64,000 nt of DNA, from contig DAOTZV010000129.1 in NCBI GenBank assembly GCA_034434235.1, positions 24,284 through 88,283 of the forward strand. The letters are read 5' to 3'. Made by a program: the position numbers and the translations under genes. The DNA comes from Anaerolineae bacterium (GTDB taxonomy: Bacteria; Chloroflexota; Anaerolineae; CG2-30-64-16). Positions 1 to 64,000 of this stretch are shown here, piece after piece. Below the pieces are notes generated by a model. It worked only from the letters and a program-made list of their open reading frames with translations. It had not been told where the DNA came from and searched no databases. Every line of letters begins with the position of its first letter. Position 1 is the first letter of the stretch.

Positions 1-648
1 GGCATCTTCGGTCGGGACGGTGCGTTCGCCGAGTATCTGACCCTGCCGTTGCCCAACCTCTACCGCGTGCCGCCGGCCGTGCCGGACGAGCGCGCGGTGT
101 TCACCGAACCGCTCGCCGCGGCGTGCGAGATCCTGGAACAGGTCGCCATCCGGCCGACCGACCGCGTGATCGTGGTGGGGGATGGCCGGCTCGGCTTGCT
201 GGCGGCCGCGGTGCTGCGCCTGACCGGCGCCGACCTGCACCTGGTGGGCCGCCACCCCGAGAAGCTGGCCATCGCGCGCGGGTGGGGGATCGCGACGCAC
301 GAGGGGGCCGACGGCCTCCCCGAGCGCCGGGCCGATGTGGTGGTGGAGTGCACCGGTCGGCCGGCCGGCTTCGAGCTGGCGCGACGGCTGGTGCGGCCGG
401 CCGGCGTGCTGGTGTTGAAGAGCACCTATCACGGCGACGTGACGATCAATCTGGCAAGCCTGGTGGTGGACGAGATCACGCTCGTCGGCTCGCGCTGCGG
501 GCCGTTTGCGGCCGCGCTGCGGCTGCTCGAGGCGGGCCTGGTGGACCCGACCCCGCTGATCGCGGCGCGCTATGGATTGGCGGACGGCGAGGCGGCCTTC
601 GACCTGGCCTTCCATCGAGGGGCGCTGAAGGTTCTGCTGGAGCTTTGA
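1..648 (+). CDS. Zn-dependent alcohol dehydrogenase (MDR superfamily), C-terminal part; 5'-truncated by window edge
   Basis: Reading frame is open from nt 1; the Rossmann segment VIVVGDGRLGLLAAAVLRLTGA and a C-terminal GALKVLLEL are typical of zinc ADH/MDR enzymes. Track ORF 49..648 is the in-window M-start. Confidence 0.8.
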   Translation, partial: GIFGRDGAFAEYLTLPLPNLYRVPPAVPDERAVFTEPLAAACEILEQVAIRPTDRVIVVGDGRLGLLAAAVLRLTGADLHLVGRHPEKLAIARGWGIATHEGADGLPERRADVVVECTGRPAGFELARRLVRPAGVLVLKSTYHGDVTINLASLVVDEITLVGSRCGPFAAALRLLEAGLVDPTPLIAARYGLADGEAAFDLAFHRGALKVLLEL

Positions 649-656
649 GAGGAAAA

Positions 657-692
657 ACACGTGCCAGGCGCCTTTTCAGCGCCTGGCACATG
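657..692. repeat. Palindromic hairpin (family A: ACGTGCCAGGCGC-N7-GCGCCTGGCACAT) immediately after the ADH stop
   Basis: Inverted repeat read directly; the GTGCCWGGCAC core is shared with elements at 23455, 24372 and 45264. Confidence 0.5.
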
Positions 693-739
693 TGGAGCGG
701 AATCGTATGGCAGGGGCGCACGGCCGTGCGCCCTTGCCA

Positions 740-982
740 TCAGTGGCCGCAGGTCGAGCAGCTTCCGCCGGCGCACGACCCGCAGGATGATCCGCTGCCC
801 GCCACCAGCCGGCTGTTCCCGCTGGCGTCCTTGCCGACGGCCGCGAAGAGCGAGATCAGGCGCCGGCCGGTCAGCTCCGCGCAGTAGGGACAGGCCACGG
901 GCTCGTCCGCCTGGCTCATCGGACGGAGCACCTCGAAGCGCGTTTCGCAATTGGCGCAACGATATTCGTACAGTGGCATCAT
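740..982 (-). CDS. FmdB-family zinc-ribbon protein
   Basis: N-terminus MMPLYEYRCANCETRFEV and a second CxxC pair (CPYC), with a C-terminal Gly/Ser/Cys-rich tail; typical FmdB putative regulatory zinc ribbon. Confidence 0.8.
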   Translation of the reverse strand: MMPLYEYRCANCETRFEVLRPMSQADEPVACPYCAELTGRRLISLFAAVGKDASGNSRLVAGSGSSCGSCAGGSCSTCGH

Positions 983-2156
983 CTCACCTCGACGAAGGAT
1001 TGGTTTGAATTGTAGCCCGGATTCGACAGGACGTCAAGCTGGCGCGAGGTCTTGCACGATTGCGACGTTCCTCCTGGTGTGCCTCGCCGGCCTGGCCGCC
1101 GCGGGGTTCGGCCCGCCCGTGATCACCGATGGCCGACCGGGTGGATTGCGCCTGTATCCCGAGCACATCCGCGCGGCCCATGCCCTGGCCCGGCCGCCCG
1201 AGGTGACCGCGGCCGCGGCGCTCGTCGTGGACCTCGACGCCGGCCAGGCGCTCTACAGCCGCCGGCCCGCCGAGCCGTGGCCGCCCGCCAGCACGGCCAA
1301 GCTGATGACCGCCCTGGTGGTGGTGCGCCATGCCGATATCCGTCGCCAGGTCGTCGTGTCGGCCCGGGCGGCCGGAACGCCGGGCAGCCGGATGGGATTG
1401 ACGGCCGGCGAAACGTTGACTGTGCGCGACCTGCTCTACGGCCTCTTGTTGCCTTCGGGCAACGATGCGGCCGTCGCCCTGGCCGAGCACGTGGCCGGCA
1501 GCGAAGCGGCCTTCGTCGGCCTGATGAACGAGACCGCGGCCGGCCTGGGATTGCAGGGCACGCGCTTCGCCAACGCGCACGGCAGCGACGTGCCGGGCCA
1601 GGTCACCACCGCGGCCGATCTGGTGATCCTGGCGCAGGCCGTCCTGGCCGATCCGTTGCTCAGCCAGATCGTCGCGACGCCGTCGGCCCAGGTCGGGGGC
1701 CGCACGCTCGCGAACACCAACGAGCTGCTCGGCGCCTATCCGCGCGTGGATGGCGTCAAGACCGGCACGACGGACGCCGCCGGCGAATGCCTTGTCGTTT
1801 CGGTCACGCGCGAGGGCCATCGCCTGGTTGCCGTCGTGCTCGGCAGCCGGGATCGCTATGCCGACGCGCGGCGCCTGCTCGACTTTGCGTTGGTTGGCTG
1901 GCAGTGGCACAATACCGGATTGCCGGACAACGCGCTTGCGTGGACGATCGGGCCGGACGGGGTGGCCTACCGGTTGCGGAGCGTTGCGGCGTCCGACCTG
2001 TTTCTGCCGCGCTGGCAGTGGACGCTGGTGCAGCCGGTGCGCAGCCTGGACGCGGCCGCGGTGCTCACCGGCACGTTGCCGGTGGGCACCCTGACGTGGA
2101 CTTTCGCCGGCCAACCGTTGGCCGCGACGCCCCTGACCGTATGGCCGGGGCCCTGA
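951..2156 (+). CDS. dacB: D-alanyl-D-alanine carboxypeptidase (peptidase S11, PBP5/6-like); start uncertain (a TTG near 1003 is possible)
   Basis: Serine-peptidase motifs STAK (SxxK), SGN and KTGT; hydrophobic signal-like segment TFLLVCLAGLAAAG. Confidence 0.8.
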   Translation: MAQRYSYSGIISPRRRIGLNCSPDSTGRQAGARSCTIATFLLVCLAGLAAAGFGPPVITDGRPGGLRLYPEHIRAAHALARPPEVTAAAALVVDLDAGQALYSRRPAEPWPPASTAKLMTALVVVRHADIRRQVVVSARAAGTPGSRMGLTAGETLTVRDLLYGLLLPSGNDAAVALAEHVAGSEAAFVGLMNETAAGLGLQGTRFANAHGSDVPGQVTTAADLVILAQAVLADPLLSQIVATPSAQVGGRTLANTNELLGAYPRVDGVKTGTTDAAGECLVVSVTREGHRLVAVVLGSRDRYADARRLLDFALVGWQWHNTGLPDNALAWTIGPDGVAYRLRSVAASDLFLPRWQWTLVQPVRSLDAAAVLTGTLPVGTLTWTFAGQPLAATPLTVWPGP

Positions 2157-2177
2157 TGATGGCGGTTCATTTGACCT

Positions 2178-3725
2178 ATGGCTGTTGAACGACTTCAGAA
2201 GATCCTGGCGCAGGCCGGCCTGGGCTCTCGCCGCGCGTGCGAAGAGCTGATCACGGCCGGCCGCGTGAAGGTGGATGGCCGCGTGGTGGCCGAGCTGGGC
2301 GCGAAGGTGGACGCCGCCGTGGCCGAGATCACGGTGGACGACCGGCCCGTCCGACGGCAAGCCCTGCGCTACGTCATGTTGCACAAGCCGGCGGGCTACC
2401 TGTCCACGACGGACCCCCGCGCGGCCTATCCCTCTTGGGAAGAGCTGGTGCACACGCCCGAGCGCCTCTTTCCGGTCGGCCGGCTCGATCACGACAGCGA
2501 AGGGTTGCTGCTGCTGACGAACGACGGCGAGCTGGCCCAGCGCCTGTTGCATCCGAAGTACGAGCACCCCAAGACGTACCTGGTGCAGGTGGCCGGCGTG
2601 CCCACCCCGCGCAAGATCCGGCGCCTGCAACACGGCGTGATGCTGGACGACGGCCCGACCGCGCCGGCCGACGTCGAGCTGTTGCGCGAGCCGCCCCCCG
2701 GGTTTCGCTCCGCTGCTTCCGACGTCGGCCGGGGAGGAGCCGAGGCGCGGCCCACCCGCTGGCTCCAGGTGACCCTTTACGAGGGGCGCAAGCGCCAGTT
2801 GCGGCGCATGGTCGCGCTGCTCGGCCATCCGGCGTTGCGGGTCATCCGCATCGGCCTGGGACCGTTGCTCCTGGGCGATCTGCCGCCCGGCCACTGGCGC
2901 GATCTCACGCCGGACGAAGTGCGCGCCCTCCAGGAGGCGGCCCGTCGCGCCCGGCCGGAGGCGCCGGCCACATCACCCAAGAGCGAAAGGAAGAAACAGT
3001 CATTGTTGCCTGCAACGATTGCCATAGACGGCCCGGCCGCCTCGGGCAAGAGCACCATCGGCGGCCGGCTGGCCAGAAAGTACGGCTATCTCTATCTCGA
3101 CACGGGCGTGATGTATCGCGCGGTGGCGGCCGCGGCCCTGGCCCGCGGCATCCCCATCGCCGATGAAGCGGCCGTCACCGCGCTGGCGCGACGGATCGCC
3201 ATCCAGGTTTTGTCGCCCACCGTGGCCGATGGCCGCGATGTGACCGTGCTGGTGGACGGCGAGGACTTCAGTTGGGAGATCCGCAAGCCCGAAGTCGAGC
3301 GCGTGGTGTCGCCCGTGTCGGCCTATGAGGGCGTGCGCGAAGCCATGGTGCAACAACAGCGGCGCATCGCGCGGCAGGGCCCCGTGGTCATGGTGGGCCG
3401 CGATATCGGCACGGTCGTCCTGCCCGACGCCGACCTCAAGATCTATCTCGACGCGACCTTGCGCGAGCGCGCGAACCGGCGCTATCGCGAGCGGCTGGCG
3501 CGCGGGGAGCAGGCCGATTTCGAGCAGATCCTGGCCGACCTGCGCCGTCGCGACGAGATAGATTCGGGCCGCAAGCATTCGCCGCTGATGCCGGCGCCGG
3601 ATGCGATCATGATAGATAGCACGAACCTGTCCATTGACGAGGTCATGGAGCGGGTCGAGGCCCTGGTGGCGCGTTGGGTTGCCGCCCACGCCGATGGAGC
3701 AGAGCAGCACCATGGCAAAGCGTAG
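2178..3725 (+). CDS. Fusion protein: N-terminal RsuA/RluB-type pseudouridine synthase (S4 domain) plus C-terminal cytidylate kinase
   Basis: One uninterrupted 515-aa ORF. The N-terminus has S4-like LGSRRACEELITAGRVKVDGRVV and the RluB core HDSEGLLLLTNDGELAQRL. After residue ~280 come IAIDGPAASGKST (P-loop), LYLDTGVMYRAVA and the Cmk lid. Confidence 0.8.
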   Translation: MAVERLQKILAQAGLGSRRACEELITAGRVKVDGRVVAELGAKVDAAVAEITVDDRPVRRQALRYVMLHKPAGYLSTTDPRAAYPSWEELVHTPERLFPVGRLDHDSEGLLLLTNDGELAQRLLHPKYEHPKTYLVQVAGVPTPRKIRRLQHGVMLDDGPTAPADVELLREPPPGFRSAASDVGRGGAEARPTRWLQVTLYEGRKRQLRRMVALLGHPALRVIRIGLGPLLLGDLPPGHWRDLTPDEVRALQEAARRARPEAPATSPKSERKKQSLLPATIAIDGPAASGKSTIGGRLARKYGYLYLDTGVMYRAVAAAALARGIPIADEAAVTALARRIAIQVLSPTVADGRDVTVLVDGEDFSWEIRKPEVERVVSPVSAYEGVREAMVQQQRRIARQGPVVMVGRDIGTVVLPDADLKIYLDATLRERANRRYRERLARGEQADFEQILADLRRRDEIDSGRKHSPLMPAPDAIMIDSTNLSIDEVMERVEALVARWVAAHADGAEQHHGKA

Positions 3726-4413
3726 ACGTCGGATCCCGCCCGGGCGCTATTTCTGGGGCCTGGTCCTGCGCTTCTTGATCTGGCTTTTCGTCAGGGTCGA
3801 GATGCGGGGGCTGGAGAACCTCCCGCGGCGCGGTCCCGGCATCATCTATTATAACCACATCCATTGGCTCGACCCGGTCTTGATCAGCGGCAAGCTATCG
3901 CGCTACAACGTCCCTCTCACCAAGATCGAGGCCGCCTCCTGGCCGGTGGTCGGCTTTCTGTTGAAGGGCTATCACGTCATCTTCATCCGCCGCGGCACGG
4001 TGGATCGCCGCGCGTTGACCGCCACCTGGCAGGTGTTGGCCGACGGCGACATCTCCGTCATCTCGCCCGAGGGGACGCGCAGCCCCGACGGGACGCTGAA
4101 GCTGGCCAAAGAGGGGTTGGCCTTTGTCGGCCGCCGCGCGGCCGACGCCTGGTGGATTCCCTGCGCTGTCACCGGCACGCCGAAGTTCCGCTTCTCCATC
4201 CCGCTCATCAAGCGCACGCCGGTGACCCTGACCTTCGGCCGGCCGTTCCGGGTGCGCTGGCCCGAAGCTCAGCCCGAAAGCGCGAGTCGCGAGATGATGC
4301 GCGCGGTCACCGACGAGGCGATGGCCCAGCTTGCCGCGCTCCTGCCGGCCCACATGCGCGGGGACTATGCCGACGCCGATCCATCCCGGCAGCAGTGGAT
4401 CGAGTTTCTGTAA
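3712..4413 (+). CDS. plsC: 1-acyl-sn-glycerol-3-phosphate acyltransferase (PlsC family)
   Basis: HX4D motif NHIHWLDP and PEGTRS motif; N-terminal TM segment; ATG at 3712 overlaps the cmk stop by 14 nt. Confidence 0.8.
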   Translation: MAKRRRRIPPGRYFWGLVLRFLIWLFVRVEMRGLENLPRRGPGIIYYNHIHWLDPVLISGKLSRYNVPLTKIEAASWPVVGFLLKGYHVIFIRRGTVDRRALTATWQVLADGDISVISPEGTRSPDGTLKLAKEGLAFVGRRAADAWWIPCAVTGTPKFRFSIPLIKRTPVTLTFGRPFRVRWPEAQPESASREMMRAVTDEAMAQLAALLPAHMRGDYADADPSRQQWIEFL

Positions 4414-4432
4414 CGTCCGAACAGGGGGTCTC

Positions 4433-6280
4433 ATGTGTGGCATCGTAGGGTATATCGGCCCGCGCAATGCGGCGCAGATCATCATGGACGGCCTGCGCCG
4501 GCTGGAGTATCGGGGCTATGACTCGGCCGGCATCGCCGTGATCCAGGATGGGCGGATTGCCATCCGCCGGGATGTGGGCAAGTTGGGCAACCTGGCCGCC
4601 AGGCTGGAGCAGGCGCCGGTCGCCGGCAACATCGGCATCGGCCATACCCGGTGGGCCACCCACGGCAAGCCCAGCGAACGCAACGCCCACCCCCATGCCG
4701 ACTTCTCGGGCCGGCTGGTGGTGGTGCAGAACGGGATCGTCGAGAACTTTCGCGAGCTGCGCGCCGAACTGGAAGCCGAGGGGATCGAGTTCAAGTCGGA
4801 CACCGACACCGAGGTCATCGCGCACCTGATCGGCCTGTATTGCCGGGAGGGGGCGTCGTTGCCCGCAGCGGTGCGCCGGGCGCTGGCGCATCTGCGCGGG
4901 CCCAGCGCGATCGTCGTCCTCTCGCTCGATCAGCCCGACACGCTGGTCGCGGCCCGGCTGGGCAACGCCGGCGGCGTGACGATCGGCTTCGGCGACGGCG
5001 AGATGTTCATCGCCTCGGACATGCCCGCCATCCTGGAGCACACCCGGCGCATGGCCTTCCTGGAGAACCGCCAGATGGCCGTGGTGACCCGAGAAGGAGC
5101 CACCTTCAGCACCTTCGACGGCCAGCCGTTGCAGCCGGTCGTGCACACCATCCCGTGGGATCCGATCTCGGCGGCCAGGGGCGCGTACAAGCACTTCATG
5201 CAGAAGGAGATCTACGAGCAGGCCAATTCGCTGACCGATACGATTCGCGGCCGGGTAGACCTGGGCGCGGGCGAGGTGTATCTGGAGCAGCTCACCCTGT
5301 CGGCCGAGCAGGCGCGGCGCCTGACCCAGGTGGTCGGCGTGGCGTGCGGCACCTCGTACCATTCGGAGCTGGTGGGCGCGTTCATGTTCGAGCAACTGGC
5401 CCGGCTGCCGGTGCGGGTGGAGTACGCGTCGGAGTTTCGCTATCGCGATCCGGTCATTGACCAAAACACGCTGCTGTTGGCGATCACCCAGTCGGGCGAG
5501 ACGGTGGACACGTTGGCCGCGATGGAGGAGGGGCGCAACAAGGGCGCGCATCTGGCCACGATCGTGAACGTGATCGGCAGCCAGGCGGCGCGCGTCAGCG
5601 ACAGCGTGATCTACATGCACACCGGCCCGGAGATCGGCGTGGCGTCCACCAAGGCGTTCACGGCTTCGCTGGTGGATCAATATCTGCTGGCGGTGCACCT
5701 GGCCGGCCTGCGCGGCACCTTGCCCCCCGAACGGCGCCGCGCGTTGCTCGACGATCTGGCCGCGTTGCCGGCGCTCGTCGGCCGCGTGCTCGAGCCCGAG
5801 ACGCACAAGATCTACGAAGAGCTGGCGCAGCGCTTCTTCCAGTACACCAACTTCCTCTACCTGGGCCGCGGCATCAATTATCCCATCGCGCTGGAAGGCG
5901 CGCTCAAGCTGAAGGAGATCAGCTACATTCACGCGGAGGGGTATCCGGCCGGCGAGATGAAGCACGGGCCGATCGCTCTGATAGACGAGCACATGCCCGT
6001 GGTGGCCATCTGTCCCCAGGACGGCGTCTACGACAAAATGATCAGCCAGATCGAGCAGGTCAAGGCGCGCGGAGGGATCGTCATCGCGGTGGCGACGGAG
6101 GGGGACGATTTCATCCGCACCAAGGCCGATCACGTTTTGACCGTGCCGGCGGCTTCGCCGCTCCTGACGCCGGTGCTGACGGTGATCCCGCTCCAGTTGC
6201 TGGCGTACTACATTGCCGTCCGTCGCGGGGCCGACGTGGATCAGCCGCGCAACCTGGCGAAGAGCGTGACGGTGGAGTAG
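4433..6280 (+). CDS. glmS: Glutamine--fructose-6-phosphate aminotransferase (isomerising)
   Basis: N-terminal MCGIVGYIG with catalytic Cys2 (Ntn amidotransferase), two SIS domains, C-terminal KSVTVE. Confidence 0.95.
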   Translation: MCGIVGYIGPRNAAQIIMDGLRRLEYRGYDSAGIAVIQDGRIAIRRDVGKLGNLAARLEQAPVAGNIGIGHTRWATHGKPSERNAHPHADFSGRLVVVQNGIVENFRELRAELEAEGIEFKSDTDTEVIAHLIGLYCREGASLPAAVRRALAHLRGPSAIVVLSLDQPDTLVAARLGNAGGVTIGFGDGEMFIASDMPAILEHTRRMAFLENRQMAVVTREGATFSTFDGQPLQPVVHTIPWDPISAARGAYKHFMQKEIYEQANSLTDTIRGRVDLGAGEVYLEQLTLSAEQARRLTQVVGVACGTSYHSELVGAFMFEQLARLPVRVEYASEFRYRDPVIDQNTLLLAITQSGETVDTLAAMEEGRNKGAHLATIVNVIGSQAARVSDSVIYMHTGPEIGVASTKAFTASLVDQYLLAVHLAGLRGTLPPERRRALLDDLAALPALVGRVLEPETHKIYEELAQRFFQYTNFLYLGRGINYPIALEGALKLKEISYIHAEGYPAGEMKHGPIALIDEHMPVVAICPQDGVYDKMISQIEQVKARGGIVIAVATEGDDFIRTKADHVLTVPAASPLLTPVLTVIPLQLLAYYIAVRRGADVDQPRNLAKSVTVE

Positions 6281-6316
6281 GCGCACAGGATCCGGTTGAC
6301 GTATCCTCTATAAGCT

Positions 6317-6342
6317 GGGGGACGCCGGTCGCAGACCGGCTG
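6317..6342. repeat. Conserved hairpin element family B (GGGGGACGCCGGTCGCAGACCGGCTG) downstream of glmS
   Basis: A 26-nt identical copy lies at 28209-28234 and a related inverted copy at 59361-59396; the core is a 7-bp stem GCCGGTC/GACCGGC with a 3-nt loop. Confidence 0.55.
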
Positions 6343-6364
6343 GAAGCGGTTCCAATCCTCATAT

Positions 6365-6418
6365 GAACAAGGCCGTCCTGAGCGCTATCGTTGCTCAGGA
6401 CGGCCTTGTTTGTCTTCC
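6365..6418. terminator. Bidirectional intrinsic-terminator-like hairpin between convergent glmS and oppF
   Basis: Perfect 18-bp inverted repeat AACAAGGCCGTCCTGAGC/GCTCAGGACGGCCTTGTT followed by TGTCTTCC. Confidence 0.7.
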
Positions 6419-6434
6419 CCGCCGGCGGCCGGGC

Positions 6435-7445
6435 CTATGTCGGCAGCACGCTCGACAACTGTTCGGACGGCACGGACGGATGGTCTTCGTACCTGTAGCA
6501 CGCCACTGCGTGGTGATCGGCCAGGCGGAAGATCGGCGGCGGGTTCTGGCAAGGGGAAAAGGCGAACGGGCAGCGGGCGAAGAATTTGCAGCCGGTGCCC
6601 TGGTCGTTCAATTCGGATTCCTTCACCTTGATCGCGGTTTCGCCCCAGCGCCGATTGATGTCTGGCCAGGGGATCGAATCGATCAGCAGGCGCGTGTAGG
6701 GGTGTTGCGGGTTCTTGATGATCGTGTCCACATCGCCGGCCTCCATCACCGTGCCGCGATAGAGCACCACGATGGATTTGGCGATGTGGTAGGCCGTGGT
6801 CAGGTCATGGGTGATGTAGATGATGGAGACGCCGTAATCGCGTTGCAGGCCGCGCAACGTCTCCAGAATGGAGGCCCGCAACGAGGCGTCCACCATGGAG
6901 ACCGGCTCGTCGGCCACCAGCAGCTTCGGCCTGAGCACCAGGGCGCGCGCCACGTTGATGCGTTGGCGTTGCCCGCCCGAAAGCTGATGGGGAAACTTGC
7001 CGAGCACATCATCGGGGTGCAGGCCCACCGCCTTCAACGTCTCGTACATCATGCTGCGCACTTCTTTCTTGGATTGCGCCAGCTTGAAGCGGCGGATGGG
7101 CACGGTCAGCAGATGATCCACCGTGTAGAAGGGATTGAACACGGCGAAGGGATCTTGAAAGACCGCCTGCACCTCGCGGCGGAAGGTCATGCGGTCGGCT
7201 CCGCGTAGCTGGCTGATGTCCTGGCCTTTATACAGGATCTGGCCGGATGTCGGCTTGATGAACCCCAGCACCAGCATCGCCAGCGTCGTCTTGCCGCTGC
7301 CGCTTTCTCCTGCCACCGTCAAGATCGTGGGCTTCTCGTCGTCCAGCGTCAGCGAAATATTCGCCAGCGCCGTCGTCGAGATCTTGGAGAGCAGCCCGCG
7401 CGAGTAGACCTTGGTCACATGTCTGAGTTCCAATAATGGCGCCAT
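6435..7445 (-). CDS. oppF: Oligopeptide/dipeptide ABC transporter ATP-binding protein (OppF/DppF-like)
   Basis: Walker A GESGSGKTT, signature LSGGQRQR, Walker B LLVADEP, C-terminal oligopeptide-ABC extension; start MAPLLELRHV. Confidence 0.85.
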   Translation of the reverse strand: MAPLLELRHVTKVYSRGLLSKISTTALANISLTLDDEKPTILTVAGESGSGKTTLAMLVLGFIKPTSGQILYKGQDISQLRGADRMTFRREVQAVFQDPFAVFNPFYTVDHLLTVPIRRFKLAQSKKEVRSMMYETLKAVGLHPDDVLGKFPHQLSGGQRQRINVARALVLRPKLLVADEPVSMVDASLRASILETLRGLQRDYGVSIIYITHDLTTAYHIAKSIVVLYRGTVMEAGDVDTIIKNPQHPYTRLLIDSIPWPDINRRWGETAIKVKESELNDQGTGCKFFARCPFAFSPCQNPPPIFRLADHHAVACYRYEDHPSVPSEQLSSVLPT

Positions 7446-7447
7446 GG

Positions 7448-8413
7448 CTAGACCTTTGTCGAGAAGAGATGGCAGGCGACCGTGCGTTCGCCGGGCAGGG
7501 TGACCAGCGACGGAACGGTGGTGCGGCAGACCTCCATCGCGTGCATGCAACGGGGATGGAATGCGCAGCCGGGGGGCAGCCGCAACAGGGAGGGCGCCAG
7601 GCCCGGAATGCCCTGGAACACGCCTTTGTTATCCAGGCGGGGCAGGCTGTTGATCAACGCCTGCGCGTACGGGTGCTTGGGGTCGGTGAACATATCGCGC
7701 ACCGTGCTCACCTCCATCAGCCGGCCGGCGTACATCACCGCCACCTTGTCCACGAACTGGGCCATCAGCCCCATGTCGTGGCCGATCAGGATCACCGCCG
7801 CGCCGATCTGATTCTTCACCCGGTCGATCGTCTCCATCACCTGGCGCTGCGTCACCACGTCGAGGGCGCTGGTCGGCTCATCGCAGATGATCACCTTGGG
7901 CTTGAGCAGGATGCTGATGGCGATGCACACCCGCTGCTTCATGCCGCCGCTCAGCTCGTGGGCGTACATCTTGAGGACGCTGGGCTTGAGGTCCACCGAC
8001 TCGAGCGCCTGGCGGCAGCGTTCTTCGATCTCCTGCTTGGAGGCCGCGCGATCGTGCGCCCGAATGGCGTCGGCCATCTGCGCGCCGATGCGCGTCACCG
8101 GATTCAGCGAGTTCATGGCGCCCTGCGGGATATAGGCGATCTTGCTCAAGCGCGCCTGCAACATCTCCTGTTCGGAGAGATCCCGCAGATTGATCCCGTC
8201 TACGATCACCTGGCCGCCCTCGATGCGGCCAGGTGGCTTGATCATGCGCATCATGGCCAGCGCCATCGTGCTCTTGCCGGAGCCGGATTCGCCCACCAGG
8301 CCCAACTTCTCGCCCGGATTCAACGAAAACGACACGCCCGCCAGCGCCATGGCCCGGCCGGCGTCGGTGTAGTACGAAACCTGCAGGTCGCGAACTTCGA
8401 GAATCGGTTGCAT
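7448..8413 (-). CDS. oppD: Oligopeptide/dipeptide ABC transporter ATP-binding protein (OppD/DppD-like)
   Basis: GESGSGKST, LSGGMKQRV, VIICDEPTSALD; C-terminal Cys-containing extension (CAFHPRC) typical of OppD; start MQPILEVRDL. Confidence 0.85.
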   Translation of the reverse strand: MQPILEVRDLQVSYYTDAGRAMALAGVSFSLNPGEKLGLVGESGSGKSTMALAMMRMIKPPGRIEGGQVIVDGINLRDLSEQEMLQARLSKIAYIPQGAMNSLNPVTRIGAQMADAIRAHDRAASKQEIEERCRQALESVDLKPSVLKMYAHELSGGMKQRVCIAISILLKPKVIICDEPTSALDVVTQRQVMETIDRVKNQIGAAVILIGHDMGLMAQFVDKVAVMYAGRLMEVSTVRDMFTDPKHPYAQALINSLPRLDNKGVFQGIPGLAPSLLRLPPGCAFHPRCMHAMEVCRTTVPSLVTLPGERTVACHLFSTKV

Positions 8414-8420
8414 GGGGTAG

Positions 8421-9320
8421 CTACTCCGTCCGGCGGATGCGTGGGTTGGCCAGCTCATCGAGGCCCATGTTGATCAGGGCCAGCGAACCGAGGATGAGCA
8501 CCATCGCGATGGCGGGCTCAAGCGGCCACCACCACCAGCCGTTGAAGAAGGCGCCCTGCGATTGCGCCGCCCAGATCGTGTTGCCCAGCAGCGGCTCGCG
8601 CAGCGGCCCCAGGCCGAGCACCGCCAGATAAAACGAGGCGAACATGGATGAGAAGACCTGCCCCACGAATGCGGCGGCGATGAAAGGCAACAGATTGGGC
8701 AGGATCTCCTGAAAGATGATGCCCAGGTCGCCCATGCCCGACAGCTTCGCCACCGAAACGAACTGACGCTCCTTCATCGAAAGCACCTGCGCCCGAATCA
8801 CCAGGGTCGGATTCATCCAGGCCAGCAACACGACGATGAACGCCATGGTGTAGATCGTCACCTCCCGCTTATCAATCGAGCCGGCGATGACGACCTGGAT
8901 CAAGAAGGCCGGGATGGGCGTCAGGATCTGGCAGACGCCTTTGATGGCGGCGTCGATCGCGCCGCCGAAGTAGGCCGAAGTGAAGCCCAGGAACACGCCG
9001 ATCAGCGTGCCGATGGCGCCGGCGATGATGCCGATGAGCGCCGTCTGCCACAGCCCCACCACCATCGCCGCGTACAGATCGCGGCCGAAGAAGTCGGTGC
9101 CGAAGGGATACTTCGCGCTGGGGGGGAGCTTGGGGGGCGCCGCCAGCGGATAGGCGTTCTTCGGGTCAATGGTCAACATGCCGTGGATGGTGAAGACCGC
9201 CAGGGCCAGCACGACAAGCAAGCCGACGACCAGGCTTTGATTGCGGCGCAAATAGCGCAACACCAGCACCAGGCGGCTTGGTCGCAACACATCGGGTTGA
9301 GAAATCGCCACTGTAGTCAT
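8421..9320 (-). CDS. oppC: ABC transporter permease (OppC/DppC-like)
   Basis: Six predicted TM segments, N-terminal periplasmic segment, in-operon position. Confidence 0.8.
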   Translation of the reverse strand: MTTVAISQPDVLRPSRLVLVLRYLRRNQSLVVGLLVVLALAVFTIHGMLTIDPKNAYPLAAPPKLPPSAKYPFGTDFFGRDLYAAMVVGLWQTALIGIIAGAIGTLIGVFLGFTSAYFGGAIDAAIKGVCQILTPIPAFLIQVVIAGSIDKREVTIYTMAFIVVLLAWMNPTLVIRAQVLSMKERQFVSVAKLSGMGDLGIIFQEILPNLLPFIAAAFVGQVFSSMFASFYLAVLGLGPLREPLLGNTIWAAQSQGAFFNGWWWWPLEPAIAMVLILGSLALINMGLDELANPRIRRTE

Positions 9321-9333
9321 TGCGCCTCGCTTC

Positions 9334-10335
9334 TCAATCCTGTCGAATGCGTGGATCCAACAAGGGATACAGCAATTCCACCACCACCATCAGGGTCGCC
9401 ACCGCGATCGTGATAAACAAGACGATCCCGTAGATCACCAGAAAGTCGTTGGCCTGGATCGCCTGGGACAGCACGCGGCCCAGCCCGGGCAGCCCAAACA
9501 GGCTCTCCACCACGATGTTGGAGGTGACGACCGTGCCGAGCGCCAACGCCAGCCCGGTCACCTGGGGCAACAGGGCATTTCGCAGGTAGTAATCCTTGAA
9601 GATCACATAGCCGCTCAGCCCTTTGTGTTCGGCGAAGAGGACATAGTCCTCGCCCTGGATGGTGACCCCCATGCCGCGCATCGAGAGCACCCAGCCGCCG
9701 ACCGAGCCGAGGATGAGCGCCAGGGCCGGCATGATCTGGTGCTTGATCACATCCCAGATGAAGGCCGGCGAGCTCCAATCGGGCACCAGGCCGGTGGAAT
9801 AGGCGCTGCCCAGCGGCAGCAGCTTCAGGCGGAAGCCGATGAAGAAGAGCAGCAAAACGCCCATCAGCACCGGCGGCACGCCCATCAGGAGCACGAACGG
9901 CGTGGCGAGGCTGCGCAGCCAGCCGGGCGCGCGCGGCCAGGCCGCCACCGCGCCGAGCAGGTTGCCGATGACGAAGGACAGGATCGTGGTCACCAACAAG
10001 AGGGTGATCGTCCAGGGCAACGACTCCATGATCAGGTCGATCACGGTCTTGGGGTATTTGTTCAAAGAAACGCCCAAATCGAAGCGGGCAATGCTGGCGA
10101 TATAGTCGAAATACTGTTGGATCAGCGGTTTATCCAGGCCGAACTTGGTATTGTAAGAAGCGACGATGGTCTCCAGATCTTGGGGCGAGAAGCCGCCGAT
10201 CCGCGCCAATTCGGCAAAACGCTCGCGAATCGGGTTCCTGGGTGACAGGCGAGGAATAAAAAAGGTAATGGTGGACGCGGCCCAAATCACCAGGATGAGG
10301 AAGAGCAAGCGGCCCAGGATTTTTTTCAGGCTCAC
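9334..10335 (-). CDS. oppB: ABC transporter permease (OppB/DppB-like); GTG start after GGAGAA
   Basis: N-terminal SLKKILGRLLFLILVIW is typical of DppB/OppB; multi-TM protein. Confidence 0.8.
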   Translation of the reverse strand: MSLKKILGRLLFLILVIWAASTITFFIPRLSPRNPIRERFAELARIGGFSPQDLETIVASYNTKFGLDKPLIQQYFDYIASIARFDLGVSLNKYPKTVIDLIMESLPWTITLLLVTTILSFVIGNLLGAVAAWPRAPGWLRSLATPFVLLMGVPPVLMGVLLLFFIGFRLKLLPLGSAYSTGLVPDWSSPAFIWDVIKHQIMPALALILGSVGGWVLSMRGMGVTIQGEDYVLFAEHKGLSGYVIFKDYYLRNALLPQVTGLALALGTVVTSNIVVESLFGLPGLGRVLSQAIQANDFLVIYGIVLFITIAVATLMVVVELLYPLLDPRIRQD

Positions 10336-10404
10336 GGTGCTTCTCCTTGTAGATAAACAACAGCGTGGCACGTTGGCCGTGCCACGCTGTTGTGCGCCGC
10401 AGGT

Positions 10405-12276
10405 TTACTTCTGAACGCTCTTGAGACTGGTAACGACCAACATGCCGGTATGGTGCCAGAAGGCGCCGTTGCAGCCGACGCCCAGATTGGACTCAGTCGG
10501 CCAGTTGGTCCAGTAGGTCTGGTTGTAGGGGATGCGGTGCAGCCACTGAATCACCGGGATATCAATGACGTCCCGCCAGTAGATCTCCATCGCCTTGACG
10601 GCCAGCTCCGTGAACTTCGGATCGTCCGACCCCAAAGGCGCCATCGCATCTACGATCTGGTCGTACTCCGGGTTCTTGTAGCGCGAGAAGCGGTTGCTGC
10701 CCGCCGTCGTGCCGATCGCAGCGCTGTATTTGCCGTTGTACAGATCCAGGGTTGCCGCCGGATCGATCAGGCTGGCGCCATGGCCGAACATGTACAGGCC
10801 CGGCTTGCCATCGGCCATGTTGTTGTAGGCATCGGTGCCGAAGTTGACGCTGGAATCGAAGCCGCCCTGGCGCAACATCTCGGACAGGATCGGGACGATA
10901 TCGCTGTGGATGCCCTCGAAGCCATGGATGGTGGCGTTGACGGTTTGCCCCTGCTTGTCCACCCACAGACCGGCCGCATTCTTGGTGAAGCCGGCCTCTT
11001 GCATCAATCTGGCGCTCTCCTTCGGGTCGTAGGCGCCCGGATTGTACTTCTTGACCAGGGCCTGCATCTCCGGCAGTTGGGTGAACTTGACCAGGTTCGG
11101 ATAGAGCGGGAAGGGATAGATGGTCGTGACGTGGGCGCCCTCGTACACCATCTGGTCGATCTTGTCGCGATCGATCACCAGGCTCATGGCGCGGCGCACG
11201 CGCACGTCGTTATAGGGCGGAAGCTGGGTGTTGACCCACAGCGAGTTGGGCCACCAATCCAGGTAGCCGTAAGGGGGCTTGTTGCCGGTATGCGTCGTGA
11301 TCTTGGGGTTCTGCTTCAGGATGTTGCCGATGACGGCGCTGCGCATGTCGAGCGTGGCGTCATACTCGTTGTTCACGACGCGCTGGGCCACCGTGTCCAT
11401 GTTCTGGCCCACCTGGCCGCCGATGTTGGTCATCACGATCCGCTTGACATCGGGCATCGGGACGAGGCCGGCCTTGACCGCCCACCAGTCCTCGCGCAGG
11501 TCGAGGATCTTCTGGTTCTGATCCCACACCACCGTGTTGTACGGCCCGGAGTGCGGCATGTCCAACCCGCCCTGGAAGGCGTTGACGTCTTCCTGTTTGC
11601 TCAGGATGTGCGCCGGGACGATGGGAATGCCGGTGTCGAACTTCAAGGTCAGCACCTCGAACTTGAAGCGCGGGGCGGGCATCTTGAACACGACCACCAC
11701 CGTGTAATCGTCCACCAGCTTGACTTCTTTCACGAAGGTCTGGAACTGCGCGTGATAGGGCAGCTTCTCGTTCTTCATCTGCCCTTCGAACGTGAAGACC
11801 ACGTCCTTGGCCGTCAAGGGCGTGCCGTCGCTCCATTGGGCTTCCTTACGCACCTTGATGGTCAATTCGGTGAAGTCCGGCTTGGTATAGGTCATGCTTT
11901 CGGCCAACCAGGGCAATTCCTTGTTGGCATAGATCAGATAGTAGGAGAGCCCTTCCCACATCATGGCGTTGGCTTCCTGATGGGTGTAACCAGGGGAAGC
12001 CCACGGGTTCGTCACGCCGATCGGCGAGCTGATGCTCCAGGCCAGGTGCAAGGTCTGGTTGCGCGGCACGTTCTTCAGGGGGCCGACCGAAAGCGAAGGC
12101 GCCTTGGTTGGCTCTGGAGCCTTGGTGGCCGCCGGGGCCTTGGTTGGCTCCGGGGCCTTGGTGGCCTCTGCGGCTTTGGGCGCCGCCGGGGCCGCGGGGG
12201 GCTGAGCGGGCTGCGCGCACGCCGTGACAACCAGCGCGACGACAGCCAGGATCCAAAGTAACCTGAACTTCGACAT
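10405..12276 (-). CDS. oppA: ABC transporter substrate-binding lipoprotein, family 5 (OppA/DppA-like)
   Basis: Lipoprotein signal with lipobox VTAC, then a low-complexity linker with a repeated KAPEPTKAP, then a ~560-aa SBP family-5 body; first gene of the opp operon. Confidence 0.85.
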   Translation of the reverse strand: MSKFRLLWILAVVALVVTACAQPAQPPAAPAAPKAAEATKAPEPTKAPAATKAPEPTKAPSLSVGPLKNVPRNQTLHLAWSISSPIGVTNPWASPGYTHQEANAMMWEGLSYYLIYANKELPWLAESMTYTKPDFTELTIKVRKEAQWSDGTPLTAKDVVFTFEGQMKNEKLPYHAQFQTFVKEVKLVDDYTVVVVFKMPAPRFKFEVLTLKFDTGIPIVPAHILSKQEDVNAFQGGLDMPHSGPYNTVVWDQNQKILDLREDWWAVKAGLVPMPDVKRIVMTNIGGQVGQNMDTVAQRVVNNEYDATLDMRSAVIGNILKQNPKITTHTGNKPPYGYLDWWPNSLWVNTQLPPYNDVRVRRAMSLVIDRDKIDQMVYEGAHVTTIYPFPLYPNLVKFTQLPEMQALVKKYNPGAYDPKESARLMQEAGFTKNAAGLWVDKQGQTVNATIHGFEGIHSDIVPILSEMLRQGGFDSSVNFGTDAYNNMADGKPGLYMFGHGASLIDPAATLDLYNGKYSAAIGTTAGSNRFSRYKNPEYDQIVDAMAPLGSDDPKFTELAVKAMEIYWRDVIDIPVIQWLHRIPYNQTYWTNWPTESNLGVGCNGAFWHHTGMLVVTSLKSVQK

Positions 12277-12428
12277 AGTGACACCCTCCTTGTAGTGGAA
12301 TATGGATGAGTTGATCTGGAAAGCAGACTCAAGCCGCGGCTTTGGGTTGTCTGGATTTGAAGGCTATATTATAATCTTAGTATCATTCGCGAAAAAAGTC
12401 AACCGCGTCGTCTCGGGAAAGAGAGAAC

Positions 12429-12743
12429 ATGACCAAAGCATCTGGAACGATCTTATCCGCGCTGGTCGGCTGGATTGCCGCAGTCGTGACCTTGTTGGGC
12501 TGGAGTTTCCTCTGGCCGCAGATCGTCCCGCTCACCGAGCGCGCCAGCGCCCTGCCGGGCCATTGGAAGATCCTCTTGGTTGTGCTGGTGTTCATCACGC
12601 CGTTCGGTCTGACCGGCGGCATCATCGGCGGCCGGTTGCCCTATGAAGGCGGTCGCCGCGAGCAGCTCCTCTATGCCGCACTGGGCGGCGCGGCGGCGAC
12701 GTTGGTCTTCGGCTCCTGCGCGTTCTGGTATGGCGGCTGGTAA
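12429..12743 (+). CDS. Small hypothetical membrane protein (3 predicted TM helices)
   Basis: Hydrophobic segments, high-GC third positions, and an upstream AT-rich promoter-like stretch (TTGTCT-N17-TATAAT). Confidence 0.4.
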   Translation: MTKASGTILSALVGWIAAVVTLLGWSFLWPQIVPLTERASALPGHWKILLVVLVFITPFGLTGGIIGGRLPYEGGRREQLLYAALGGAAATLVFGSCAFWYGGW

Positions 12744-12753
12744 GCCGAACCGA

Positions 12754-13854
12754 TCAATAGCTGACCTTGAACGGGGTGCGCACCTCCGCAATCGTGGCCC
12801 CCACCACTTTGATCTCGTCGAGCACGTTCGTCCCCAACCCCAATTGACGCGCCATGTTCAGATGATTGTAGGCATGGACGAAGGGTGGGGCGGGATATTC
12901 CGCCTGCGGGTCGAAGCCCATGACCGCGGTGGCGACGGCGTCGGCGGCAACCGGATCCTTGCCCGCGATCAATACGCCCGGCTTGAGTTGATTCAACCCC
13001 TTGACCCACGGACCTTCTCCCCCTTCGACCGTCAGCACGCCGTCGATCACCGCCAGGTTGACCGGCCGCGCCCGATTGAGATCCATGATCACAGCCGGCA
13101 GCCGCCTGGGCGTTTCCGCCGCCTGCCCGTGAAAGCCCGAACGGTATTCATCCTTTTCGTTCATCCGATAGAAACGGAAGGGGACCAGGCCGACCAGGTT
13201 TTTGATCGAATGGGTGACGCCGCAGGTGTTGTGACATTTCATCTTGGCAATCGAGACGAACGCATCGATGTCGTTGAGGACGGGGTGAAATGTGAATTTG
13301 TCGTAGATGTGCGGCGTAGGCGGCACCGGCGTCACGGCGAAGTCGTGATACGGCGCCGGATCGTTCAGATCTATCAGCGTCGCGCCGAGCGCCCGAGCGA
13401 CCTCGTCCCAGCCGTAATCGTGCCAGTGCGCCTTGGCATAGACCGCTTCCACGATGTACAGTTTGGTGACGCCGGTATCGCGCAGGAGTTGCCCCACGGC
13501 CCGCACGACCTCGGGATGCGTATGGTAGGTCTCGATCTCGGGCAATCCATTGACGCGCTGCATCTCTTTGCTGCCGGTGATGTTGACCTTGATGGCGGCC
13601 CGGTTGCCGTGCTTGAGCACATCGGCAATCCCGCCGATCTGGTCGAGGGCCGCCTGGACTTGCTGGCGGATCAGCCGGGGATCGTAACCGGCAGCGCGCG
13701 CGATGGCAACGGTGGATTTCGCGGCCGTGCCCGGCCTGGACAGGCAACCGGCGGTCAGCGCGCCGGCAGCCGCCACGCCCAGCGTCTTCAGGAAGGCGCG
13801 CCGGGACAAGGCGTGATCGGTTGGGGAATGCACGGAGTGAAACGGACCGGACAT
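12754..13854 (-). CDS. DUF362 domain protein with twin-arginine (TAT) signal peptide
   Basis: N-terminal SRRAFLKTLGVAAAGAL is a TAT motif; overall resemblance to the DUF362 family. Confidence 0.65.
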   Translation of the reverse strand: MSGPFHSVHSPTDHALSRRAFLKTLGVAAAGALTAGCLSRPGTAAKSTVAIARAAGYDPRLIRQQVQAALDQIGGIADVLKHGNRAAIKVNITGSKEMQRVNGLPEIETYHTHPEVVRAVGQLLRDTGVTKLYIVEAVYAKAHWHDYGWDEVARALGATLIDLNDPAPYHDFAVTPVPPTPHIYDKFTFHPVLNDIDAFVSIAKMKCHNTCGVTHSIKNLVGLVPFRFYRMNEKDEYRSGFHGQAAETPRRLPAVIMDLNRARPVNLAVIDGVLTVEGGEGPWVKGLNQLKPGVLIAGKDPVAADAVATAVMGFDPQAEYPAPPFVHAYNHLNMARQLGLGTNVLDEIKVVGATIAEVRTPFKVSY

Positions 13855-14242
13855 GACGATCTACTCCCTGGCAGAGGTTTCGCGCAAGCGGTCGGCTGTT
13901 ATTATACTCATTCATGCCATCCGGTCAACTTGTCAAGGGGTAGCATCAAGCTAAGGGACTTGCCCGCCGATCAAGTCGGCGGGCTACCGAACGACGCCCC
14001 GTGAACGGAGCTATAACGGCTGGCGGCAGAAGCCCGCGGCCGCCAGCCTGCTTCAGCGGGCGTAGCCTGGGTAGCACGGGTACTTGATGCCCGTGCGGCT
14101 GGGGGACGTGGTCCACGATCCCGCCGAGCGATGCGCAGGGAGCGGTGCGGGTCCGGTCTTGTTTTCTCCGCTATGTAATGTGATTCGTAACATTAAAATC
14201 GTATACTCGCAGTGGCGATTATGATCTGAAAGGAAGGGGAAG

Positions 14243-17200
14243 ATGGGAATTTCAGTGCGCGCTTTGGCAATTGCGGTCATTTCCGCTGTGCTCGTTGTGG
14301 CCGGCGCGGGCGCCCTGGTGTGGGCGACGGGCACACAGGATGGCACCGGCGCAATTGCTGGCGTCGTCTTCTTTGACAAAGATGCCGACGCTGCGCGCGG
14401 ACCGGCCGAAGGCGGACTTGCCGGAGTGACGGTGGAACTGCGCGATGGCGTGACCGGCGGCCAGGCCGTGCATCGCTTTGTGCAAACCGCCTCTGACGGC
14501 TCCTTCAGCTTCGCGGAGCTGAGCGCTGGCGCCTACACGGTCGCCGTCCTCCCGGCCGATCCCTTCACGGCCACGACGACCAGCCCCGTAGCGGTGGTGG
14601 TCGACTCTGCGCCTGTCGTCGGCGTGGATTTCGGCGCCACGCTTCTCCAGACTCTCACCGGCACCGAATTCAACGATCTGAACGGCGATGGCGCCAAGGG
14701 ACCACGCGAGCCGGGCATCGCCGGCTGGCTGATCCAGGTCTTCGACGATGTCAACGGCAACGGCCTGGTCGACATGGGTGAGGCGTTGTTGGGCTCGGCC
14801 GTTAGCGACCACCAGGGAAACTGGAAGGTGTCCGGGCTGTTGCCGGGCCGCCGCGTGGTCGTGCGTCGGCCTCCGGCCGGCGCAGAAGCGATGGCCGATC
14901 CGCTCTCGCTGACGGCCGAGGAGGCCGGCGGCGCCGGCCATCTGTGGAACGGCCGGCCCGAGGCGCGGACGGCGCCTGCCTCTGTCAATGCCGATGCCGC
15001 GGCCTATGTGCCGGGCGAGCTGTTGGTGGGCGTTCAGCCGGGCCTCTCGCTGGCGCGCGTCGCCGAGATCTTCCGGGATCTCGGTCTCGCGATCAGAGAG
15101 CCGTTGGGCGGAGATGCCTATCGGGTGGCGACGACCGAGGACGCGGCCGATGCCGCGCTGGATGCGTTGAAACGCCTGCCCGAGGTGCGTTACGCTGAGC
15201 GCAACGGCCTCGTCAGCGCGCTGCTCACGCCGACCGAGCCGCTCTTCAACGATCCGTTTTACATCTTTGCGCCGCAGACGATCAACGCGCCGACGGCCTG
15301 GGACATCTCCACCGGTTCGCCGGAGGTGATCGTTGCCATCGTGGATTCGGGCATCTCGCTTTCGCATCCTGAGTTTGCCGGTCGTCTGGTTGCCGGCTGG
15401 GACTACGTCAACGGCGACAGCGATCCGTCCGATGACAACGGCCATGGCACACACGTGGCCGGCATCGTGGCCGCAGCCATGAACGGCGAGGGTGTGGTCG
15501 GCATCGCGCCGAACGTCAGGCTGATGCCCGTCAAGATCCTCAACGCATCGAAGACCGCCACCTGGGCCAACACGGCCTTGGGGATCCGCTATGCGGCCGA
15601 CCACGGCGCGAAGGTGATCAACCTGAGCATGGGAGGCACTTCCTACTCGGCCGCGCTTCAGGATGCCATCCGTTACGCCGCCGGCAAGGGGGTCGTCATA
15701 GTCGCTGCTGCGGGCAATCAGGGGAGCAGCGGGCCGTTCTATCCGGCCTATTTCGAGGAGACGATCGCCGTCGGCGCGACGGACGAACACGACGAATATT
15801 GGACGATCTCCAACTATGGCAACTGGGTGGACGTAACGGCGCCCGGCGCCAGCATCTACAGCACCTGGTGGACGGCGGACAACCCCAATACCTATGGCTT
15901 CATGAGCGGGACTTCGATGGCGGCCCCGCACGTCAGCGGCCTGGCCGCCCTTCTGCTTTCGTATCGGCCCCAGCTTTCGGCGGCCGATGTGCGCGCCATC
16001 ATCCAGCAGACCGCGGTGGACAAGGGCGCGGCCGGCTTCGATATTTACTACGGTTGGGGCCGCATTGACGCAGGCGCGGCCATGACACTGGCGACGACCT
16101 GGATCCCCTACACTCCCACGCCGACGGCCACGGCGACGGCCACGCCGTCGGCCACGCCGACAGCGACGCCAACGAATACACCGACACCGACGTCGACGAA
16201 TACGCCGACAGCGACGCCAACGAATACACCGACACCGACGGCAACGAATACGCCGACGCCCACGCCGACCGCCACGCCGACGGCAGTGCCGTATCTGAAG
16301 CGGGTCAACGCGGGCGGGGCGAGCTTCACCGACAGCCTGGGCCAGGTGTGGGATCCGGATCAGGCGTATGCGACCGGTGGCTGGGGCTATGTGAGCGGCA
16401 CGGCCAAATCCTCGACCACTGCGGTGAACGGCACGGTGGACGACCTGCTCTACCAGAAGTACCGCGAGGGGATGACCGCATATCAATTCACGGTGCCGAA
16501 CGGTCAGTACCAGGTGACGCTCAAATTCGCCGAGTTCGCCGCCAGCAGTTCGAAGCAGCGCATCATGAAGATCACGATCGAGGGCGTGGTGGTGGAAAGC
16601 GCGCTCAACGTGCTGGCGTTGGCCGGCAAGGCCACGGCTTTCGATCGCACCTACACGACGACGGTGGCCGACGGCATACTGAACATCGCCTTTGCGCAGA
16701 ACGGCGGCAGCTACAAGCCGATGGTGTCGGCCATCGAAGTGAAAAGCGCCGAGGCCGGGCCGACCGGCACGGGCACCGAGCCGACGCCGATAGCAACAAA
16801 TGTGCCGATCGCAACGGCAACGAATACGCCGACCCCGACGCCGACGCCAACCCGGCCGGCCTACAGCGTGCGCGTGGACGCGGGTGGCCCGACCTTTACC
16901 GATGGCCAGGGGCTCACCTGGCAGGCCGACCAGGCCTTCAGCGCGGGGTCGTGGGGCTACATCGGTGGGTCGCCCGGCTCCTCGACGGTCGCAGTGGCCG
17001 GCACGAAGGACGACCTGCTGTTCCAGAAGTACCGACAGGGGATGTCGGAGTTCAGGTTCACGGTGCCGAACGGCAGCTATCAGGTGCAGTTGCGGTTCGC
17101 CGAGTTCGCGGCCACCGGGCCGGGCCAGCGGGTGATGGAGATCACCCTGGAAGGGACGCCGGTGGAGAGCGCGTTGGACGTGTATGCGGCGGCCGGCGGC

Positions 17201-17320
17201 GCGGCCAGGGCGCTGGACAGGACTTACCAGGTGACGGTGAACGACGGCATCCTGAACATCGGCTTTGCTCAGGTCGGGGGCGCCCTGCCGCCAATGGTGT
17301 CGGCTATCGAAATTAAATAG
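14243..17320 (+). CDS. Secreted S8 (subtilisin-like) serine peptidase with N-terminal carboxypeptidase-regulatory-like domains, a Pro/Thr linker and two C-terminal malectin-like carbohydrate-binding domains
   Basis: Signal peptide; catalytic triad motifs AIVDSGI (Asp), HGTHVAGI (His) and [11 protein letters not shown] (Ser). PT-rich linker [27 protein letters not shown]. Two copies of a ~150-aa module (YQKYREGM...FAEF...ILNI.FAQ.GG...PMVSAIE[VI]K) resembling malectin/di-glucose-binding domains. Confidence 0.85.
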
Positions 17321-17429
17321 ATAAACTGGTGCAAAACCAGGACTTGATTTGGTGCGAATTTGTGATATGATGAATATAGTGTATCCGGTTCATCCGTCCC
17401 ATTGTCACAGCGCAGGAGAGGATTTTGCC

Positions 17430-19334
17430 ATGAAGCAGATGCGGAGGATGCAGAGCGCGCGACCGGCATGGGGGTTGGTGCTGGTGACGTTGGCCTTGCT
17501 GCTCAGCATGATGCCGGGTGCAGCGGCCGCCAGCAGCCCGGCGGGCAGCGGTTCGGTAGCCGGGGTGGTCTTTTTCGACGCCTACGGAGTTGGCTCGGCC
17601 GCCGGTCGGCCGGGCGTGGCCGGAGCGACGGTGCGGCTTGCCGGGTCGGGCGTGGCTCTGACCGCGGCGACCGATGCGGCCGGCGCCTACCTCTTCGCCG
17701 GGTTGGCGGCCGGCAGCTACACGGTGACGGTCGAGCCGCCGACGGGCTATGTGACGACCACCGCCAGCACTCGCGCGGTCTCGGTGACGGGCAGCCCGTT
17801 GACCGGCGTGGACTTCGGCCTGGCATATCCCATCTCGCTGTGGGGCGTCCTGTGTCAGGACCTCAACGGGGACGGCATGTGCGGTCCGGCCACGGCCGAG
17901 CCGCGCATCGCCGACGCCCTGGTGCAGGTGTTCGACGACGCCAATCGCAACGGATTGATTGACCTGGGCGAAGGCGTCGTGGCCAGCACCACTTCCAGCA
18001 GCAAGGGGCTATATCTCCTGTCCGATCTGCGTCCCGGCAGCCGCAACCTGGTCGTCCGCCTGCCGGGCGGCGCGGAGAGCAACAGCGAACCGCTGGTGTT
18101 GGAAAGCGACGAAGCGGGCGCCACGAGCTTCGAGTACAATATGGCCATCGGCCGGGCCACCCTTCAGGGGGTTGTCTTCAACGATGTGAACGGCGACGAA
18201 TTCCCGGATGCAACTGAGCCGCGCATCCGCGGCGCGGTCGTCCAGCTCCTGGCCGCCGCGTCGGGCCAGGTGGTGACGCCCATCACCGTGGTTGCCACGG
18301 CCACCACCGGCGCGGATGGCCGGTACGTGTTCGCCGATGTGCTGGCCGCCACCTATCAGGTGCGGGTCTATTCGGCGCCCGTGCCGCCCGCCTGGTGGCA
18401 AAGCTCCGATCCCTCGGCGCTCCTCCGCACCTTGCCGGCCGGCGTGACCACCACGCTGGACATCGGCTTCTTCGACCCCGCGGCGGCGCCGCCGATGAGC
18501 GTGGCCGATTGGAAGCGCGAGCTGCGCCAGGCCGATCAGTGGGCCTATACCGCGAGCGAAGTCGCGACCTTCAGCGCGGCGGCCGAAGAGATCTCGCGCG
18601 TGTTCTCCGAGACCGTGGCCTTGCGCAATGCGCTCCTGTTGGGCGGCGCGACGGGGATCTCGGGAGCCCAATGGCGGGCTTTGAAGGAGCATGCGGCGCT
18701 CTCGTTGAACATCGCCAGCGGCCGGCTGCGACCCGAGACGATCGTCAACCTGGGTACGCTCTCCACCGCCACCACGGTGCGTCAGGCGCGCGATCAGATC
18801 GAGGCGCTTTTGTTGGCGCCATCGTCGTCTGACGACGACTTCGGGTTGGCGTTTGCCATCGCCCGGTCGCTCAACACGGCCCAGGGGGTGGGGGCGGGAC
18901 GCATGGGCCTGTCGGCCGTCATTGACGCCGTCTATCGCGGCGCGCAGGTGGCGAGCAAGCTCAGGCCCGGCGGCGACATCGTGGATCTGAGGGCCGATGG
19001 GCTGTTGACCCTGCGCAAGTGGAGTGCCGGCTCTTACGGCGCCACGACGAACACGTTGATGCCCAGGATCCGCCTGCGGGTGAAATCGTTCAACGAGGGG
19101 GGCGTCCTCGACGTCGTCCAGGTCTTCCCCGATGGCCGGCGCCTGAAGCTCGGCACCCTGCAGTCGGCGGTGCAGAACCGGGACGTGAACAAGGTCTATC
19201 AGCTCGATCTTGCCCGTGTGACGACGGTCGCCGAGATGGTCAATGCGACCATCGTCTTGACGGTGCGCGATGTGAACGGCGGCAAGCCCGCCTCGGTCAA
19301 GCTGGATAGCGCGGAGATCATTTTCGGCTATTAG
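17430..19334 (+). CDS. Secreted hypothetical protein; N-terminal carboxypeptidase-regulatory-like repeats and an uncharacterised C-terminal domain
   Basis: Signal peptide MKQMRRMQSARPAWGLVLVTLALLLSMMPGAAAA; repeated modules (GVVFFDAYG..., GVVFNDVNGDEFPD...) paralogous to the N-terminus of the S8 peptidase; no catalytic motifs recognised. Confidence 0.6.
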   Translation: MKQMRRMQSARPAWGLVLVTLALLLSMMPGAAAASSPAGSGSVAGVVFFDAYGVGSAAGRPGVAGATVRLAGSGVALTAATDAAGAYLFAGLAAGSYTVTVEPPTGYVTTTASTRAVSVTGSPLTGVDFGLAYPISLWGVLCQDLNGDGMCGPATAEPRIADALVQVFDDANRNGLIDLGEGVVASTTSSSKGLYLLSDLRPGSRNLVVRLPGGAESNSEPLVLESDEAGATSFEYNMAIGRATLQGVVFNDVNGDEFPDATEPRIRGAVVQLLAAASGQVVTPITVVATATTGADGRYVFADVLAATYQVRVYSAPVPPAWWQSSDPSALLRTLPAGVTTTLDIGFFDPAAAPPMSVADWKRELRQADQWAYTASEVATFSAAAEEISRVFSETVALRNALLLGGATGISGAQWRALKEHAALSLNIASGRLRPETIVNLGTLSTATTVRQARDQIEALLLAPSSSDDDFGLAFAIARSLNTAQGVGAGRMGLSAVIDAVYRGAQVASKLRPGGDIVDLRADGLLTLRKWSAGSYGATTNTLMPRIRLRVKSFNEGGVLDVVQVFPDGRRLKLGTLQSAVQNRDVNKVYQLDLARVTTVAEMVNATIVLTVRDVNGGKPASVKLDSAEIIFGY

Positions 19335-19339
19335 GCGGT

Positions 19340-19500
19340 GTGGGGGCGAGATGAATCTCGCCTTACGTAGCGTAGGGCGAGATTGATCTCGCCCTGGATT
19401 CAATCGGGGTGTGGGGGCGAGATGAATCTCGCCCTACATTCTCGCTGGGACCGGATCGGGACGCCCACATCCTCGGTCGAACAGGATGTGGGCGTCCGTT
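19340..19500. repeat. Array of four hairpins: three copies of GGGCGAGAT-NN-ATCTCGCCC (two preceded by GTGTGG) plus a 15-bp perfect stem
   Basis: Read directly at 19345-19362, 19376-19395 and 19414-19433; the long stem GGACGCCCACATCCT/AGGATGTGGGCGTCC is at 19459-19497. It lies between two same-strand genes. Confidence 0.6.
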
Positions 19501-19529
19501 TAAGCAAACACCGGCAGAGGCGAAGCACC

Positions 19530-21746
19530 ATGATGAGATGGTTGCAGTTCTTGCGGCAGCGCGCCGTGTCGAGTTGGCTTGCCGGGGCCGTGCTGGCGTG
19601 GGCATGCGTGGGCATGGCAGGAGCCAGTCCGTGGCGCGCCGCCGTCGCAGATTCCTGGACGATCGCGTGTGTAGAGTGCCCACGGAGCTTCGATGCCCTG
19701 ACCGATCGCAGCCTGCGCCTGTTGCCCGATGGCCGGCCGGCCGTCGCTTACGGGGGAGATCATCTCTATTATGCCTGGCGCGTCGATGTCGGCTGGCAGG
19801 TTCAGGTGGTAGATGAGGCGCCGGCCGTCGGCGGGTCGGCGTCGCTGGCGGTGTCGGCCGCCGGCCGGCCGCACATCGCGTATTACGACGCGCTCAACCG
19901 CGACCTGAAGTACGCGCGGATGGAGGCTGACGGCTGGGCCCGCGAGACCGTGGATGCGACGGGAGATGCGGCCGCGGTGGCGGCGTTGGCGTTGGACCGA
20001 TTCGACCGGCCGCACATCGTCTATTACCGGGACAATGGCGACGGAGCATCGCCGCGGCTGGCGTATGCCCGACGGGGCGATTCGGGGTGGGAGTTCGCCG
20101 TGATCGCCGTATTGACTTCCACGGCGCGCTACATTTCGCTGGCGCTGGACGGCGCCGATCGGCCGCACGTGGCCTATTACGACGAGGGGACGCATCACCT
20201 GCGCTATGCCCGGCTGACCGAGGGCGGCTGGGACGTGCAGGCGGTGGACGGCGACGGCGACGTCGGTTCGGGGTGTTCCCTTGCGCTCGACGCGGCCGGC
20301 CACCCGCACATCAGCTATTACGATTACGACACCGTGCGCGGCGCGCTGCGCTATGCCGCGTGGGACGGCGACGCGACGCATCCCTGGCAGATCGCGGTGG
20401 TGGACGACGCGGACGACGTCGGCGGCTACACCTCGCTGGCGCTGGATCGCCTGGGCCGGCCGGTGATCAGCTATCACGATTACACGCACGGCGCGCTCAA
20501 GCTGGCGCGCGGCGCTGCGGCGCTATCGGCCGGCGCATCCGCCTTCTCCTGGCAGATCGAGACCGTCGAGGACGAGGGGGACGTGGGGCTCTACACGTCT
20601 CTGGCGCTCGACGCTGAGGACCGGCCGCATATCCTGCACTTCGATCTGACCCGCCGGGCGATCCGCTACGCGGGGTGGGAAGGAGATCGCTGGCAGTTCG
20701 CGGAGGTGGATCGCGCCGGCCGCGTCGGCGAGTACACCTCTCTGGCGCGGGATGCGGCCGGCATCCTTCACGTCAGTTACTACGACGTGGATGGCGGACA
20801 TCTGAAGCATGCCCATCGGGCCGGCGCGGGCTGGTCGAGCGAAACGGTGGACGATGCGCCGGGCGCGGGCCTTTACACGAGCCTGGCGCTGGATGGAAAC
20901 GGCGCCGGGCACATCAGCTATCAGGACGGCTACGCGTTGGCCCTGAAGTATGCGTTCCAGACGCCGACCGGCTGGCAGACCGTTACGGTGGACGCCGACG
21001 GCGAGGTGGGCGCGCACACGTCCATCGCCGTGGACGCCGCGGGCCGGCCCCACATCAGCTACTACGACGCGACCGCCCAGGCGGTCAAGCACGCGGCCCG
21101 CGGCGAGACCGGCTGGACGGTCGAGACCGTCGAGCGGGTCGGCCCTCCGACCGCTACGGCCCTGGCGGTGGATGCGACCGGTGCGGTACACGTCGCCTAT
21201 TGTGCGGGCGAAACGGCCGGCGTGCTGCACTATGCCGTGCGCAGCGGAGGCGGATGGCAGATCGAGCCGGTCGACGCGGCGGGCGACATGGGCGGCCGCA
21301 TCGCGTTGGCCCTCGATGCCCAGGCCGCGGCCTATATCAGCTACTACGACTTCGCCGGCCGGCGCGTGCTGCTTGCCCATCGCGGGCCGACCGGCTGGGC
21401 GACGGAGGTCGTGGCCGTCGGGGTCGGCGAGAGCCACACGGCGTTGGCCCTGGATCGCGACGCCGCGCCGGCCGTGGCGTTTTACGACAGCGCGGAGGGC
21501 GCTTTGAAGTTCGGCCGCCGGTCGGCTTCGCGCGCGCGGGGCGTGGCCGGCGTTGCCGCGGGGTGGGACGTCGTGACCGTCTACCGCCAGGGGGATGCCG
21601 GCGCATATCCTTCGCTGCAGTTCGACGCCGCCGGCCGGCCCTGGATCAGCTTCTATGACGCGACGAACGGCGACCTCCTGATCGCCCAGGGCCCCGCCAT
21701 CGCGAGGGCGACCTTCCTCCCGCTCTTGTTGCGCAACGCCCGTTGA
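19530..21746 (+). CDS. Secreted repeat protein: about 13 tandem ~48-aa repeats (consensus ...SLALD..GRPHISYYD.....LKYA...GW....VD..GDVG...), probable beta-propeller
   Basis: Signal-peptide-like N-terminus (MMRWLQFLRQRAVSSWLAGAVLAWACVGMAGA); the repeat periodicity is visible in the translation; no family recognised. Confidence 0.6.
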   Translation: MMRWLQFLRQRAVSSWLAGAVLAWACVGMAGASPWRAAVADSWTIACVECPRSFDALTDRSLRLLPDGRPAVAYGGDHLYYAWRVDVGWQVQVVDEAPAVGGSASLAVSAAGRPHIAYYDALNRDLKYARMEADGWARETVDATGDAAAVAALALDRFDRPHIVYYRDNGDGASPRLAYARRGDSGWEFAVIAVLTSTARYISLALDGADRPHVAYYDEGTHHLRYARLTEGGWDVQAVDGDGDVGSGCSLALDAAGHPHISYYDYDTVRGALRYAAWDGDATHPWQIAVVDDADDVGGYTSLALDRLGRPVISYHDYTHGALKLARGAAALSAGASAFSWQIETVEDEGDVGLYTSLALDAEDRPHILHFDLTRRAIRYAGWEGDRWQFAEVDRAGRVGEYTSLARDAAGILHVSYYDVDGGHLKHAHRAGAGWSSETVDDAPGAGLYTSLALDGNGAGHISYQDGYALALKYAFQTPTGWQTVTVDADGEVGAHTSIAVDAAGRPHISYYDATAQAVKHAARGETGWTVETVERVGPPTATALAVDATGAVHVAYCAGETAGVLHYAVRSGGGWQIEPVDAAGDMGGRIALALDAQAAAYISYYDFAGRRVLLAHRGPTGWATEVVAVGVGESHTALALDRDAAPAVAFYDSAEGALKFGRRSASRARGVAGVAAGWDVVTVYRQGDAGAYPSLQFDAAGRPWISFYDATNGDLLIAQGPAIARATFLPLLLRNAR

Positions 21747-21768
21747 TGATGAAAACGCACAGGATAGC

Positions 21769-22959
21769 TTGTCCCACAAGGATGGCGCCATGTTTCGCAC
21801 CGGCCTCGACGTCCTTTTGCACGAGAATCTGGCGCGCGTGGCCGGCCGCCGCGTCGGCCTGATCAGCCACCCGGCGGCCGTCACGGCCGATCTCACTCCG
21901 GCGGTGGATGCGCTTCACGCGGCCGGGGCGAAGCTGGCCGCGCTGTTCGGCATGGAACACGGCTTCGGCGGCGCGATTGCCGACGGCGCGGCCGTGGCCG
22001 ATGCGCTGGACGGCCGGCTGGCGGCGCCGATCTACAGCCTCTATGGCGCGACGCGCGAGCCGACCGCCGCCATGCTCGCCGGATTGGATCTCCTGTTGTT
22101 CGACGTGCAGGATGTCGGCGCGCGTTTTTACACGTTCATCAGCACCCTGTACTACGTGTTGCGCGCGGCCGGCCGCCACGGCATCCCGCTCGTCGTGCTC
22201 GACCGGCCCAACCCCATCGGCGGCGACGCCATCGAGGGGCCGCCGGTCGCGTCGGGGCTGGAGTCGTTCGTCGGCATCGCGTCGATCCCCATCCGCCACG
22301 GGATGACGATGGGCGAGCTGGCGCGCTATTTCAACGCCGCCTTCGGCTTCGGCGCCGACCTGACGGTTGTCTCGATGAGCGGCTGGCGCCGGGCCATGTG
22401 GTTCGACGACACGGGCCGGCCGTGGGTGCCGACCTCGCCGGCCATGCCGCACCTTTCGACCGCGACCGTTTATCCCGGCACGTGCCTGGCCGAGGGCACG
22501 AACCTGTCGGAAGGCCGCGGCACCGCGCTGCCGTTTGAGGTGATCGGCGCGCCGTGGCTCGACGGCCACGCGCTGGCGGCCGCGCTCAATCGGCTCGATC
22601 TGCCGGGAGTGCGCTTCCGGCCGGCCGAATTCGCGCCGTCGGCCGGCAAATACGCCGGCGAGCTGTGTCGCGGGGTCCAGGTGCACGTGACGGACCGTCG
22701 CGCCTTCCGGCCGGTTGCGGCCGGCCTCCACCTGATCGCCGCGTGTCGCCATCAAGCCCCCGACCGTTTCACATTCCTCCCCTCCAGTTGGGAAGGGAAA
22801 CCACCCCACTTCGATCTGTTGATCGGCGATCCCCGCATCCGGCCGGCTCTGCTGTCCGGCACGCCGGTGGAAGCACTGGTCGCATCCTGGGATGTCGACG
22901 CGGCTTTTTGGGCCGAACAACGTCGGCCTTACCTGCTGTACGATATGACGACGGACTGA
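21769..22959 (+). CDS. DUF1343 domain protein (NamZ-like exo-beta-N-acetylmuramidase family)
   Basis: The conserved LLFDVQDVGARFYTFISTLYYVL block and overall ~390-aa architecture match DUF1343. Confidence 0.8.
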   Translation: MSHKDGAMFRTGLDVLLHENLARVAGRRVGLISHPAAVTADLTPAVDALHAAGAKLAALFGMEHGFGGAIADGAAVADALDGRLAAPIYSLYGATREPTAAMLAGLDLLLFDVQDVGARFYTFISTLYYVLRAAGRHGIPLVVLDRPNPIGGDAIEGPPVASGLESFVGIASIPIRHGMTMGELARYFNAAFGFGADLTVVSMSGWRRAMWFDDTGRPWVPTSPAMPHLSTATVYPGTCLAEGTNLSEGRGTALPFEVIGAPWLDGHALAAALNRLDLPGVRFRPAEFAPSAGKYAGELCRGVQVHVTDRRAFRPVAAGLHLIAACRHQAPDRFTFLPSSWEGKPPHFDLLIGDPRIRPALLSGTPVEALVASWDVDAAFWAEQRRPYLLYDMTTD

Positions 22960-23070
22960 TCCGCGTCATACCCTCCAGGCCGAATCTGGCGTAGCATGCT
23001 CTATGCATGAATGCGCATAGAGCAAGAAGTAGCGCATCGGATGGACCTCGCATAGCCAGGAGGTGGCCGG

Positions 23071-23448
23071 ATGTGGCGTCCGCGTGCATGGACTTATCAG
23101 GGTTTATTGGCGGATAACATCGTCCCGCTCGTTCTGCTCGGCAGCAACCTGTTTTTCAACATCCTCGCCAACGCCGGCTTCAAGCTGTCGGCGGCCAGCT
23201 CCGGTTGGCGCGGCTTCCTGGCGTGGCAGGTCGTCGGCAACCTGGCCGGCTTTATCACCGTGTTGACCCTGACCGGCCTGCTGCGCTACCTGCCGCTGCA
23301 CGTCGCCTATCCGATCACCGCCGGGTTGGCCGTGATCGGCGTCCAGGTGGTGGCGGCGCGCTGGCTGTTCGGCGAGGCGATTTCGTCCGGCCAGTGGCTG
23401 GGCACGTTGCTCGTCGCCATCGGGATCGTGCTGGTATCCAGGGGATAA
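23071..23448 (+). CDS. Small DMT-superfamily membrane protein (EamA/ArnE-like, 4 TM)
   Basis: 125 aa with four hydrophobic helices; upstream inverted repeat GCTCTATGC-ATGAAT-GCATAGAGC (22995-23020) may be an operator. Confidence 0.5.
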   Translation: MWRPRAWTYQGLLADNIVPLVLLGSNLFFNILANAGFKLSAASSGWRGFLAWQVVGNLAGFITVLTLTGLLRYLPLHVAYPITAGLAVIGVQVVAARWLFGEAISSGQWLGTLLVAIGIVLVSRG

Positions 23449-23454
23449 AAGACG

Positions 23455-23505
23455 CACGTGCTTTTACGTGCCTGGCACTTCCAAAGCGCCAGGCACGTAA
23501 AAGCC
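23455..23505. repeat. Palindromic element family A (CTTTTACGTGCCTGGCAC-loop-GCCAGGCACGTAAAAG)
   Basis: 16-17-bp perfect stem; near-identical to the element at 45264-45309. Confidence 0.6.
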
Positions 23506-23525
23506 TCTCAAGGATAAACACAGCC

Positions 23526-24380
23526 ATGAAACCCGCGCCTCGAACGAGCCACATCATCGTGACCGCCGACGATTTCGGCCGCTCGCCGGCCATCAACGCG
23601 GCGATCATGCGGGCGCACCGTGAGGGGATCCTCACCGCCGCCAGCCTGATGGTGGCCGGCGACGCCTGGGCCGAGGCGGTCGAGCTGGCGCGCGCCATGC
23701 CCACCCTGGCGGTCGGGCTTCACCTGGTGGTGTCCGGCGGCCGCGCCGTGTTGAGTCCCGGCGAGATCCCCCACCTGGTAGGCCCCGACGGCCTCTTTCC
23801 CGATGATCCGTTGCGCCTGGGCCTGCGCTACACTTTCGACCGCGCCGCACAGAGGGAGCTGGCGGCCGAGATCGCGGCGCAGTTCGCACGCTATGCCGCC
23901 ACGGGCCTGCCGCTTTCGCACGTGGACGGTCACCAGCACCTGCACGTGCATCCGGTCGTGTTCAACCTGTTGTTGTCCCTGGCCAAACAGTATGGCGCGC
24001 ACGGCGTGCGCGTGCCGGCCGACGACCTGATGTTCGCGCTGCGCTACGATCGCCGCGGGGCCGGCGCAAAGATCGGCTGGGCGCTGGGCCTGGGATTGGT
24101 GCTCGGCTGGTGTCGCCGCCGGGCGCGCGCCGGCGGCCTGGCCGTGGCCGATCGGGTGTACGGCGTCTTCCAGAGCGGCCGGATGACGGAGGGGTACGTG
24201 ATGGGTGTGTTGCGTGCGCTCAAGGCCCCTGTGGCCGAGTTCTACTTCCACCCGTCGCTGGAGAGCCTGGGCGAGGCGCTCGGCCCCAACCCCGGCGACC
24301 TGGCGACCCTGCTCAGCCCGGCGGTGCGCCAGGTGATCGAGGCGCGCGGGTTGCGCCTGGCGACATATGCGACCGCGTAA
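23526..24380 (+). CDS. ChbG/YdjC/HpnK-family carbohydrate deacetylase
   Basis: N-terminal IIVTADDFGRSPAINAAI is the hallmark of YdjC-like proteins; catalytic D/H residues (HVDGHQHLH). Confidence 0.75.
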   Translation: MKPAPRTSHIIVTADDFGRSPAINAAIMRAHREGILTAASLMVAGDAWAEAVELARAMPTLAVGLHLVVSGGRAVLSPGEIPHLVGPDGLFPDDPLRLGLRYTFDRAAQRELAAEIAAQFARYAATGLPLSHVDGHQHLHVHPVVFNLLLSLAKQYGAHGVRVPADDLMFALRYDRRGAGAKIGWALGLGLVLGWCRRRARAGGLAVADRVYGVFQSGRMTEGYVMGVLRALKAPVAEFYFHPSLESLGEALGPNPGDLATLLSPAVRQVIEARGLRLATYATA

Positions 24381-24440
24381 CGTGCCTGACGCTCTGGCAT
24401 ACCGCCGATTGACTTCACGTGCCTGGCACGTAACGCCAGA
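24372..24440. repeat. Palindromic element family A variant (CGTAACGTGCCTG...CACGTGCCTGGCACGTAACGCC)
   Basis: Central palindrome ACGTGCCTGGCACGT plus flanking inverted CGTAACGTGCC/GGCACGTAACG; lies between ydjC-like and modE-like genes. Confidence 0.5.
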
Positions 24441-24455
24441 ACTGCGACCGATGCC

Positions 24456-24821
24456 ATGGAACCATCCGATAACCTGTCTGGGGCACCCCTCACCGCCCAC
24501 GCCAATCTCTGGCTGGAAGCCAACGGCCAGGTCGCGCTGAGCCGCTGGCGCGTGCAACTGTTAGAAGCGATCGCCGCGACCGGCTCGATTCGCGCCGCGG
24601 CCGCGCAGATGAAGATCACCTACAACCTGGCGTGGCACCGCCTGGACGAGATGGAGCAGGCGCTGGGCGTCCAGTTGGTGCATCGGCAGCGCGGCGGCCC
24701 CGGGGGCGGCGCGGCGCAGCTCACCGAACAAGGCCGGGCCTATGTAGCGCGCTTCAACCGCTTTGCCGCAGAGGTGGACGCGGTCATGGCGCGGGCCTTC
24801 GAGGCCCATTTCGGCAGCTGA
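24456..24821 (+). CDS. ModE-N-terminal-like (LysR-type HTH) transcriptional regulator lacking molybdate-binding domains
   Basis: LSRWRVQLLEAIAATGSIRAAAAQMKITYNLAWHRLDEMEQALGVQLV resembles the ModE N-terminal HTH; located directly upstream of a tungstoenzyme gene. Confidence 0.65.
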   Translation: MEPSDNLSGAPLTAHANLWLEANGQVALSRWRVQLLEAIAATGSIRAAAAQMKITYNLAWHRLDEMEQALGVQLVHRQRGGPGGGAAQLTEQGRAYVARFNRFAAEVDAVMARAFEAHFGS

Positions 24822-24850
24822 GGCGCAGGAGATTTGGGGCTGCCGCAAAC

Positions 24851-24880
24851 TTGCATAATCGGCCGAAATGCGTACAATGA
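24851..24880 (+). promoter_or_regulatory. Sigma-70-like promoter TTGCAT-N17-TACAAT
   Basis: Near-consensus -35/-10 read directly in an AT-richer intergenic segment upstream of the AOR gene. Confidence 0.5.
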
Positions 24881-25116
24881 TTTTGTAAGCCTGCTCCCTA
24901 TCTTGCTTGTAGTCCACCGACAGGGTAATGACAGCGCAGTATTTGCCCGGCAACACTTCGCAGCGGTCCGGAACATCTCTGATCAAGCTGTTTCGGAAGG
25001 GTGAGGAAGCGAAAGGGCGTTATATCTGGCCGATATAACGCCCTTTTTGTTTCACATGAGGATGGCCAGCCACATCATTCCCATAAAATGTCCGCAGAAT
25101 GCATAAGGAGGTGCAC
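24881..25116 (+). promoter_or_regulatory. About 230-nt structured 5' leader of the AOR gene ending in an intrinsic terminator; candidate riboswitch/attenuator (Moco/Tuco-type suspected but not confirmed)
   Basis: Long leader between the predicted promoter and the SD-ATG (GGAGG 6 nt upstream of ATG 25117). Terminator 25014-25053 lies inside the leader, with a purine-rich segment GGAAGGGTGAGGAAGCGAAAGGGCG capable of alternative pairing. Confidence 0.35.
25014..25053 (+). terminator. Rho-independent terminator (AAGGGCGTTATAT-CTGGCCG-ATATAACGCCCTT + TTTTGTTT)
   Basis: 13-bp perfect stem followed by a T-run, 65 nt upstream of the AOR start codon. Confidence 0.7.
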
Positions 25117-26934
25117 ATGAATCTGGGCGGATATGCCAATCGGGTGGCCTGGATCGACCTGACCAAAGGGACGGTCGAGTACAAGCCGATCGCGGAGGAG
25201 GACGCGCTGAAGTACATCGGCGCGCGCGGCCTGGGGGTGAAGTACGTCTTCGACAACGGCCCCAAGGTGGATCCGCTGTCGCCGGAAAACATCCTGTGCT
25301 TCATGAACGGCCCGTTGACCGGCACCGACGCCAACATGAGCGGTCGCATGGCCATCGTGACCAAGTCGCCGCTCACCGGCACCGTGACCGACTCGCATCA
25401 CGGCGGCTGGTCGGCGGCCCGGCTCAAGTGGGCGGGCTTCGACGGCCTGGTCTTCAAGGGCAAGGCCGAAAAGCCGGTCTATGCCTATGTGGAGAACGGC
25501 CAGGTGACGTTGCACGACGCCAGCGACCTGTGGGGCAAGGGGGTCCACGAGACGATCAAGATCCTGCAAGAGCGCTACGGCAACGAAAAGGAGCTGAGCA
25601 TCATCGCGATCGGCCCGGCCGGCGAGAACCTGGTGAAGTTCGCCTGCTGGGTGAACGAGAACGATCGCGCCTCGGGTCGCGGCGGCACCGGCTGCGTGGG
25701 CGGCAGCAAGCACCTGAAGGCCATCGTGATCCGCGGCAAGCACGCCGATCGGCCCCGGCCGGTGGACCGGGACGGCTGGAAGACGGCCCACCAGCGCGCG
25801 CTGGCTACCATCATGGACGAGGCCAACGTCACCTCCCCGCGCAAGGGCGGCCTGTCGGTCTACGGCACCAACGTGCTGATGAACATCACCAGCAACATGG
25901 GCGCGCTGCCCAGCTACAACAGCAAGGTGACCAGCTTCGGCGAGAACGGCGAGCTGATCAGCGGCGAGTGGGTCAAGGCGAACATCCTGGTGAATGACCC
26001 CACTTGCCACGCCTGCCCGGTGGCCTGCAAGAAGGAGGTCGAGGTCAAGGAAGGGCCGTTCAAGATCCACATGGAGAGCCTGGAGTACGAGCCGGCCTGG
26101 TCGCTGGGCGCCAACTGCGGCAACAACGACGCCGGCGCGATTGCCTACATGATTGACCGGGCCAACGACTACGGCTACGACGCCATCGAGATCGGCGATG
26201 TCCTCTCCCTGTACATGGAGTACAGCGAGCGGGGCTACGCCAACGGCGACGGCCTGGCCTGGGGCGACCGCCACGGCATGGTCGAGCTCATGCGCAAGAT
26301 CGCCTACCGCGAGGGGATCGGCGACATCCTGGCCGAGGGCACCGGCAAGGCGGCCGCGAAGCTGGGCCATCCCGAGCTGGGCATGCACGTCAAGGGCCAG
26401 GGCATCCCGGCCTACGATCCGCGCGGCCTCAAGGGCATGGGCATCGCCTACGCCACCTCGAACCGCGGCGCGTGCCACCTGCGCGGCTACACCCCGGCCA
26501 GCGAGCTGGGCCTGATCCCGCTCAAGACCGACCCGCTGGCCTGGAAGGGCAAGGGCGAGCTGCTCAAGCTGCTCCAGGACTTGCATGCGTTCTCCGACAG
26601 CCTGGATCTGTGCAAGTTCTCGGCCTTCGCCGAGGGCGCGGAGGAGTACGCCCTCCAGTACAGCGCCATGACCGGCCGGGCCATCACGGCCGATGAGGTG
26701 CTCAAGACCGGCGAGCGCATCTACAACCTGGAGCGCTACTACAACAACCTCTGCGGCTTCGACGGCAAGGACGACACCCTGCCGGAGCGCTTCCTGAAGG
26801 AGCCTTCCACCATGCCCGGCTCCCAGGGCCATGTCTGCGAGCTGGACCTGATGAAGGAGGAGTACTATCGGGTGCGCGGCTGGGATAACGGCGTGGTCAC
26901 CGAGGCCAAGCTGAAGGAGCTGGGGATCGCTTAA
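25117..26934 (+). CDS. aor: Tungsten-containing aldehyde:ferredoxin oxidoreductase (AOR family)
   Basis: N-terminal domain (GYANRVAWIDLTKGTVEY...GARGLGVKYV), AOR motifs including GRMAIVTKSPLTG, Cys ligands for the [4Fe-4S] cluster (CHACPVAC), about 605 aa. Confidence 0.9.
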   Translation: MNLGGYANRVAWIDLTKGTVEYKPIAEEDALKYIGARGLGVKYVFDNGPKVDPLSPENILCFMNGPLTGTDANMSGRMAIVTKSPLTGTVTDSHHGGWSAARLKWAGFDGLVFKGKAEKPVYAYVENGQVTLHDASDLWGKGVHETIKILQERYGNEKELSIIAIGPAGENLVKFACWVNENDRASGRGGTGCVGGSKHLKAIVIRGKHADRPRPVDRDGWKTAHQRALATIMDEANVTSPRKGGLSVYGTNVLMNITSNMGALPSYNSKVTSFGENGELISGEWVKANILVNDPTCHACPVACKKEVEVKEGPFKIHMESLEYEPAWSLGANCGNNDAGAIAYMIDRANDYGYDAIEIGDVLSLYMEYSERGYANGDGLAWGDRHGMVELMRKIAYREGIGDILAEGTGKAAAKLGHPELGMHVKGQGIPAYDPRGLKGMGIAYATSNRGACHLRGYTPASELGLIPLKTDPLAWKGKGELLKLLQDLHAFSDSLDLCKFSAFAEGAEEYALQYSAMTGRAITADEVLKTGERIYNLERYYNNLCGFDGKDDTLPERFLKEPSTMPGSQGHVCELDLMKEEYYRVRGWDNGVVTEAKLKELGIA

Positions 26935-26974
26935 AAAAGCTCACACAAAGACACAAAGAGCACAAATTGGACAA

Positions 26975-27016
26975 GATAGCAACCGGCACACTCCGCGCCG
27001 GTTGCTATCTTTTTAT
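26975..27016. terminator. Bidirectional intrinsic terminator (GATAGCAACCGGC-loop-GCCGGTTGCTATC-TTTTTA)
   Basis: 13-bp perfect stem plus T-run between the convergent AOR gene and the 27013-27921 gene. Confidence 0.7.
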
Positions 27017-27921
27017 CTTCCCGGCGGGAAGATGCTCAGCCGGTCGCCGGGCACCAGCGCGGCCTGCAACCCGCCCGCGTATTCCACGTTGCGGCCGTTG
27101 AGGCGGATGTTCCAATCGCGCCGCGGCCGATAGGCCGGCCGCACCCGCATCCAGGGGGTGCCCTCCTCGTCCGGCCGATATTCGTCCAGCCACACGGGAT
27201 CGAACACCTCGCGGCGCAGTTCGGGGAAGTAGTTGAAGAACTTGCGCAGGGCATGTTCGACGCGGCTGCCCGCCCCCAGCTTCACGCTCACCTCTTCGGC
27301 CTCGATCAGCGTGCGCAGCCGGCCGTAGACTTCGACCGGCAGGGCGAAGTCGCCCGCGTCCAGCTCGCGCGCGGCATGATAGCCGGCCGACATCAGGTGC
27401 CCGTGCATGGTGAGCAGCTTGTGCCAGCCGCTCAACGCGCGCGCCACCAGCGCCGCATCGCGCAGCTCGGCCGCGATGTAGCCGGCGAAGTTGGCCTGCG
27501 CCAGGCTGATCGCGCCGGACACGTAGACCTCGGGCACGTGGATGTGCCGCGGGCCGTGGCCGGCATGGTACTTGCCGGCGCGGTACAGGTAGCGGGCCAG
27601 GTCGTCGCTCAGGTCCAGGCCGATGGTGCGCGCCAGCCAGATGGTGAAGAAGCGCCGGCGTTCGGCCAGGTGCTCGGGGTCGGGGCCCTGCTCCCAGCCC
27701 AGGATCTCGGCCGTCTCCTTGAAGTTCAGCAGATAATCATACGCGCCGACGACGAATTCCGTGCCGTGGCGCATCAGGATCTCGACCGTCTCGGCCATGG
27801 CCGCCAGGTCCTGCCGGTTGAGATCCAGGAAGCTGCGCAGGCGCCGCCACTCTTCTTCCGGCGCCGGCGCCAGATCGGTCAACAACATGGCATCGGCATG
27901 TACACCCTCTCCGCCGTCCAT
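27013..27921 (-). CDS. Hypothetical protein (all-alpha N-terminal domain; the C-terminal tail ...GDRLSIFPPGR weakly resembles the end of ThiS/MoaD-like beta-grasp proteins)
   Basis: Codon usage supports a real gene; no confident family assignment. Confidence 0.45.
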   Translation of the reverse strand: MDGGEGVHADAMLLTDLAPAPEEEWRRLRSFLDLNRQDLAAMAETVEILMRHGTEFVVGAYDYLLNFKETAEILGWEQGPDPEHLAERRRFFTIWLARTIGLDLSDDLARYLYRAGKYHAGHGPRHIHVPEVYVSGAISLAQANFAGYIAAELRDAALVARALSGWHKLLTMHGHLMSAGYHAARELDAGDFALPVEVYGRLRTLIEAEEVSVKLGAGSRVEHALRKFFNYFPELRREVFDPVWLDEYRPDEEGTPWMRVRPAYRPRRDWNIRLNGRNVEYAGGLQAALVPGDRLSIFPPGR

Positions 27922-27936
27922 ACTTCCCTCCGTCGG

Positions 27937-28185
27937 CTATCCGCCCGCGCGGATGGCTTTCTTCTGCAACGCCGCAATGACCTGCTCAACGGCGGCTGGC
28001 TCGCCGCTGAACGCCACCTCGGTGACCCCCAGCCGCAGCGCGTGGAGGCGGACCGGCTCGCCGGCCCATACCCGCGCCTGCCACCCCGGCCCCGCGATCA
28101 GGCCTGGCGCCGTCTCCGCGCCGCCCAGCTCGGTCAGGTAGAGGATCACGATGGGCACGCCGATCCCGCGCAGTGTCAGTTGCAT
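27937..28185 (-). CDS. Small hypothetical protein (82 aa) ending in Gly-Gly
   Basis: Fills the gap between two minus-strand genes with coding-like GC3; the C-terminal ...AIRAGG could indicate a ubiquitin-like/sulfur-carrier protein but the body is not typical. Confidence 0.35.
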   Translation of the reverse strand: MQLTLRGIGVPIVILYLTELGGAETAPGLIAGPGWQARVWAGEPVRLHALRLGVTEVAFSGEPAAVEQVIAALQKKAIRAGG

Positions 28186-28198
28186 CGGCTTGTTTCTC

Positions 28199-29074
28199 TC
28201 AATAAGCCGGGGGACGCCGGTCGCAGACCGGCTGCAAGCTCGCTTGCAAGAACTTCAAGCCGGCGCGCACGAACTCCTCGCCGTTCGGGCAAACGTTGTG
28301 GAACATGCCGCGGCGATAGGCGAAGTCGCCCCGGCCGGAGTTGTAGCTCTCCATCAGCACGTAGCCGTCGAAGGCCAGCTCGCGCAGGGCCGCGAAAACG
28401 GCTTCCCACGGCACCAGGCCGCCGCCGGGCGCGCCCCGGTCGTTCTCGCACGCGTGCAATCCCCACAGCCGCCGGCCCACCGTCCGGATCGCCTGGCCAT
28501 AGTCACGCACTTCGGTGATCAGGTGATAGGTGTCCAGCAGGACGCTCAGGTTGGGATGGCCGGCCAGATCAAGCAGGCGCATGGCCTGGGCCGGCGTGTT
28601 GACCACGTGCGTGCGAAAGTGGCTCATCGGCTCGATCACGATCGCCACCCCACGGCGGTCGGCGTATTCGGCCAGGCGCGCCAGGCCCTCGGCCGTGCGC
28701 GGGTATTCGTCGGCCGGGGGGATGCGCCGCTTGACGGTGCCGGGATGGCCGTAGAGCGCGCCGGTATAGGCTACGGCGCCGATCTCGGCCGCGCGATCCA
28801 CCTGGCGCATGTGCCACGCCAGGCCCGCGGCCCGCTCGGCCGGATCGTCGGCCGAAAGGTCGCACGCGGCGGGCCACTCGCCGCCCGGGCTCACGATCAA
28901 CGTCAGGCCGAGCGCCTCGGCCCGCCGCCGGGTCAACGCAGACGTGAACTCTACGTCGTCGCCGACGGCGATCTCGAAGCAATCCAGGCCCAGCCCGGCG
29001 GCCACGTCCAGGATGCCGATCTGGTCGTCGGCCCACCGCTCGGTGAAGATGAAGCTGTGCGCGCCGAACTTCAT
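28199..29074 (-). CDS. Sugar phosphate isomerase/epimerase (xylose-isomerase-like TIM barrel)
   Basis: Family-typical blocks: DCFEIAV, a metal-binding E in VIEPMSH, and LLDTYHL. Confidence 0.7.
   Translation of the reverse strand: MKFGAHSFIFTERWADDQIGILDVAAGLGLDCFEIAVGDDVEFTSALTRRRAEALGLTLIVSPGGEWPAACDLSADDPAERAAGLAWHMRQVDRAAEIGAVAYTGALYGHPGTVKRRIPPADEYPRTAEGLARLAEYADRRGVAIVIEPMSHFRTHVVNTPAQAMRLLDLAGHPNLSVLLDTYHLITEVRDYGQAIRTVGRRLWGLHACENDRGAPGGGLVPWEAVFAALRELAFDGYVLMESYNSGRGDFAYRRGMFHNVCPNGEEFVRAGLKFLQASLQPVCDRRPPAY
28209..28234. repeat. Family B hairpin element (identical 26-mer to 6317-6342) immediately after the isomerase stop
   Basis: GGGGGACGCCGGTCGCAGACCGGCTG read directly. Confidence 0.55.
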
Positions 29075-30168
29075 GGCCCGGCCGCCGGTTCGACGCCGGT
29101 CACCGCGCCGAAGGTGTTGATCTTCAGCTTCCAGCGCGTGCCGGGCTGAAAGCGGCTGAACTCCGCGGCGTCGGCCGGACTAAACGTGTAAGTCTTGTCG
29201 TTCGCCAGGAAGTTGACCTGATAGCTTTCCTGCCGCGCGCCGGCGCGCTGGCCCTCGGCCAGCCGCACTTCGGGCCAGATGGGGTTGGGATCGGCGCCCT
29301 GGGCCACCACCGTGTTGATCACGCGCCATTCGAGCGCCTGATAGTCGCACCAGTCGGCATACACCTCGTACCAGCATTGTTGCACGACCTTGCCGTAGCC
29401 GCTGCCCTGATCTACGGTGTAGGGCGTGCCGCACACCTCTTTGGCATCCGGCGCGGGGTTCGGCTGGGTGTGGTGCACCTTGCGCGTGCACTGGCCCACC
29501 GTCGCACCGGCGGGGATCTCGTCTCGCCACGCCTGCCGCGTGACCGGCGCCAGCGCCTCGACGGCGATGGCGCGCCGCCAGCTCACCCCGTTTACCTGGC
29601 CGATTGTGTCGGTGGTGCGCGTCGAGAGCGCGAAGAGGAGGCCCCCCAGCAGACAGAGGCCCAGGAGCACTGCAACGAGGATGCCGGTCGGGAATTTCGC
29701 TTTGGCCGGCGCGGGCGCCGCGGCCGGGGCCACAGGTTGCGCCAGGGCCGCGCCGCACGCCGCGCACTTCAGCGCGGTGGCCGGGTTCTCTTTGCCGCAC
29801 GCCGGACACTTCAGCGGCGCCGCGGGCTCAGCGCGAAACGCGCCGAGGACCTGTCCCGCCTGGCGCGCCTTGCCTTCGGCCAGGTCCGCGCCGCACTGCT
29901 TGCACGTCTTGGCCGTGGCCGGGTTGGCCGTGCCGCAATAAGCGCACTGGATGTCGGGGCCGGCCCTGGCCTGGGCAAGCCTGGCCTCGTCGGTGATCAG
30001 TTCTTCCTGGGGCGCCTGCTCGAACCGGATCTCCTCGGTGAGCGCCGCGCCGCATTGCCGGCATTTCTTCGCGCTGCCGGGGTTGCGCGTGCCGCAGCTC
30101 GGACACCGCCACTCCAGCTCGACATAGCCTAATTCTCTCTCGGTCATCTTGCCCCTTTGCGAGCTCAA
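29071..30168 (-). CDS. Membrane protein with four N-terminal zinc-ribbon repeats, one TM helix and an uncharacterised extracytoplasmic domain
   Basis: Repeats CPSCGTRNPGSAKKCRQCGA / CAYCGTANPATAKTCKQCGA / CPACGKENPATALKCAACGA, followed by TGILVAVLLGLCLLGGLLFAL. Confidence 0.6.
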   Translation of the reverse strand: MSSQRGKMTERELGYVELEWRCPSCGTRNPGSAKKCRQCGAALTEEIRFEQAPQEELITDEARLAQARAGPDIQCAYCGTANPATAKTCKQCGADLAEGKARQAGQVLGAFRAEPAAPLKCPACGKENPATALKCAACGAALAQPVAPAAAPAPAKAKFPTGILVAVLLGLCLLGGLLFALSTRTTDTIGQVNGVSWRRAIAVEALAPVTRQAWRDEIPAGATVGQCTRKVHHTQPNPAPDAKEVCGTPYTVDQGSGYGKVVQQCWYEVYADWCDYQALEWRVINTVVAQGADPNPIWPEVRLAEGQRAGARQESYQVNFLANDKTYTFSPADAAEFSRFQPGTRWKLKINTFGAVTGVEPAAGP

Positions 30169-30175
30169 GCTCGCC

Positions 30176-31195
30176 CTACGAAATGAGCTCTCCTGCGTAG
30201 GCGAAGAGCGCCGGACTGCCGCCGGTGTGCCAGAAGATGATCGTGTGCGCGTCGGCGATGCCGAAACGCGCCAGGGCGCCGGGCCGACGCAACAGCTCGA
30301 GCAGGCCGCCGAATGCCCGGCCGGTGTACACCGGATCGAGCAGGATGCCTTCAGTGCGGGCCATCAGGCGAATGGCTTCGCGTTCCAGGTCGCCCATGAC
30401 GCCGTAGCCGCCGCCCAGGAACGCGTCGCTCACCAGGATGTCGGCCGCGGCGAAGGTGTGGGGCTTGCCCAGGCGCCCGGCGGTGCGGGTGGCCAGTTCG
30501 GCGACCGCAGCTTGCAGTTTCGCCTCCGGCTCGTCTATGCTGATGCCCAGGATCGGCACATCCCAGCCGAGCGCGTATGCGCCGGCCACCAATCCCGCCT
30601 GGGTGCCGCCCGAGCTAGAGGGGACCACGATCAGGTCGGGTGTGATGTCCAGCGCATGCACCTGCTCGTGCAGTTCCTCCAGCGCCAGCGCGTAGCCGCA
30701 AGCGCCGACCGGATCGGACCCGCCGTAGGTGATGAGATAGGGGCGTCGTCCGGCCGCGCGCAGTTCTGCGGCCAGCTCGTTCAGCCGGTTCAGCCGGTTT
30801 GCGCGCGTTGTCCAGTGGCATCTGGCGCCGAAGAGCAGGTCGAGCAGGTAGTTGCCGGTCGGCGGATCGGTCGGCTGGCCGGCGAGCACCAGCTCGCACG
30901 CGAGGCCGGCGAGGGCCGCCGCGGCCGCCGTCTGCCGACAGTGGTTCGATTGCACGGCGCCGGTCGTGATCAACGTGTCGCACCCCTGCGCCAGCGCGTC
31001 GGCCACCAGGAACTCCAGCTTGCGCGTCTTGTTGCCGCCGGTCGCCAGGCCGGTCTGGTCATCGCGCTTGAGCCAGAGCTGGATGGGCGCCCGGCCGACG
31101 TCGTTCGTCAGCCGGGCGCTCAATCGCGACGCCGGGTGGAGCGGCGTGGGCAGAAAGGCGATGGGATGACGAGGGAGATGGGAAGTGATAGACAT
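30176..31195 (-). CDS. PLP-dependent 1-aminocyclopropane-1-carboxylate deaminase / D-cysteine desulfhydrase family protein
   Basis: The PLP-Lys block LWLKRDDQTGLATGGNKTRKLEF defines the ACCD/DcyD family. Confidence 0.75.
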   Translation of the reverse strand: MSITSHLPRHPIAFLPTPLHPASRLSARLTNDVGRAPIQLWLKRDDQTGLATGGNKTRKLEFLVADALAQGCDTLITTGAVQSNHCRQTAAAAALAGLACELVLAGQPTDPPTGNYLLDLLFGARCHWTTRANRLNRLNELAAELRAAGRRPYLITYGGSDPVGACGYALALEELHEQVHALDITPDLIVVPSSSGGTQAGLVAGAYALGWDVPILGISIDEPEAKLQAAVAELATRTAGRLGKPHTFAAADILVSDAFLGGGYGVMGDLEREAIRLMARTEGILLDPVYTGRAFGGLLELLRRPGALARFGIADAHTIIFWHTGGSPALFAYAGELIS

Positions 31196-31214
31196 GAGTT
31201 TTTCCGCTCGCTGC

Positions 31215-32531
31215 TTACAGGATCCGCCGCGCTTCCATGTAGAAGCGCTTTTCGCGCGCCTCGCCCATCGAAAAGGTCTTGCGCGGCAACACGCCGTCCA
31301 CGATCACGGTCTTGAAAAAGCTGCTCTTGGCGATGGCCGGCAGATAGAAGCCGATGTTCCCCTGTTGTGTCCCCAGCCGTTCAACCACATCGCGTCCGTG
31401 GACATAATCTATGCGTTGATAGCCGCCGGCCTTGCCCCAGGCATCCAGGAAGTTTTGCAGCGTGCCCACCGGCAGGTTGGAGGGCGGATCGGCCACATAG
31501 GCCACGGTGAAGCCGTCGGCCGTAATGACGCCGAAGGTGTGCTCGGGACGCTCCTCGTGCTCGACCAGGTCTATCATGGCCTGAGCGTTGGCGCACGGCA
31601 CCAGGTGACAGCGATCCGGGTAGAAGTCGCACAGTGCGGCCAGGGCATCGGAGCGGGCGCCGAAGAGCACGCGATGGATCGGCTCGAACACCAGGCCGGG
31701 GTCGTGGATGTTCTCCACTTCCACCAGGGCGTAGCGCGCCGGATGGTCCATGCCCACCTGCGGCCTGATCTCCTCCCAGATGGCCCTGGCGGTCGCCAGG
31801 GAATGGTTGCCGTCGCCCACCGCGAAGAGCAGGGGCGGACTGCCGGCCGGCAGGCCGTATCTGGCCGCGCAGGTTTCGGCGTCGGCCAGCCGGTTGAGCG
31901 CGGCCACGACCTGCTGCTCCAGGTGCGGATCGTCCACCGAGTAGCCGGTCAGGTGGCCGCTGCCGAGCATCAGCTCGAAGTCGTAGAGCCGCGGCAAAGC
32001 TGCGCGCGCCCGCACCAGCGGCCCGATGACCGTGTGCTCGGGGTCGTCAATCAGCACCAGGATGTGCGGCAGCTCCAGGATGGCCCCGCGGCGGATGCGC
32101 ACGCGCGGGGGGATGCGCTCCTGGATGACGCCTTCCGAGGCGCGGATCAGGCCGGTGGCGCCCGGCTTGTAGTCGTAGTGCTCCAGGTCGAGCGCGAGCA
32201 TGATGCCGTGTCGCGTGCGGCCGGCGGCCGTCCGTTCGACCAGGATCAACCTTTCGTGCTCGACGAAGAGCCCTTGGTCCAGATAGGCCCGCATGGCCTC
32301 CTGGATCTGGCGGCCGCGACGCTCCTCTTCGGCGGTCCCCAGGAAGATCTCCGGCAGGGTCAGGTGGTAGGTGGAAGGCGCGTCGCCGACCAGCGCCTCC
32401 ACGGCTTGCCAGTATTCCGGCTCGGAGGTGAACTGATCGCAGGCGATGACCGCCCATTTGTGCAGGTCAATGCCCGGGCCCGGCAGGAGGACCGTGGGGA
32501 TCTGAAAGCCGACCGGTTGCGACATGGCCAT
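31215..32531 (-). CDS. DUF1015-like hypothetical protein
   Basis: About 438 aa with the block AVGDGNHSLATA and an architecture reminiscent of DUF1015; the assignment is from memory. Confidence 0.4.
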   Translation of the reverse strand: MAMSQPVGFQIPTVLLPGPGIDLHKWAVIACDQFTSEPEYWQAVEALVGDAPSTYHLTLPEIFLGTAEEERRGRQIQEAMRAYLDQGLFVEHERLILVERTAAGRTRHGIMLALDLEHYDYKPGATGLIRASEGVIQERIPPRVRIRRGAILELPHILVLIDDPEHTVIGPLVRARAALPRLYDFELMLGSGHLTGYSVDDPHLEQQVVAALNRLADAETCAARYGLPAGSPPLLFAVGDGNHSLATARAIWEEIRPQVGMDHPARYALVEVENIHDPGLVFEPIHRVLFGARSDALAALCDFYPDRCHLVPCANAQAMIDLVEHEERPEHTFGVITADGFTVAYVADPPSNLPVGTLQNFLDAWGKAGGYQRIDYVHGRDVVERLGTQQGNIGFYLPAIAKSSFFKTVIVDGVLPRKTFSMGEAREKRFYMEARRIL

Positions 32532-32610
32532 GAAAGCACCTCACAGGACATGGTTTGTTGCGCGCCGGGTGCTCGCGGCGAGGCGCCCGGCGCGGCATCT
32601 GGCAGGCGCG

Positions 32611-33519
32611 TCAACACCCGTCCCGGTTGAGGCCGATCAGGATGTCGGCCACTTCGTCGCCGATGCGGGCGGTGGCTTCGTGCGTGCTCGCGCCGATGTG
32701 CGGCGAGCCGATCACCTGCGGCAGCTCGAACAGCTTGCGGTCGGTCAGCGGCTCATTCTCGAACACGTCCAGCGCGGCGCCGGCCACCTTGCCGGCGCGG
32801 ATCGCGTCGTAGAGCGCGCCTTCATCTATCACGCCGCCGCGCGCACAGTCCACGATGCGGACGCCCGTCTTCATCTTGGCGATGGTCTCGGCGTTGATCA
32901 TATGATGCGATTCCGGGGTGAGCGGCAGGTGCAGCGTGATGAAGTCGGACTTCGCCAGCAGCTCGTCGAGGGTCACCATCTGCATGAAGGGCGCCGGGCC
33001 GATCGAGCGGCTGTCGTAGCCGAGCACGATCATGCCCAGGGCTGCGGCGCGCGTGGCGACCGCCGTGCCGATCCGCCCCATGCCGATGATGCCCAGGACC
33101 TTGCCTTGCAGCTCGATCCCCTCGAATTTGGACTTTTCCCACAGCCCTTCGCGCATGGAGATCGTGGCCTGGACGATGGGCCGGGCCAGGGCGAACAGAT
33201 AGGCTAATGTCAGCTCGGCCACCGAGGCGGTGCTGGCGCCCGGGGTGTTCATGATCCTGATCCCCTTTGCCTGGGCGTAATCCACGTCAATGTTGTCCAC
33301 GCCCACGCCGCCCCGCACGATGACCTTTAGCTTTTTGGCCGCGTCGATGACCGGCTTGCGCACCTTCGTTCGGCTGCGCACCACGATCGCATCGTACTCG
33401 CCGACGACCTGCAACAGCTCGTCGGCCGTGATCTTGTCCTGGACATCTACCTCGATGCACGCCTTGCGCATCCGTTCGATGGCGTGCGGGGAGATGGAAT
33501 CGCAAACGAGAACTTTCAT
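32611..33519 (-). CDS. D-isomer-specific 2-hydroxyacid dehydrogenase (short SerA/D-3-phosphoglycerate dehydrogenase-like)
   Basis: NAD-binding GIIGMGRIGTAVA and the catalytic R/E/H pattern. Confidence 0.8.
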   Translation of the reverse strand: MKVLVCDSISPHAIERMRKACIEVDVQDKITADELLQVVGEYDAIVVRSRTKVRKPVIDAAKKLKVIVRGGVGVDNIDVDYAQAKGIRIMNTPGASTASVAELTLAYLFALARPIVQATISMREGLWEKSKFEGIELQGKVLGIIGMGRIGTAVATRAAALGMIVLGYDSRSIGPAPFMQMVTLDELLAKSDFITLHLPLTPESHHMINAETIAKMKTGVRIVDCARGGVIDEGALYDAIRAGKVAGAALDVFENEPLTDRKLFELPQVIGSPHIGASTHEATARIGDEVADILIGLNRDGC

Positions 33520-33536
33520 GATGGATTTGCTCCCGC

Positions 33537-34607
33537 CTATTGCAGGCCAAGTATATCATCTATCTGCGCAGTGAGCCACTGCACGTCGGCCAGCGTCAAA
33601 TCGCCCATGTGGCCGATGCGGAAGGTCTTGCCCTTGAAGGGGCCGTAGCCGTCCGAGATCTGGGCGCCGCGCCGGCCCAGCTCCTTGTTCAGCGCGCTGA
33701 AGTCGAAGCCGATGGTGTTGGTGATATGCGTGACGGTCGGCGAGGCGTAGCGCTCGTCTCCGTAAAGCGCGAAGTGCTTCTTGGCCCACGCCCGGCAGTG
33801 TTCGGCCATGGCCCGGTGGCGGGCATAGCGGTTCTCCAGCCCCTCGGCGAACATGCGATCCATCTGTTTGTCCAGGGCGAAGAGGTGGCTGATGCTCGGA
33901 GTGGCGGGGGTGTTGTTCTTGACGGCGAACTTTTCCATCTCGAGGAAATCGAAGTAGTAGCCGCGGTAGGGGATCGTCCTGGCGCGTTCCAGCGCGCGGG
34001 CGCTCACGGTGGCCACGGCCAGGCCGGGCGGCAGGCCGAAGCATTTCTGCACGCCGGCCAGACATACGTCGAGCCCCCATTCGTCGTTCTTGATTTCGAC
34101 CCCGGCCATGCACGAGACGGCATCCACCAGGATCAGCACGTCGGGGTATTTGGCGCGCACCAGCCTGGCGATCTCGGGCACGGGGCTCAGGATGCCGGTC
34201 GAGGTTTCGTTGTAGGTGAGACAGACCGCGTCGAAGCCGCCCTTCGCCAGCGCTGCATCTACGATCTCCGGGGTGATGGCCTGGCCGGGCGCCACCTCGA
34301 CCGTTTCGGCTGCCACGCCGCACGCTTTGGCGATCTCGTGCCAGCGGCGGGAGAATTCTCCGTTCAGGGTGTTCAGCACCTTTTTGCCGACGCAGTTGCG
34401 GATCGCGCCTTCCATGACGCCGGTGGACGAGGAGGTGAAGAGCATCACCCGTCCTTCGGTGTTCAGCAGCTTTTTGAGCTTGGCCTCGCACGAGGCGTGC
34501 AGCTCGGCATAGGCCGAGGAGCGATGGCCGATCATGGGCGTGGCCATGGCCTGCAGTATTTCGTCTACGACTTCGGTCGGTCCGGGGATGAAGAGCTTTT
34601 TGTGCAT
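33537..34607 (-). CDS. Class V aminotransferase (serine--pyruvate / alanine--glyoxylate / archaeal-type phosphoserine aminotransferase family)
   Basis: N-terminal LFIPGPTEV is typical of this family, with a PLP-Lys region (GVQKCFGLPPGLA); it sits next to the SerA-like gene. Confidence 0.8.
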   Translation of the reverse strand: MHKKLFIPGPTEVVDEILQAMATPMIGHRSSAYAELHASCEAKLKKLLNTEGRVMLFTSSSTGVMEGAIRNCVGKKVLNTLNGEFSRRWHEIAKACGVAAETVEVAPGQAITPEIVDAALAKGGFDAVCLTYNETSTGILSPVPEIARLVRAKYPDVLILVDAVSCMAGVEIKNDEWGLDVCLAGVQKCFGLPPGLAVATVSARALERARTIPYRGYYFDFLEMEKFAVKNNTPATPSISHLFALDKQMDRMFAEGLENRYARHRAMAEHCRAWAKKHFALYGDERYASPTVTHITNTIGFDFSALNKELGRRGAQISDGYGPFKGKTFRIGHMGDLTLADVQWLTAQIDDILGLQ

Positions 34608-34675
34608 GAAGGTGACCCTCCTTATGGGATGGTGATATTTTACACCAAGATCGCCAGCGATTGAAATCCCGTCTC

Positions 34676-34836
34676 GTAGCCGCGCGGCGGCGCGTGAAGC
34701 GCAAGCCGGAGGCTTGCGTTACGGGGCCGATGCCGCGCGGCTCGGCTTGTAGCGGGATACCCGTAGCATAAGCCTCCGGCTTGTAGCCGCGCGGCGGCGC
34801 GTGAAGCGCAAGCCGGAGGCTTGCGTTACGGGGCCG
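34676..34836. repeat. Two copies of a 54-bp direct repeat separated by a 53-bp spacer that contains an inverted copy of the core
   Basis: The repeat GTAGCCGCGCGGCGGCGCGTGAAGCGCAAGCCGGAGGCTTGCGTTACGGGGCCG occurs at 34676-34729 and 34783-34836; each copy carries the hairpin CAAGCC-GGA-GGCTTG; the spacer holds AAGCCTCCGGCTT. Confidence 0.6.
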
Positions 34837-34846
34837 GCGATGCGCG

Positions 34847-37800
34847 TTACTGCGACAGCGTCAGCCGTACGGTCTTGATCTCAAACGGCCGGAAGTCGAG
34901 CGCGATCTGGCCATCGTCGCACGCCAGGTCGGCCACATGCGCCTCCAGCATGTCGGTCAGCGCGGCGCGGCCGACCGGCAGGGTGGTGGACAGGACCGCG
35001 CGCGTCGCCGTGTGCTTCGCCTCATAGAGCCGCACCACCACATCGGCCGAGCCGTCTTCGGCCGGCTTGACCGTCTCGATGATGATATTCGGCGCATCCA
35101 CGCTGAAGAGAGAGCGCTCCCCGCCGTCGCCGGCCGCGGTCGTGGCCGGCACGTTCAGCTCGTAGGCCTCGCGCACGACATCGCTCTCGGCCAGGGGACC
35201 GTTCCAGGCGTAGAAGCTGTAGGTGAAGGTCTGGATCCCTTTGTCGGCCGTCATGTCGGGCGCCAGGGCCGATTTGAGCAGGGTCAGGTTGATCGAGTTG
35301 CCCAGGACGTTGACGCCGTACTTGCTGTCGTTGAGCACCGCGCAACCCCGCGCCTCTTCGGCCAGCGCGGTCCACTTGTGGTTGCACACCTCGAAGCGGT
35401 TGGCGTCGAACGGCCGCGAGTAGTGGTTGGGCCGCCGGATGTGGCCGAACTGGATCTCGTGAATTGCTTCGTTGGCGTGCACGGTGACCGGGAAGGCCAC
35501 CTTGAGGAGCTTGTGGCTTTCGCGCCAGTCCACGGTCGTGGCGAAATCCACCCGTCGGCTGTTGCGGCGCAGGCTGATCACCTGCGTCATGGTCGAGTGG
35601 TGCAGTTGCCGGGTGACGCGCAGCCGCGCTTCGAGCGGCCCCGCGGCCTCCACGACGATCGTCGCCGGCTCGGTCAGTTCCACCGGTGTCTCCGTGTACA
35701 TGCTGTCGATGTCCCAGGCGTCCCACGCGCCCGGCACGTCCTTGTACATCTTGAAGCTGTTGCACGGCCCGGCGGCCAGCTCGCGCTGCGCCTCCTTGTC
35801 GAAGAGGCTGACGATCTCGCCCAGGTCGTTGAACTCGATCCGCAGGCACTCGTTCTCCAGCATGCGCGGGGTCGCCTGCAGGGCATTCGATGTCGCTGCC
35901 GCCCCTGCCCCCCCAAAGTTGGGGGGAACGGAGGGCCACCAGATCGTCGTCCAGCCGCACGACGGCACGGTTACCTCGGCCCAGGCGGCATCGGCTTCGA
36001 CCTGCACCGGCAGCGGCCGGCCCGCGCGGTCGGCCGCCGTCTGCGCGCCGGCCGGCAGGCGCACCAGCGCCCGTCGTGGCCACGAGAGGGAGTTGAACAC
36101 GGTGACGGCCTCGGCCGGCCGCACCAGGGCCGCCTGCGCCTGGCCGGCCGCCCGGCGGGCCGCGGCGATCGCCTCGGCGTGGCTGGCCTCGGCTTCCTCG
36201 TAGACGCGATGGATCGAGGAGCCGGGCAGGATGTCGTGGAACTGGTTCAGCAGGACGGTGCGCCACGCCTCTTCCAGGTCGGCCGCCGGATAGGCGTAGC
36301 CGGGTCCGGCAAGAGCGCGCGCGGCCGCGCCCCACATCTCGGCTTCGCGCAACGCCAGCTCGGCGCGACGGTTGTTCTGCTTGGTCCTGGCCTGCGATGT
36401 GTACGTGCCGCGGTGCGCCTGGAAGTAGAGCTCGCCCACGTAGCGCTCGCGCGGCAGGCCGCGGCGCTCCAGGTCCTTGAAGAATTCGATCGGGGAAGCC
36501 ATCTTCACCCGCGGGAGGCCCTCCAGGTCTTTGGTCCGGCGCAGGAACTCCAGATGGTTGCGGGTGGGGCCGCCGCCGCCGTCGCCGTGGCCGAACGCCA
36601 GCAGGATCGTGCTGATGCCGTCCTTCTGGACGCGCTGGCGCCAGCGTTGCATCAGCGCGTTGGGATCGGTGTAGCTGTTGTAGTCGTTGAAGATGTGGGC
36701 CAGGACGGCGGTGCCGTCGATCCCTTCCCACATGAACGTGTTGTAGGGGAACGGATCGCCGCCGTTGTAGGTCCAAAAGATCTTCTGCGTGGCGAAATAC
36801 TTGATGCCGCAGCCGGCCATGATCTGCGGCAGCGCGCCGGAATAGCCGAACACGTCGGGCAACCAGAGCAGTTCGTTTTCCGCGCCGAACTCCTGTTTGA
36901 AGAAGCGCTTGCCGTGGATGAACTGGCGGATCAGCGCCTCGCCGCCGCTGATGTTGGTGTCGGCCTCGATCCACATGCCGCCTTCGGGGATGATCTTGCC
37001 GGCCTTGACCGCGGCCTTGACCTCCTCGTACTTGGCCGGATAGCGGCGTCGGAGCATCCAGTAGAGGTGCGGCTGGCTCTGGATGAACTTGAACTCGGGG
37101 TATTCCTGCATCAGCGCCAGTTGGGTGCTGATGGTGCGCGCCATCTTGCGCTCGGTCTCCTGGAGCGGCCAGAGCCACGCCACGTCTATGTGCGAATGGC
37201 CGATGGCGAAGAGGGTCGGCGCGGTGCTGCCGTTGACGCATTCGAGGAGCGGCTTGAGCCGCGCCCGCGCCCGGCGCACGGTGGCCAGGAACTCGTCGGG
37301 CGGCAGCTCGGGATCGGCGATCAGCGTGAAGTCCTTCAGGCCGGCGTCTATCTCGGCCACGCGGAGCGAATCGGGGTCGAGCAGGTTGCGGGTCTGGAAC
37401 AGCGTTTCGACGTCGAGCCAGAGCTGATAGACCTCTTCGTTCCAGATGCCGAAGGTGGTTTCGCCGACGGCGGTTTGCGTGGGGGGCGGCTCGGGCACGC
37501 TTTCGCGGCCGTAGCCCACCGGCCCCTTGCCGGCGGTGCGCAGGCCGTGGCCGGCGTAGGCTTCGATCAGAAGCTCGTAGCGGGCGCCCGGCGCGCCGCT
37601 CATGGCCAGGGTGATCTCGGTGTGCTCGCGGTCAATTGCGCCGGCCAGCCGGCCGTTGATCCACACCGCGCTTTCGCCGCCCGGGTTGGCCCGCAATACG
37701 ATGCGTTGGCCGGCCGCGGAAGGCGGCAGGACGATCTCGCCCTTGAACCAGCCGTATTCCCACTTGGCGCCCCAGCGGGTGCCGACCGGCATCGGCGCGA

Positions 37801-37948
37801 AGGGGCCGGCCAGGGCCTGGTCGGCCGTCAGTTGCTCTTTGGTGACGAAGCCGCTCAGCTCGACGGCGCCGAGCGGGCGGTAGAAGTGGTTCGTCAGCTC
37901 ATCGCGCCAGTTGGTGACGCGACGCAGCCACTCGGGATTGAGGGACAT
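34847..37948 (-). CDS. Alpha-mannosidase, glycoside hydrolase family 38
   Basis: 1033 aa; the N-terminal region and the GH38 catalytic block FAIGHSHIDVAWLWP are recognised. Confidence 0.85.
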   Translation of the reverse strand: MSLNPEWLRRVTNWRDELTNHFYRPLGAVELSGFVTKEQLTADQALAGPFAPMPVGTRWGAKWEYGWFKGEIVLPPSAAGQRIVLRANPGGESAVWINGRLAGAIDREHTEITLAMSGAPGARYELLIEAYAGHGLRTAGKGPVGYGRESVPEPPPTQTAVGETTFGIWNEEVYQLWLDVETLFQTRNLLDPDSLRVAEIDAGLKDFTLIADPELPPDEFLATVRRARARLKPLLECVNGSTAPTLFAIGHSHIDVAWLWPLQETERKMARTISTQLALMQEYPEFKFIQSQPHLYWMLRRRYPAKYEEVKAAVKAGKIIPEGGMWIEADTNISGGEALIRQFIHGKRFFKQEFGAENELLWLPDVFGYSGALPQIMAGCGIKYFATQKIFWTYNGGDPFPYNTFMWEGIDGTAVLAHIFNDYNSYTDPNALMQRWRQRVQKDGISTILLAFGHGDGGGGPTRNHLEFLRRTKDLEGLPRVKMASPIEFFKDLERRGLPRERYVGELYFQAHRGTYTSQARTKQNNRRAELALREAEMWGAAARALAGPGYAYPAADLEEAWRTVLLNQFHDILPGSSIHRVYEEAEASHAEAIAAARRAAGQAQAALVRPAEAVTVFNSLSWPRRALVRLPAGAQTAADRAGRPLPVQVEADAAWAEVTVPSCGWTTIWWPSVPPNFGGAGAAATSNALQATPRMLENECLRIEFNDLGEIVSLFDKEAQRELAAGPCNSFKMYKDVPGAWDAWDIDSMYTETPVELTEPATIVVEAAGPLEARLRVTRQLHHSTMTQVISLRRNSRRVDFATTVDWRESHKLLKVAFPVTVHANEAIHEIQFGHIRRPNHYSRPFDANRFEVCNHKWTALAEEARGCAVLNDSKYGVNVLGNSINLTLLKSALAPDMTADKGIQTFTYSFYAWNGPLAESDVVREAYELNVPATTAAGDGGERSLFSVDAPNIIIETVKPAEDGSADVVVRLYEAKHTATRAVLSTTLPVGRAALTDMLEAHVADLACDDGQIALDFRPFEIKTVRLTLSQ
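35905..35937. repeat. Palindromic G/C-run element (CCCCTGCCCCCCC-AAAGTT-GGGGGG) embedded in frame in the mannosidase gene
   Basis: Read directly; the translated insert is ...SVPPNFGGAGAAA...; same family as the three copies at 42596-42716. Confidence 0.6.
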
Positions 37949-38135
37949 GAAGTGACTCCTTGCTGTAACGACTGAATGCGGTACTGCGGTTCATATCTAC
38001 CATGCGGCAGAGATTTCGTCAAGAATGCCATCGTAACGATGCAAGGAGTAGCCCGGACATGGCGGCATGATGAGCGCCTATGTCGGTTTGGCTCTGCCCC
38101 TCGGACGTGCTATACTCTGACGGTTAGGGAGATGA

Positions 38136-39995
38136 ATGCCCGGCACCCCATTGGCCGATAAGGTATTTGATCGAATGTCTGTACCCCTGATTCTGACCCT
38201 GTTGATTTTGGTAGCGGCGATCGCTTTGTTGTTGACCGATCGGTTGCGCGCCGACCTGGTGGCCCTCTTGGTGGTAGTGGCGCTGGGCCTTACAGGAGTG
38301 CTTACCCCGCGCGAGGCATTTTCTGGCCTGGCCAGCTCGGCTGTGATCACGATTATCGCCATTTTCGTGCTCGCCGAAGCTTTGCGCGTGACCGGCGTTA
38401 GCGATCGTGTCGGTAGCCTGTTGTTACGGGTGGCCGGCATGGGCGAGGGCCGGCTGGTGGCAGTGATCATGTTGGCCGGCGCGACATTATCTCTGTTTAT
38501 GAACAACATCGCGGCCGCGGCCGTGTTGCTGCCGGCAATCTCCGGCATCGCGCGCAAGAGCAAGGTCAGCACCGGGCGCCTGCTGATGCCGCTGGCCTTC
38601 GCTACCATTCTCGGTGGCATGGCGACTTTGTTTACTACAACCAATATTGTGGTTAGCGGAATTCTCCGCACACAAGATCTGCCTGGCTTTGGCGTGTTGG
38701 ATTTCGCGCCGGTGGGCGTGCCGATCGTAGCGGCGGGGGTGCTTTACATGGCATTGTGGGGCCGTCGGCTGCTGCCGGGCCATTCCGGCATGGAGATTGA
38801 CCTGCCGACCGATCTCGCCGCCAACGGCCTGGCCGATGTTTATCGTTTGAGCGAACGGTTGTTTCGGGCGCGTCTGCCGGAGGGTTCCTGTCTGGTCGGT
38901 CTGCCGCTGGCGCGCAGTGGCCTGCGCGAAGCCCACCGGGCCAACGTGATCGCCATCGAGCGGAATGGCCGGCTGTGGACCGCGCCATCGGCCGATATGG
39001 TTCTGGCTGCCGGCGACATCCTGCTGCTGTTGGGCCGGGTGGATGAGGTGCGGGCCCGCGACCGGGAAGGGTGTCTGGAGATCCTGCCGCTTCAGCCAGA
39101 GCATCTGGACGGACTGACGGCAGGCGACCAGGTGCTGGTGGAGGCCGTGTTGGCCCCGCGCTCGGCTCTCCTCGGCCAGACGTTGCGAACGGCGCGCTTC
39201 CGCGAAAAGTACGGCATGGCTGTTTTGGGCATCTGGCGGGCGGGCCGACCGATCCGTACCGGCCTGGGCGACCTGCCGCTGGAATTCGGCGATGCGTTGT
39301 TGCTTCAGGGGCCGGCCGAACGGGTGGCCGTGTTGCGCAGCGAACCCGATCTGGTGATCCTGGATCGTCAGATCATGCGGCCTGTGAGCACCATGCGCCG
39401 CCAGGGTTGGCTGGCAGTGGCGATTCTGGCCGGCGCGTTAGTGGCGGCCTCTTTGAATACGGCGCTGGTAGGTGAGATCATGCTGGGCGCCGCGTTGCTC
39501 ACCGTCCTGTCCGGTATTTTGACAATGGATCAGGTCTACGGCGCCATCGAGTGGCGCACAGTGTTCCTGGTGGCCGGGACGCTGCCGCTCGGTCTTGCGT
39601 TGAGCAAGAGCGGCGCGGCGGTGTTATTGGCCAATCTGTTGATCGGCGCTCTGGTCCCTTATGGGCCGTTGGTCATCCTGGCCGGGCTATTTATCCTGAC
39701 GGTTTTGTTGACACAAGCCATAGCCGGGCCGGCGGTGGCGGGCATCATTGCGCCGATCGCTGTTCAGGCGGCCATCCAGACCGGCATGAATCCGCGGGCT
39801 CTGGGAATGGCTGTGGCGTTGGCTACTTCGATGGCTTTCATCACCCCCCTGGGACACCCGGTCAACATCCTCGTGATGGGGCCGGGAGGCTATCGCTTCC
39901 GGGATTATCTGCGCGTGGGCCTGCCCCTTACCTTGCTCCTCTTTGGCGTTGTCATGGTGTGCCTGCCGATCTTCTGGCCGTTGGCCGGCCGCTGA
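38136..39995 (+). CDS. SLC13/DASS-family permease with two central TrkA-C (RCK C-terminal) domains
   Basis: N- and C-terminal multi-TM halves flank two soluble ~80-aa modules (ARLPEGSCLVGLPLARSGLRE...; ...LLGQTLRTARFREKYGMAVLGIWR), the typical TrkA-C-containing DASS architecture. Confidence 0.75.
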   Translation: MPGTPLADKVFDRMSVPLILTLLILVAAIALLLTDRLRADLVALLVVVALGLTGVLTPREAFSGLASSAVITIIAIFVLAEALRVTGVSDRVGSLLLRVAGMGEGRLVAVIMLAGATLSLFMNNIAAAAVLLPAISGIARKSKVSTGRLLMPLAFATILGGMATLFTTTNIVVSGILRTQDLPGFGVLDFAPVGVPIVAAGVLYMALWGRRLLPGHSGMEIDLPTDLAANGLADVYRLSERLFRARLPEGSCLVGLPLARSGLREAHRANVIAIERNGRLWTAPSADMVLAAGDILLLLGRVDEVRARDREGCLEILPLQPEHLDGLTAGDQVLVEAVLAPRSALLGQTLRTARFREKYGMAVLGIWRAGRPIRTGLGDLPLEFGDALLLQGPAERVAVLRSEPDLVILDRQIMRPVSTMRRQGWLAVAILAGALVAASLNTALVGEIMLGAALLTVLSGILTMDQVYGAIEWRTVFLVAGTLPLGLALSKSGAAVLLANLLIGALVPYGPLVILAGLFILTVLLTQAIAGPAVAGIIAPIAVQAAIQTGMNPRALGMAVALATSMAFITPLGHPVNILVMGPGGYRFRDYLRVGLPLTLLLFGVVMVCLPIFWPLAGR

Positions 39996-40035
39996 GCGAT
40001 CTCCGCGCCGCCAGAGCCGACATCGCCGACGAAGT

Positions 40036-41094
40036 TCACACCTGGCCGATGGCCGGATCGTCCAGCCGCACGCGGCGCCCCTCGCGCGTCGAGACATAGG
40101 TGGCGAGCACCATGCGGAGCACGGCGCGGCCTTCTTCGGCGGTTGCAATGGGAGGCCGCCGGCCGGCGAAGAAGTCGGCCAGGGGACCGGCCAGGCCGGC
40201 GATGCGCGCGCTGTGGTTGGCGGGGCTGGGGATGGCGCTCGGCGTCCAGTCCTTCTTGTCGAGCGTGTACCACTTCTGCCCGACCGCGCCGGCCGGCCGG
40301 GGCACGTTGCAGCTCGGCACGTCGCCGTAGTTCTGGATCAGGGTGCCCTTCTCGCCGATCACCTCTACCGTGTTTTCGGCCGCCACGCAGGTGAAGGAGC
40401 AGACGACCTCGGCCAACATGCCGTCGGCGTAGCGGTAGATGGCGACGCCGTTGTCGTTGGGCGCCCGCGGATTCAAGAGCGAGGCGATCTCGGCCGTCAC
40501 GGTCTCCGGCTCGCCCAGCAGCCAGTAGATGAAGTCCACCGGGTGCGCGGCGTCGTCGGCCCAGATGTCGCGGTTGAGCTGCGGGTCGAAGTGCCACATG
40601 CCGGCGACATCCCAGAGCTGGGTGGGCAATCCGTGCCGTCGGCGCACCATGAAGATCTTGCCGAGCGCGCCGCTCTCGATGATCTGCTTGATCTCGATGT
40701 TTTGTGGGTCCACGCGCATCTGCCAGGCCATGGTGAAGGGCACGCGATGCCGCTCGACCGCGGCGACGATGCGGTCGGCCTGGGCCATGGTGAGCGCGAT
40801 CGGCTTTTGCAGCGCGATCATCTTGCCCGCGGCGGCCGCCTTCTCGACCACATCGGCATGCATGGAGGTTTCGACGCCGATGACGACCGCCGGCATGTCG
40901 GGCCGGGCCAGGAACGCGTCCAGGTCGGCGTAGCCGGCGACGCCGAACTGGTCGCAGTTCTTCTGCAGCCGGGCTGCGTCGTGATCCCACCCCGCGACCA
41001 GGTTGATCTCCAGGCCGGGGTTCTGTTTCCACTGATGGCAATACATCCCGACATGCCCGTGGGCGAAGCCGAGGACGCCGAGGTTGATGGTCAT
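40036..41094 (-). CDS. Gfo/Idh/MocA-family NAD(P)-dependent oxidoreductase
   Basis: N-terminal Rossmann fold MTINLGVLGFAHGHVGMY..., about 350 aa; start at the ATG after GGAG. The track ORF extends upstream through the heptamer array in an out-of-context frame. Confidence 0.8.
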   Translation of the reverse strand: MTINLGVLGFAHGHVGMYCHQWKQNPGLEINLVAGWDHDAARLQKNCDQFGVAGYADLDAFLARPDMPAVVIGVETSMHADVVEKAAAAGKMIALQKPIALTMAQADRIVAAVERHRVPFTMAWQMRVDPQNIEIKQIIESGALGKIFMVRRRHGLPTQLWDVAGMWHFDPQLNRDIWADDAAHPVDFIYWLLGEPETVTAEIASLLNPRAPNDNGVAIYRYADGMLAEVVCSFTCVAAENTVEVIGEKGTLIQNYGDVPSCNVPRPAGAVGQKWYTLDKKDWTPSAIPSPANHSARIAGLAGPLADFFAGRRPPIATAEEGRAVLRMVLATYVSTREGRRVRLDDPAIGQV

Positions 41095-41106
41095 GGTGGA
41101 TGCTCC

Positions 41107-41160
41107 GTGAAACGTAAAACGTAAAACGTAAAACGTAAAACGTGAAGCGTGAAATGTGAG
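41107..41160. repeat. Tandem heptamer array (R)AAACGT x7 (mRNA-sense ACGTTTY) filling the intergenic 5' leader of the Gfo/Idh/MocA gene
   Basis: Read directly: GAAACGT AAAACGT AAAACGT AAAACGT AAAACGT GAAGCGT GAAATGT; it ends 13 nt before the start codon. Confidence 0.7.
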
Positions 41161-41168
41161 CAGTTTGG

Positions 41169-43175
41169 TTACTGGATCTCGACCTCCCCACACCGGATCT
41201 GGCCCGGCGCGCCGGGCGCTTCGAGGATGAGCCGATAGGTTCCGCGCGGGGTCACGGGGTTCAGGTTGACGTCGTGATGGCTGCGCACGATCTCGCCGGC
41301 CACCCAGCGGTCGGCCGGCCAGAGGCCGAACGCGTCGTTCGGCCGGGCCATGCTCTCGCCCCACACCTGGCCCTGCGCGTCCACCAGCCGGAAGCGCGGG
41401 CGGAGCTCGCCGGCGGCCGGCCGGTCGCCGGGCCGCCAGTAGCTCGTTACGTGGATCCATGCGCTCGGCGGATGGAACAGGTCGTCGCGCGGGCGCAAGG
41501 CGGCCGGATCATACAGACAGGCCAACGGCTGCACGCCGTCCAGGGCCGGCCAATCGCTGCGAGACGGCACGTTCGACGGCAGGTCGGCCAGCCGATAGCG
41601 CTGGTCGTAGACGTGGATGGCGATCCCCGGCGGGAATACCTCGGTGATCAGCGGATAGCGCGCGGCGAACCAGCCCAACACCACGTTGTTCGGGTCCAGC
41701 TCCTGATGGTGCGACTGTACCACCCACACCGCGTCGAAGGGGGCCAGCCCCGCCAGCGGCCCCTCCACCTGGTCCGCATCGCGGATCCGGTCGGTGAACG
41801 GGACGAAGATGTCCTGCGGGCCGCGGAAGTAGCGCCGGAACGCGATCTGGACGTAGTCGGGCTGGATCAGGATGGCGTCATGGGGGCCGGCGTGCGCCTG
41901 CACGAACGCCGCGGCCTCGCGCCATGCCTCGCGGCGATTCTGCGGCGCCCAATCGTAGGGCAGCGCGGCCGCCGTCGTCGCGAAGATCAGGCCGGCCGCC
42001 GCCAACCCGACCGGCCGGCGCCAGGCCCACAGCCGGTCGAGCGCCCGGCCCAGCGCCACGCAGAGCGCCGGCGCCAGGGCGATCTGGTAGCGCGTTTCGG
42101 CGAAGGTGCGGCTGTCGCGGCTCAGCAGGGCGCCGCCGATCAGGATCACGACGAGCGGCCAGATGAGGATGTAGAGTCCGCCACTTCGCCGGTTGCCGCG
42201 ATCGGCCGGCAGGAAGCAGCCGAGGAGGGCCAGCGCTCCCATCCCCGCGGCCAGGATCGTCGTCAGGCGGGCGTCCCATGCGGGCCAGCCGAGCGTGTAG
42301 GCCCTCAGCATCGTCGCGAGGGGCGCCCACATTCCCTCGAACGGCCGACCCGGTACGGCCTCGGCACCGCTCACCCGCCACGCCGACCAGGCCAGCGGCA
42401 GGAAGAGCACTGCGGCGATGCCCAGGCCCAGGACGCCCAGCCAGAAATCGCGATCCGCGTCCCGTTCGCCCCGCCGCGTCCAGCGCGCCATCAGCAGCCA
42501 GAGCCCGGCCACCGGCAGCAGGAAGGCACTGTAGAGATAGCTGTAGAGCGCGGCCGCGAAGCCGCCGCTGAGCAACAGCAGGGCGAGCGAGGACGGCCCC
42601 CCCCTCCCCCCAACTTTGGGGGGCGCCCCCCCTTCCCCCCAATCTTGGGGGGCCAGGGGGGCGGCCCCCCCCTCCCCCCCAATGTTGGGGGGCCAGGGGC
42701 GCGGGGGCGTGCGCCATGCGCCATGCGCCGCCCGCAGGAGGCCGTAAAGCCCCACCAGCGCGAAGGCCGTCGCCGGCATGAACATGCGCGCTTCCTGGCT
42801 ATACCACACCAGGAACGGGTTGATCGCCAGCAGGAGCGCGGCGAACGCGGCCCCGCGTGGCCCGCTCAGCCGCCGGCCGATTCCGTAGAGCGGCAACACG
42901 GCCAGCGCGCCGATCAGCGCGCCGAGGGAACGCACGGCCAGATCGCTCCCGCCGACCAGCGCCGTCCAGCCGTGCAGCAGGAGGTAATAGAGCGGCGGGT
43001 GCTTGTCCTGGACGAGCGCCATGCCCACGCGCCAGATCTCGCCGGCCGGCCGACCGGCCCAGTACGTACTGACGACCTCGTCGAACCACAGGCTATGGTA
43101 CGTGAGATGGTAGAAGCGCACGCCGAGCGCCAGGACCAGGATCCAGCTCAGCGGATGGCACAGTAATCGCCTCAT
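41169..43175 (-). CDS. Membrane glycosyltransferase, family 39 / PMT-ArnT-like (dolichyl-phosphate-mannose-protein mannosyltransferase superfamily)
   Basis: N-terminal multi-TM region with the family-typical WFDEVVSTYWAG...DKHPPLYYLL, and a large C-terminal soluble domain. It contains a low-complexity Pro/Gly insertion encoded by the repeat at 42596-42716. Confidence 0.7.
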   Translation of the reverse strand: MRRLLCHPLSWILVLALGVRFYHLTYHSLWFDEVVSTYWAGRPAGEIWRVGMALVQDKHPPLYYLLLHGWTALVGGSDLAVRSLGALIGALAVLPLYGIGRRLSGPRGAAFAALLLAINPFLVWYSQEARMFMPATAFALVGLYGLLRAAHGAWRTPPRPWPPNIGGEGGAAPLAPQDWGEGGAPPKVGGRGGPSSLALLLLSGGFAAALYSYLYSAFLLPVAGLWLLMARWTRRGERDADRDFWLGVLGLGIAAVLFLPLAWSAWRVSGAEAVPGRPFEGMWAPLATMLRAYTLGWPAWDARLTTILAAGMGALALLGCFLPADRGNRRSGGLYILIWPLVVILIGGALLSRDSRTFAETRYQIALAPALCVALGRALDRLWAWRRPVGLAAAGLIFATTAAALPYDWAPQNRREAWREAAAFVQAHAGPHDAILIQPDYVQIAFRRYFRGPQDIFVPFTDRIRDADQVEGPLAGLAPFDAVWVVQSHHQELDPNNVVLGWFAARYPLITEVFPPGIAIHVYDQRYRLADLPSNVPSRSDWPALDGVQPLACLYDPAALRPRDDLFHPPSAWIHVTSYWRPGDRPAAGELRPRFRLVDAQGQVWGESMARPNDAFGLWPADRWVAGEIVRSHHDVNLNPVTPRGTYRLILEAPGAPGQIRCGEVEIQ
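42596..42716. repeat. Three tandem copies of a palindromic G/C-run element (C7-8 T C6-7 / AAYNTT / G6) inside the GT39 coding sequence
   Basis: Read directly: CCCCCCCCTCCCCCC-AACTTT-GGGGGG, CCCCCCCTTCCCCCC-AATCTT-GGGGGG, CCCCCCCCTCCCCCCC-AATGTT-GGGGGG. Translated on the gene strand as ...PPNIGGEGGAAPLAPQDWGEGGAPPKVGGRGG.... Confidence 0.7.
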
Positions 43176-45204
43176 TGCACGATCACCTTGCCCAACAGGA
43201 TGGCGTCTTCTCCGCGCGGCCGTTGGCTGATGGCGCGCGCATTGCCGGCCGTCGGGTCATAGAGGCCGACCTCGATCTCGTATTCGCCGGCCGGCATGTC
43301 GGCCGGGAGCCGGATCTGATGCTCGTCCAGGACCAGATCGCCGGCCCGCCAGCTCGTGGTAGCCGCGCTGCCCTGGCCGGGGCGACTGTCGTGGCCGGCC
43401 CACACGATGCTCCCATCTTCCCGTGGCGGGCCGAGCACGTGCGTGAAGACGGTCCAGTCGGTCGTCGGGGTCTCGGCGGCCCGCCACCACAGTTGCAGGT
43501 AGATGATCTCGCCGGGGTGATAGATCGGCTCGTTCAGGTCGTAGCCCCATAGTGCGATGCCCGGCCAGCGGGTGCGGGTCACTGCAGTGGGCCACCGGCT
43601 GAGCGGAGCGCCGGCCGGTACCCGAAATGCCCGCGCGTAGACCCTGCCGCTGCGATCCAGAAAGACCTTGATCTCCTGCGCGTCCCTGTAGAGCTGCTGC
43701 AACAGGCCGCTGCCGCGGAAATCTTCGTGCTCGATCACGATGTAAGTCGCCTCCTGTGTCGCCTGTCCGAGCGCCACCTGGGTGATCCAGGCCGAACGGC
43801 CATCGAAGTGGCGCACGGTCGGCCCGTTGCGCCAGGCGAAGGCCAGGGTGGCATCGCTGGCCGGCCGCGGACTGATGTAGATGGCTTCGTCGGCCGACAG
43901 CGTCTGCACGTATTGCCCGATCTGCCACAATCCCTCATCGTAGGCGTAGAACAGATCGAGGCTGCGCCCCCAGACGACGAAATAGTCGCGGATGTTCCAG
44001 GCGGCGCTGCCCACCAGCAGGAGCGCCGCGATGGCCGGGCCGGCGATCGGCCGCAGCCGCCGGTCGGGCGCATAGCCGGGAGCCGCTCCGTCCTGAACTG
44101 CGCAATGGTGGCCAGGCCCAGGCCGCTCCACAGCGCGATCACCGGCGTGATGCCGAGCGCCCGCCGGAAGTGGGGCGCGTACTCGCTGAGCATGGTCGTC
44201 AACAGCATCGTGCCCGCGGCCAGGAAGAGCACGCCGGACCCCGGCTGTCTCCACCGTCGCAGCGCCGCCAGCAGCCCCAGGTAAAACGGGATGGCAATCA
44301 GGGCGTCGAGCGCCGGCCGGCCGGGGATGTTGCTGCGCGGATCGGCGTCTCCCGCCACGCTGAACATGCCCAGGGCCTTAAGCAGGTTGCCGGCGAGCAC
44401 ACCGACCGTCTCCTGCAGCGGTTGGCCGGGCCGGATGACGATCACCTGACCGCTGCGAAGGGTCGCCAGTTCCGGGTGTTGCAGGAAGAAGACGGCCAGC
44501 GGCGCGGCCAAAGCCGCCGCCAGCAGCGCGGCCAGGATCAGGCCGCGACCGCGACCGGCCAGTCGCTGCGGCGCGACGAGCCGCAAATAGACCAGGATGC
44601 CGCCCATCATGGGCCAAAGCAGCCAGGCGGCCGGATAGGTGTAAACGCTCAAGCCCAACGCCGCGGCCAACCCCACCCAGGCGACCGGCCGATCGGTACG
44701 CAACCCCGCCAACAGCGTCCACAGGATCACCGTCAGGAACAGCGGCACCAGGATCGGCTCGATTGCCACCCGGCTGAAGGTGATGTGCCAGCGCAGGACG
44801 GCCAACACGGTCGCGGCCAGCAACGGCAACTGTCGCGGCAAGCGTTCATCCGCCCGCACCATCTCCCGGCCGAGCGCATAGACCGCCGGCACCGTCAAGG
44901 TGCCGATCAGCGCGGTCACCGCGCGACTGACGGCCGGCCCGGCCGGGAACAGCCGAAACGCGCAGCTCTCCAGATAGATGAGCATGGCCGGCAGGCCGAA
45001 ATCGCCCGGAAAGAAGACCGGATGGTAATCGGGCCGGGTGATCACCCGCCAGGCTTCGAGCGCCTCCAACGCTTCATCGTAGTGGAAGCCGGGCGGAATC
45101 TGTTCCAGGTTTACCAGGCGCAGCGCTGCCGCCCACAACGTGACCAGGACCAGGCCGGGCCAGGGCGACCGACGCCAGGCGACAATGAACGAATGGACGG
45201 ACAT
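43172..45204 (-). pseudogene. Frameshifted GT39/PMT-like membrane glycosyltransferase, tandem paralog of 41169-43175
   Basis: Track ORF 43735-45204 carries the TM N-terminal half and ORF 43172-44254 the C-terminal domain in a +1 frame; homology to the neighbour is continuous across about 44050-44090, implying a frameshift or sequencing error. The C-termini are alike (...GEYEIEVGLYD... versus ...GTYRLILEAPG...). Confidence 0.55.
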
Positions 45205-45263
45205 GAGCGACCCTCTCGTGCATTGATCTCAGCTCAGCAGGCCGACATCTCCGGTCATGGCCG

Positions 45264-45309
45264 CGTTTTATGTGCCAGGCAACCTCCAAGGTGCCTGGCA
45301 CATAAAACG
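45264..45309. repeat. Palindromic element family A (CGTTTTATGTGCCAGGCA-loop-TGCCTGGCACATAAAACG)
   Basis: 18-bp perfect stem; same core as 23455-23505. Confidence 0.6.
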
Positions 45310-45369
45310 AGCTGTTTTCAAGGTAGTATAGGCGCTGTTTCTGAGAAATGTCTGAGAAGCGTCGCGTGT

Positions 45370-45624
45370 TCAGGCTTCGAACTCCTGTTCGTTGGGGTGG
45401 AGCGCCCACTTCAGGTTGACCCGCGCGCCGGCCGGCTTCGGCACAGGGCCGGCCAACAGCGGATCGGCGGTGGCGCGCATCCAGCGTTCCAGGCGCTCCG
45501 CCAGCTCAGTACGGACCGGCGCGCCCTCCCGCGCCAGCGCCATCAGGTTCGGCGTCGGGACGGCGTGGCCGTAGGGCTGGATGAAACGGCCGGTGTCGTG
45601 GGTGTGGATGTAGAGGATGTTCAT
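45370..45624 (-). pseudogene. Remnant of a sulfatase-like (alkaline-phosphatase superfamily) gene: N-terminal ~35 aa fused to C-terminal ~45 aa
   Basis: MNILYIHTHDTGRFIQPYGHAVPTPNLMALAREG resembles a sulfatase N-terminus, but the ORF is only 84 aa; suggests an internal deletion. Confidence 0.4.
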
Positions 45625-45872
45625 TCTTCTGGAGCGGACACCGCCTGACTGTGGGCATAGAGAAACTCCGGATCAAGGTCCAGGCCGTTCTTCCACGCCA
45701 CGGTGTCAAACGAGATGCCGATCTGCTTGAAGACATTGATGTCTCTGAGTTCGGCGAATCGTCCAAGACCCAGGTAGGGCTTGAGGTCGAAGAGACGATA
45801 TTCGTTGTTGTCGAACTTCAGAATCAGTCGGTAGTCATCTATGGCTCGAACTTCGGTAACTCCCCTGTACAT
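45621..45872 (-). CDS. DUF2442 domain protein
   Basis: Small protein with ...FDLKPYL...WKNGLDLDPEFLY typical of DUF2442; lower-GC region; forms a pair with DUF4160. Confidence 0.6.
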   Translation of the reverse strand: MYRGVTEVRAIDDYRLILKFDNNEYRLFDLKPYLGLGRFAELRDINVFKQIGISFDTVAWKNGLDLDPEFLYAHSQAVSAPEE

Positions 45873-45887
45873 GGCTAAGGCTCCTTG

Positions 45888-46175
45888 TCATTCCAAAGGT
45901 GCGATCTTATACGGCGTCTCACCGTTCATAACCAGTATCCAGTTAGCTCGCAACTCATCGGCGTGCAATTCGGCCCAAGCCTGCACAAGGCGTAATTGCT
46001 TTCTGGGCAAACTGCCTTCCAGAATCTCCAAGGTGTCCATTGCAACCGTGGCCTTATATTCATTGTAGTAGGCATGAAAGTGCGGAGGATTATGCTCACC
46101 AGGAGCATAATACATGCGAATAATGATGCCATAGAACATCGAGATGGTTGGCATGGCATCCTCCGGAGCAAACAC
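45888..46175 (-). CDS. DUF4160 domain protein
   Basis: PTISMFYGIIIRMYYAPGEHNPPHFHAYY is the conserved DUF4160 N-terminus. Confidence 0.65.
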   Translation of the reverse strand: MFAPEDAMPTISMFYGIIIRMYYAPGEHNPPHFHAYYNEYKATVAMDTLEILEGSLPRKQLRLVQAWAELHADELRANWILVMNGETPYKIAPLE

Positions 46176-46209
46176 CGGACCGCCGGCTTGAACAATCGGA
46201 CCCGTGCTT

Positions 46210-48135
46210 TTATAATATCGGAAACTCCGTAATTCGCAAGTTGGTGCATCCGTACGGGATCAGCGTTAGTTCTTCCGGCGGCCCGGAGACAGCGATCGGG
46301 CCGGCCGGCACGTCGGCGGCCGAGCCGTTTTCCATGCCCCAGTCGGGCACCCGCAAGCCCCGCACCGTCGCCGAGACCGGCGCGCCGTCGGGCGAGAAGG
46401 GCCGGTCGCCGAGCGGGTGCTCGTGGAAGGTCACATCTTGCGCCAGCGTCGCGGCCGAGACGGCCAGCGCGTAGTTCCACGGCGTCGTCGGATAGACCTC
46501 CCAATCCGCGTGCGGCAGCTCGCGATGCGGCAGGTCCTGGTTCACCTGTCGCCATTCCTCGCCGATCTTCAGCGCGTAGACCAGCGGCCCGCGCGCGATC
46601 GCTGCCGCGCCGTTGTACCCGGGCAACAACGTCGGCCGCATCGGCAGGGTCAGGATGATCTCCGTCGTCCCGGTCCACTCGCGTTCCAGCCGATGGAACG
46701 TCCCGGCCGTCGGCGCGATGGGTTCTTCCCCCTCGATCTGCAACCGACTCTCCTCCGCCCATGCCGGGATGCGCAGGAGCAGCGGGAAGCGCACAGGGCG
46801 GTCAACCGTCACCGTGAAGCGCAGCGTCTCGCGGAACGGATAGCCGGTGTCGAGCGCCACGTTCACGGCCGCGCCGCCGATCTGGGCAGCGACCGTCGAG
46901 GGCGCGTAAGCCACAGCCGCCAGTCCGCCGTCGGCCGTGCGCATCCACAAATGCGCGGCGAACTTGGGCCATCCCTGGCTCAGGTTGGCGGTGCAACAGC
47001 CGTAGTTTGGCTCCAGCCCGAAGATGTTGGCTTCCGGGCCGTTGCTGTTCCACGGCCGGCCGGCGCGGATAGAGCATTCGACCTGGTTGACCTGCTGGTC
47101 GTACTGGTGCGCCCACATATCGGGCGAGAAGGTGGCCGGCAGCGCGTTGAACGTCACCTGCTCCAGCCGATCGCCGAAGGCCGGGTCGCCCAGGATGCTC
47201 AGGAGGACTTCGAGCGAGTACATGAACTCCACCACCGCGCACAGCTCGGTTCCCTGCGTGGGACGCTTGCCCGCCAGGCATTCGTCGCCGGTAAACATGC
47301 CCGTGACCATGCCGTGATGCCGGTCCAGCCTGGCGATCATGTCGTAGGCCGCGAGCCGGTCGGCCTCTTCGCCCGTCAGCCGCCACCAGAGCGCCGGCGC
47401 CTTGACCGCCATGGCGTTGTTGACGACATGGCCCATGTAGGTCCACTGTCGGGGCGGGGTCGGTTTCGTCAGCGGCCAGCGTCGGAAGAAGTCGCGCCAG
47501 TTGAATCCCTGCGCGTGGAGCTTGATCGCCAGCTCGGCCAACCACTGCTTTGCGTTGTCCCCATCGGCTTTCTGCTCGGGCTCGCTGCGCTCCCACACCC
47601 AGTAGATGCTGATCAACGCCTCGAACCAGCGAAACATGGCCCAGTTGAAGAGCGGCGCCCGGTCAATGTGGCGTTCGATGCGGCGCAGGCACTTTTCGAC
47701 GGCCGGCGCGACGCGGCCATCGCCGGTCGCATCGGCGTACTGCGTGAGCGCCTTCAGGATCAAGAAGAGCGCCCAGAGGTCGTAGTGCTGAAGCGGGGTC
47801 GGGCTTTGGCCGGCCGTCCACACCATCTGGCCCGGCCCCAGCCAGCCGTCCTCGGCCTGGTGCTCCAGGATATAGCCGACGTAACGATGGACCTTCGCCT
47901 TCAGTGTCTCGTCGTCCAGCAGGAAGGCCAGCGGGATCACGCCGTCCAGCCAGTAAGGCGCACGTTCCCAGCCCTCGCGGTCGCCGCCGAACCAGCGGCT
48001 CTCCTGGATGTCGGGCCAGAACTCGTCGAGGTGGCCGCTCAGGCCGTCGGCCTGGATGCGCAGCTGGCGGGCCAACCAGCCCTGCGGCCGGACGCTGCCG
48101 AGGGGCAACGCTCGGAATACCGGAGGGAAAAGCAT
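46210..48135 (-). CDS. Six-hairpin glycoside hydrolase-like protein (GH127 / DUF1680 beta-L-arabinofuranosidase-like)
   Basis: N-terminal LPLGSVRPQGWLARQLRIQADGLSGHLDEFWPDI...GWERAPYWLDG block recalled from GH127/DUF1680-annotated proteins; 641 aa. Confidence 0.5.
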   Translation of the reverse strand: MLFPPVFRALPLGSVRPQGWLARQLRIQADGLSGHLDEFWPDIQESRWFGGDREGWERAPYWLDGVIPLAFLLDDETLKAKVHRYVGYILEHQAEDGWLGPGQMVWTAGQSPTPLQHYDLWALFLILKALTQYADATGDGRVAPAVEKCLRRIERHIDRAPLFNWAMFRWFEALISIYWVWERSEPEQKADGDNAKQWLAELAIKLHAQGFNWRDFFRRWPLTKPTPPRQWTYMGHVVNNAMAVKAPALWWRLTGEEADRLAAYDMIARLDRHHGMVTGMFTGDECLAGKRPTQGTELCAVVEFMYSLEVLLSILGDPAFGDRLEQVTFNALPATFSPDMWAHQYDQQVNQVECSIRAGRPWNSNGPEANIFGLEPNYGCCTANLSQGWPKFAAHLWMRTADGGLAAVAYAPSTVAAQIGGAAVNVALDTGYPFRETLRFTVTVDRPVRFPLLLRIPAWAEESRLQIEGEEPIAPTAGTFHRLEREWTGTTEIILTLPMRPTLLPGYNGAAAIARGPLVYALKIGEEWRQVNQDLPHRELPHADWEVYPTTPWNYALAVSAATLAQDVTFHEHPLGDRPFSPDGAPVSATVRGLRVPDWGMENGSAADVPAGPIAVSGPPEELTLIPYGCTNLRITEFPIL

Positions 48136-48138
48136 GTC

Positions 48139-48339
48139 TCAGTCCCAGATCGTTTGAATCTGACTGTCTCGAATCTTGCCGTCTCGGCTGACCAACGGAA
48201 CACCCAGGTTGACGGCGGTCGCTGCCTGCTGTCCCTGGGTCGTAGCTGCATCAATCTGTCGGTGTGCAGTCGGCGATAGCCGGGCGTCGGCGTGCAACAA
48301 CCAGATTATCGAGTGGGTGTCAAGCACCAACGCGATCAT
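48139..48339 (-). pseudogene. vapC: Truncated VapC-like PIN-domain toxin (66 aa; the N-terminal and C-terminal ends of a ~130-aa VapC)
   Basis: MIALVLDTHSIIWLL (PIN N-terminus with catalytic Asp) joined to ...LVSRDGKIRDSQIQTIW (PIN C-terminus); the middle is missing. Confidence 0.45.
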
Positions 48340-48599
48340 GACGCGTCCTCACGATCCCATGTCGCCCACAACTCGCGCCGCGTTTCATCCAGCTCGGCTG
48401 TAGACGCCACTGAGCCGCCGAGGTGACATAAGACGCCGTATAGCGACCCGGCCGAGGCCTGCGACCGCACGCTGTCTCGACGAATGGGGCGTTTTTGCAG
48501 TCTGAGCAGAGCGTGGTATTCCTCAATAGGCAAGATGACGCCGATCTGTTTGCCTGATGCATCCCTGATGTATTGTCTCGCCAGCCCAACATTGGACAT
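48336..48599 (-). CDS. vapB: Type II antitoxin (VapB/Phd-like)
   Basis: LARQYIRDASGKQIGVILPIEEYHALL is a typical antitoxin N-terminal fold; overlaps vapC by 4 nt; lower-GC region. Confidence 0.5.
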   Translation of the reverse strand: MSNVGLARQYIRDASGKQIGVILPIEEYHALLRLQKRPIRRDSVRSQASAGSLYGVLCHLGGSVASTAELDETRRELWATWDREDAS

Positions 48600-48729
48600 G
48601 ATAGCCTATCCTCCCGGTGTAAACATGCGTCTCTTTGGCTGATATTTACATCGGGGAAATTATACCTTTGGCCGACCCCGAAGTCAATGAAACGCTTGGA
48701 GACAGCGTACACGGGTGTTGTTTCATCGT

Positions 48730-49524
48730 TCACCCACCGAGCTGTTTGAGCACGCGCAGCGCGGCCGCCGCGTCCTCCCGAAAGTTCTCGGTGCGGGCCT
48801 CCACGCTCACCCGCGCCTGATAGCCGATGGCCTTGAGGTTGGCGAAGAACGACAGGAAGCCCGGTTCGACCGTCACGGGATAGGTGCGGGCCGGCGCGCT
48901 CGCGATGTGGATGTGCCGGATCGCATCCCGTGCTTCCAGCACGATGTCGGCCGATTCGCCCTCGAGCACCATGTGGTAGTAGTCAATCAGCAGTTGCACG
49001 GCCGGCCGGTCAACCTCACGCGCCAGCTTCAGTCCCTCGGCACCGGTGAGCACGATATTGGCCTCTTTCCGGTTCAGCGGCTCGATCACGATGGTGATCC
49101 CGTGCTCCTCGGCGATGGGCGCGGCGATGCGCATCGCCTGGACGATCTGCGCCCACGCCCGCTCATACGGAAAGCCCTCCGGCACGTTCTTGGCGCCGGC
49201 GCTGCCGAAGACGATCACCTGTGCGCCCAGCCGGGCCGCGCGGCCGATCGCGCGGCGATCGTAATCCTCTACCTGCGCCCAATCCACGTCCGGACCGGTC
49301 AGGCGCACGGTGCGCGGGTAGAAGACGCAACACGCCTCGCACGGGATGCCGGCCCGATCCAGGCGATCCACGACCGCCTGGAATTCCTCCTCCGGCAGAG
49401 CCGTCAGCGCGGCCAGGTAAAGCTCGACATAATCATAGCCGATCTCCGCGAGCTGCTCGATGTTCGGCGCGCGCGCGCCGTCCGGCGTGCGCGCCAGCGC
49501 GTCTACGCAACAACCGTATTTCAT
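48730..49524 (-). CDS. Sugar phosphate isomerase/epimerase (xylose-isomerase-like TIM barrel)
   Basis: Family-typical blocks DYVELYL, VIEPLNR and LIDYYHM; the start at MKYGCC overlaps the upstream stop (ATGA). Confidence 0.7.
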   Translation of the reverse strand: MKYGCCVDALARTPDGARAPNIEQLAEIGYDYVELYLAALTALPEEEFQAVVDRLDRAGIPCEACCVFYPRTVRLTGPDVDWAQVEDYDRRAIGRAARLGAQVIVFGSAGAKNVPEGFPYERAWAQIVQAMRIAAPIAEEHGITIVIEPLNRKEANIVLTGAEGLKLAREVDRPAVQLLIDYYHMVLEGESADIVLEARDAIRHIHIASAPARTYPVTVEPGFLSFFANLKAIGYQARVSVEARTENFREDAAAALRVLKQLGG

Positions 49525-50420
49525 GATCTTGTCCTCGCTTCCACTCCGGCCAGCTTCTCCAGCACGGTGATGACTGCCGTGTGATCCAGGTCGCCGCCGC
49601 CGGCCGCCAGGAGCGCCGCGAACAGCTCGTGCACCAGGCTCGTCACCGGCAGGGGCACGCCGTAATCGTTGCCCGTCTTCAGGATGATATTCAGGTCCTT
49701 GAAATGAAAGCGCGCCTTGAAGCCGGGCTGAAAGTCGCCCTGGATCACCTTTGGCCCGCGCACGTCGGCCACGCGCGACTGGGCGTAGCCGCCGCTCAGT
49801 ACCTTGTGGATGATCGCCGGATCTACGCCCGCCTTCGCGCCGAGCACCAACGCCTCGGCCATGCCGAGGATGTTCAGCGCCACCTGGATCTGGTTGCACG
49901 CCTTGACGATCTGACCCGCGCCGTTCGGCCCGCAGAGCGTGATCGTCTTGCCGAGCTTCTCGAAGATCGGTCGCATGGCCGCGAAGTCGTCCTCCGCGCC
50001 GCCGACCATGATCGAGAGGGTGGCGTTGATCGCGCCGACCTCGCCGCCGCTGACGGGCGCATCGAGACAGCGCACCCCCTTCGCCGCGAGTGCGTGCGCC
50101 ACCTTGACCGCGGCCGTCGGCGCGATGGTGCTCATATCGGCGTAAAGGACGCCGGGCCGCACGCCTTCGATCAGGCCGTCTGGGCCGAGCGCGACCGCCT
50201 CCACGTCGGGCGAGTCGGGCAACATGGTGATGATCACGTCGCTGCGCGCCGCGACTTCCCGCGGCGAAAAAGCCTCGGCCGCGCCCGCGGCAACCAGCGT
50301 CGCGACCGCCTGGCGGTTCAGGTCATGCACGACCAACGGATAGCCGGCCTTCAGCAGATGGCCGGCCATCGGCCGGCCCATGATCCCCAGTCCGATAAAG
50401 CCGATGGTAAGTGGTGTCAT
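49521..50420 (-). CDS. garR: NAD-dependent 2-hydroxy-3-oxopropionate (tartronate semialdehyde) reductase / 3-hydroxyisobutyrate dehydrogenase family
   Basis: IGFIGLGIMGRPMAGHLLKAG dinucleotide fold, catalytic Lys region (ADMSTIAP...KL), about 299 aa. Confidence 0.8.
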   Translation of the reverse strand: MTPLTIGFIGLGIMGRPMAGHLLKAGYPLVVHDLNRQAVATLVAAGAAEAFSPREVAARSDVIITMLPDSPDVEAVALGPDGLIEGVRPGVLYADMSTIAPTAAVKVAHALAAKGVRCLDAPVSGGEVGAINATLSIMVGGAEDDFAAMRPIFEKLGKTITLCGPNGAGQIVKACNQIQVALNILGMAEALVLGAKAGVDPAIIHKVLSGGYAQSRVADVRGPKVIQGDFQPGFKARFHFKDLNIILKTGNDYGVPLPVTSLVHELFAALLAAGGGDLDHTAVITVLEKLAGVEARTRS

Positions 50421-50444
50421 GGTGAACTCCCTTATGACAAGGTC

Positions 50445-51251
50445 TTACGCACTTTTTGCTCGCCGGCGGTCTGCGACCTCTGTCTGGCCGTCCAAGACGG
50501 CGCTTGCCTCTCGCCACATGATGATCTGCCGCGCAACTTCGACCACCGGCGCCGTCCAGATCTCGTTTCGGCGGCGGGCCAGGTGGCGGCACAGGGCGCG
50601 AAACGCGACCTCCGACAGGGGCAAGCTGCCGTCCCCCACATCGTGAATGGTGAAGATGACCCAGCGGCCCAGCTCGGCCGCCTGTTCCGCCAGGCCGACG
50701 AGGGTCGGCCCGGTCATGTGTTCGACGTTCCACGAGAAGAGGTAGGCCAGGTCGCACGTGGCGGGGTCGTTGTGGCCGAACTCGCCGCGGCCGCGGCCGG
50801 CGATGAAGAGCCGCGCGATCAACGGCACGTAGCTCTGTCGGGTTGGCCCCGCGCCGACATGCTCCTGGTAGCACGGATAGCAGAAGGTGAAGTCGGCCTG
50901 CTCCGGGATCGCCGCGCGCAGGCGACGGGACGCTTCTTGAATGTCCGCTTCCAGCTCGGCGAGGGTCAGCTCTTCCAGGCACGGCCGGCAGTTCGGCAAC
51001 ACCGAGCGCGTGCACGGATGCGCCAGCGTGTGGTTGCCGATCTCGTGGCCGGCGGCCGCCGCCTCGCGCCACGGCGCCAGGTCGGCGAGCCAGTTGTCTC
51101 CGCGCGGGTTCAGGTAGAAGGTGCCGGTCAGGCCGTGCTCGGCCAGGATCGGGATGGCCCGGCCGAGCTGCGACGGCCGGCCGTCGTCGAAGGTGAGCGA
51201 GACGGCACCCCGGCAGCCGCCGGGCCAGGGGGAAGATGCGGCCTCGGACAT
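50445..51251 (-). CDS. Polysaccharide deacetylase (NodB homology domain, carbohydrate esterase family 4-like)
   Basis: LTFDDG and HTLAHP motifs; start at MSEAASS after GAGGTG. The 565-aa track ORF upstream is an out-of-frame overlap with the transaldolase gene. Confidence 0.7.
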   Translation of the reverse strand: MSEAASSPWPGGCRGAVSLTFDDGRPSQLGRAIPILAEHGLTGTFYLNPRGDNWLADLAPWREAAAAGHEIGNHTLAHPCTRSVLPNCRPCLEELTLAELEADIQEASRRLRAAIPEQADFTFCYPCYQEHVGAGPTRQSYVPLIARLFIAGRGRGEFGHNDPATCDLAYLFSWNVEHMTGPTLVGLAEQAAELGRWVIFTIHDVGDGSLPLSEVAFRALCRHLARRRNEIWTAPVVEVARQIIMWREASAVLDGQTEVADRRRAKSA

Positions 51252-51274
51252 GAGCACCTCCGCTGGTGGCTGGA

Positions 51275-52309
51275 TCAGGGTCGGAACGCTTCCATCGGTC
51301 GCCAGCCGGCTTCGAGGAACTGCGTAAGGGTGCGCTGGGTGAGGCCGAAGGCGATGAACTCCTCCGGCCTCATGCCGTCCGGCTCGTAGGAGCGCACGAA
51401 CTCGGGCAGGCGACGCAAGCGCGCGATCACATCGGCGCCGATCGGCTCGTCTATTCCGCGGGCGCGGGGCACGCCATCCTGGAGCAACGTCGCCTGAACC
51501 GACGGGTGGATGGAGAGGATCAGGTCGGCGCCGACCAGGCCGAGCACGTGGTGGTTGCCGCGCAGCGCCGCGATCAGCAGCGTGGCCTCGTAACCGCGGG
51601 CCTTGTAAAGGTGATACGCGCGGCGGGCGGTCGCCAGGCCGGCGAGGCGCAGGTCGGCTTCCTCCACTCCGGCGCGCTGATCGAGCGCCATGTCGCGCAG
51701 GTAGTCGTCCAGCCGGCCGATCATCATGACCGCGAAGCAGCGGCCGGGCCGCACTCCGCCGGCGCGGGCGCGCGCCAGCCCGCGGCGGTAGCGCTCGGCG
51801 ACCGCGATGACCTGCGGCACGGTGAAGCTCACGGTCATGGTGACGGTGATCCCGTTGGCCGCGCATTCCTCCAGCACATCGAGTCCGGCCGCCGTGGCCG
51901 GCAGCTTGACCGCGATGTTGGGCGACCACTGCGCGAAGCGCTGCGCCATGGCGAACATGGCCTCGCGTTGGCCGGCCCATGCCGGGTTCACCTGCGCGCA
52001 GACATAGCCCTGGCGACCGGCCGTCTCCTCGTAGATCGGCAGCAGTTCGGCCGCCGCGTGGCCGACCACGACGCGCATCCACGCCTCGGCGCGGGCCTCC
52101 GGCGAGAGATCGGCCGGCAGGGGGCCGGCCGCCTGCGTCCACCGCTCGGCGCGGCTGCGCAGCGCCAGGCCGGCGAGCACGGGGTTGGTCGTCGCGCCGA
52201 CCGCGCCGTGCGCCAGGCCGCGCGCCAGCTCATCGGGATCGGCCGAGTCGTGCCACCAGGCGGTCGGCGTTTCCTGGGCCAACCATTGCAGATAGCTTGT
52301 TGGGCTCAA
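51275..52309 (-). CDS. tal: Transaldolase-family protein
   Basis: ATTNPVL motif near the N-terminus, Schiff-base Lys region (NIAVKLPAT), about 344 aa. Confidence 0.7.
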   Translation of the reverse strand: MSPTSYLQWLAQETPTAWWHDSADPDELARGLAHGAVGATTNPVLAGLALRSRAERWTQAAGPLPADLSPEARAEAWMRVVVGHAAAELLPIYEETAGRQGYVCAQVNPAWAGQREAMFAMAQRFAQWSPNIAVKLPATAAGLDVLEECAANGITVTMTVSFTVPQVIAVAERYRRGLARARAGGVRPGRCFAVMMIGRLDDYLRDMALDQRAGVEEADLRLAGLATARRAYHLYKARGYEATLLIAALRGNHHVLGLVGADLILSIHPSVQATLLQDGVPRARGIDEPIGADVIARLRRLPEFVRSYEPDGMRPEEFIAFGLTQRTLTQFLEAGWRPMEAFRP

Positions 52310-52316
52310 GGTGTCC

Positions 52317-53513
52317 TCACCCGCCGAACGTCTTGCGCATCTTGTCGCAGTAGTATTGCACGTTTTCCCATTTGGCGTCGGGCGCCAGGCGATGGTCGGG
52401 ACAGGGGATGTAGCCGCCCAGCTCGACCAGCGGCTTCAGGCGCTCGATCTCGGCGTCTATCGCCGCGTAGTCATAGGCGAACACCCGCTTGTCCATCCCG
52501 CCAACCCCTCGCAGCTCGGGGCCGTATTTCGCCCGCCAGGGCGCGATGCTGGCGCCCCAGGTGCCCACTTCGATGGGGAACATGGTGTTGACGCCGTTCT
52601 CGAACCAGGTAGGGATCAGCGCATCTATCTTGCCGTCGCAGTCGAGCGACACGATATGGATGCCGTGCCTGTTCAGCAGGTCGGTGATGCGCCGATAGTG
52701 CGGCCCCACCTTCTGCTTGAACACCTTCGGGCTGACGAGCGGGCCGCTCTTGAAAGCAATGTCCTCCCAGAAGTGGCCGAAGTCCCAGTTGTCGCCGTAG
52801 ACTTCCAGCGCTTTCTCGGTGGCCCAGTAACACAGATCGGCGAAGGTCACGATCATCTCATCGAAGAGCGCCGGGTCATCGGCCTGGAGGTAGGAGAGGT
52901 TGATCATGCCGACGATGTCGCGGATGCGGCCGTAGAGGCTGCCGCACATCAGGCCGAGGGGCCGCTCCCGGTCGGTGCGTTGCACCTCGTCTATGAGATC
53001 GCGGACATGGGTGCGGAAGCGGCGCCGGGGGTCATCATCCTCGCGGCCGACCTGCAGATCGCCGATCACCGGCTCGGGCCTGTAGATGCGCCGCTCGTCG
53101 GGTTGCAGCCGCGGCTTGAAGAGCTCCTCCCATTCCTTGCGGCCCTTGAACAGGTGGTCTATCTCGGTAGGGATGCCGGTCGCATCGTCCTTCTGGAGGA
53201 TGATCACGCCGTCGGCGTTGATCTCCTTGCGGGTGCCATCGGGCAAGACTTCGAGCACCTTCTGCTCGAACGGCGGCAGCAGATTGGTGTAGACGCCGAA
53301 GACGTGATACCAGTTGAAGTCGAAGCCGAGCTTTGCGCCGATGGACAGGTCGGCGGCGTTGCCGTCGGCCCAGGCGGCCGCCTCTTCCCTGGTGATGTGC
53401 CCTTCGCGGGCCCATTTGTCGAGCGTCTCGTTCCAGAAGCCGAAATGGACGACGGGCATGCGGTCGTAAGGCTGATAGTTGAGGATGGCCAGTGCACGTT
53501 CTCGATTGTTCAT
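52317..53513 (-). CDS. Uroporphyrinogen-decarboxylase (URO-D) family protein (MtaA/CmuA-like, non-heme role likely)
   Basis: C-terminal ...GGYIPCPDHRLAPD and the overall ~400-aa architecture of URO-D-like enzymes. Confidence 0.55.
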   Translation of the reverse strand: MNNRERALAILNYQPYDRMPVVHFGFWNETLDKWAREGHITREEAAAWADGNAADLSIGAKLGFDFNWYHVFGVYTNLLPPFEQKVLEVLPDGTRKEINADGVIILQKDDATGIPTEIDHLFKGRKEWEELFKPRLQPDERRIYRPEPVIGDLQVGREDDDPRRRFRTHVRDLIDEVQRTDRERPLGLMCGSLYGRIRDIVGMINLSYLQADDPALFDEMIVTFADLCYWATEKALEVYGDNWDFGHFWEDIAFKSGPLVSPKVFKQKVGPHYRRITDLLNRHGIHIVSLDCDGKIDALIPTWFENGVNTMFPIEVGTWGASIAPWRAKYGPELRGVGGMDKRVFAYDYAAIDAEIERLKPLVELGGYIPCPDHRLAPDAKWENVQYYCDKMRKTFGG

Positions 53514-53528
53514 GGGACTCCTCTCTGA

Positions 53529-56396
53529 TTATGCGCTGCTCCCGCGCAGAGTAAGCAGTCGCGGCAGGCGACGGATGAGCGCAACGGCGATGACCACCAG
53601 CTCCAGGCCGATCATGATGCCTGCAAACGTGATCGCCATTTGCGCGATCAGGTCGTCGGGCACGACCGGCAACAGGGGCGGCAAGGGCGCGTTCTTGACG
53701 CCGGCGATGCGGAAGAAGGGCGCGAACAGATAGGATGCAAAGGTGCCGATGAGCGCGCCGCCGGCCGCGCCGTAGGCCGTGATGGCGATGTATTCCAGCA
53801 GCACCTGGCCCAAGATCTGGCGGCGCTGCAGGCCGATGGCGTGGAGCACGGCAAAGCTGTGCAGGCGTTCGTTGAGGGATGCATAGGTGTTGATCAGCAG
53901 CCCGGCCAACGCCATGGCGGCCGCGGCCAGGAAGCCGACGGTCAGCGTGCCGAACACGCCGACCCGCTCGGTCTTGGCTTGCTCTTCGCGGATGGCGGCG
54001 TTGGCGTCGCGCAACCTGGCGGCTTCGACGCCCATGCCCCGCATGGCCTTCAACACATCCGATCCACTCGCGCCCGGCTTCAGGCGCAACCAGATCTGGT
54101 GTTCGACCGGCCCGCCCGTGAGCGAAAACAGGTAGTCCAGGTTGGTGATGCCGACCGGTTGATCCTCGTAGACCGTCGGAAAGTACTTATAGGTGCCGAC
54201 GATCGTAAAACGGACCTGGTAGGAACCGGCGCTGCCCAGGCTCACTTCGGCCTGGAGCGGATCGCCGATCCGCAACTGGCTGTTGGCCAGCACGGTTTCG
54301 GGGACCAGGATGCCATCGGGCCGCTGCGCGAGCAGGTTCATCAGTCCCCCGAGCGGTTCCTGGGCGAAATCGCGGCGAAACCAGGCCACAGCCGGAAAGA
54401 CCACCCGATCAATGCCGAGCAGCCGGCCGGCCGTGACCCGGCTGCCGCTGCTCAATCTGACGCGCATGGCATAGTTGCCGACGCGCGTGCCGTTGGCAAC
54501 GCCCGGCAGTTGCAGGAAATCTTCCAGGGGCAGGATCCAGGTCGCGTCGGTCGCCAGGCTGCCCTCGGCGCTGGCCGGCACCGGCACGAAGCTCAGGTCG
54601 GCGCCGGCTTCGTAATACATGCGATCCACCAGCCATTGATCGAGGCTGGCGGCCAGGGAGAAGGTATAGATCCCCAGGCCCAGCGAGATCATGATGAGCA
54701 AAAGCGGATTGACATAACTTTGGACCTGTCGGCCCAGTTGGCGGAGCGCCAGGTGCGGCGCGATCCACGGCAGCAGCGCGGCGATCCAATCCAGCGCGCG
54801 CATGATCAGCGGAAAGATGCGCATGACCAGGAGCGCGGCGGTCAGGATGAAGAGGGCCGGCACCAGCACGAGCAGCGGATCGCGAAAGAGGTCGGTGGGC
54901 CGGTCGGTGACGAGCATGGCCAGCGAGCCGTGGCGCTGGAGCTGGTCGTAGGCGTAGGCGGTGGGAAGGAGCAGGAGCAGGTCGAGATAATAGCGATACC
55001 AGAAGGGCGCGCGCACGGGGCGGGCGTGCTCGCGCTCGGCCTCGACCACGCTCTGTTGGCCGGCGCTCCAGGCCGGCACGAGGCGGGCGATCAACGACAC
55101 GAGCAGGGCCGCGATCACCAGCCGGAAGTCGAGTCCCTGCAACGAGATCGGCATCGGCGGCCGCGCGGTGAACTCCAGGAAGCTGACCGTCTGGCCCATC
55201 AGCAACGCGATGCCCGCCCCCATCGCCACGCCCAGCGGCACGGCGACGACGAAGATCAGCAGTTGCTCCACCAGGGTCAGGCCGAGCACCGAGAGCAAGC
55301 TGACCCCGCGGCTCACCAGGATCGCGGTTTCCCGGCGCTGCCAGCGGGCGACGATGGCCGAAGTGAGCACCAGGAAATAGAGCAGAAAGCCGAAGGCCGG
55401 CAGGTTGAAGCCGAGGAGGAGGATCGTCAGGGTCTGGTTGCGGTTGACGAAGTTCTCCAGCGGCTTGATCGGCGAGACGTCCAGCCGGGCGCCGGGCGCG
55501 AACTGCTCGATGACGTTCATGGCGCGCTGAAAGCCCTTCAGATAGGCCGACGAACGGGACGGATTCAGCGCGGTTTCGTCCAGGATGAGCTGCCAGGCGA
55601 CGAAGCGCGAGCCGCCGATCACCACCGGCTGGATGTGCGCCACGTAGTCTTCCTTGCGCACCAGGAAGGTATCGTTCAGTGCCAGCGACGGGTCGGTGAA
55701 CCAGAAGGGGTCTTTGGGGTTGATCGGCTTCCAAAAGCCGCGCACCCGAACGGGGATGATCTGCGACGCCATCGTGACGCCGAGGGAGTAGCGGTCGCCC
55801 ACGTTCATGCCGGCTTTGGCCGCCAGCTCGTGCGGCACCCACGCCTCCAGGATATCGCCGGCCGGCGGGGCATCCATCGGATCGCCGATGATCTCGATGT
55901 GGTCTTCCACTCCTTCGATATAGCCGACGTTGGCATTGCCCAGGTAGCGCGCCTCGCCGGTGCTGCCGCTGTCGCCGGGTTGCGCCTGGAGCATCAGGCC
56001 GCCGCTTTCGATCTCGAAGTGGGCGGCCTTCAGCGGTAGGCCGATCTCGGCCGCCAGCGTTCCTGCCACATGTGCGGTGAGCCGTTCGGCCGTCTGGAGG
56101 GTGACCGGCACGTCGGCGTTGGGCATCATGTAGACGCGCATCGAGAAGGGCGGCCGGCCGGTGGATCTGGTCAGTTCCGCCAGCTCTTGCAGGAGCACGA
56201 CGCGATCTACGGCCTGGGCGAAGAAGCCCGCGCTGGTGACCAGGCCGATCGCGAACGCGACGGCGAGCAGGGCCAGGAAGGACAGCTCGAGGCGATAGAA
56301 GAGGCGCTTGCGCGCCAGATGGATGAGTGCCCACACCATCAGCAGCGGTTGGGCGATCGTAACGAACTCGTGTTTTCGTTCAGGCATTGGAGTCAT
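53529..56396 (-). CDS. Large ABC transporter permease with two FtsX-like domains (MacB/LolE-type, 955 aa)
   Basis: Two sets of four TM helices with large extracytoplasmic loops; no cognate ATPase gene adjacent in the window. Confidence 0.75.
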   Translation of the reverse strand: MTPMPERKHEFVTIAQPLLMVWALIHLARKRLFYRLELSFLALLAVAFAIGLVTSAGFFAQAVDRVVLLQELAELTRSTGRPPFSMRVYMMPNADVPVTLQTAERLTAHVAGTLAAEIGLPLKAAHFEIESGGLMLQAQPGDSGSTGEARYLGNANVGYIEGVEDHIEIIGDPMDAPPAGDILEAWVPHELAAKAGMNVGDRYSLGVTMASQIIPVRVRGFWKPINPKDPFWFTDPSLALNDTFLVRKEDYVAHIQPVVIGGSRFVAWQLILDETALNPSRSSAYLKGFQRAMNVIEQFAPGARLDVSPIKPLENFVNRNQTLTILLLGFNLPAFGFLLYFLVLTSAIVARWQRRETAILVSRGVSLLSVLGLTLVEQLLIFVVAVPLGVAMGAGIALLMGQTVSFLEFTARPPMPISLQGLDFRLVIAALLVSLIARLVPAWSAGQQSVVEAEREHARPVRAPFWYRYYLDLLLLLPTAYAYDQLQRHGSLAMLVTDRPTDLFRDPLLVLVPALFILTAALLVMRIFPLIMRALDWIAALLPWIAPHLALRQLGRQVQSYVNPLLLIMISLGLGIYTFSLAASLDQWLVDRMYYEAGADLSFVPVPASAEGSLATDATWILPLEDFLQLPGVANGTRVGNYAMRVRLSSGSRVTAGRLLGIDRVVFPAVAWFRRDFAQEPLGGLMNLLAQRPDGILVPETVLANSQLRIGDPLQAEVSLGSAGSYQVRFTIVGTYKYFPTVYEDQPVGITNLDYLFSLTGGPVEHQIWLRLKPGASGSDVLKAMRGMGVEAARLRDANAAIREEQAKTERVGVFGTLTVGFLAAAAMALAGLLINTYASLNERLHSFAVLHAIGLQRRQILGQVLLEYIAITAYGAAGGALIGTFASYLFAPFFRIAGVKNAPLPPLLPVVPDDLIAQMAITFAGIMIGLELVVIAVALIRRLPRLLTLRGSSA

Positions 56397-56494
56397 TCAT
56401 CGGATTGCCGTACAGGCGACCGATCGTGAACATGGAATCAAGCTGCTTCATGTCTTACTATAGCAGCATGTAGCTGAATCAGCAAGCTGTGTAT

Positions 56495-56932
56495 TTATGC
56501 GTCATTCATCGGTCGGGCTGATCGGTTGCACAATCCCCGCGCTCGATACACCTCGGCCGCCTCGCGCACGAACGCGGCCGTCTCGTGCGCCTGGAACTCG
56601 TCGGCCAGGCGGGCCGCCAGCGCCAGCATCTCTTCGTATGTGGCACGGCCCGGCCGCAGCGTCTCGTACATGCGCAGCAGCTCGGCGTTGGGGACGGCGG
56701 TCAGCTCGGCCGCGCGGCGCAGGTTGGCCGCCAGCTGCGGAAAGCCGGCCCGCGCGGCGATGGCGGCCTGCGCGCGCAACGCCTCGGCCGTGATGCGCAG
56801 GTCATCGTCGGTCAGTTCGCCCGCGGCCAACCGCTCCAGCGTGATCTCGTCCAGCGGCCGGCCGCTCGCCGCCCGCAACTCTTCACCTGCGTTCTCCGTC
56901 AACGGATAAACACTCTCCATGCTGATCTCCAA
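56495..56932 (-). CDS. pduE: Coenzyme B12-dependent diol/glycerol dehydratase small (gamma) subunit (PduE/DhaB3-like)
   Basis: ...LRMYETLRPGRATYEEMLALAARLADEFQAHETAAFVREAAEVYRARGL aligns with the PduE C-terminus (IYNALRPFRS...AAFVRESAEVYQQR). Confidence 0.75.
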   Translation of the reverse strand: MEISMESVYPLTENAGEELRAASGRPLDEITLERLAAGELTDDDLRITAEALRAQAAIAARAGFPQLAANLRRAAELTAVPNAELLRMYETLRPGRATYEEMLALAARLADEFQAHETAAFVREAAEVYRARGLCNRSARPMNDA

Positions 56933-56968
56933 CCCCCAACCCCCAATCCCTAACCCCTATCCCCCGCC

Positions 56969-59287
56969 TCACTCCGGCTCCCAATCGAACCACAGCTCCT
57001 GCGGCGGCCTGTCGGCGACCTCGTCGGTCTCGCGGCGGTGCAGGAGCGCGGTCTTGACGATCAGGCGCAATCGCGCCCAGTTATCAATCTTCACCCCCAC
57101 CGGCGCCGGCGGGACGCCTTTGGCGTAGCGCGCCGCGTTTCGGCCGATCGCCCGGTACGTCTCCAGCGTCAGGCTCGGCGATTGCGGAAAGAGCTCCAGG
57201 TTGTTGAGCCGGGCCAACCCGCGCTTGTGGATGACGGCCGTGCCGCGCGATTGCAGGCCGATGGCGATGCCCGATCCGCTGAGCTCTGCGCCCGCGTAGC
57301 CGATGGCCGCCAGGTCGGAGCTGCGGTACACCTTCACCACGCGGGCGGTCAACCCTTCGTCGGCCACGCCCGCCAGGATGGCCGCCAACACCGCCTCGTG
57401 CTCCAGCCCCCCGATGGTGCGGGTGAGCGCCGCGTTGAACGCCGGGCCGACCGCGACGATCACTTCGGGTCGGGTGCCCGGCCGGGCCGGACCCAGCTCC
57501 ACCAGCTTCGGCGAGGCCGGGCCGACGTGCGGCGCGACGAATTGGCGCGGGGACTGCGCCTGGCGGATGGCCTGGAGCCGGGCCCAGCGTTCCCCTGCCA
57601 GCCGATAGCCGGTGCCCGGGCCGGTGTAGTCGTTCGGATCGTTGATCGCGCTGAGGACACGGAAGCGACCGGCCCCTCCGGCCGTCTCTGCTGCACGGGG
57701 AGAGGAAGTCCGGCTCTCCCCTCTCCTTGCAGGAGAGGGGGCGGGGGAGAGGTCGAAGATCGCGGCCGGCTGCAGATAGTCCCCCGCCACGCGCTGGCGG
57801 CCCATCTCCAGGATGTTGGCGGCCACATCTGCAAATCCGCGACGGCGCAGCGCGTCGGCCACGGCCAACATGCCCAGATCGCTCGCCAGGAAGCGGTCGG
57901 CCGCGGCCAGGTCGGCCACGGCGTCGCGGTCGGGCATGTCGTCGCTGCTGTGCGCCGTCGTGGCCGCGGCCACCTCGTCGTCGCTGATCGGCGGCAGGCC
58001 CAGCTCCGCGTAGACCGCCTGGATCGCCCGGCCGGCCCGCTCGCGCACCGCCAGGGCCGCCTTTTCGGTGATGGGGACAATCCCGCCGTCCACCTGCATG
58101 TCGCGCTGGAGCACGTTCCAGTCGTCGAAGTCCTCGGCGTCGAAGTTGCCGCCGCCGAACAGATTGTCGCGCTTGGGCACCGCGCTGTAGCCGGAGCAGA
58201 TGAAGTCGGTGCCGGGGATGAACTGGAGCATGAGCTTGGCCGATTTGCGCATGGTCGAGTGCGACGCGAGCGCGTCGTTGCCCGAGGCGCATTCCAGGCC
58301 GAGCATGGAGGCGAGCAGGTTCTCGGCGAGCACCGCGCGCACGCCGGCCGGCAGCGCTTCGGGCAAGGCGATGCATGAGATCGAGCCGTTCTGCACCCCC
58401 TGGCTGCCGGCGCCCTTCGTCACCAGCAGGCAACGCGCCTCCAGGTAGAGCATCGAGCAGCGTTCGGCGTGGCCCATCAGCGCCTCAGAGCCGGTGCCCG
58501 AGGTGAAGCGCACCTTGATTCCGCGCGATGCGTAGGCCGCGGCCAGGAACGCCTTCGACCAGGGGGTGTCGTCGCCGTCCACGAAGGCCCGTTCGGTGCC
58601 GTAGACCGAGAGGGTCTCGGCGTAGGTGGTCAACCCCTTCAGCGCGATCCGCAGGCCCAACGCCTCCTCGACCGCGCATTGGGTGAGGACGCCGCCGCGG
58701 CCCGTTTGCGTGCCGACGAGGACGGCCAGCGCGTTGAGCGGCGCGTTACGGGCCACGCGCACGGTCGTTTCGACCTCCGCGAAGCCGCGCAGGGCCGCCT
58801 CGGCCGCGTCGGCCGCGAGGAGCGCGGGATGCTCCTTCCAGTTGGTCACGTGCGCCTGGTTGGCGGGCGTCCGCCGGACGCGCATCTTGGCGAGGCCGAT
58901 CATCATCTCGAGCACGTTCATGTGGCGGATGATCTCGACCAGCTTGGCCGGGGTGCAACCGGCCGCCAGCCGGCGCACGGCCGCCTGCGGCACGTTGATG
59001 TCGGCCAACATGCGCGCGATCTGGAGGGACGGCGTCGCCATGGCCTCTTCGGCCACGGCCAGATCGAGCGCGTGGTCGGCGATGAAGATATCCAGGCTAT
59101 CGAACTCGGCCCGCGGCTTGCCGTCCATCTCGACCACGCGGCCGGCCTCCAGGCGCAGGGACGGCTGCGGGTCGTAGGGGCTATCGGCGACGATCAGCCC
59201 GGCCTCGGGCCATGGCTCGACGAACGTCTCTTTGTTGATGTCGCGTTCGGCCAGGATGGCGAAACGACGGGATGGGTTGGGTGTCAT
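56969..59287 (-). CDS. pduCD: Fused large (alpha) plus medium (beta) subunits of coenzyme B12-dependent diol/glycerol dehydratase (PduC-PduD fusion), with a ~30-aa low-complexity insertion
   Basis: Residues 1-~560 match PduC/DhaB1 closely, including QAHVTNWKEHP, DGDDTPWSKAFLA, GSQGVQNGSISC and FDDWNVLQRD. Residues ~580-772 match PduD (EVIVAVGPAFNA..., GLTARVVKVYRSSDLAAIGYAGAELSGSGIAIGLQSRGTAVIHKRGL...LELFPQSPSLTLETYRAIGRNAARYAKG). Confidence 0.85.
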   Translation of the reverse strand: MTPNPSRRFAILAERDINKETFVEPWPEAGLIVADSPYDPQPSLRLEAGRVVEMDGKPRAEFDSLDIFIADHALDLAVAEEAMATPSLQIARMLADINVPQAAVRRLAAGCTPAKLVEIIRHMNVLEMMIGLAKMRVRRTPANQAHVTNWKEHPALLAADAAEAALRGFAEVETTVRVARNAPLNALAVLVGTQTGRGGVLTQCAVEEALGLRIALKGLTTYAETLSVYGTERAFVDGDDTPWSKAFLAAAYASRGIKVRFTSGTGSEALMGHAERCSMLYLEARCLLVTKGAGSQGVQNGSISCIALPEALPAGVRAVLAENLLASMLGLECASGNDALASHSTMRKSAKLMLQFIPGTDFICSGYSAVPKRDNLFGGGNFDAEDFDDWNVLQRDMQVDGGIVPITEKAALAVRERAGRAIQAVYAELGLPPISDDEVAAATTAHSSDDMPDRDAVADLAAADRFLASDLGMLAVADALRRRGFADVAANILEMGRQRVAGDYLQPAAIFDLSPAPSPARRGESRTSSPRAAETAGGAGRFRVLSAINDPNDYTGPGTGYRLAGERWARLQAIRQAQSPRQFVAPHVGPASPKLVELGPARPGTRPEVIVAVGPAFNAALTRTIGGLEHEAVLAAILAGVADEGLTARVVKVYRSSDLAAIGYAGAELSGSGIAIGLQSRGTAVIHKRGLARLNNLELFPQSPSLTLETYRAIGRNAARYAKGVPPAPVGVKIDNWARLRLIVKTALLHRRETDEVADRPPQELWFDWEPE
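57670..57752. repeat. In-frame palindromic insertion inside the dehydratase gene (…CTCCCCTCTCC-TTGCA-GGAGAGGGGG…)
   Basis: Inverted repeat read directly; encodes DLSPAPSPARRGESRTSSPRAAETAGGAGR, which is absent from canonical PduC at this position. Confidence 0.55.
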
Positions 59288-59352
59288 GGGTAGTCGAGTA
59301 GTCGAGTAGTCAGATAGTCAAGTAGTCAGATAGTCGGGTAATCGGACAGTCA
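59288..59352. repeat. Tandem octamer array (GAGTAGTC-like x8; mRNA-sense GACTACTC) directly abutting the dehydratase start codon
   Basis: Read directly: GGTAGTC GAGTAGTC GAGTAGTC AGATAGTC AAGTAGTC AGATAGTC GGGTAATC GGACAGTC; no canonical SD between the array and the ATG. Confidence 0.7.
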
Positions 59353-59360
59353 GCGATGCT

Positions 59361-59396
59361 CCAAGCCGGTCTGTGACCGGCGGTCGGGGGTCACCC
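59361..59396. repeat. Family B hairpin element (inverted orientation: GCCGGTC-TGT-GACCGGC + GGTCGGGGG)
   Basis: Its reverse complement closely matches the 26-mer at 6317 and 28209; it lies downstream of the isomerase gene end. Confidence 0.5.
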
Positions 59397-59524
59397 TCTG
59401 AGCCTGAATGCGTGGTCTACTGAGTCTTGTGTGCTTTGGCGGCCCGGACTGCGTTGAGATAGGTCTCTTCGGTCTTGAGCACGTGTTCGAGCACCTGCAT
59501 CGTATCAAGCCTCGGGATTGCTTT

Positions 59525-60277
59525 CTACGCCTTCCCCATCCTGCGCAGGTTGTCCAGGCATCGCGCCACCACTTCCAGCGGCGGGTACTTGTAGCTTTCC
59601 TGCTCGACGATGTACCACTCGGTGCCGCCCTGCGTCTCGCACAGCTCGAAGACGCGTTGCCACGGCACATCCCCTTCGCCCAGGATCGCCAGCGGATCGG
59701 TCGCCGAGTACTCCTTGAGGTGCACGGTGATCGCCCGGCCGGGGTAGCGCGCCAGGTAGGGGATCGGGTCGCCGCCGCCGTGCAGCGCGTTGCCGATGTC
59801 CACCTGCATGATCACCTCTTTGCGGGTGTTGCTGAAGAAGGTATCCCACGGCAGCTCGCCTTCCAGCGGCTGGAATTCGATGGCGTGATTGTGATAGCCG
59901 ACGAGCATGCCGTAGGGCCGGAGCCGCTCGGCGATCTCGTTGAAGATGCCGGCCGTGCGCAGCCACGCGGCGCGCGAGCTGCGATATTCCTCGGCCAGCG
60001 CCGGCACCACCAGGTACTTGTTGCCGAGGATCTGGTTGAACTCGACGGTGCGGAGCAGCTCATCGCCCAAGAGGGTGTCGAGCCGGATGTGCGTGCCGCA
60101 GCACTTCAAGCCCAGGTCGTCGAGCATGGCGCGCAGTTCCCTGGCCGTGCGATCGTAGTAGCCGGCGAACTCAACGCCGACGTAGCCCATCTTCGCCACC
60201 GCGGCCAACGTGCCGGGCAGATCCGCCGCGCACTCGTGGCGAACGGAATAGAGTTGGAGTCCGATTGGGATGGTCAT
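59525..60277 (-). CDS. Sugar phosphate isomerase/epimerase (xylose-isomerase-like TIM barrel)
   Basis: Family-typical blocks IGLQLYSV, GYHNHAIEF and the metal-ligand pattern; SD GGAGG before the ATG. Confidence 0.7.
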   Translation of the reverse strand: MTIPIGLQLYSVRHECAADLPGTLAAVAKMGYVGVEFAGYYDRTARELRAMLDDLGLKCCGTHIRLDTLLGDELLRTVEFNQILGNKYLVVPALAEEYRSSRAAWLRTAGIFNEIAERLRPYGMLVGYHNHAIEFQPLEGELPWDTFFSNTRKEVIMQVDIGNALHGGGDPIPYLARYPGRAITVHLKEYSATDPLAILGEGDVPWQRVFELCETQGGTEWYIVEQESYKYPPLEVVARCLDNLRRMGKA

Positions 60278-60294
60278 GGGATGTCCTCCGATAG

Positions 60295-60365
60295 TCAAAC
60301 GTCAAACGTAAAACGTCAAACGTAAAACGTCAAACGTGAAACGTGAGACGTTTTACGTTTTACTT
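60295..60365. repeat. Tandem heptamer array (C/A)AAACGT x8 followed by two inverted copies (ACGTTTT), occupying the whole intergenic leader of the isomerase gene
   Basis: Read directly: CAAACGT CAAACGT AAAACGT CAAACGT AAAACGT CAAACGT GAAACGT GAGACGT TTTACGT TTTAC; same unit as the array at 41107-41160. Confidence 0.7.
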
Positions 60366-61466
60366 TTCACGATACTCTATCCCCGCCGCCTCGATCTCCG
60401 CAGCCGTCACTTCGCGGCCGAGGTGGCTGGAGAGATAGATGCCCTCGGTGATCAGGGCGGTCTTGAGCGCCAGGCCGGCCGTGTCGAGCAGCGGCACGCG
60501 GCCGAGCTGCGCCCAAACCCAGTGGCGCTGCGAATGGTCGAAGCCGGCCTCGAGCGGGTTGCACTGATGCCAGCGCCAGTCGGCCTGTTTGATGTCGAAC
60601 GTGGCGTTCATCTCCATGTCCGACAGGGTGGTGAAGTAGCCGAACGGCTCGACCCGCAACCCGGCGTGCGAGCCGAACACGCGGTCGCCGTCCGAGCTGT
60701 CGGCGTGGATCGCCCATGCTTCTTCGATGAAGTAGGTGATCCCGCCGGCCAGGCGCACCAGGCCCATGCCGAGCTCCTCGACGTTGTAATTGCCCGAGGC
60801 CCGGCGGTCGGGGTACATGTTGTCGAGCATCTGATAGGTGCGGCCCGAGACGGTCTCGACGGCCGGATTGCCGAGCAACCACATCATGCGCGCGATGTGA
60901 TAGACCGCCATGTCCACCAGCGCGCCGCCGCCGGCCATCTCTTTCTGGACGAAGGCCGGCGTGCCGTAGCCGTCCACCCACGGCCGGCCGCGGCGGCGGT
61001 AATGCGACGACTTGGCGTAGTAGATCTGGCCGAGCTGGCCTTCGTCAATCATCCGTTTGGCCGCGCGCGCCTCCGGCGTGTAGAGCGTGTTGAGCTGGAT
61101 GTGGAGCATCCGGCCGGTGCGCCGGGCGGTGTCGTACATCGCCTTTGCCTCTGAGTATACCCAAGACATCGGCTTTTCGCAATAGACGTTCTTGCCCGCC
61201 TCCAGCGCGGCGATGGTCACCGCCGCGTGCAATCGGTTGTGCAACGCCACGTCTACCGACTGGATGTCGTCTCGTCGGAGCAGCTCCCGGTAGTCGCTGT
61301 AAACCGCCACCTCCGGGCCAATGGCCTGGGCCACCCGCCGCGCTTCGTCCTCGCGCAGGTCGCACACGGCCACGATCTCGGCTTCGGGGACCTCTTTGTA
61401 GCGCTCGACGTGGACCTTGCCGATCTGGCCCACGCCGATGATGCCGATGCGGACTTTGTCGGTCAT
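60360..61466 (-). CDS. Gfo/Idh/MocA-family NAD(P)-dependent oxidoreductase
   Basis: N-terminal Rossmann fold MTDKVRIGIIGVGQIGKVHVERY, EKP motif (YCEKPMS), 368 aa. Confidence 0.8.
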   Translation of the reverse strand: MTDKVRIGIIGVGQIGKVHVERYKEVPEAEIVAVCDLREDEARRVAQAIGPEVAVYSDYRELLRRDDIQSVDVALHNRLHAAVTIAALEAGKNVYCEKPMSWVYSEAKAMYDTARRTGRMLHIQLNTLYTPEARAAKRMIDEGQLGQIYYAKSSHYRRRGRPWVDGYGTPAFVQKEMAGGGALVDMAVYHIARMMWLLGNPAVETVSGRTYQMLDNMYPDRRASGNYNVEELGMGLVRLAGGITYFIEEAWAIHADSSDGDRVFGSHAGLRVEPFGYFTTLSDMEMNATFDIKQADWRWHQCNPLEAGFDHSQRHWVWAQLGRVPLLDTAGLALKTALITEGIYLSSHLGREVTAAEIEAAGIEYREK

Positions 61467-63337
61467 GGTGCACTCCTTGGGGAGTAGATATTGGGGTATT
61501 GGATCTTGGACGCGGTCGGTTCCGCGAAACCCATCGTGTACAGGTGGTAATATGCCCCGCGGCGCGCCAGCAGCTCCTGATGCGTCCCCTGCTCGATGAT
61601 CCGACCATGGGCGAGCACCACGATCTGGTCGGCGCGGACGATGGTGCTGAGGCGGTGCGCGATGACGAACGCGGTGCGCCCCTCCAGCAGGCGATCCATC
61701 GCCTCCTGAATGACCTTCTCGGTCTGCGTGTCAATGCTCGACGTGGCCTCGTCGAGCACGAGGATGCGCGGGTCGGCCAGGAGCGCGCGGGCGAACGCCA
61801 GCAGTTGTCGCTGGCCCACCGACAGGCTGGCGCCCCCCTCCTCCACCATCGTCTGGTAGCCGAAGGGCAGCGCCTCGATGAACTCGTGCGCGCCGATCGC
61901 CCGCGCGGCCGCGACGATCTCATCGTCGCTCGCGTCGAGCCGGCCGTAGCGAATGTTGTCGGCTACGGTGCCGCGGAAGAGGAACGTCTCCTGGAGCACG
62001 ATCCCCATCTGCCGGCGCAAAGAGGAGAGCTCCACGTCGCGCACGTCATAGCCGTCAATGCGCACGCTGCCGGCCTTCACGTCATACGAACGGTTCAGCA
62101 GCTTGACCAGCGTGCTCTTGCCCGAACCGGTCGCGCCGACCAGGGCGATGAGCTGGCCGGGCCGCACGTGCAGATTGATGTCGTGCAGAACGGGAAGATC
62201 GGGTTCGTAGTGGAAATACACGTGATCGTAGATCACCTCGCCCCGGATCGGCGGCATCTCCGGCGCGCCGGGCTTGCTCTCGATCTCGATCGGCCGATCG
62301 AGCAGGCCGAAGATGCGCTCGCCGGCCGTCATCGCCTGTTGCAGCGTGTTGTAGCGCTCGGCCAGATCGCGAATCGGGTCGAAGAAGCGACCGATGTACA
62401 TCACGAACGCCACGAGCACGCCGGGGGTGAAGACGCTACCGCCCACGGCCAGCGCGCCGCCGAAGCCGATCACCAGCGCCACCGCCAGCGTGCCGAGGAA
62501 ATCCACGGCCGGGAAAAACATGGCCGAGAGCCGCGCCGCGCGCTGTTGCGCCCGGTTGAAGCGATAGTTGATCTGGTTGACGAACTTCTCCAGGTTCAGC
62601 TTCTCCCGCGTGAACGCCTGCACCACGCGCACGCCCTGGATGTTCTCCTCGATGTAGCCCAGCATCCGTCCGTTGTAATAGCGCACGCGACGCCAGTTGT
62701 CGCGTGCCCGCGCCCGCCACATGGCCGTCAACAGCGCCATGATCGGCAGCACCGCGAAGGTGATGAGCGACAGCCGCCAGTCCAGCGCCAGCATCACGAT
62801 CACGATCCCGATCAACGTGAAGAGGTCGGACGCAGTGCCGACGATGGCCCAGGTGACCAGCTCCTGCAGCGCGTTGATGTCGGAGGTCATGCGCGACATC
62901 AGGATGCCGACGTCGGCCTTGTCGAAGAAGCTCATGGACTGGCGCTGGAACTTCTCGAACAGGTCGCGGCGCACGCCGTAGATGCTGGACTGTCCGGCCT
63001 CGGCCACGGCCGCCACCTGGGCCGCACGCGCGATCCAGCCGACCAGTTGTGCCAGGAGGAAGACGGCGATCAGCCCGCGGAGCAGTCCCATGTCGCCGGC
63101 CGGGATGGCGTTGTCGAGGGTCAGCTTGATGATGTAGGGGCCGGCGAGAGATGTGGCCGTGATGACGCCCATCAGCAGCAGCGCGATGAGCATCTGCCGG
63201 CCGTAGGGCCGCACGTAGCGGAACAGCCGGCCGACGATGCGGCGGTCGTAGCCCCGAAACTGGAGGTCTTCGGGGAGGTCGAATTCGACCTGGCCTTCCT
63301 TGAAGAGGCTGCGGAAACGTTGGATGAGCGCGGCCAT
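61463..63337 (-). CDS. ABC exporter, fused permease plus ATP-binding domains (type I exporter; second subunit of a likely heterodimer)
   Basis: Six-TM domain, then Walker A GATGSGKST, signature LSVGQRQLLAFARAL and Walker B ILVLDEATSSID; start at MAALIQRF. Confidence 0.85.
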   Translation of the reverse strand: MAALIQRFRSLFKEGQVEFDLPEDLQFRGYDRRIVGRLFRYVRPYGRQMLIALLLMGVITATSLAGPYIIKLTLDNAIPAGDMGLLRGLIAVFLLAQLVGWIARAAQVAAVAEAGQSSIYGVRRDLFEKFQRQSMSFFDKADVGILMSRMTSDINALQELVTWAIVGTASDLFTLIGIVIVMLALDWRLSLITFAVLPIMALLTAMWRARARDNWRRVRYYNGRMLGYIEENIQGVRVVQAFTREKLNLEKFVNQINYRFNRAQQRAARLSAMFFPAVDFLGTLAVALVIGFGGALAVGGSVFTPGVLVAFVMYIGRFFDPIRDLAERYNTLQQAMTAGERIFGLLDRPIEIESKPGAPEMPPIRGEVIYDHVYFHYEPDLPVLHDINLHVRPGQLIALVGATGSGKSTLVKLLNRSYDVKAGSVRIDGYDVRDVELSSLRRQMGIVLQETFLFRGTVADNIRYGRLDASDDEIVAAARAIGAHEFIEALPFGYQTMVEEGGASLSVGQRQLLAFARALLADPRILVLDEATSSIDTQTEKVIQEAMDRLLEGRTAFVIAHRLSTIVRADQIVVLAHGRIIEQGTHQELLARRGAYYHLYTMGFAEPTASKIQYPNIYSPRSAP

Positions 63338-63338
63338 G

Positions 63339-64000
<662 letters not shown>

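Follow-up and report, generated by a model that had tools for sequence, protein, structure and literature searches.

A probable GTAG-tagged REP trimer lies beside a separate conserved hairpin in a spacer between two secreted-protein genes of an Anaerolineae bacterium

Introduction

Four hairpins are crowded into the spacer between two secreted-protein genes in the 64-kb stretch of Anaerolineae DNA analyzed here (hereafter the window, with a G+C content of ∼66%), raising the questions of whether they constitute one element and of what kind. A sequence-only reading of the locus had described them as a single array and had offered three candidates, i.e., a REP/BIME-like cluster, a site of mRNA stability or processing, or a small structured RNA. 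We consider it likely that a GTAG-tagged REP trimer of BIME/REPIN-like form accounts for the three small hairpins and that the fourth hairpin is a separate conserved RNA stem; the source genome contributes to the REP assignment a single cluster in the 64-kb window, and the dispersed copies and RAYT-like genes come from other genomes.

REPs are non-autonomous hairpin DNA repeats. In the accepted model of their mobilization, single-stranded DNA is recognized by a Y1 HUH transposase, and the RAYT/TnpA_REP tyrosine (HUH) transposases recognize the single-stranded stem-loop along with a GTAG guide tetranucleotide. The repeats normally are lineage-specific, and it is unusual for a REP core to be nearly identical in different phyla; to our knowledge, they have been studied almost solely in Proteobacteria. 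The Pseudomonas REP core GTAGGAGCGAG... resembles GTAGGGGCGAG.... In Escherichia coli, stop-proximal REPs interfere with translation termination, and the intercistronic REP of malE-malF acts as a stabilizer.

A super-family of GTAG-tagged REPs was described by Di Nocera, De Gregorio & Rocco in 2013 (PMC3733652). Its members have stems of 6 to 13 bp and loops of 2 to 4 nt, include the tag variants GTGG and GTAA, and occur as singletons, HH, TT, or HT dimers, trimers, and clusters (PMC3733652). Sub-families differ by complementary changes in the stem, some families are common to distant organisms, and between unidirectional genes the elements tend to lie on the 3' side of the upstream ORF (PMC3733652). 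In Chloroflexi, clustered GTAG-23 elements were found in Thermomicrobium roseum, and REPtrons also were described (PMC3733652).

Results

Anatomy of the three small hairpins

All four hairpins were confirmed at the places where the sequence-only reading had put them, within a spacer of 195 nt (its estimate was ∼190 bp) between two genes that both lie on the + strand and whose translations begin with signal-peptide-like N-termini (Table 1). The downstream BNR_4 protein has close and distant homologues, one of them in an Anaerolineae MAG. A consensus scan of positions 19000-19900 detected neither a hairpin followed by a T-run nor a sigma-70-like promoter, in agreement with the earlier statement that the hairpins are not classic intrinsic terminators, and no Rfam family reached its gathering threshold in the whole 64-kb window.

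The motif GGCGAGAT-NN-ATCTCGCC, allowing up to two mismatches, occurs three times in the window compared to 0.08 expected, and none of 100 shuffled sequences reached three. The copies form a single cluster, with none elsewhere in the window at that threshold. Their stems are perfect over 8, 10, and 9 bp around 2-nt centers, and the outermost pair of copy 1 is imperfect (GGGCGAGAT / ATCTCGCCt). As RNA, each small hairpin closes on a 4-nt loop with a folding energy of -14 to -17.5 kcal/mol (z ∼ -4.4 to -4.9 versus shuffled controls). GTAG precedes copy 2, CTAC follows copy 3, and TTAC follows copy 1; the copies therefore are tagged and alternate in orientation (- + - when the tag is read 5'), with unit spacings of 31 and 40 nt. 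The sequence GTGTGG, correctly noted before two of the hairpins, lies 5' of copies 1 and 3 (19338-43 and 19409-14). This flank pairs with the CTACA flank by wobble or in degenerate form; in units 1 and 3 it resembles a second tag that is degenerate, with GTGG in place of GTAG.

Because the orientation alternates, neighboring units pair into REPIN-like hairpins with arms of 23 to 24 nt. Units 1 and 2 form an inverted repeat with 24-nt arms (19344-67/19371-94, 92% complementary), a 3-nt spacer, and the tags inside; as one long RNA hairpin, this pair has a folding energy of -45.4 kcal/mol (z -10.9). Units 2 and 3 form a second inverted repeat with 23-nt arms (19372-94/19415-37, 96% complementary), a 20-nt spacer, and the tags outside. 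The first REP stem begins 10 nt past the upstream stop codon, and the cluster is on the same strand as both genes, so it probably is transcribed with the upstream gene.

Table 1. Positions of the flanking genes and of the four hairpins in the window
Feature	Coordinates	Strand	Details
TAG stop codon of the upstream SdrD_B/CarboxypepD_reg secreted-protein gene (17349-19334)	19332..19334	+	
Assigned REP unit 1, hairpin GGCGAGAT-ga-ATCTCGCC at 19345-19362	19337..19366	-	Motif copy 19345-62; perfect stem 19345-52/19355-62; degenerate minus-strand tag GTAA (= TTAC, 19363-66)
Assigned REP unit 2, 10-bp stem AGGGCGAGAT-tg-ATCTCGCCCT (19374-95)	19372..19395	+	Motif copy 19376-93; perfect stem 19374-83/19386-95; GTAG tag (19372-75) overlaps the stem
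Assigned REP unit 3, hairpin GGGCGAGAT-ga-ATCTCGCCC at 19415-34	19408..19437	-	Motif copy 19416-33; perfect stem 19415-23/19426-34; minus-strand GTAG tag (CTAC, 19434-37)
Conserved 15-bp-stem hairpin (GGACGCCCACATCCT / AGGATGTGGGCGTCC), non-REP	19459..19497	+	Perfect stem 19459-73/19483-97
BNR_4 repeat-protein gene, downstream	19530..21746	+	Start fixed by same-length homologues (738 aa)

A dispersed family of tagged hairpins

When the motif search that had been proposed was carried beyond the locus, one genome per species was scanned for GGGCGAGATNNATCTCGCCC and metagenomes were scanned for the tagged form GTARGGCGAGATNNATCTCGCCC; each scan yielded at least 118 loci. Of the loci fetched, more than 230, representing six phyla or more, contained the same tagged hairpin. 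Among the matches listed, the family consensus is GTAG-GGGCGAGAT-AT-ATCTCGCCC-CTAC, and GTA(G)/(C)TAC flanks accompany 73 of 108 genome matches with a non-CG loop, versus 1 of 16 with a CG loop. Tagged matches fell within crude gene calls in 20% of cases, versus 81% of random positions and 88% of the CG-loop matches; the latter, being untagged and in coding sequence, look like chance occurrences. Many family copies carry the tag on both sides, which yields a perfect palindrome of 26 to 28 nt. Among the neighboring variants with exactly two substitutions relative to the consensus, 20 of 30 showed mirrored Watson-Crick compensation (e.g., GGACGAGAT..ATCTCGTCC and GGGCGTGAT..ATCACGCCC), compared to ∼2% by chance according to a rough estimate. 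These compensatory changes indicate that the hairpin, and not the sequence alone, is maintained.

Singletons account for 216 of the 252 sites in the fetched loci, and the other 36 are clusters of 2 to 10 units. Within clusters, the start-to-start spacing has modes of 30 to 34 and 40 to 44 nt, and both spacings of the window fall within them. Tandem arrays with a single orientation also are present at other loci of the family.

The hosts of tagged matches, named from record titles with MAG taxonomy as deposited and thus possibly including binning errors, comprise Anaerolineae and other Chloroflexota; Actinomycetota (Gaiellaceae, an Eggerthellaceae MAG, and others); Bacteroidota, including Rhodothermales and Alistipes; Verrucomicrobiota; Victivallales; Krumholzibacteriota; and Gamma- and Betaproteobacteria. 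Several genomes hold multiple loci, with at least 10 in the Gaiellaceae MAG CAWAOK01, at least 14 in the Eggerthellaceae MAG CAZFGW01, and at least 9 in Bacteroidota GS28. The G+C content of motif-bearing metagenome contigs ranged from 34% to 72%. A collection of 2.9 million viral contigs contained one match to the motif, a plasmid collection contained no match to the cluster, and a text search of the literature with the motif gave nothing but unrelated matches of the primer type.

The core also was seen inside longer repeats. At two loci of the Eggerthellaceae MAG CAZFGW01 (L017, 1487-2010, and L071, 669-1540), GGGCGAGAT/GGACGAGAT hairpins form the core of a tandem-array unit of ∼111 to 140 nt with GATGTTG...CAACATC flanks in place of GTAG; this long unit may be a composite, MITE-like derivative. 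In contigs of one metagenome (FWPU01; L131, L133, L143, L154-L156, L179, L182, L184, L190, L195, L196, and L207), the tagged hairpin is embedded in a longer conserved repeat, GCGCCACGGCCCATGAAAAT-[REP]-GACCCGATTTTCAGG, and often occupies contig extremities; this position suggests an element of high copy number at which assemblies break.

Transposase-like genes near family members

All ORFs of the window and of the fetched loci (∼1.5 Mb scanned in all) were searched with jackhmmer by using E. coli TnpA_REP, whose seed sequence agrees with PDB 4ER8, and the protein of locus L023 as seeds. Neither seed identified a RAYT gene in the 64-kb window. Seven Y1_Tnp ORFs were found in six fetched loci. 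Four of these ORFs (those of L201, L023, and L217, plus one copy in L031) were compared with NCBIfam, and for each the best match was NF047646, the REP-associated tyrosine transposase, with scores of 45 to 75 bits that lie under the equivalog cut-off of 80. In L201 (1-770), four copies of a sister REP, GTAGGGGCGTAT-tgc-ATACGCCCCTA, enclose the RAYT-like gene (78-614, minus strand) in a REPtron arrangement, and a GGGCGAGAT REP is located at 4238-4260, 3.6 kb from that gene. Since the two types share this contig, several REP classes coexist on it. Locus L142 contains many GTAG-tagged hairpins of differing sequence, the GGGCGAGAT type included, beside a RAYT remnant. No RAYT-like gene in the fetched loci is flanked on both sides by exactly the GGGCGAGAT REP. 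The occurrence of RAYT-like genes near family members supports a link between the family and tyrosine transposases.

Two of the RAYT-like Y1_Tnp genes contain a tagged hairpin in frame. In L023 (5913-6845, +), cGTAGGGGCGAGATgcATCTCGCCC encodes ..RRRGEMHLAR.. just before the WHRNYYE motif, and in L217 (6509-7069, -), GTAGGGACGGGGcttgcCCCCGTCC encodes ..GGKPRPY.. after the HUH motif.

Comparison of orthologous spacers

The gene order S8 protease, SdrD_B protein, and BNR_4 protein was retained in all loci fetched for this comparison. Three units were present in L121 and L160, two assemblies of essentially one strain. A near-identical sequence, L122 (JGI 3300014149), had four; alignment showed the extra unit CGTAGGGCGAGATGAATCTCGCCTTACGTGA to be a clean 31-nt insertion. 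The assemblies in which this difference was seen were made from short metagenome reads, and tandem repeats can be mis-assembled from such reads. The small hairpins were absent from the orthologous spacers of L119 (84% amino acid identity), L120 (68%), L241 (64%), and L243 and L247 (both 58%), and the large hairpin was retained in all of these relatives. Judged from these alignments, the REP cluster is a recent insertion relative to the orthologous spacers.

Because the relatives that lack the REPs still keep the large hairpin, the described array of four resolves into two things that differ in age and kind: the 15-bp stem is single-copy and conserved where no REPs are found. The REP/BIME-like interpretation thus is supported for the three small hairpins, on the basis of their tags, alternation, dispersal, extragenic bias, compensatory changes, and polymorphism in both presence and unit number, and failed for the 15-bp stem. 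The sequence-only reading also had stated that it would be refuted if the motif occurred only at this locus and was not conserved in relatives; the motif is indeed unconserved at the orthologous site, but is abundant elsewhere.

Two or more hairpins occupy this spacer in all lineages, each of which has its own extra hairpin or repeat. In L247 (2605-3000), for example, ∼350 nt of other repeats (of the CATTGCGAGCG...GAAGCAATC type, with large inverted copies) separate the conserved hairpin from the BNR_4 gene. Because the extra hairpin or repeat differs in every lineage, the spacer looks like an insertion hot spot.

The fourth hairpin

The fourth hairpin has a perfect 15-bp stem and a 9-nt loop, with a folding energy of -32.6 kcal/mol (z -6.8). 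It was found in every orthologous locus examined, once per locus, and was confined to that site. Its 8-bp core, CGCCCACA/TGTGGGCG, is invariant among relatives, whereas its distal stem covaries, with 4 of 15 pairs altered on both sides yet still paired. The loop length is variable, and the invariant half-sites are 15 to 17 nt apart among relatives. A duplex DNA operator is unlikely given that this distance varies and the intervening bases remain paired; the invariant core, the covarying distal pairs, and the variable loop and half-site distance fit a hairpin that acts single-stranded.

The hairpin is followed only by GTTTAAG, with no U-tract. Its end lies 32 nt from the BNR_4 ATG in the window and 29 to 44 nt away in five of six lineages, L247 with its inserted repeats being the other one. 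This interval leaves no room for a promoter, so the hairpin should lie inside any BNR_4 transcript. From these sequence features, this vertically inherited RNA stem, which would be older than the REP insertion, is most likely an intercistronic attenuator or 3'-end stabilizer. In that role it would set the expression ratio of the flanking genes, and it probably tunes the expression of the two secreted-protein genes.

Discussion

Alternative explanations

Three observations also would be expected of a purely local minisatellite, in which a chance hairpin unit was amplified by replication slippage with no relation to a mobile family or a transposase: the 64 kb hold one cluster only, the strains differ by a clean 31-nt unit, and the window has no RAYT. 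We nevertheless regard this explanation as improbable, since the same 20-nt core with its GTAG/CTAC tags recurs at hundreds of unrelated sites in many genomes and slippage alone does not produce units of alternating orientation.

A second possibility treats all four hairpins as the terminator region of the upstream gene, built from stacked factor-independent terminators without U-tracts as in high-G+C bacteria. The stems are strong, they are situated directly 3' of the stop codon, and the presence of two or more hairpins in the spacer of every lineage also is in keeping with such a function. The terminator scan was empty, however, and the small hairpins are dispensable in relatives and part of a dispersed family. 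Moreover, complete termination is impossible, because the BNR_4 start is too near the last hairpin for an independent promoter. As an account of the whole, this explanation has a quite small probability; it is a partial rival only, since it allows both a secondary role of the REPs and the function that we propose for the fourth hairpin.

Three perfect 20-bp palindromes, 31 and 40 bp apart and upstream of a gene, could be an operator array that binds a dimeric transcription factor controlling the BNR_4 gene. Such an array would not be expected to be missing from the orthologous spacer of all relatives despite the conserved gene pair, to vary in copy number among strains, or to be scattered across phyla in unrelated contexts. 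The compensatory pair changes preserve the hairpin and not a sequence that a protein would read, and no promoter-like site was detected in the region. The operator explanation is largely refuted, and we assign it a very low probability.

The small structured RNA suggested at the outset fared no better. A permissive Rfam scan of 19250-19600 did give a full-length model match to Acido-1 (RF01686) over 19372-19435, i.e., units 2 and 3, with E = 0.032. A non-coding or cis-regulatory RNA of two or three hairpins, such as an Acido-1 relative, is highly unlikely, however: the score of 22.3 bits falls short of the gathering score (50), the likeness extends only to two G+C-rich hairpins and a short linker with differing stem sequences, no Rfam family matched at gathering thresholds, the units are unconserved at the orthologous site, and units elsewhere mostly are single. 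A CRISPR-like array was rejected because the spacers are 11 to 20 nt long and the units alternate in orientation.

Origin and possible effects of the REP cluster

For the preferred reading, a REP trimer beside an unrelated conserved stem, we propose that a REP element reached the site either through RAYT-mediated single-strand transposition or through recombination with another copy, and that the array may then have expanded or contracted by slipped-strand or unequal exchange between units. At the 3' end of the upstream message, the REPs would be very stable hairpins and might have a protective effect, an attenuating effect, or an effect on translation termination; they could shield that message from 3' exonucleases or add attenuation before BNR_4. 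An mRNA stability or processing site, another of the original candidates, is plausible as such a local consequence. Any local effect of the REPs is non-essential, because the relatives do without them.

Relation to described REP systems

Each defining trait of the GTAG-tagged super-family (PMC3733652) that can be checked within the window is present. The shared features are the G+C-rich stem with a terminal tag, the cluster near the 3' end of an upstream ORF, and the complementary stem changes. In the text and supplements of that paper, taken apart from its consensus-sequence figure, the GGGCGAGAT/ATCTCGCCC stem does not appear. Compared to the described GTAG families, the spread observed here (at least six phyla and contigs of 34 to 72% G+C) is wider than most.

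The window hairpins resemble the REP/BIME elements of E. coli in their tags, alternating orientation, and regular spacing, and the presence of RAYT-like genes in loci that carry the tagged-hairpin family parallels the E. coli TnpA_REP system (RAYT; PDB 4ER8). The E. coli REPs differ in having bulged, longer stems and species-specific sequence, and the window has no RAYT. Like the REPINs of Pseudomonas fluorescens (Bertels & Rainey 2011, PMC3116915), which consist of two inverted REPs separated by a few to ∼20 nt, neighboring units can form one long hairpin; unlike in REPINs, doublets do not dominate, given the prevalence of singletons in the fetched loci. By analogy with malE-malF, hairpins that separate two genes of one strand could shield the message of the first gene and reduce expression of the second. 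We propose this parallel for the REPs as well as for the conserved hairpin, although the latter is not a repeat.

Significance

The locus is of an ordinary kind, apart from a few curious details. We read its conspicuous array of hairpins as a recent selfish-repeat insertion and not as a conserved regulator, and one truly conserved intercistronic hairpin has been told apart from it. That an almost invariant REP core is so widely spread phylogenetically might be the one aspect worth more work. We suggest, tentatively and with considerable doubt, that GTA(G)-GGGCGAGAT-NN-ATCTCGCCC-(C)TAC is an unusually cosmopolitan REP class that either spreads from phylum to phylum along with a RAYT-like transposase or is held constant by a conserved recognition requirement of the host or transposase. 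A REP class with the same core across Chloroflexota, Actinomycetota, Bacteroidota, the PVC group, and others would help to trace the spread of REPs and RAYTs, would serve as a strain-typing marker through its three-versus-four-unit polymorphism, and would explain some contig breaks in metagenome assemblies.

Other repeats in the window

A second palindromic family, CCCCCCAA-NN-TTGGGGGG, occurs four times in the window (0 expected), at 35909-35926, 42606-42623, 42635-42652, and 42675-42692. All copies are within minus-strand ORFs: one is in a GH38 alpha-mannosidase, between the middle and C-terminal domains, and the remaining three are in a PMT_2 glycosyltransferase, where they occupy a G/C-rich stretch just past the Pfam match. 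All four resemble intragenic insertions of a REP-like kind. Two near-identical direct repeats of ∼55 nt, 107 nt apart, lie at 34660-34840 in the intergenic gap 34608-34846, and each contains a hairpin with an 8-bp stem (...GTAGCCGCGCGGCGGCGCGTGAAGCGCAAGCC-gga-GGCTTGCGTTACGGGGCCG). Finally, the hairpin GGGCGCACG-gc-CGTGCGCCC at 714-733 has the same GGGCG...CGCCC architecture and resembles the GTAG-GGGCGCA...TGCGCCC-CTAC hairpin of locus L136, which sits beside GGCGAGAT REPs.

Follow-up and report, generated by a model that had tools for sequence, protein, structure and literature searches.

A gene for a repeat protein with a predicted double beta-propeller fold lies at positions 19530 to 21746 of the plus strand of a 64,000-nucleotide stretch of DNA (the window). 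A preliminary description had placed a secreted repeat protein here, and one open reading frame (738 amino acids plus stop) occupies exactly this interval, with the repeats confirmed. From its translation, an identical database protein (P0001; 100% identity, start shared), and an AlphaFold2 (AF2) model, the product is read as a probably exported protein of 14 repeats. A Shine-Dalgarno-like GAGG precedes the ATG by 9 nt. Scans for promoters and terminators gave no signal exceeding shuffled controls, an Rfam scan returned only a sub-threshold Acido-1 match in the spacer upstream of the gene, and no propeller repeats were found in the remaining open reading frames of the window.

Two genes precede it on the plus strand, both assigned from domain matches and conserved order. 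The product of the first (14243 to 17320) is a secreted fervidolysin-like S8 peptidase; besides a prodomain and TP-rich linkers, it has SdrD_B, CarboxypepD_reg, and two malectin domains. The second (17349 to 19334; likely start, ATG at 17430), for which structure prediction was also used, encodes an SdrD_B/CarboxypepD_reg protein that combines three Ig-like domains with a helical region of low prediction quality and a beta-sandwich at the C-terminus. This second protein resembles adhesin and pilin stalks. The domain matches of the neighbors (Peptidase_S8 and a malectin pair, SdrD_B/CarboxypepD_reg, and NamZ_N/NamZ_C, respectively) agreed with the first description.

Fourteen repeat anchors were located with a motif scan (aa 70, 114, 161, 212, 259, 311, 366, 413, 460, 507, 553, 601, 647, and 704; spacing, 44 to 57 aa; repeat length, ~47 aa). 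A profile built from the repeats also counted 14 units (per-unit i-Evalue, 7e-17 to 1e-26), against a top score of 11 bits among 200 shuffled versions of the protein; the 13 repeats reported earlier were thus one too few. The RPHISYYD...LKYA signature is present, but its strictness had been overstated: pairwise identity between repeats averages 38% (range, 25 to 58%), and RPHI(S/A)YYD...LKYA can be read in only part of the 14 repeats. A search of the gene for tandem repetition at the DNA level found none, so the repeats are old, and recent expansion was rejected.

The N-terminus carries a probable Sec signal peptide (aa 1 to 31; 19530 to 19622, plus strand), with a basic, positively charged N-region, a hydrophobic core (aa 12 to 31), and a putative AGA|S cleavage motif at its end. 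The AF2 model has a helix at residues 2 to 26, followed by a disordered linker (pLDDT <50 for aa 26 to 40), and the N-termini of orthologues are equivalent; together, these features support the label "secreted" as a prediction. Next comes an extra N-terminal "W" strand that contains a CxxC motif (WTIACVECPRSF; aa 43 to 54; 19656 to 19691, plus strand). It was recognized from an AF2 strand at residues 44 to 49 (pLDDT >90), a weak match between aa 39 to 49 and the section of the repeat profile that covers the W strand (i-Evalue, 0.24; score, −2.4), and family-wide conservation outside the repeat pattern (W43, D49, P51, and F54, each 80 to 90%). This strand either opens blade 1 or completes the last blade as its closing (velcro) strand.

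The AF2 model (pLDDT, 90.2; pTM, 0.86) places 56 strands in 14 four-stranded blades. Repeats 1 to 7 (aa 58 to 396; 19701 to 20717, plus strand) probably form a first seven-bladed propeller, as judged from the motif scan, AF2, repeat profile, conservation, and array counts, and repeats 8 to 14 (aa 397 to 720; 20718 to 21689, plus strand) probably form a second, on the same evidence except conservation. Blade 1 has a conserved motif of its own (AYGGDHLYYAW), and repeat 14 has no W strand. Contiguous repeat arrays in 229 relatives consist of 7 (114 arrays), 14 (117 arrays), or 21 repeats, with exactly 14 repeats in 150 of the 229. Foldseek searches with the full-length predicted structure, a check proposed with the preliminary description, returned as best matches the Photorhabdus PLL/PHL seven-bladed lectins (E, 1e-14; TM, 0.76, target normalized, over half of the query) and as full-length matches the tandem seven-bladed propellers of DDB1, Elp2, GH74, and Gemin5 (TM, 0.40 to 0.55). 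These matches and the preference of relatives for arrays of 7, 14, or 21 indicate two seven-bladed propellers in the predicted structure; a single ring of 13 or 14 blades was rejected on the same evidence. Of the "beta-propeller or solenoid" suggested at first, the propeller stood (AF2 and Foldseek) and the solenoid did not, while the single 13-blade arrangement gave way to 14 predicted blades in two rings. The relative placement of the two propellers and the manner of ring closure are probable, as judged from indirect evidence.

At the other end of the protein, FLPLLLR (aa 729 to 735; 21714 to 21734, plus strand), three residues before the end of the 738 aa, stands where the orthologues have a YLP-box, with Y changed to F. 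The proline (P731) is conserved at 96% in 50 relatives. Like the YLP-box (NF050076, sort_motif_YLP; NF053834, ultrashort_CTERM), the tail follows x-[YF]-L-P-h-h-h-[RK] at the extreme C-terminus of a protein whose N-terminus looks like a signal peptide; unlike it, the window protein has F for Y, and its tail (ATFLPLLLRNAR) has no reported match to NF050076 or NF053834. YLP tails of orthologues score 12.7 to 15.5 bits against NF053834 (cutoff, 10) and 12.6 to 15.6 bits against NF050076 (cutoff, 15), and one or both cutoffs are passed by the tails of three orthologues (P0003, P0005, and P0016) and another relative (P0036). The motif is also found on unrelated secreted proteins of Chloroflexota loci; a literature search on the YLP-box, including "YLPL" with Chloroflexi, found no paper. 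As a local variant of the putative Chloroflexota YLP-box, FLPLLLR probably causes the protein to be retained or processed at the envelope. Other relatives variously end in PEP-CTERM or CFI-box-CTERM or bear SLH, dockerin, PKD, Big_5, or fn3 domains. Given the YLP-box tails of orthologues and the PEP-CTERM, CFI-box, SLH, or dockerin ends of other relatives, the propeller protein is, by sequence, very likely extracellular or surface bound.

The protein passes the gathering score of a single curated family, Pfam BNR_4 (PF15892; whole-protein score, 65.3 bits; gathering score, 27.3; E, 7e-18). The matched stretches cover just model positions ~210 to 270 of 272, which is one blade, so that weak matches of individual repeats add up to the score; five relatives likewise match one blade only. 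The canonical Asp-box (S/T-x-D-x-G-x-x-W/F/Y) had no match in the blades, and the hairpin of the family (L-D-x-x-G-x-P-H-I, in 12 of 14 repeats) spaces Asp and Gly one residue more widely than the Asp-box does. With one blade of the model covered and no canonical Asp-box, BNR_4 was dropped as a true domain match. The score nevertheless raises the question of a propeller-type carbohydrate-active enzyme (PL25/BNR_4 lyase, GH145 rhamnosidase, GH74 tandem-propeller glucanase, or sialidase-like) acting on envelope or environmental polysaccharide. Foldseek matches to GH145 (BT3686 and BACINT_00347), GH74 tandem propellers, and a putative neuraminidase, sub-threshold NCBIfam matches of some relatives to the BT3686 rhamnosidase model, and the NamZ and YdjC genes downstream in the window would fit such an enzyme. 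We consider it improbable: the BNR_4 score is built from one-blade stretches, no canonical Asp-box is present, no sequence match to a catalytic family was found in Pfam, NCBIfam, or PDB, nor did any solved enzyme match the propeller in sequence, and NamZ is missing beside all orthologues examined. Conservation among 50 relatives also argues against an enzyme; it follows the repeat period, with the N-terminal strand, blade 1, and tail P731 as the only exceptions, and has no blade-specific catalytic site or acidic residues, although a register shift between repeats in the alignment could mask a blade-specific site.

Among well-known repeat families, no Pfam model of WD40, PQQ, YVTN, Kelch, or Reg_prop matched at E ≤ 1, so that the clear match (for example, to PQQ, WD40, or YVTN) named beforehand as evidence against a distinct repeat type was not found. 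"Unknown family" was too strong a term, since the BNR_4 gathering score is passed (by summed one-blade matches), relative P0015 is named "BNR repeat-containing protein" by NCBI, and the family comprises ~22,000 representative clusters at 50% identity from many phyla, with some members exceeding 6,000 aa. The family is very large, the window protein is an ordinary member of it, and no member has a solved structure. A PDB search with the single window sequence had no match at E ≤ 1. With a 50-sequence profile, the sole PDB match was a designed TIM barrel, rejected as a repeat-versus-repeat artifact with poor alignment confidence. No literature on DUF7253 (PF23911) was found, and propellers go unmentioned in a paper on the cell envelope of Chloroflexota.

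The order S8-malectin peptidase, SdrD_B protein (SdrD_B-660), and propeller protein is retained in orthologues of 58 to 83% identity at loci L001 to L006, which are independent metagenome and metagenome-assembled genome (MAG) assemblies (the genome scan was queried with the single window protein); the SdrD_B orthologues are presumably on the same contigs as the propeller orthologues, since the longest contigs listed for the two sets are identical in length. NamZ (NamZ_N/NamZ_C) and YdjC are absent beside the orthologues examined, including the 83%-identical one, and were dropped as functional partners. The hint to function first drawn from the NamZ neighbor thus falls away, and the conserved partners are the upstream S8-malectin peptidase and SdrD_B protein. 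Three unrelated proteins carry the propeller and Peptidase_S8 in one chain (a 2027-aa open reading frame at L007, P0163, and P0176). P0176 combines the propeller, Ig, CarboxypepD_reg/SdrD_B, fervidolysin prodomain, and S8 in a single chain. These modules are the core modules of the three window genes, the malectin domains excepted. P0163 combines S8, a PD40 propeller, and a window-type propeller, and Peptidase_C11 is present in two further relatives. The S8 link is confined to a subset: no peptidase is near most relatives, and of 12 more distant genome loci, only L007 has a clear link.

The fusions bear on an extracellular ligand sensor or gate that controls access to or activation of the S8 peptidase, in the manner of the double propellers (14 repeats) found in hybrid two-component sensors of Bacteroides or of the substrate-filtering propellers of tricorn/prolyl-oligopeptidase-type peptidases. 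Fourteen repeats as two propellers, a protein kinase domain in one relative, propeller-S8 and propeller-C11 fusions in several, and the S8, PD40, and window-type modules of P0163 are in keeping with this role. It is nonetheless a very improbable one, as the window protein has no transmembrane or signaling domain and no match to Reg_prop or another sensor family, and the window peptidase is a separate protein with no indication of a defined complex.

A mainly structural envelope protein (for example, a block of the S-layer, sheath, or outer layer in a filamentous member of the Chloroflexota), self-assembling rather than binding an external ligand, is an unlikely reading but a better one than a sensor or an enzyme. 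The export signals and putative sorting tail, SLH domains in 3 of 22 multidomain relatives, and the conserved Ig-domain, stalk-like surface proteins next door would all suit an envelope block. Propellers are also known from archaeal S-layer proteins. No sign of abundance or self-assembly is seen, however; the gene context of the family is variable, and the propeller module is fused to varied unrelated partners (peptidases, kinase, dockerin, and cohesin), which typifies a binding module more than a lattice subunit.

We lean toward a module without catalytic activity that serves in binding or as a scaffold at the surface and acts with the neighboring secreted subtilase, and the cell-surface binding or scaffold role proposed in the preliminary description is consistent with all of the sequence and model evidence. 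The protein would be exported by the Sec pathway and its signal peptide removed near aa 31; the mature protein would fold as two seven-bladed beta-propellers (14 blades, 56 strands), and this double propeller would serve outside the cell as a multivalent module. Its most likely partners would be the two upstream gene products, the fervidolysin-like malectin S8 peptidase and the SdrD_B-type Ig-domain stalk protein, for which the propeller may supply a surface that binds the substrate, a glycan, or the envelope for the proteolytic system. The analysis itself shows the repeats, a propeller fold (as a prediction), array sizes in multiples of seven, no conserved site specific to a blade, the retained gene order, and the S8 fusions. 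From these we infer export and surface retention, binding in place of catalysis, the nature of the ligand, and physical cooperation with the peptidase.

Gene order and S8 fusions yield a concrete hypothesis, that a surface protease system has the propeller as its binding subunit, and the locus is a convenient test case for the putative Chloroflexota YLP-box sorting signal. It is the family that is of wider interest, since bacterial proteins from the environment carry this propeller, in seven-blade units, by the tens of thousands. Less probably, a separate and very widespread family of extracellular seven-bladed propellers (~22,000 clusters) may be defined by the "PHISYYD...LKYA" blade, and the members of this family could be new multivalent glycan or polymer binders directing secreted peptidases (S8 and C11) and other surface proteins to substrates and, in Chloroflexota, displayed via a YLP-box pathway. 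If the propeller binds glycans or proteins, many "hypothetical" surface proteins of metagenomes could become annotatable.

Several known propellers offer comparisons. BNR_4 (the PL25 ulvan lyase propeller) and GH145 (BT3686) are also seven-bladed, and GH145 structures were found by Foldseek; the window protein differs in its tandem double propeller, its match to the last blade only of the BNR_4 model, its periodic conservation, and its lack of assignable catalytic residues. GH74 xyloglucanases, DDB1 (BPA/BPC), Elp2, and Gemin5 share two seven-bladed propellers per chain, whereas identity is 8 to 13% with no sequence similarity, and their blades are of WD40 or Asp-box type and serve other functions. 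For the GH74 tandem propellers (TM, 0.43 to 0.47; 12 to 13% identity), whose conserved catalytic Asp residues lie in a cleft between the propellers, there is no sequence match, and the window protein has no blade-specific conserved acidic residues. The PLL/PHL lectins (PDB 8Q81, 6T96, and 5MXG; PMC6943638) are, like each predicted propeller of the window protein, seven-bladed, with four-stranded W-motif blades, near-identical repeats, and one well-conserved Trp per blade. They differ in having a single propeller where the window protein has two and in their repeat motif. Superposition of the model on 8Q81 gave an rmsd of 4.2 over 370 columns at 14% identity, a level at which lectin matches say little on function, since propeller folds resemble one another, and sequence homology to PLL/PHL was not detected in PDB searches (single sequence at E ≤ 1 and profile). 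In PLL lectins, sugars sit between adjacent blades, stacked on Trp (PMC6943638), and by analogy this arrangement is a plausible model for multivalent binding by the window protein.

The 19530-21746(+) ORF was a stop-free translation of 738 aa with a GAGG element 9 nt 5′ of its ATG, and a database protein (P0001) matched it at 100% identity with the same start. A motif scan placed 14 repeat anchors 44 to 57 aa apart, and a profile built from the protein's own repeats recovered 14 units (i-Evalue, 7e-17 to 1e-26 each; top score among 200 shuffled copies of the protein, 11 bits), while its "W strand" part weakly matched aa 39-49 (i-Evalue, 0.24). The repeat-built protein of the preliminary description is therefore real, with an intact ORF and repeats found by both methods; its "about 13" units become 14, and its strict signature becomes a consensus, since the repeats were 25 to 58% identical to each other (mean, 38%). 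The gene contained no DNA-level tandem repeat, so the repeat duplication is old, and no other ORF of the 64-kb window carried the repeat.

An AlphaFold2 model built with a 50-sequence alignment (mean pLDDT, 90.2; pTM, 0.86) began with a helix (aa 2-26) and a disordered segment (aa 26-40), continued with exactly 56 beta-strands that make up 14 four-stranded blades, one blade per repeat, and ended in a C-terminal tail of lower confidence. The top Foldseek matches in the PDB were the seven-bladed Photorhabdus PLL/PHL lectins (E, 1e-14; target-normalised TM, 0.76; 14% identity; half of the query covered). Full-length alignments were to the tandem seven-bladed propellers DDB1, Elp2, GH74, and Gemin5 (TM, 0.40 to 0.55), and GH145 propellers and a putative neuraminidase also appeared. 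Independently of model and structure search, contiguous arrays in 229 relatives contained 7 (114 arrays), 14 (117 arrays), or 21 repeats; exactly 14 repeats were present in 150 of these relatives, giant proteins were patterned, e.g., 7-7-7-7, and one relative (L014) had a single array of seven. The protein is thus predicted to consist of two seven-bladed propellers. The propeller fold proposed earlier stands, but the 13-blade ring and the solenoid are rejected by the 56-strand model, the Foldseek matches, and the array counts. On the model, the N-terminal strand (aa 44-49, WTIACV) may start blade 1 or close the last blade. This strand (window 19656-19691, aa 43-54) carries a CxxC pair (C47 and C50; CVECP here, CVDCP in relatives) that is conserved in many, not all, relatives, with IDAP in others; the pair may be a disulfide stabilising an extracellular protein or a metal site.

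A first search returned at least 3,954 matches below 1e-5 among the scored candidates. Searched exhaustively, a set of 1.84 billion representative proteins yielded 22,028 clusters (E ≤ 1e-3), 15,350 (E ≤ 1e-10), and 5,705 (E ≤ 1e-30), with the longest members reaching 6,384 aa. Named relatives came from Chloroflexota (Anaerolineae and Chloroflexia), Syntrophales, Bacteroidales, Acidobacteriota, "Candidatus Eisenbacteria," Nitrospira, and Verrucomicrobiota; the nearest genome was a Chloroflexota MAG (L006, 83% identity), and further close relatives were labelled Anaerolineae. Nearly all members were annotated as hypothetical, and single-sequence and profile searches of the PDB found no solved structure related by sequence. 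The WD40, PQQ, YVTN, and Kelch Pfam models did not match, and the preliminary reading thus escapes the refutation that a match to such a well-known family would have brought, but its fold class is familiar: the protein is one of the bacterial surface proteins built of beta-propeller repeats, in a very common, uncharacterised family.

Pfam BNR_4 is the propeller of PL25 ulvan lyases. Its cut-off was formally passed (65 bits versus 27), each matching stretch spanning only model positions ~210-270 of 272, i.e., one blade; relatives likewise gave one-blade BNR_4 matches, plus faint one-blade DUF7253 matches. The protein lacked a canonical Asp-box, and the hairpin of the family reads L-D-x-x-G-x-P-H-I. 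In the 50-sequence alignment, residues that were family-conserved yet differed from the majority residue at their repeat position occurred in three places only: the N-terminal strand (W43, D49, P51, and F54), blade 1 (R60, A73, G75, D77, and Y80, plus A104 in blade 2), and the C-terminal tail (P731). All other conserved segments recurred in each blade (G-x-V-G, S-L-A-L-D, P-H-I-S-Y-Y-D, L-K-Y-A, an invariant W, and E-T-V-D). An enzyme with one catalytic centre should show conserved residues specific to a blade; none of that kind was seen in this alignment, in which repeats can slip register, and this argues against a GH74-, GH145-, or PL25-like enzyme. A propeller-type carbohydrate-active enzyme is accordingly disfavoured, given periodic conservation and a BNR_4 match confined to one blade.

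The N-terminus resembled a Sec signal peptide, with basic residues ahead of a hydrophobic core (aa 12-31) and AGA|S; orthologue N-termini shared these traits. The C-terminal end was ...ATFLPLLLRNAR, and the pattern x-[YF]-L-P-h-h-h-[RK] was found in at least half of the top 120 relatives, persisting where PKD or other domains followed the propeller. Two NCBIfam models describe such tails, NF050076 (sort_motif_YLP) and NF053834 (ultrashort_CTERM), both as a "YLP-box putative sorting motif"; the tails of three orthologues (P0003, P0005, and P0016) and one relative (P0036) passed at least one cut-off, and the F-for-Y tail of the window (21714-21734) had no reported match to either. The tail pattern also ended two unrelated secreted proteins at Chloroflexota loci (L007, 3-851; L013, a minus-strand ORF ending at 5959) and an ORF of L014 ending at 4420; no second such tail occurred in the 64-kb window. 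Many Chloroflexota secreted proteins, some without a propeller, end in [YF]LPhhh[RK]. A literature search found no paper on the YLP-box. Other relatives ended in PEP-CTERM (P0020) or CFI-box-CTERM (P0015), carried SLH or dockerin domains, or had a sub-threshold T9SS tail. Because surface anchors are swapped between phyla within the family, its sequences indicate that it is almost certainly extracellular. Alternatively, the protein may be a self-assembling envelope or S-layer-like protein, a reading supported by the SLH fusions among relatives.

Upstream lie an S8 peptidase gene (14243-17320), encoding SdrD_B and CarboxypepD_reg domains, a fervidolysin-type prodomain, and two malectin domains, and a gene for an SdrD_B and CarboxypepD_reg protein (17349-19334; ~634 to 661 aa by start codon). 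The peptidase has long Thr/Pro-rich linkers, and its malectin (carbohydrate-binding) domains are C-terminal. In the model of the SdrD_B neighbour, three Ig-like domains are followed by helices predicted with low confidence and, at the C-terminus, by a beta-sandwich; the top structural matches were the TIE protein of Bacillus anthracis, Gram-positive pilins, and SdrD B domains. This neighbour had no Pfam match in its C-terminal half (aa ~350-634 of 634 from ATG 17430), which comprises the low-confidence helical region and the sandwich. Its full-length orthologues were confined to a narrow clade with the propeller orthologue, and we infer that the two share contigs because their longest contigs are equally long. 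The order S8-malectin, SdrD_B, propeller was kept in six loci from independent metagenome and MAG assemblies (L001-L006; orthologues 58 to 83% identical), with a second S8-malectin paralogue upstream and a 1,264- to 1,286-aa SdrD_B protein downstream. Relatives have two tandem paralogues of this S8 peptidase, and the window has one.

Downstream in the window (21769-24380), after a gap of only 22 nt and on the same strand, comes the gene for NamZ, an exo-beta-N-acetylmuramidase with both its N- and C-terminal domains, and then that for a YdjC-like protein, pointing to a possibly co-transcribed pair for the recycling of cell-wall sugars. Both were absent beside propeller orthologues at all loci examined, including L006, where a 1,264-aa SdrD_B protein came next, so NamZ fails as the functional hint it was first taken for.

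In the 195-nt spacer between the SdrD_B and propeller genes, a palindrome, GGGCGAGAT(G/T)(A/G)ATCTCGCCC, occurs three times (19344-19441), alongside a hairpin whose 15-bp stem is perfectly paired (19459-19497). The palindrome was absent from the rest of the window (0.08 matches expected by chance) and from all 21 related loci, and Rfam gave only a sub-threshold Acido-1 match (22 bits; gathering score, 50). Such features may be REP-like elements, or they may form a structure that stabilises or attenuates the transcript.

Fusions joining propeller and peptidase in one polypeptide, three of them with a fervidolysin-like S8 peptidase, strengthen the link between the two. A single 2,027-aa ORF in Anaerolineales (L007, 1698-7781) combined a 14-repeat propeller with Peptidase_S8 and fn3 domains, and P0163 combined S8, a PD40 propeller, and a propeller-family array. 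P0176 (L022, 4080-8990) ran from propeller (aa 68-694) through Ig, CarboxypepD_reg/SdrD_B (810-887), and a fervidolysin prodomain to Peptidase_S8 (1084-1343); this chain unites the core modules that the window spreads over three genes, malectin domains excepted. Two further relatives had Peptidase_C11. Not all members show this link, distant ones lying in unrelated contexts, e.g., near HtrA and GerE genes or beside giant surface proteins. Two distant members (P0021 and P0102; loci L019 and L020) shared another conserved neighbourhood: upstream, a ~411- to 423-aa protein without a Pfam match; downstream, and encoded on the opposite strand, an HtrA-like trypsin-PDZ protease and a GerE/LuxR-type regulator. 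Alternatively, the propeller may serve the peptidase as a sensor or as a gate for its substrates.

The evidence best supports a double propeller without catalytic function that is exported, is retained at the cell surface, and offers a multivalent face for binding or scaffolding; in this lineage it would work together with the two upstream gene products, the fervidolysin-like subtilase and the Ig-stalk protein. The preliminary interpretation is thereby partly supported, for its propeller but not for its single 13-blade ring or NamZ hint. The interest of the protein lies in the size of its unstudied family, a testable protease link, and the YLP-box tail. In PLL lectins, conserved Trp residues hold the sugars in place between blades (PMC6943638). 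With an invariant Trp in each blade of the propeller protein, and malectin domains on its partner peptidase, PLL-type sugar binding can serve as a mechanistic analogy but, at 14% identity, as no more than that.

Follow-up and report, generated by a model that had tools for sequence, protein, structure and literature searches.

Our analysis indicates that the 5′ leader of the gene for a tungsten-type aldehyde:ferredoxin oxidoreductase (AOR) probably acts as a ribosome-dependent (pyrBI-like) attenuator, in which the stem of an intrinsic terminator doubles as the DNA operator of a regulator encoded next to it (we assign this reading a probability of roughly 0.6). A preliminary description of the same DNA had proposed a riboswitch of the Moco or Tuco type; the best explanation of the leader, in our view, involves no small-molecule-binding RNA. 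The evidence consists of sequence and its comparison with relatives, all of which are metagenome assemblies. ‘The window’ denotes the entire 64-kb stretch of DNA that was analyzed, and its features bearing on the argument are as follows:

24456..24821, + strand: regulator gene, 121 amino acids, a winged helix-turn-helix (HTH) protein corresponding to the ModE N-terminal domain only (HTH_1, TIGR00637 and PDB matches)
24851..24878, + strand: predicted sigma-70-type leader promoter (−35 TTGCAT, 16-nt spacer, −10 TACAAT; start predicted at ~24885)
24928..25038, + strand: putative leader ORF (ATG, 36 codons, TAA; peptide MTAQYLPGNTSQRSGTSLIKLFRKGEEAKGRYIWPI, then stop), whose stop codon falls within the 3′ arm of the terminator stem
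24967..24997, + strand: local 9-bp hairpin in the leader ORF (UCCGGAACA/UGUUUCGGA; predicted by RNAfold in both the MFE and the centroid structure)
25012..25052, + strand: predicted intrinsic terminator (stem 25012–25026/25032–25046, loop UGGCC, U-tract UUUUUGUUU ending at 25052)
25018..25040, no strand assigned: candidate ModE-type operator, a 23-bp palindrome CGTTATAT-N7-ATATAACG that forms the core of the terminator stem
25053..25105, + strand: spacer from the terminator to the ribosome-binding site of AOR; most relatives have a C/A-rich sequence here
25106..26934, + strand: AOR gene (tungsten-type) including its Shine-Dalgarno (SD) sequence; ATG at 25117, 605 amino acids

The AOR product matches Pfam AFOR_N (E = 1e-76) and AFOR_C (E = 1e-129), and its start codon is preceded by the SD sequence AAGGAGG (25106–25112). 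Orthologs with 67–97% identity are found mainly in Chloroflexota, with a few in assemblies labeled Gemmatimonadota or Deltaproteobacteria. Apart from protoglobin-MoaD-like genes, no further tungsten or molybdenum genes were found near the locus.

The gene upstream of the leader had been described as encoding a protein similar to the N-terminal part of ModE, and our searches bear this out: the product matches Pfam HTH_1, TIGR00637 (ModE_repress; 71.8 bits, which is under the cutoff of 98.5) and the structure of E. coli ModE (PDB 1b9m, E = 1.8e-9, residues 10–96 only), with PDB entries 1o7l and 2ijl matching at E~1e-9. No match to the molybdate-binding Mop/TOBE domain was found in the 121-residue protein, which is thus not a full-length ModE and contains no recognizable sensor domain. 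Its homologs form 105 clusters of 78–149 residues (nearly all 109–149), and HTH_1 is the sole Pfam match in 104 of these, the remaining cluster having no Pfam match. AOR is directly preceded by the regulator gene in each of the four contigs that were looked up, in L001, L002 and L010, and in 8 further metagenome loci (loci with an adjacent regulator: L001, L002, L010, L081–L089, L091, L093, L098 and L136). A conserved operator upstream of the regulator gene itself was not found.

Transcription of the leader is predicted to begin ~45 nt before the leader ORF. The two promoter elements (TTGCAT, 24851–24856; TACAAT, 24873–24878) agree with the consensus at three and five of six positions, respectively; the promoter fell below the threshold of our consensus scan, was unlisted there and was read directly from the sequence. 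Of 23 related loci, 16 have a corresponding element (TTGCnn-N16-18-TAnAAT) at the same offset, 155–175 nt 5′ of the palindrome, and two more contain a TTGACT promoter at −134. Because the element keeps its position in these relatives, the leader promoter is probably real. The preliminary description was correct in placing a promoter here, but not in calling it near-consensus (8/12 positions match) or in giving it a 17-nt spacer (16 nt). The leader is also AT-richer than its surroundings, as had been noted (GC 0.50–0.54 versus 0.65–0.75 in the flanks), and its length of ~230 nt agrees with the earlier estimate; that it is untranslated is doubtful, given a 36-codon ORF conserved in presence and position.

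The terminator hairpin consists of 15 perfect pairs (12 core pairs and three A-T pairs) closed by a 5-nt loop, with a predicted dG of ~−21 kcal/mol, and is followed by the T-rich run TTTTTGTTT (25044–25052). A strong Rho-independent terminator at about this distance from the gene had been reported, and a stem (of 15 bp) and a T-tract were indeed found, with 64 nt between the end of the latter and the AOR start codon (25117). The hairpin was missed by a consensus terminator scan because the extension of its stem through A-T and G-T pairs consumes the T-run. A hairpin with a T-tract occupies the same place in 21–23 of 23 related AOR leaders, and RNAalifold analysis of 13 leaders identified compensatory (double) changes in 10 of the 15 stem pairs. 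A stable, G+C-containing hairpin, a U-tract and compensatory change among relatives together identify this element, by sequence and comparison, as a conserved intrinsic terminator. It had also been suggested that the hairpin might terminate only the upstream modE-like gene. It probably does end that transcript as well, but a conserved promoter and leader ORF intervene.

The arrangement of a promoter, a long leader, a terminator and a gene is typical of riboswitches, and an aptamer of the Moco/Tuco type or of a new class, lying within ~130 nt 5′ of the hairpin and binding a cofactor or metabolite, could in principle control this terminator. The gene downstream encodes AFOR_N and AFOR_C domains, in keeping with the location of Moco RNAs upstream of molybdenum and tungsten genes, and Moco RNAs of the Tuco type have been described in front of genes related to tungsten (PMC2408646). 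Compared with shuffled sequence, the segment preceding the terminator moreover shows slightly more structure (mean z-score −0.74, p = 0.006, n = 17). We nevertheless consider a riboswitch extremely unlikely. A search of positions 24700–25250 with Rfam RF01055 produced no match even at E ≤ 10, and no Rfam family reached its gathering score in the 64-kb window or in 15 orthologous loci. (The chance matches that were seen, all of the hairpin to miRNA-precursor models, were discarded.) Examination of 13 leaders with RNAalifold for covariation recovered the terminator hairpin alone, which is the only RNA structure that they share; the 5′ part of 14 leaders yielded 0 consensus pairs (MAFFT and RNAalifold), and no conserved nucleotides were found upstream of the terminator across 13–14 leaders. 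The P1–P5 multi-stem architecture of Moco RNAs and their conserved junction nucleotides are absent from the related leaders. At loci whose AOR proteins are 97% identical the leaders cannot be aligned outside the hairpin, and such divergence beside near-identical genes is the reverse of what an aptamer would show. Finally, the conserved SD sequence, start codon and open frame of the leader point to translation rather than to an aptamer. Of the earlier proposal of joint protein- and RNA-level control, a regulated leader survives (with a conserved promoter and terminator, a leader ORF and an operator in the stem), while its riboswitch form does not.

The stem core has the form CGTTAT-N11-ATAACG, corresponding to half-sites GTTAT-N11-ATAAC. 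A search allowing up to three mismatches located CGTTATAT-N7-ATATAACG only here in the 64 kb and in none of 100 shuffles; no second copy of the box was found in the window, in which matches to a relaxed form (GCGTT-N15-AACGC) occur at chance level. In 42 related sites the half-sites are either invariant or symmetrically changed (GCTAT/ATAGC), and the flanks of the stem covary. The N11 spacing is fixed throughout these sites, which comprise 23 AOR leaders and 19 sites outside terminators. In 312 kb of regulator loci we counted 26 perfect sites with N11 spacing versus three with N12 (N11 accounting for 26 of 31 perfect sites), and all three N12 sites lie in loci of distant homologs (≤43% identity or no BLAST match). 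The same N11 box is found beside regulator homologs upstream of tupA, fdhD and fdh, where it overlaps the promoter −10 element and spacer and terminator features are absent. At other AOR loci it is positioned far 5′ of the promoter, an activator-type location.

The ModE motif of M. acetivorans, validated by EMSA, is RTTATGT-N8-RCATAAY, and the half-sites of the box fit it (PMC12327845). The box thus presents the inverted-repeat half-sites of a ModE operator, and a ModE-like regulator and molybdenum or tungsten genes occur together with it; the canonical N12 spacing is not found. We infer from this co-occurrence that the core of the terminator stem doubles as the predicted operator of the neighboring regulator, and that the regulon of these ModE-N-only proteins likely includes AOR, tupA, fdhD and fdh.

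A perfect palindromic operator in transcribed DNA gives an RNA hairpin in any case, and the overlap of operator and terminator could be partly a by-product of this. Such a reading is disfavored because the stems in AOR leaders are extended and T-tracts are present. In those leaders the box is lengthened by freely covarying G-C pairs and then followed by a T-tract: the outward extension of the stem averages 7.5 bp, versus 1.6 bp at sites that are operators only (p = 2e-7), and the tail contains 5.1 T residues versus 2.8 (p = 8e-5). One and the same sequence appears to be under selection for two roles, protein binding as a palindrome in DNA and termination as a hairpin in RNA, at the end of the putative leader ORF. 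Palindrome, terminator and leader ORF all recur at AOR loci across Chloroflexota.

That ORF typically spans ~36 codons, starting ~90 nt before the box and ending inside the hairpin. Of 19 representative loci, 16 have an ATG or GTG 70–100 nt before the box that opens a frame extending to or through the hairpin, where dinucleotide shuffles predict 7.5 (P~5e-5). A narrower version of this test, confined to ATG and to the ‘GRY’ frame, succeeded in only 5 of 23 loci, and the inclusion of GTG and of all frames reversed the outcome. An SD core precedes the ORF start in 9 of 17 loci, versus a background of 6%; in the window it consists of AGGG, 2 nt before the ATG. The leader thus resembles attenuators in containing a short ORF, equipped with a start codon and an SD sequence, that overlaps the terminator, although the SD of the window itself is weak. 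Substitutions are distributed almost evenly over the three codon positions (58/52/63), with no periodicity, and the frame through the hairpin varies by lineage; we accordingly rejected a genuine small protein as the product. Sequence and comparison indicate that the frame is kept open while its peptide is not conserved. Individual loci depart from the common arrangement: the ORF is truncated in L136, and in L091 and L098 it reaches the hairpin, with no upstream promoter found. L003, whose AOR is 91% identical, lacks both the box and a neighboring regulator, yet retains the promoter, a T-tract and a 23-codon leader ORF that ends in an unrelated hairpin, which counts in favor of the terminator.

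Within the ORF, the local hairpin at 24967–24997 is a candidate pause or timing hairpin on the basis of its predicted fold. Each related leader has a hairpin ~10–55 nt before the box, and these hairpins cannot be aligned with one another. No conserved regulatory codon run was found in the leader ORFs, nor any consensus alternative pairing across the leaders. Classical 1:2/2:3/3:4 pairing through GGCGTT-like and AAGCGCC-like repeats, sought by eye, appeared plausible in L001, failed in L086 and was set aside.

In the window a promoter-like sequence, TTCACA-16-CATCAT (9/12 consensus positions), is located at 25051–25078 directly after the hairpin, which would place the center of the box near −56, a plausible position for an activator. 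The locus might then comprise two units, with the upstream promoter, ORF and terminator producing a short RNA or peptide and ending the regulator transcript, and AOR being transcribed from its own regulator-activated promoter within 25051–25105. ModE of E. coli does activate promoters from upstream sites. An example is moaA (PMC2408646). The promoter-like match, however, is found in only one of 23 related loci, and the sequence of the spacer has diverged even among close relatives; the distance from the end of the box to the AOR start codon is as short as 46–47 nt in some loci, and several loci with 46–52 nt leave no room for a promoter and an SD sequence. A leader peptide that is not conserved is a further point against a separate upstream unit. 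By comparison, then, no conserved promoter is recognizable between the terminator and AOR. Because a downstream match is so rare and the gap from box to ATG so short, AOR is normally, we believe, transcribed through the terminator; a promoter 3′ of the hairpin was rejected, as it is not shared across related loci, and we regard the two-unit arrangement as improbable.

In the attenuator that we favor, polymerase would by default terminate at 25052. The terminator lies only ~85–125 nt beyond the start of the leader ORF (whose stop codon is ~110 nt in), and a ribosome that initiates there would normally arrive too late to intervene. A ribosome following closely behind the polymerase would instead cover the 5′ arm of the hairpin and allow read-through into AOR. 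Both halves of this scheme have precedents: a ribosome represses a terminator located within a few nucleotides of a stop codon, and in the first ~100 bp it rarely catches the polymerase unless the latter pauses (PMC4824070). The regulator, if bound to the palindrome in DNA, would be placed to stall polymerase immediately before it transcribes the terminator. In the version that we favor this stall would be the regulatory input, giving the ribosome time to catch up, and AOR would be activated by the bound regulator; an effect of opposite sign, with the regulator as a roadblock repressor, is nearly as likely. The sign of the effect on read-through is our inference, and we favor a positive one on account of the activator-type placement of the box, upstream of the promoter, at other AOR loci.

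In its strongest form this proposal makes the DNA-bound ModE-like protein an antiterminator that has no contact with RNA: it would stall the polymerase, the ribosome would catch up, push the polymerase onward and block the hairpin, and AOR would be switched on, while the same protein and box would repress tungstate uptake at promoters. We advance this form only as a speculation and think it rather doubtful. We know of no case in which a DNA-bound protein promotes read-through by pausing polymerase before a terminator.

Simple roadblock repression, in which the bound regulator blocks the elongating polymerase while the ORF and terminator form an independent translation-sensing layer and the overlap of terminator and box has no special mechanistic meaning, is a rival reading that we consider rather unlikely. 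Roadblock operators in transcribed regions are well known (CcpA/cre, CodY, PurR-purB and LacI), the leader box lies at ~+135 to +160 from the promoter, inside the transcribed region, and the boxes at the tupA, fdhD and fdh promoters are in the classical repressor position. Yet this reading sets two negative devices in series with no identified way of switching AOR on, and has a tungsten enzyme repressed by the same DNA-bound state as tungstate uptake. Boxes upstream of the promoter in other AOR loci cannot act in this manner, and the positioning of the operator exactly inside the terminator stem in >20 lineages is left unexplained.

To our knowledge, the regulation of tungsten enzymes beyond a few model organisms is almost unknown. 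Through the present comparison, a riboswitch call that was plausible but wrong gives way to a concrete architecture, and a family of sensor-less, ModE-N-only regulators in Chloroflexota is identified together with its N11 operator. If the regulator does work through the overlap, it would represent a new route from DNA-binding repressor to activator, and a compact part for synthetic biology. The locus also argues for caution in annotation, as palindromic operators may resemble terminators, and vice versa.

Several known systems share elements of this leader. Moco/Tuco RNAs (RF01055) likewise occupy the leaders of tungsten- and molybdenum-related genes and may use terminators as expression platforms, and at moaA of E. 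coli a riboswitch and ModE control coexist (PMC2408646); those RNAs are built around a conserved multi-stem junction, whereas the leader described here has no such match, is not conserved and contains a putative leader ORF instead. Attenuators of the trp/his type likewise have a hairpin in the leader besides a leader ORF and an intrinsic terminator, but here no regulatory codon run or conserved antiterminator pairing was found, and the ORF enters the terminator rather than stopping before it. Roadblock operators resemble the box in being regulator sites located beyond the promoter, where an elongating polymerase must pass. The sites usually cited (CcpA/cre, CodY, PurR at purB and the DnaA box in asnC) act negatively only and, unlike the box, are neither placed in a terminator stem nor coupled to a leader ORF.

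The closest likeness at the level of DNA is to ModE operators (of the E. coli modA type, the Mo-boxes of Rhodobacter and those of M. acetivorans), which have the same inverted repeat, (C)GTTAT(G/A)...(C/T)ATAAC(G). The protein predicted to bind here is homologous to the winged HTH of the ModE N terminus, the genes likely regulated similarly belong to tungsten and molybdenum metabolism, and the overlap of site and promoter at modA is matched by the boxes at transporter genes of the relatives. The differences are a spacing of N11, 1 bp shorter than the N12 of M. acetivorans ModE sites and of distant ModE homolog loci, a regulator without Mop, and a site located ~135 nt inside the transcribed leader, as a terminator stem. 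At the level of RNA, the leader is most like the pyrBI attenuator of E. coli, which also has a short leader ORF whose peptide does not matter and whose frame runs into or through an intrinsic terminator. Read-through at pyrBI needs a ribosome close behind the polymerase, made possible by a pause before the terminator (PMC4824070), and it is this likeness that we propose here. The pause at pyrBI occurs in a U-rich, UTP-sensitive region; none is evident in the AOR leader, in which the candidate pause element would be the DNA operator itself.

We found no Rfam family at its gathering score in the entire 64 kb. The preliminary description had proposed a Moco/Tuco riboswitch in the leader, the region 5' of the gene for a tungsten-type aldehyde:ferredoxin oxidoreductase (AOR). 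The search that it suggested for RF01055 was run on positions 24700–25250 and gave no match at E≤10; the matches listed at that level are chance ones, pairing the terminator hairpin with miRNA-precursor models. Fifteen orthologous loci likewise gave no Rfam match. What defines the Moco motif is a highly conserved junction with as many as five stems around it (PMC2408646); the leader has nothing of the kind. By these sequence criteria, the AOR leader element falls outside the Moco RNA family. The locus is instead laid out as follows.

24456–24821, + strand: regulator gene, 121 aa (Pfam HTH_1, TIGR00637 ModE_repress, structure match)
24851–24856 and 24873–24878, + strand: predicted leader promoter, TTGCAT and TACAAT, spacer 16 nt, 8/12 consensus positions
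24928 (ATG) to 25036–25038 (TAA), + strand: leader ORF of 36 codons, with its stop within the hairpin 3' arm
25012–25026 and 25032–25046, + strand: arms of the hairpin, 15 perfect pairs, loop TGGCC, T-rich run ending at 25052
25117 (ATG), + strand: AOR gene, SD AAGGAGG at 25106–25112 (sequence and domain annotation)

The gene preceding the leader encodes, as had been proposed, a winged-HTH protein of the ModE N-terminal type, with residues 10–96 matching the E. coli ModE structure 1b9m (E=1.8e-9); domain and structure searches of this 121-aa protein found no Mop domain. Its homologues form a small-protein family of 105 clusters, nearly all of which have HTH_1 as their sole Pfam domain. Four long contigs were looked up; in every one AOR follows the regulator gene at a distance of 236–313 nt, and each of these intergenic regions contains a ModE-type palindrome (the 'box', GTTAT-N11-ATAAC, at 25018–25040 in the window) within a hairpin followed by a T-tract, with a TTGCnn promoter in three of the four. 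Directly 5' of the regulator gene in this Chloroflexota genome is an HpnK-like gene (hopanoid biosynthesis-associated, YdjC family; 23541–24380, + strand) that scores over the TIGR03473 cutoff. The adjoining region (24379–24445) carries AACGTGCCTG as a repeated element; a palindrome there, ACGTGCC-TG-GCACGT, overlaps a TTGACT hexamer. The region is not conserved 5' of regulator genes in relatives. At two other loci (L082 and L087) an unidentified gene with a conserved Cys-rich C-terminus, ...CGGCLWAQG[VL]IRCP*, lies just 5' of the regulator.

The leader is indeed AT-richer than its surroundings (GC 0.50–0.54 vs 0.65–0.75). Its promoter, previously called near-consensus, has the expected hexamers, but the spacer is 16 rather than 17 nt and the match falls under the scan threshold. 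An AOR protein search returned 80 loci, chiefly from Chloroflexota MAGs (67–97% identity). The nearest (L001, L002, L003 and L006) have the window layout: a TTGCnn-N17-TAnAAT promoter, a leader of ~130–170 nt, a hairpin with T-tract, and then 46–140 nt from box to AOR ATG. This layout is kept among related leaders, but their sequence is not; even L001, whose AOR is 97% identical, can be aligned with the window solely in the hairpin core. In 16 of 23 loci the upstream promoter keeps a constant distance to the box, and two more have a TTGACT promoter closer to it. Immediately 3' of the terminator the window has a promoter-like TTCACA-16-CATCAT (9/12; 25051–25078); no such match lies between hairpin and AOR in any of 22 other related leaders, and the box-to-ATG distance is merely 46–52 nt in several loci. 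For these reasons, transcription of AOR must, as far as the sequences indicate, pass through the terminator.

The hairpin, correctly recognized earlier as a strong Rho-independent-type structure, has a predicted ΔG of about −21 kcal/mol. A consensus terminator scan did not report it, because the T-run is consumed when A-T and G-T pairs lengthen the stem. RNAalifold, applied to an alignment of 13 sequences, predicted this hairpin as the sole structure, with seven outer stem pairs varying freely through compensatory substitution and the core pairs (C-G, G-C, Y-R, U-A, A-U and U-A) invariant or symmetrically changed. Dual selection, for RNA pairing in the outer stem and for sequence-specific DNA recognition in the core, would produce such a pattern.

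Many AOR loci have the extended sequence GCGTTAT-N11-ATAACGC 5' of the gene, and its spacing never varies. The half-sites agree with RTTATGT-N8-RCATAAY, the ModE motif that Studholme and Pau predicted and that EMSA has validated in M. acetivorans (PMC12327845); the spacing here is 1 bp shorter. Scanning metagenome loci with an alignment of the regulator revealed two contexts. Homologues at 55–79% identity, together with a more distant one (L136, 43%), precede AOR, and in these loci a terminator-like hairpin encloses the box. Those at 42–55% identity precede genes for a TupA-like tungstate-binding protein, FdhD or NAD-formate dehydrogenase, and the same N11 box lies 20–160 nt past the regulator stop codon, overlapping the −10 element and spacer of a TTGnnn promoter, without T-tract or stem extension. 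Outward pairing beyond the box averages 7.5 bp at 23 AOR-leader sites vs 1.6 bp at 19 operator-only sites (p=2e-7), and the 10 nt past the stem contain 5.1 vs 2.8 T (p=8e-5). Perfect sites in 312 kb of regulator loci comprise 26 N11, 3 N12, 1 N10 and 1 N14; at all three N12 sites the homologue is a distant one (≤43% identity, or without a BLAST match). Canonical N12 Mo-boxes such as CGCTATATTGATCAAAACATAGCG (L137 2432, L163 2961, L165 2656) contrast with the N11 of the N-only family. Given its recurrence, spacing and co-occurrence with the regulator, the palindrome is a putative protein-recognition element of this family, and its apparent targets look like a tungsten/molybdenum regulon.

One close relative, L003 (AOR 91% identical), lacks both the box and an adjacent regulator. 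It retains the promoter, a leader ORF of 23 codons and an unrelated hairpin with T-tract (−29 kcal/mol), and therefore the attenuator can exist without the operator. The L003 ORF (3774–3845; MKPVCCRQLGCCGAAPRCQPWSK) is Cys-rich and ends in the terminator; Cys pairs also occur in several other leader peptides, and the window peptide is without them.

Relatives have a start codon, ATG or GTG, 78–96 nt before the box. Their leader ORFs of 26–37 codons end within the hairpin, and ORFs of ~39–60 codons cross it in some lineages. Of 19 representative loci, 16 have a hairpin-reaching ORF that starts 70–100 nt before the box, vs 7.5 expected from dinucleotide shuffles (P~5e-5). An SD core (AAGG, AGGA, GGAG or GAGG) precedes its start in 9 of 17 loci vs a 6% background; that of the window is weak. 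A conserved peptide was ruled out: substitutions fall evenly across codon positions (58/52/63), and the reading frame across the box varies among lineages. On those grounds, the conserved feature is apparently translation as far as the terminator. The ORF-internal region is mildly more structured than shuffles (mean z −0.74, p=0.006), and every leader has a local hairpin there (24967–24997 in the window), mutually unalignable; the leader alignment gave no consensus structure upstream of the ORF.

Distant AOR loci (L044, at 3730–3790, L050, L065, L080, L016, L036, L042, L072 and L073) share a variant layout: a ModE-type box or half box AGTATAACGC far 5' of a TTGACT promoter, a CRP/FNR-like palindrome (TGTGA-N6-TCAC) and a TTAAG-N5-CTTAA palindrome beside the box, and a short hairpin AACAGCGNNNGCTGTT with T-run immediately ahead of the AOR SD. 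Four others (L027, L028, L031 and L039) have a different leader type ~100 nt 5' of AOR: the sequence CCCCAAAACCTTCATCAATAAGGAG is conserved, and the AOR ribosome-binding site is overlapped by a small ORF and a strong SD (GGAGAGGAGG). It seems that leader ORFs are common to this AOR family in general. Convergent to AOR in the window is a 302-aa protoglobin fused to a ThiS/MoaD-like C-terminus (27013–27921, − strand), adjoined by an 82-aa ORF (27937–28185, − strand) whose L081 equivalent is annotated MoaD_arch. Clear homologues of the fusion gene (46–86% identity) adjoin AOR on either side in ~15 of 80 loci, which hints that the tungsten enzyme has a haem-sensor/sulfur-carrier partner.

Together, these features would form a leader-ORF attenuator in which a ModE-type operator serves as the terminator stem, and we infer the following interplay of ORF, terminator and operator. 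E. coli experiments show that the ribosome represses a terminator within a few nt of the stop codon; the same study (PMC4824070) argues that it seldom catches polymerase over the initial ~100 bp of an ORF, except where polymerase pauses, as happens in pyrBI. The terminator here is only ~85–125 nt past the point where the leader ORF starts, and the stop codon ~110 nt past it, so that polymerase would be expected to terminate at the hairpin by default. The operator with bound regulator would be the sole conserved element placed to delay polymerase just before the terminator, and we therefore favour activation, in which the DNA-bound regulator would help the ribosome to catch up, giving read-through into AOR. 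Activation would fit the logic of a DNA-bound state that represses tungstate uptake in relatives while the tungsten enzyme is turned on, and also the upstream, activator-type box position in L044, L050, L065 and L080. The opposite sign, with the regulator a plain roadblock repressor of AOR, is nearly as likely. The 121-aa regulator is without a sensor domain, and the DNA binding of M. acetivorans ModE in vitro is independent of molybdate (PMC12327845).

The attenuator with its putative operator is strongly supported by conservation, and it is an unusual combination that lends itself readily to testing. In the literature accessible to us we found no account of an operator set within the stem of a terminator where a leader ORF ends. 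The finding offers a first way into how AOR is regulated in Chloroflexota. Among known systems, the element is proposed to work like the pyrBI attenuator; it shares its operator type with canonical ModE sites but departs from them in one defining feature, the spacing, and the regulator lacks one defining feature of ModE, the Mop domain.
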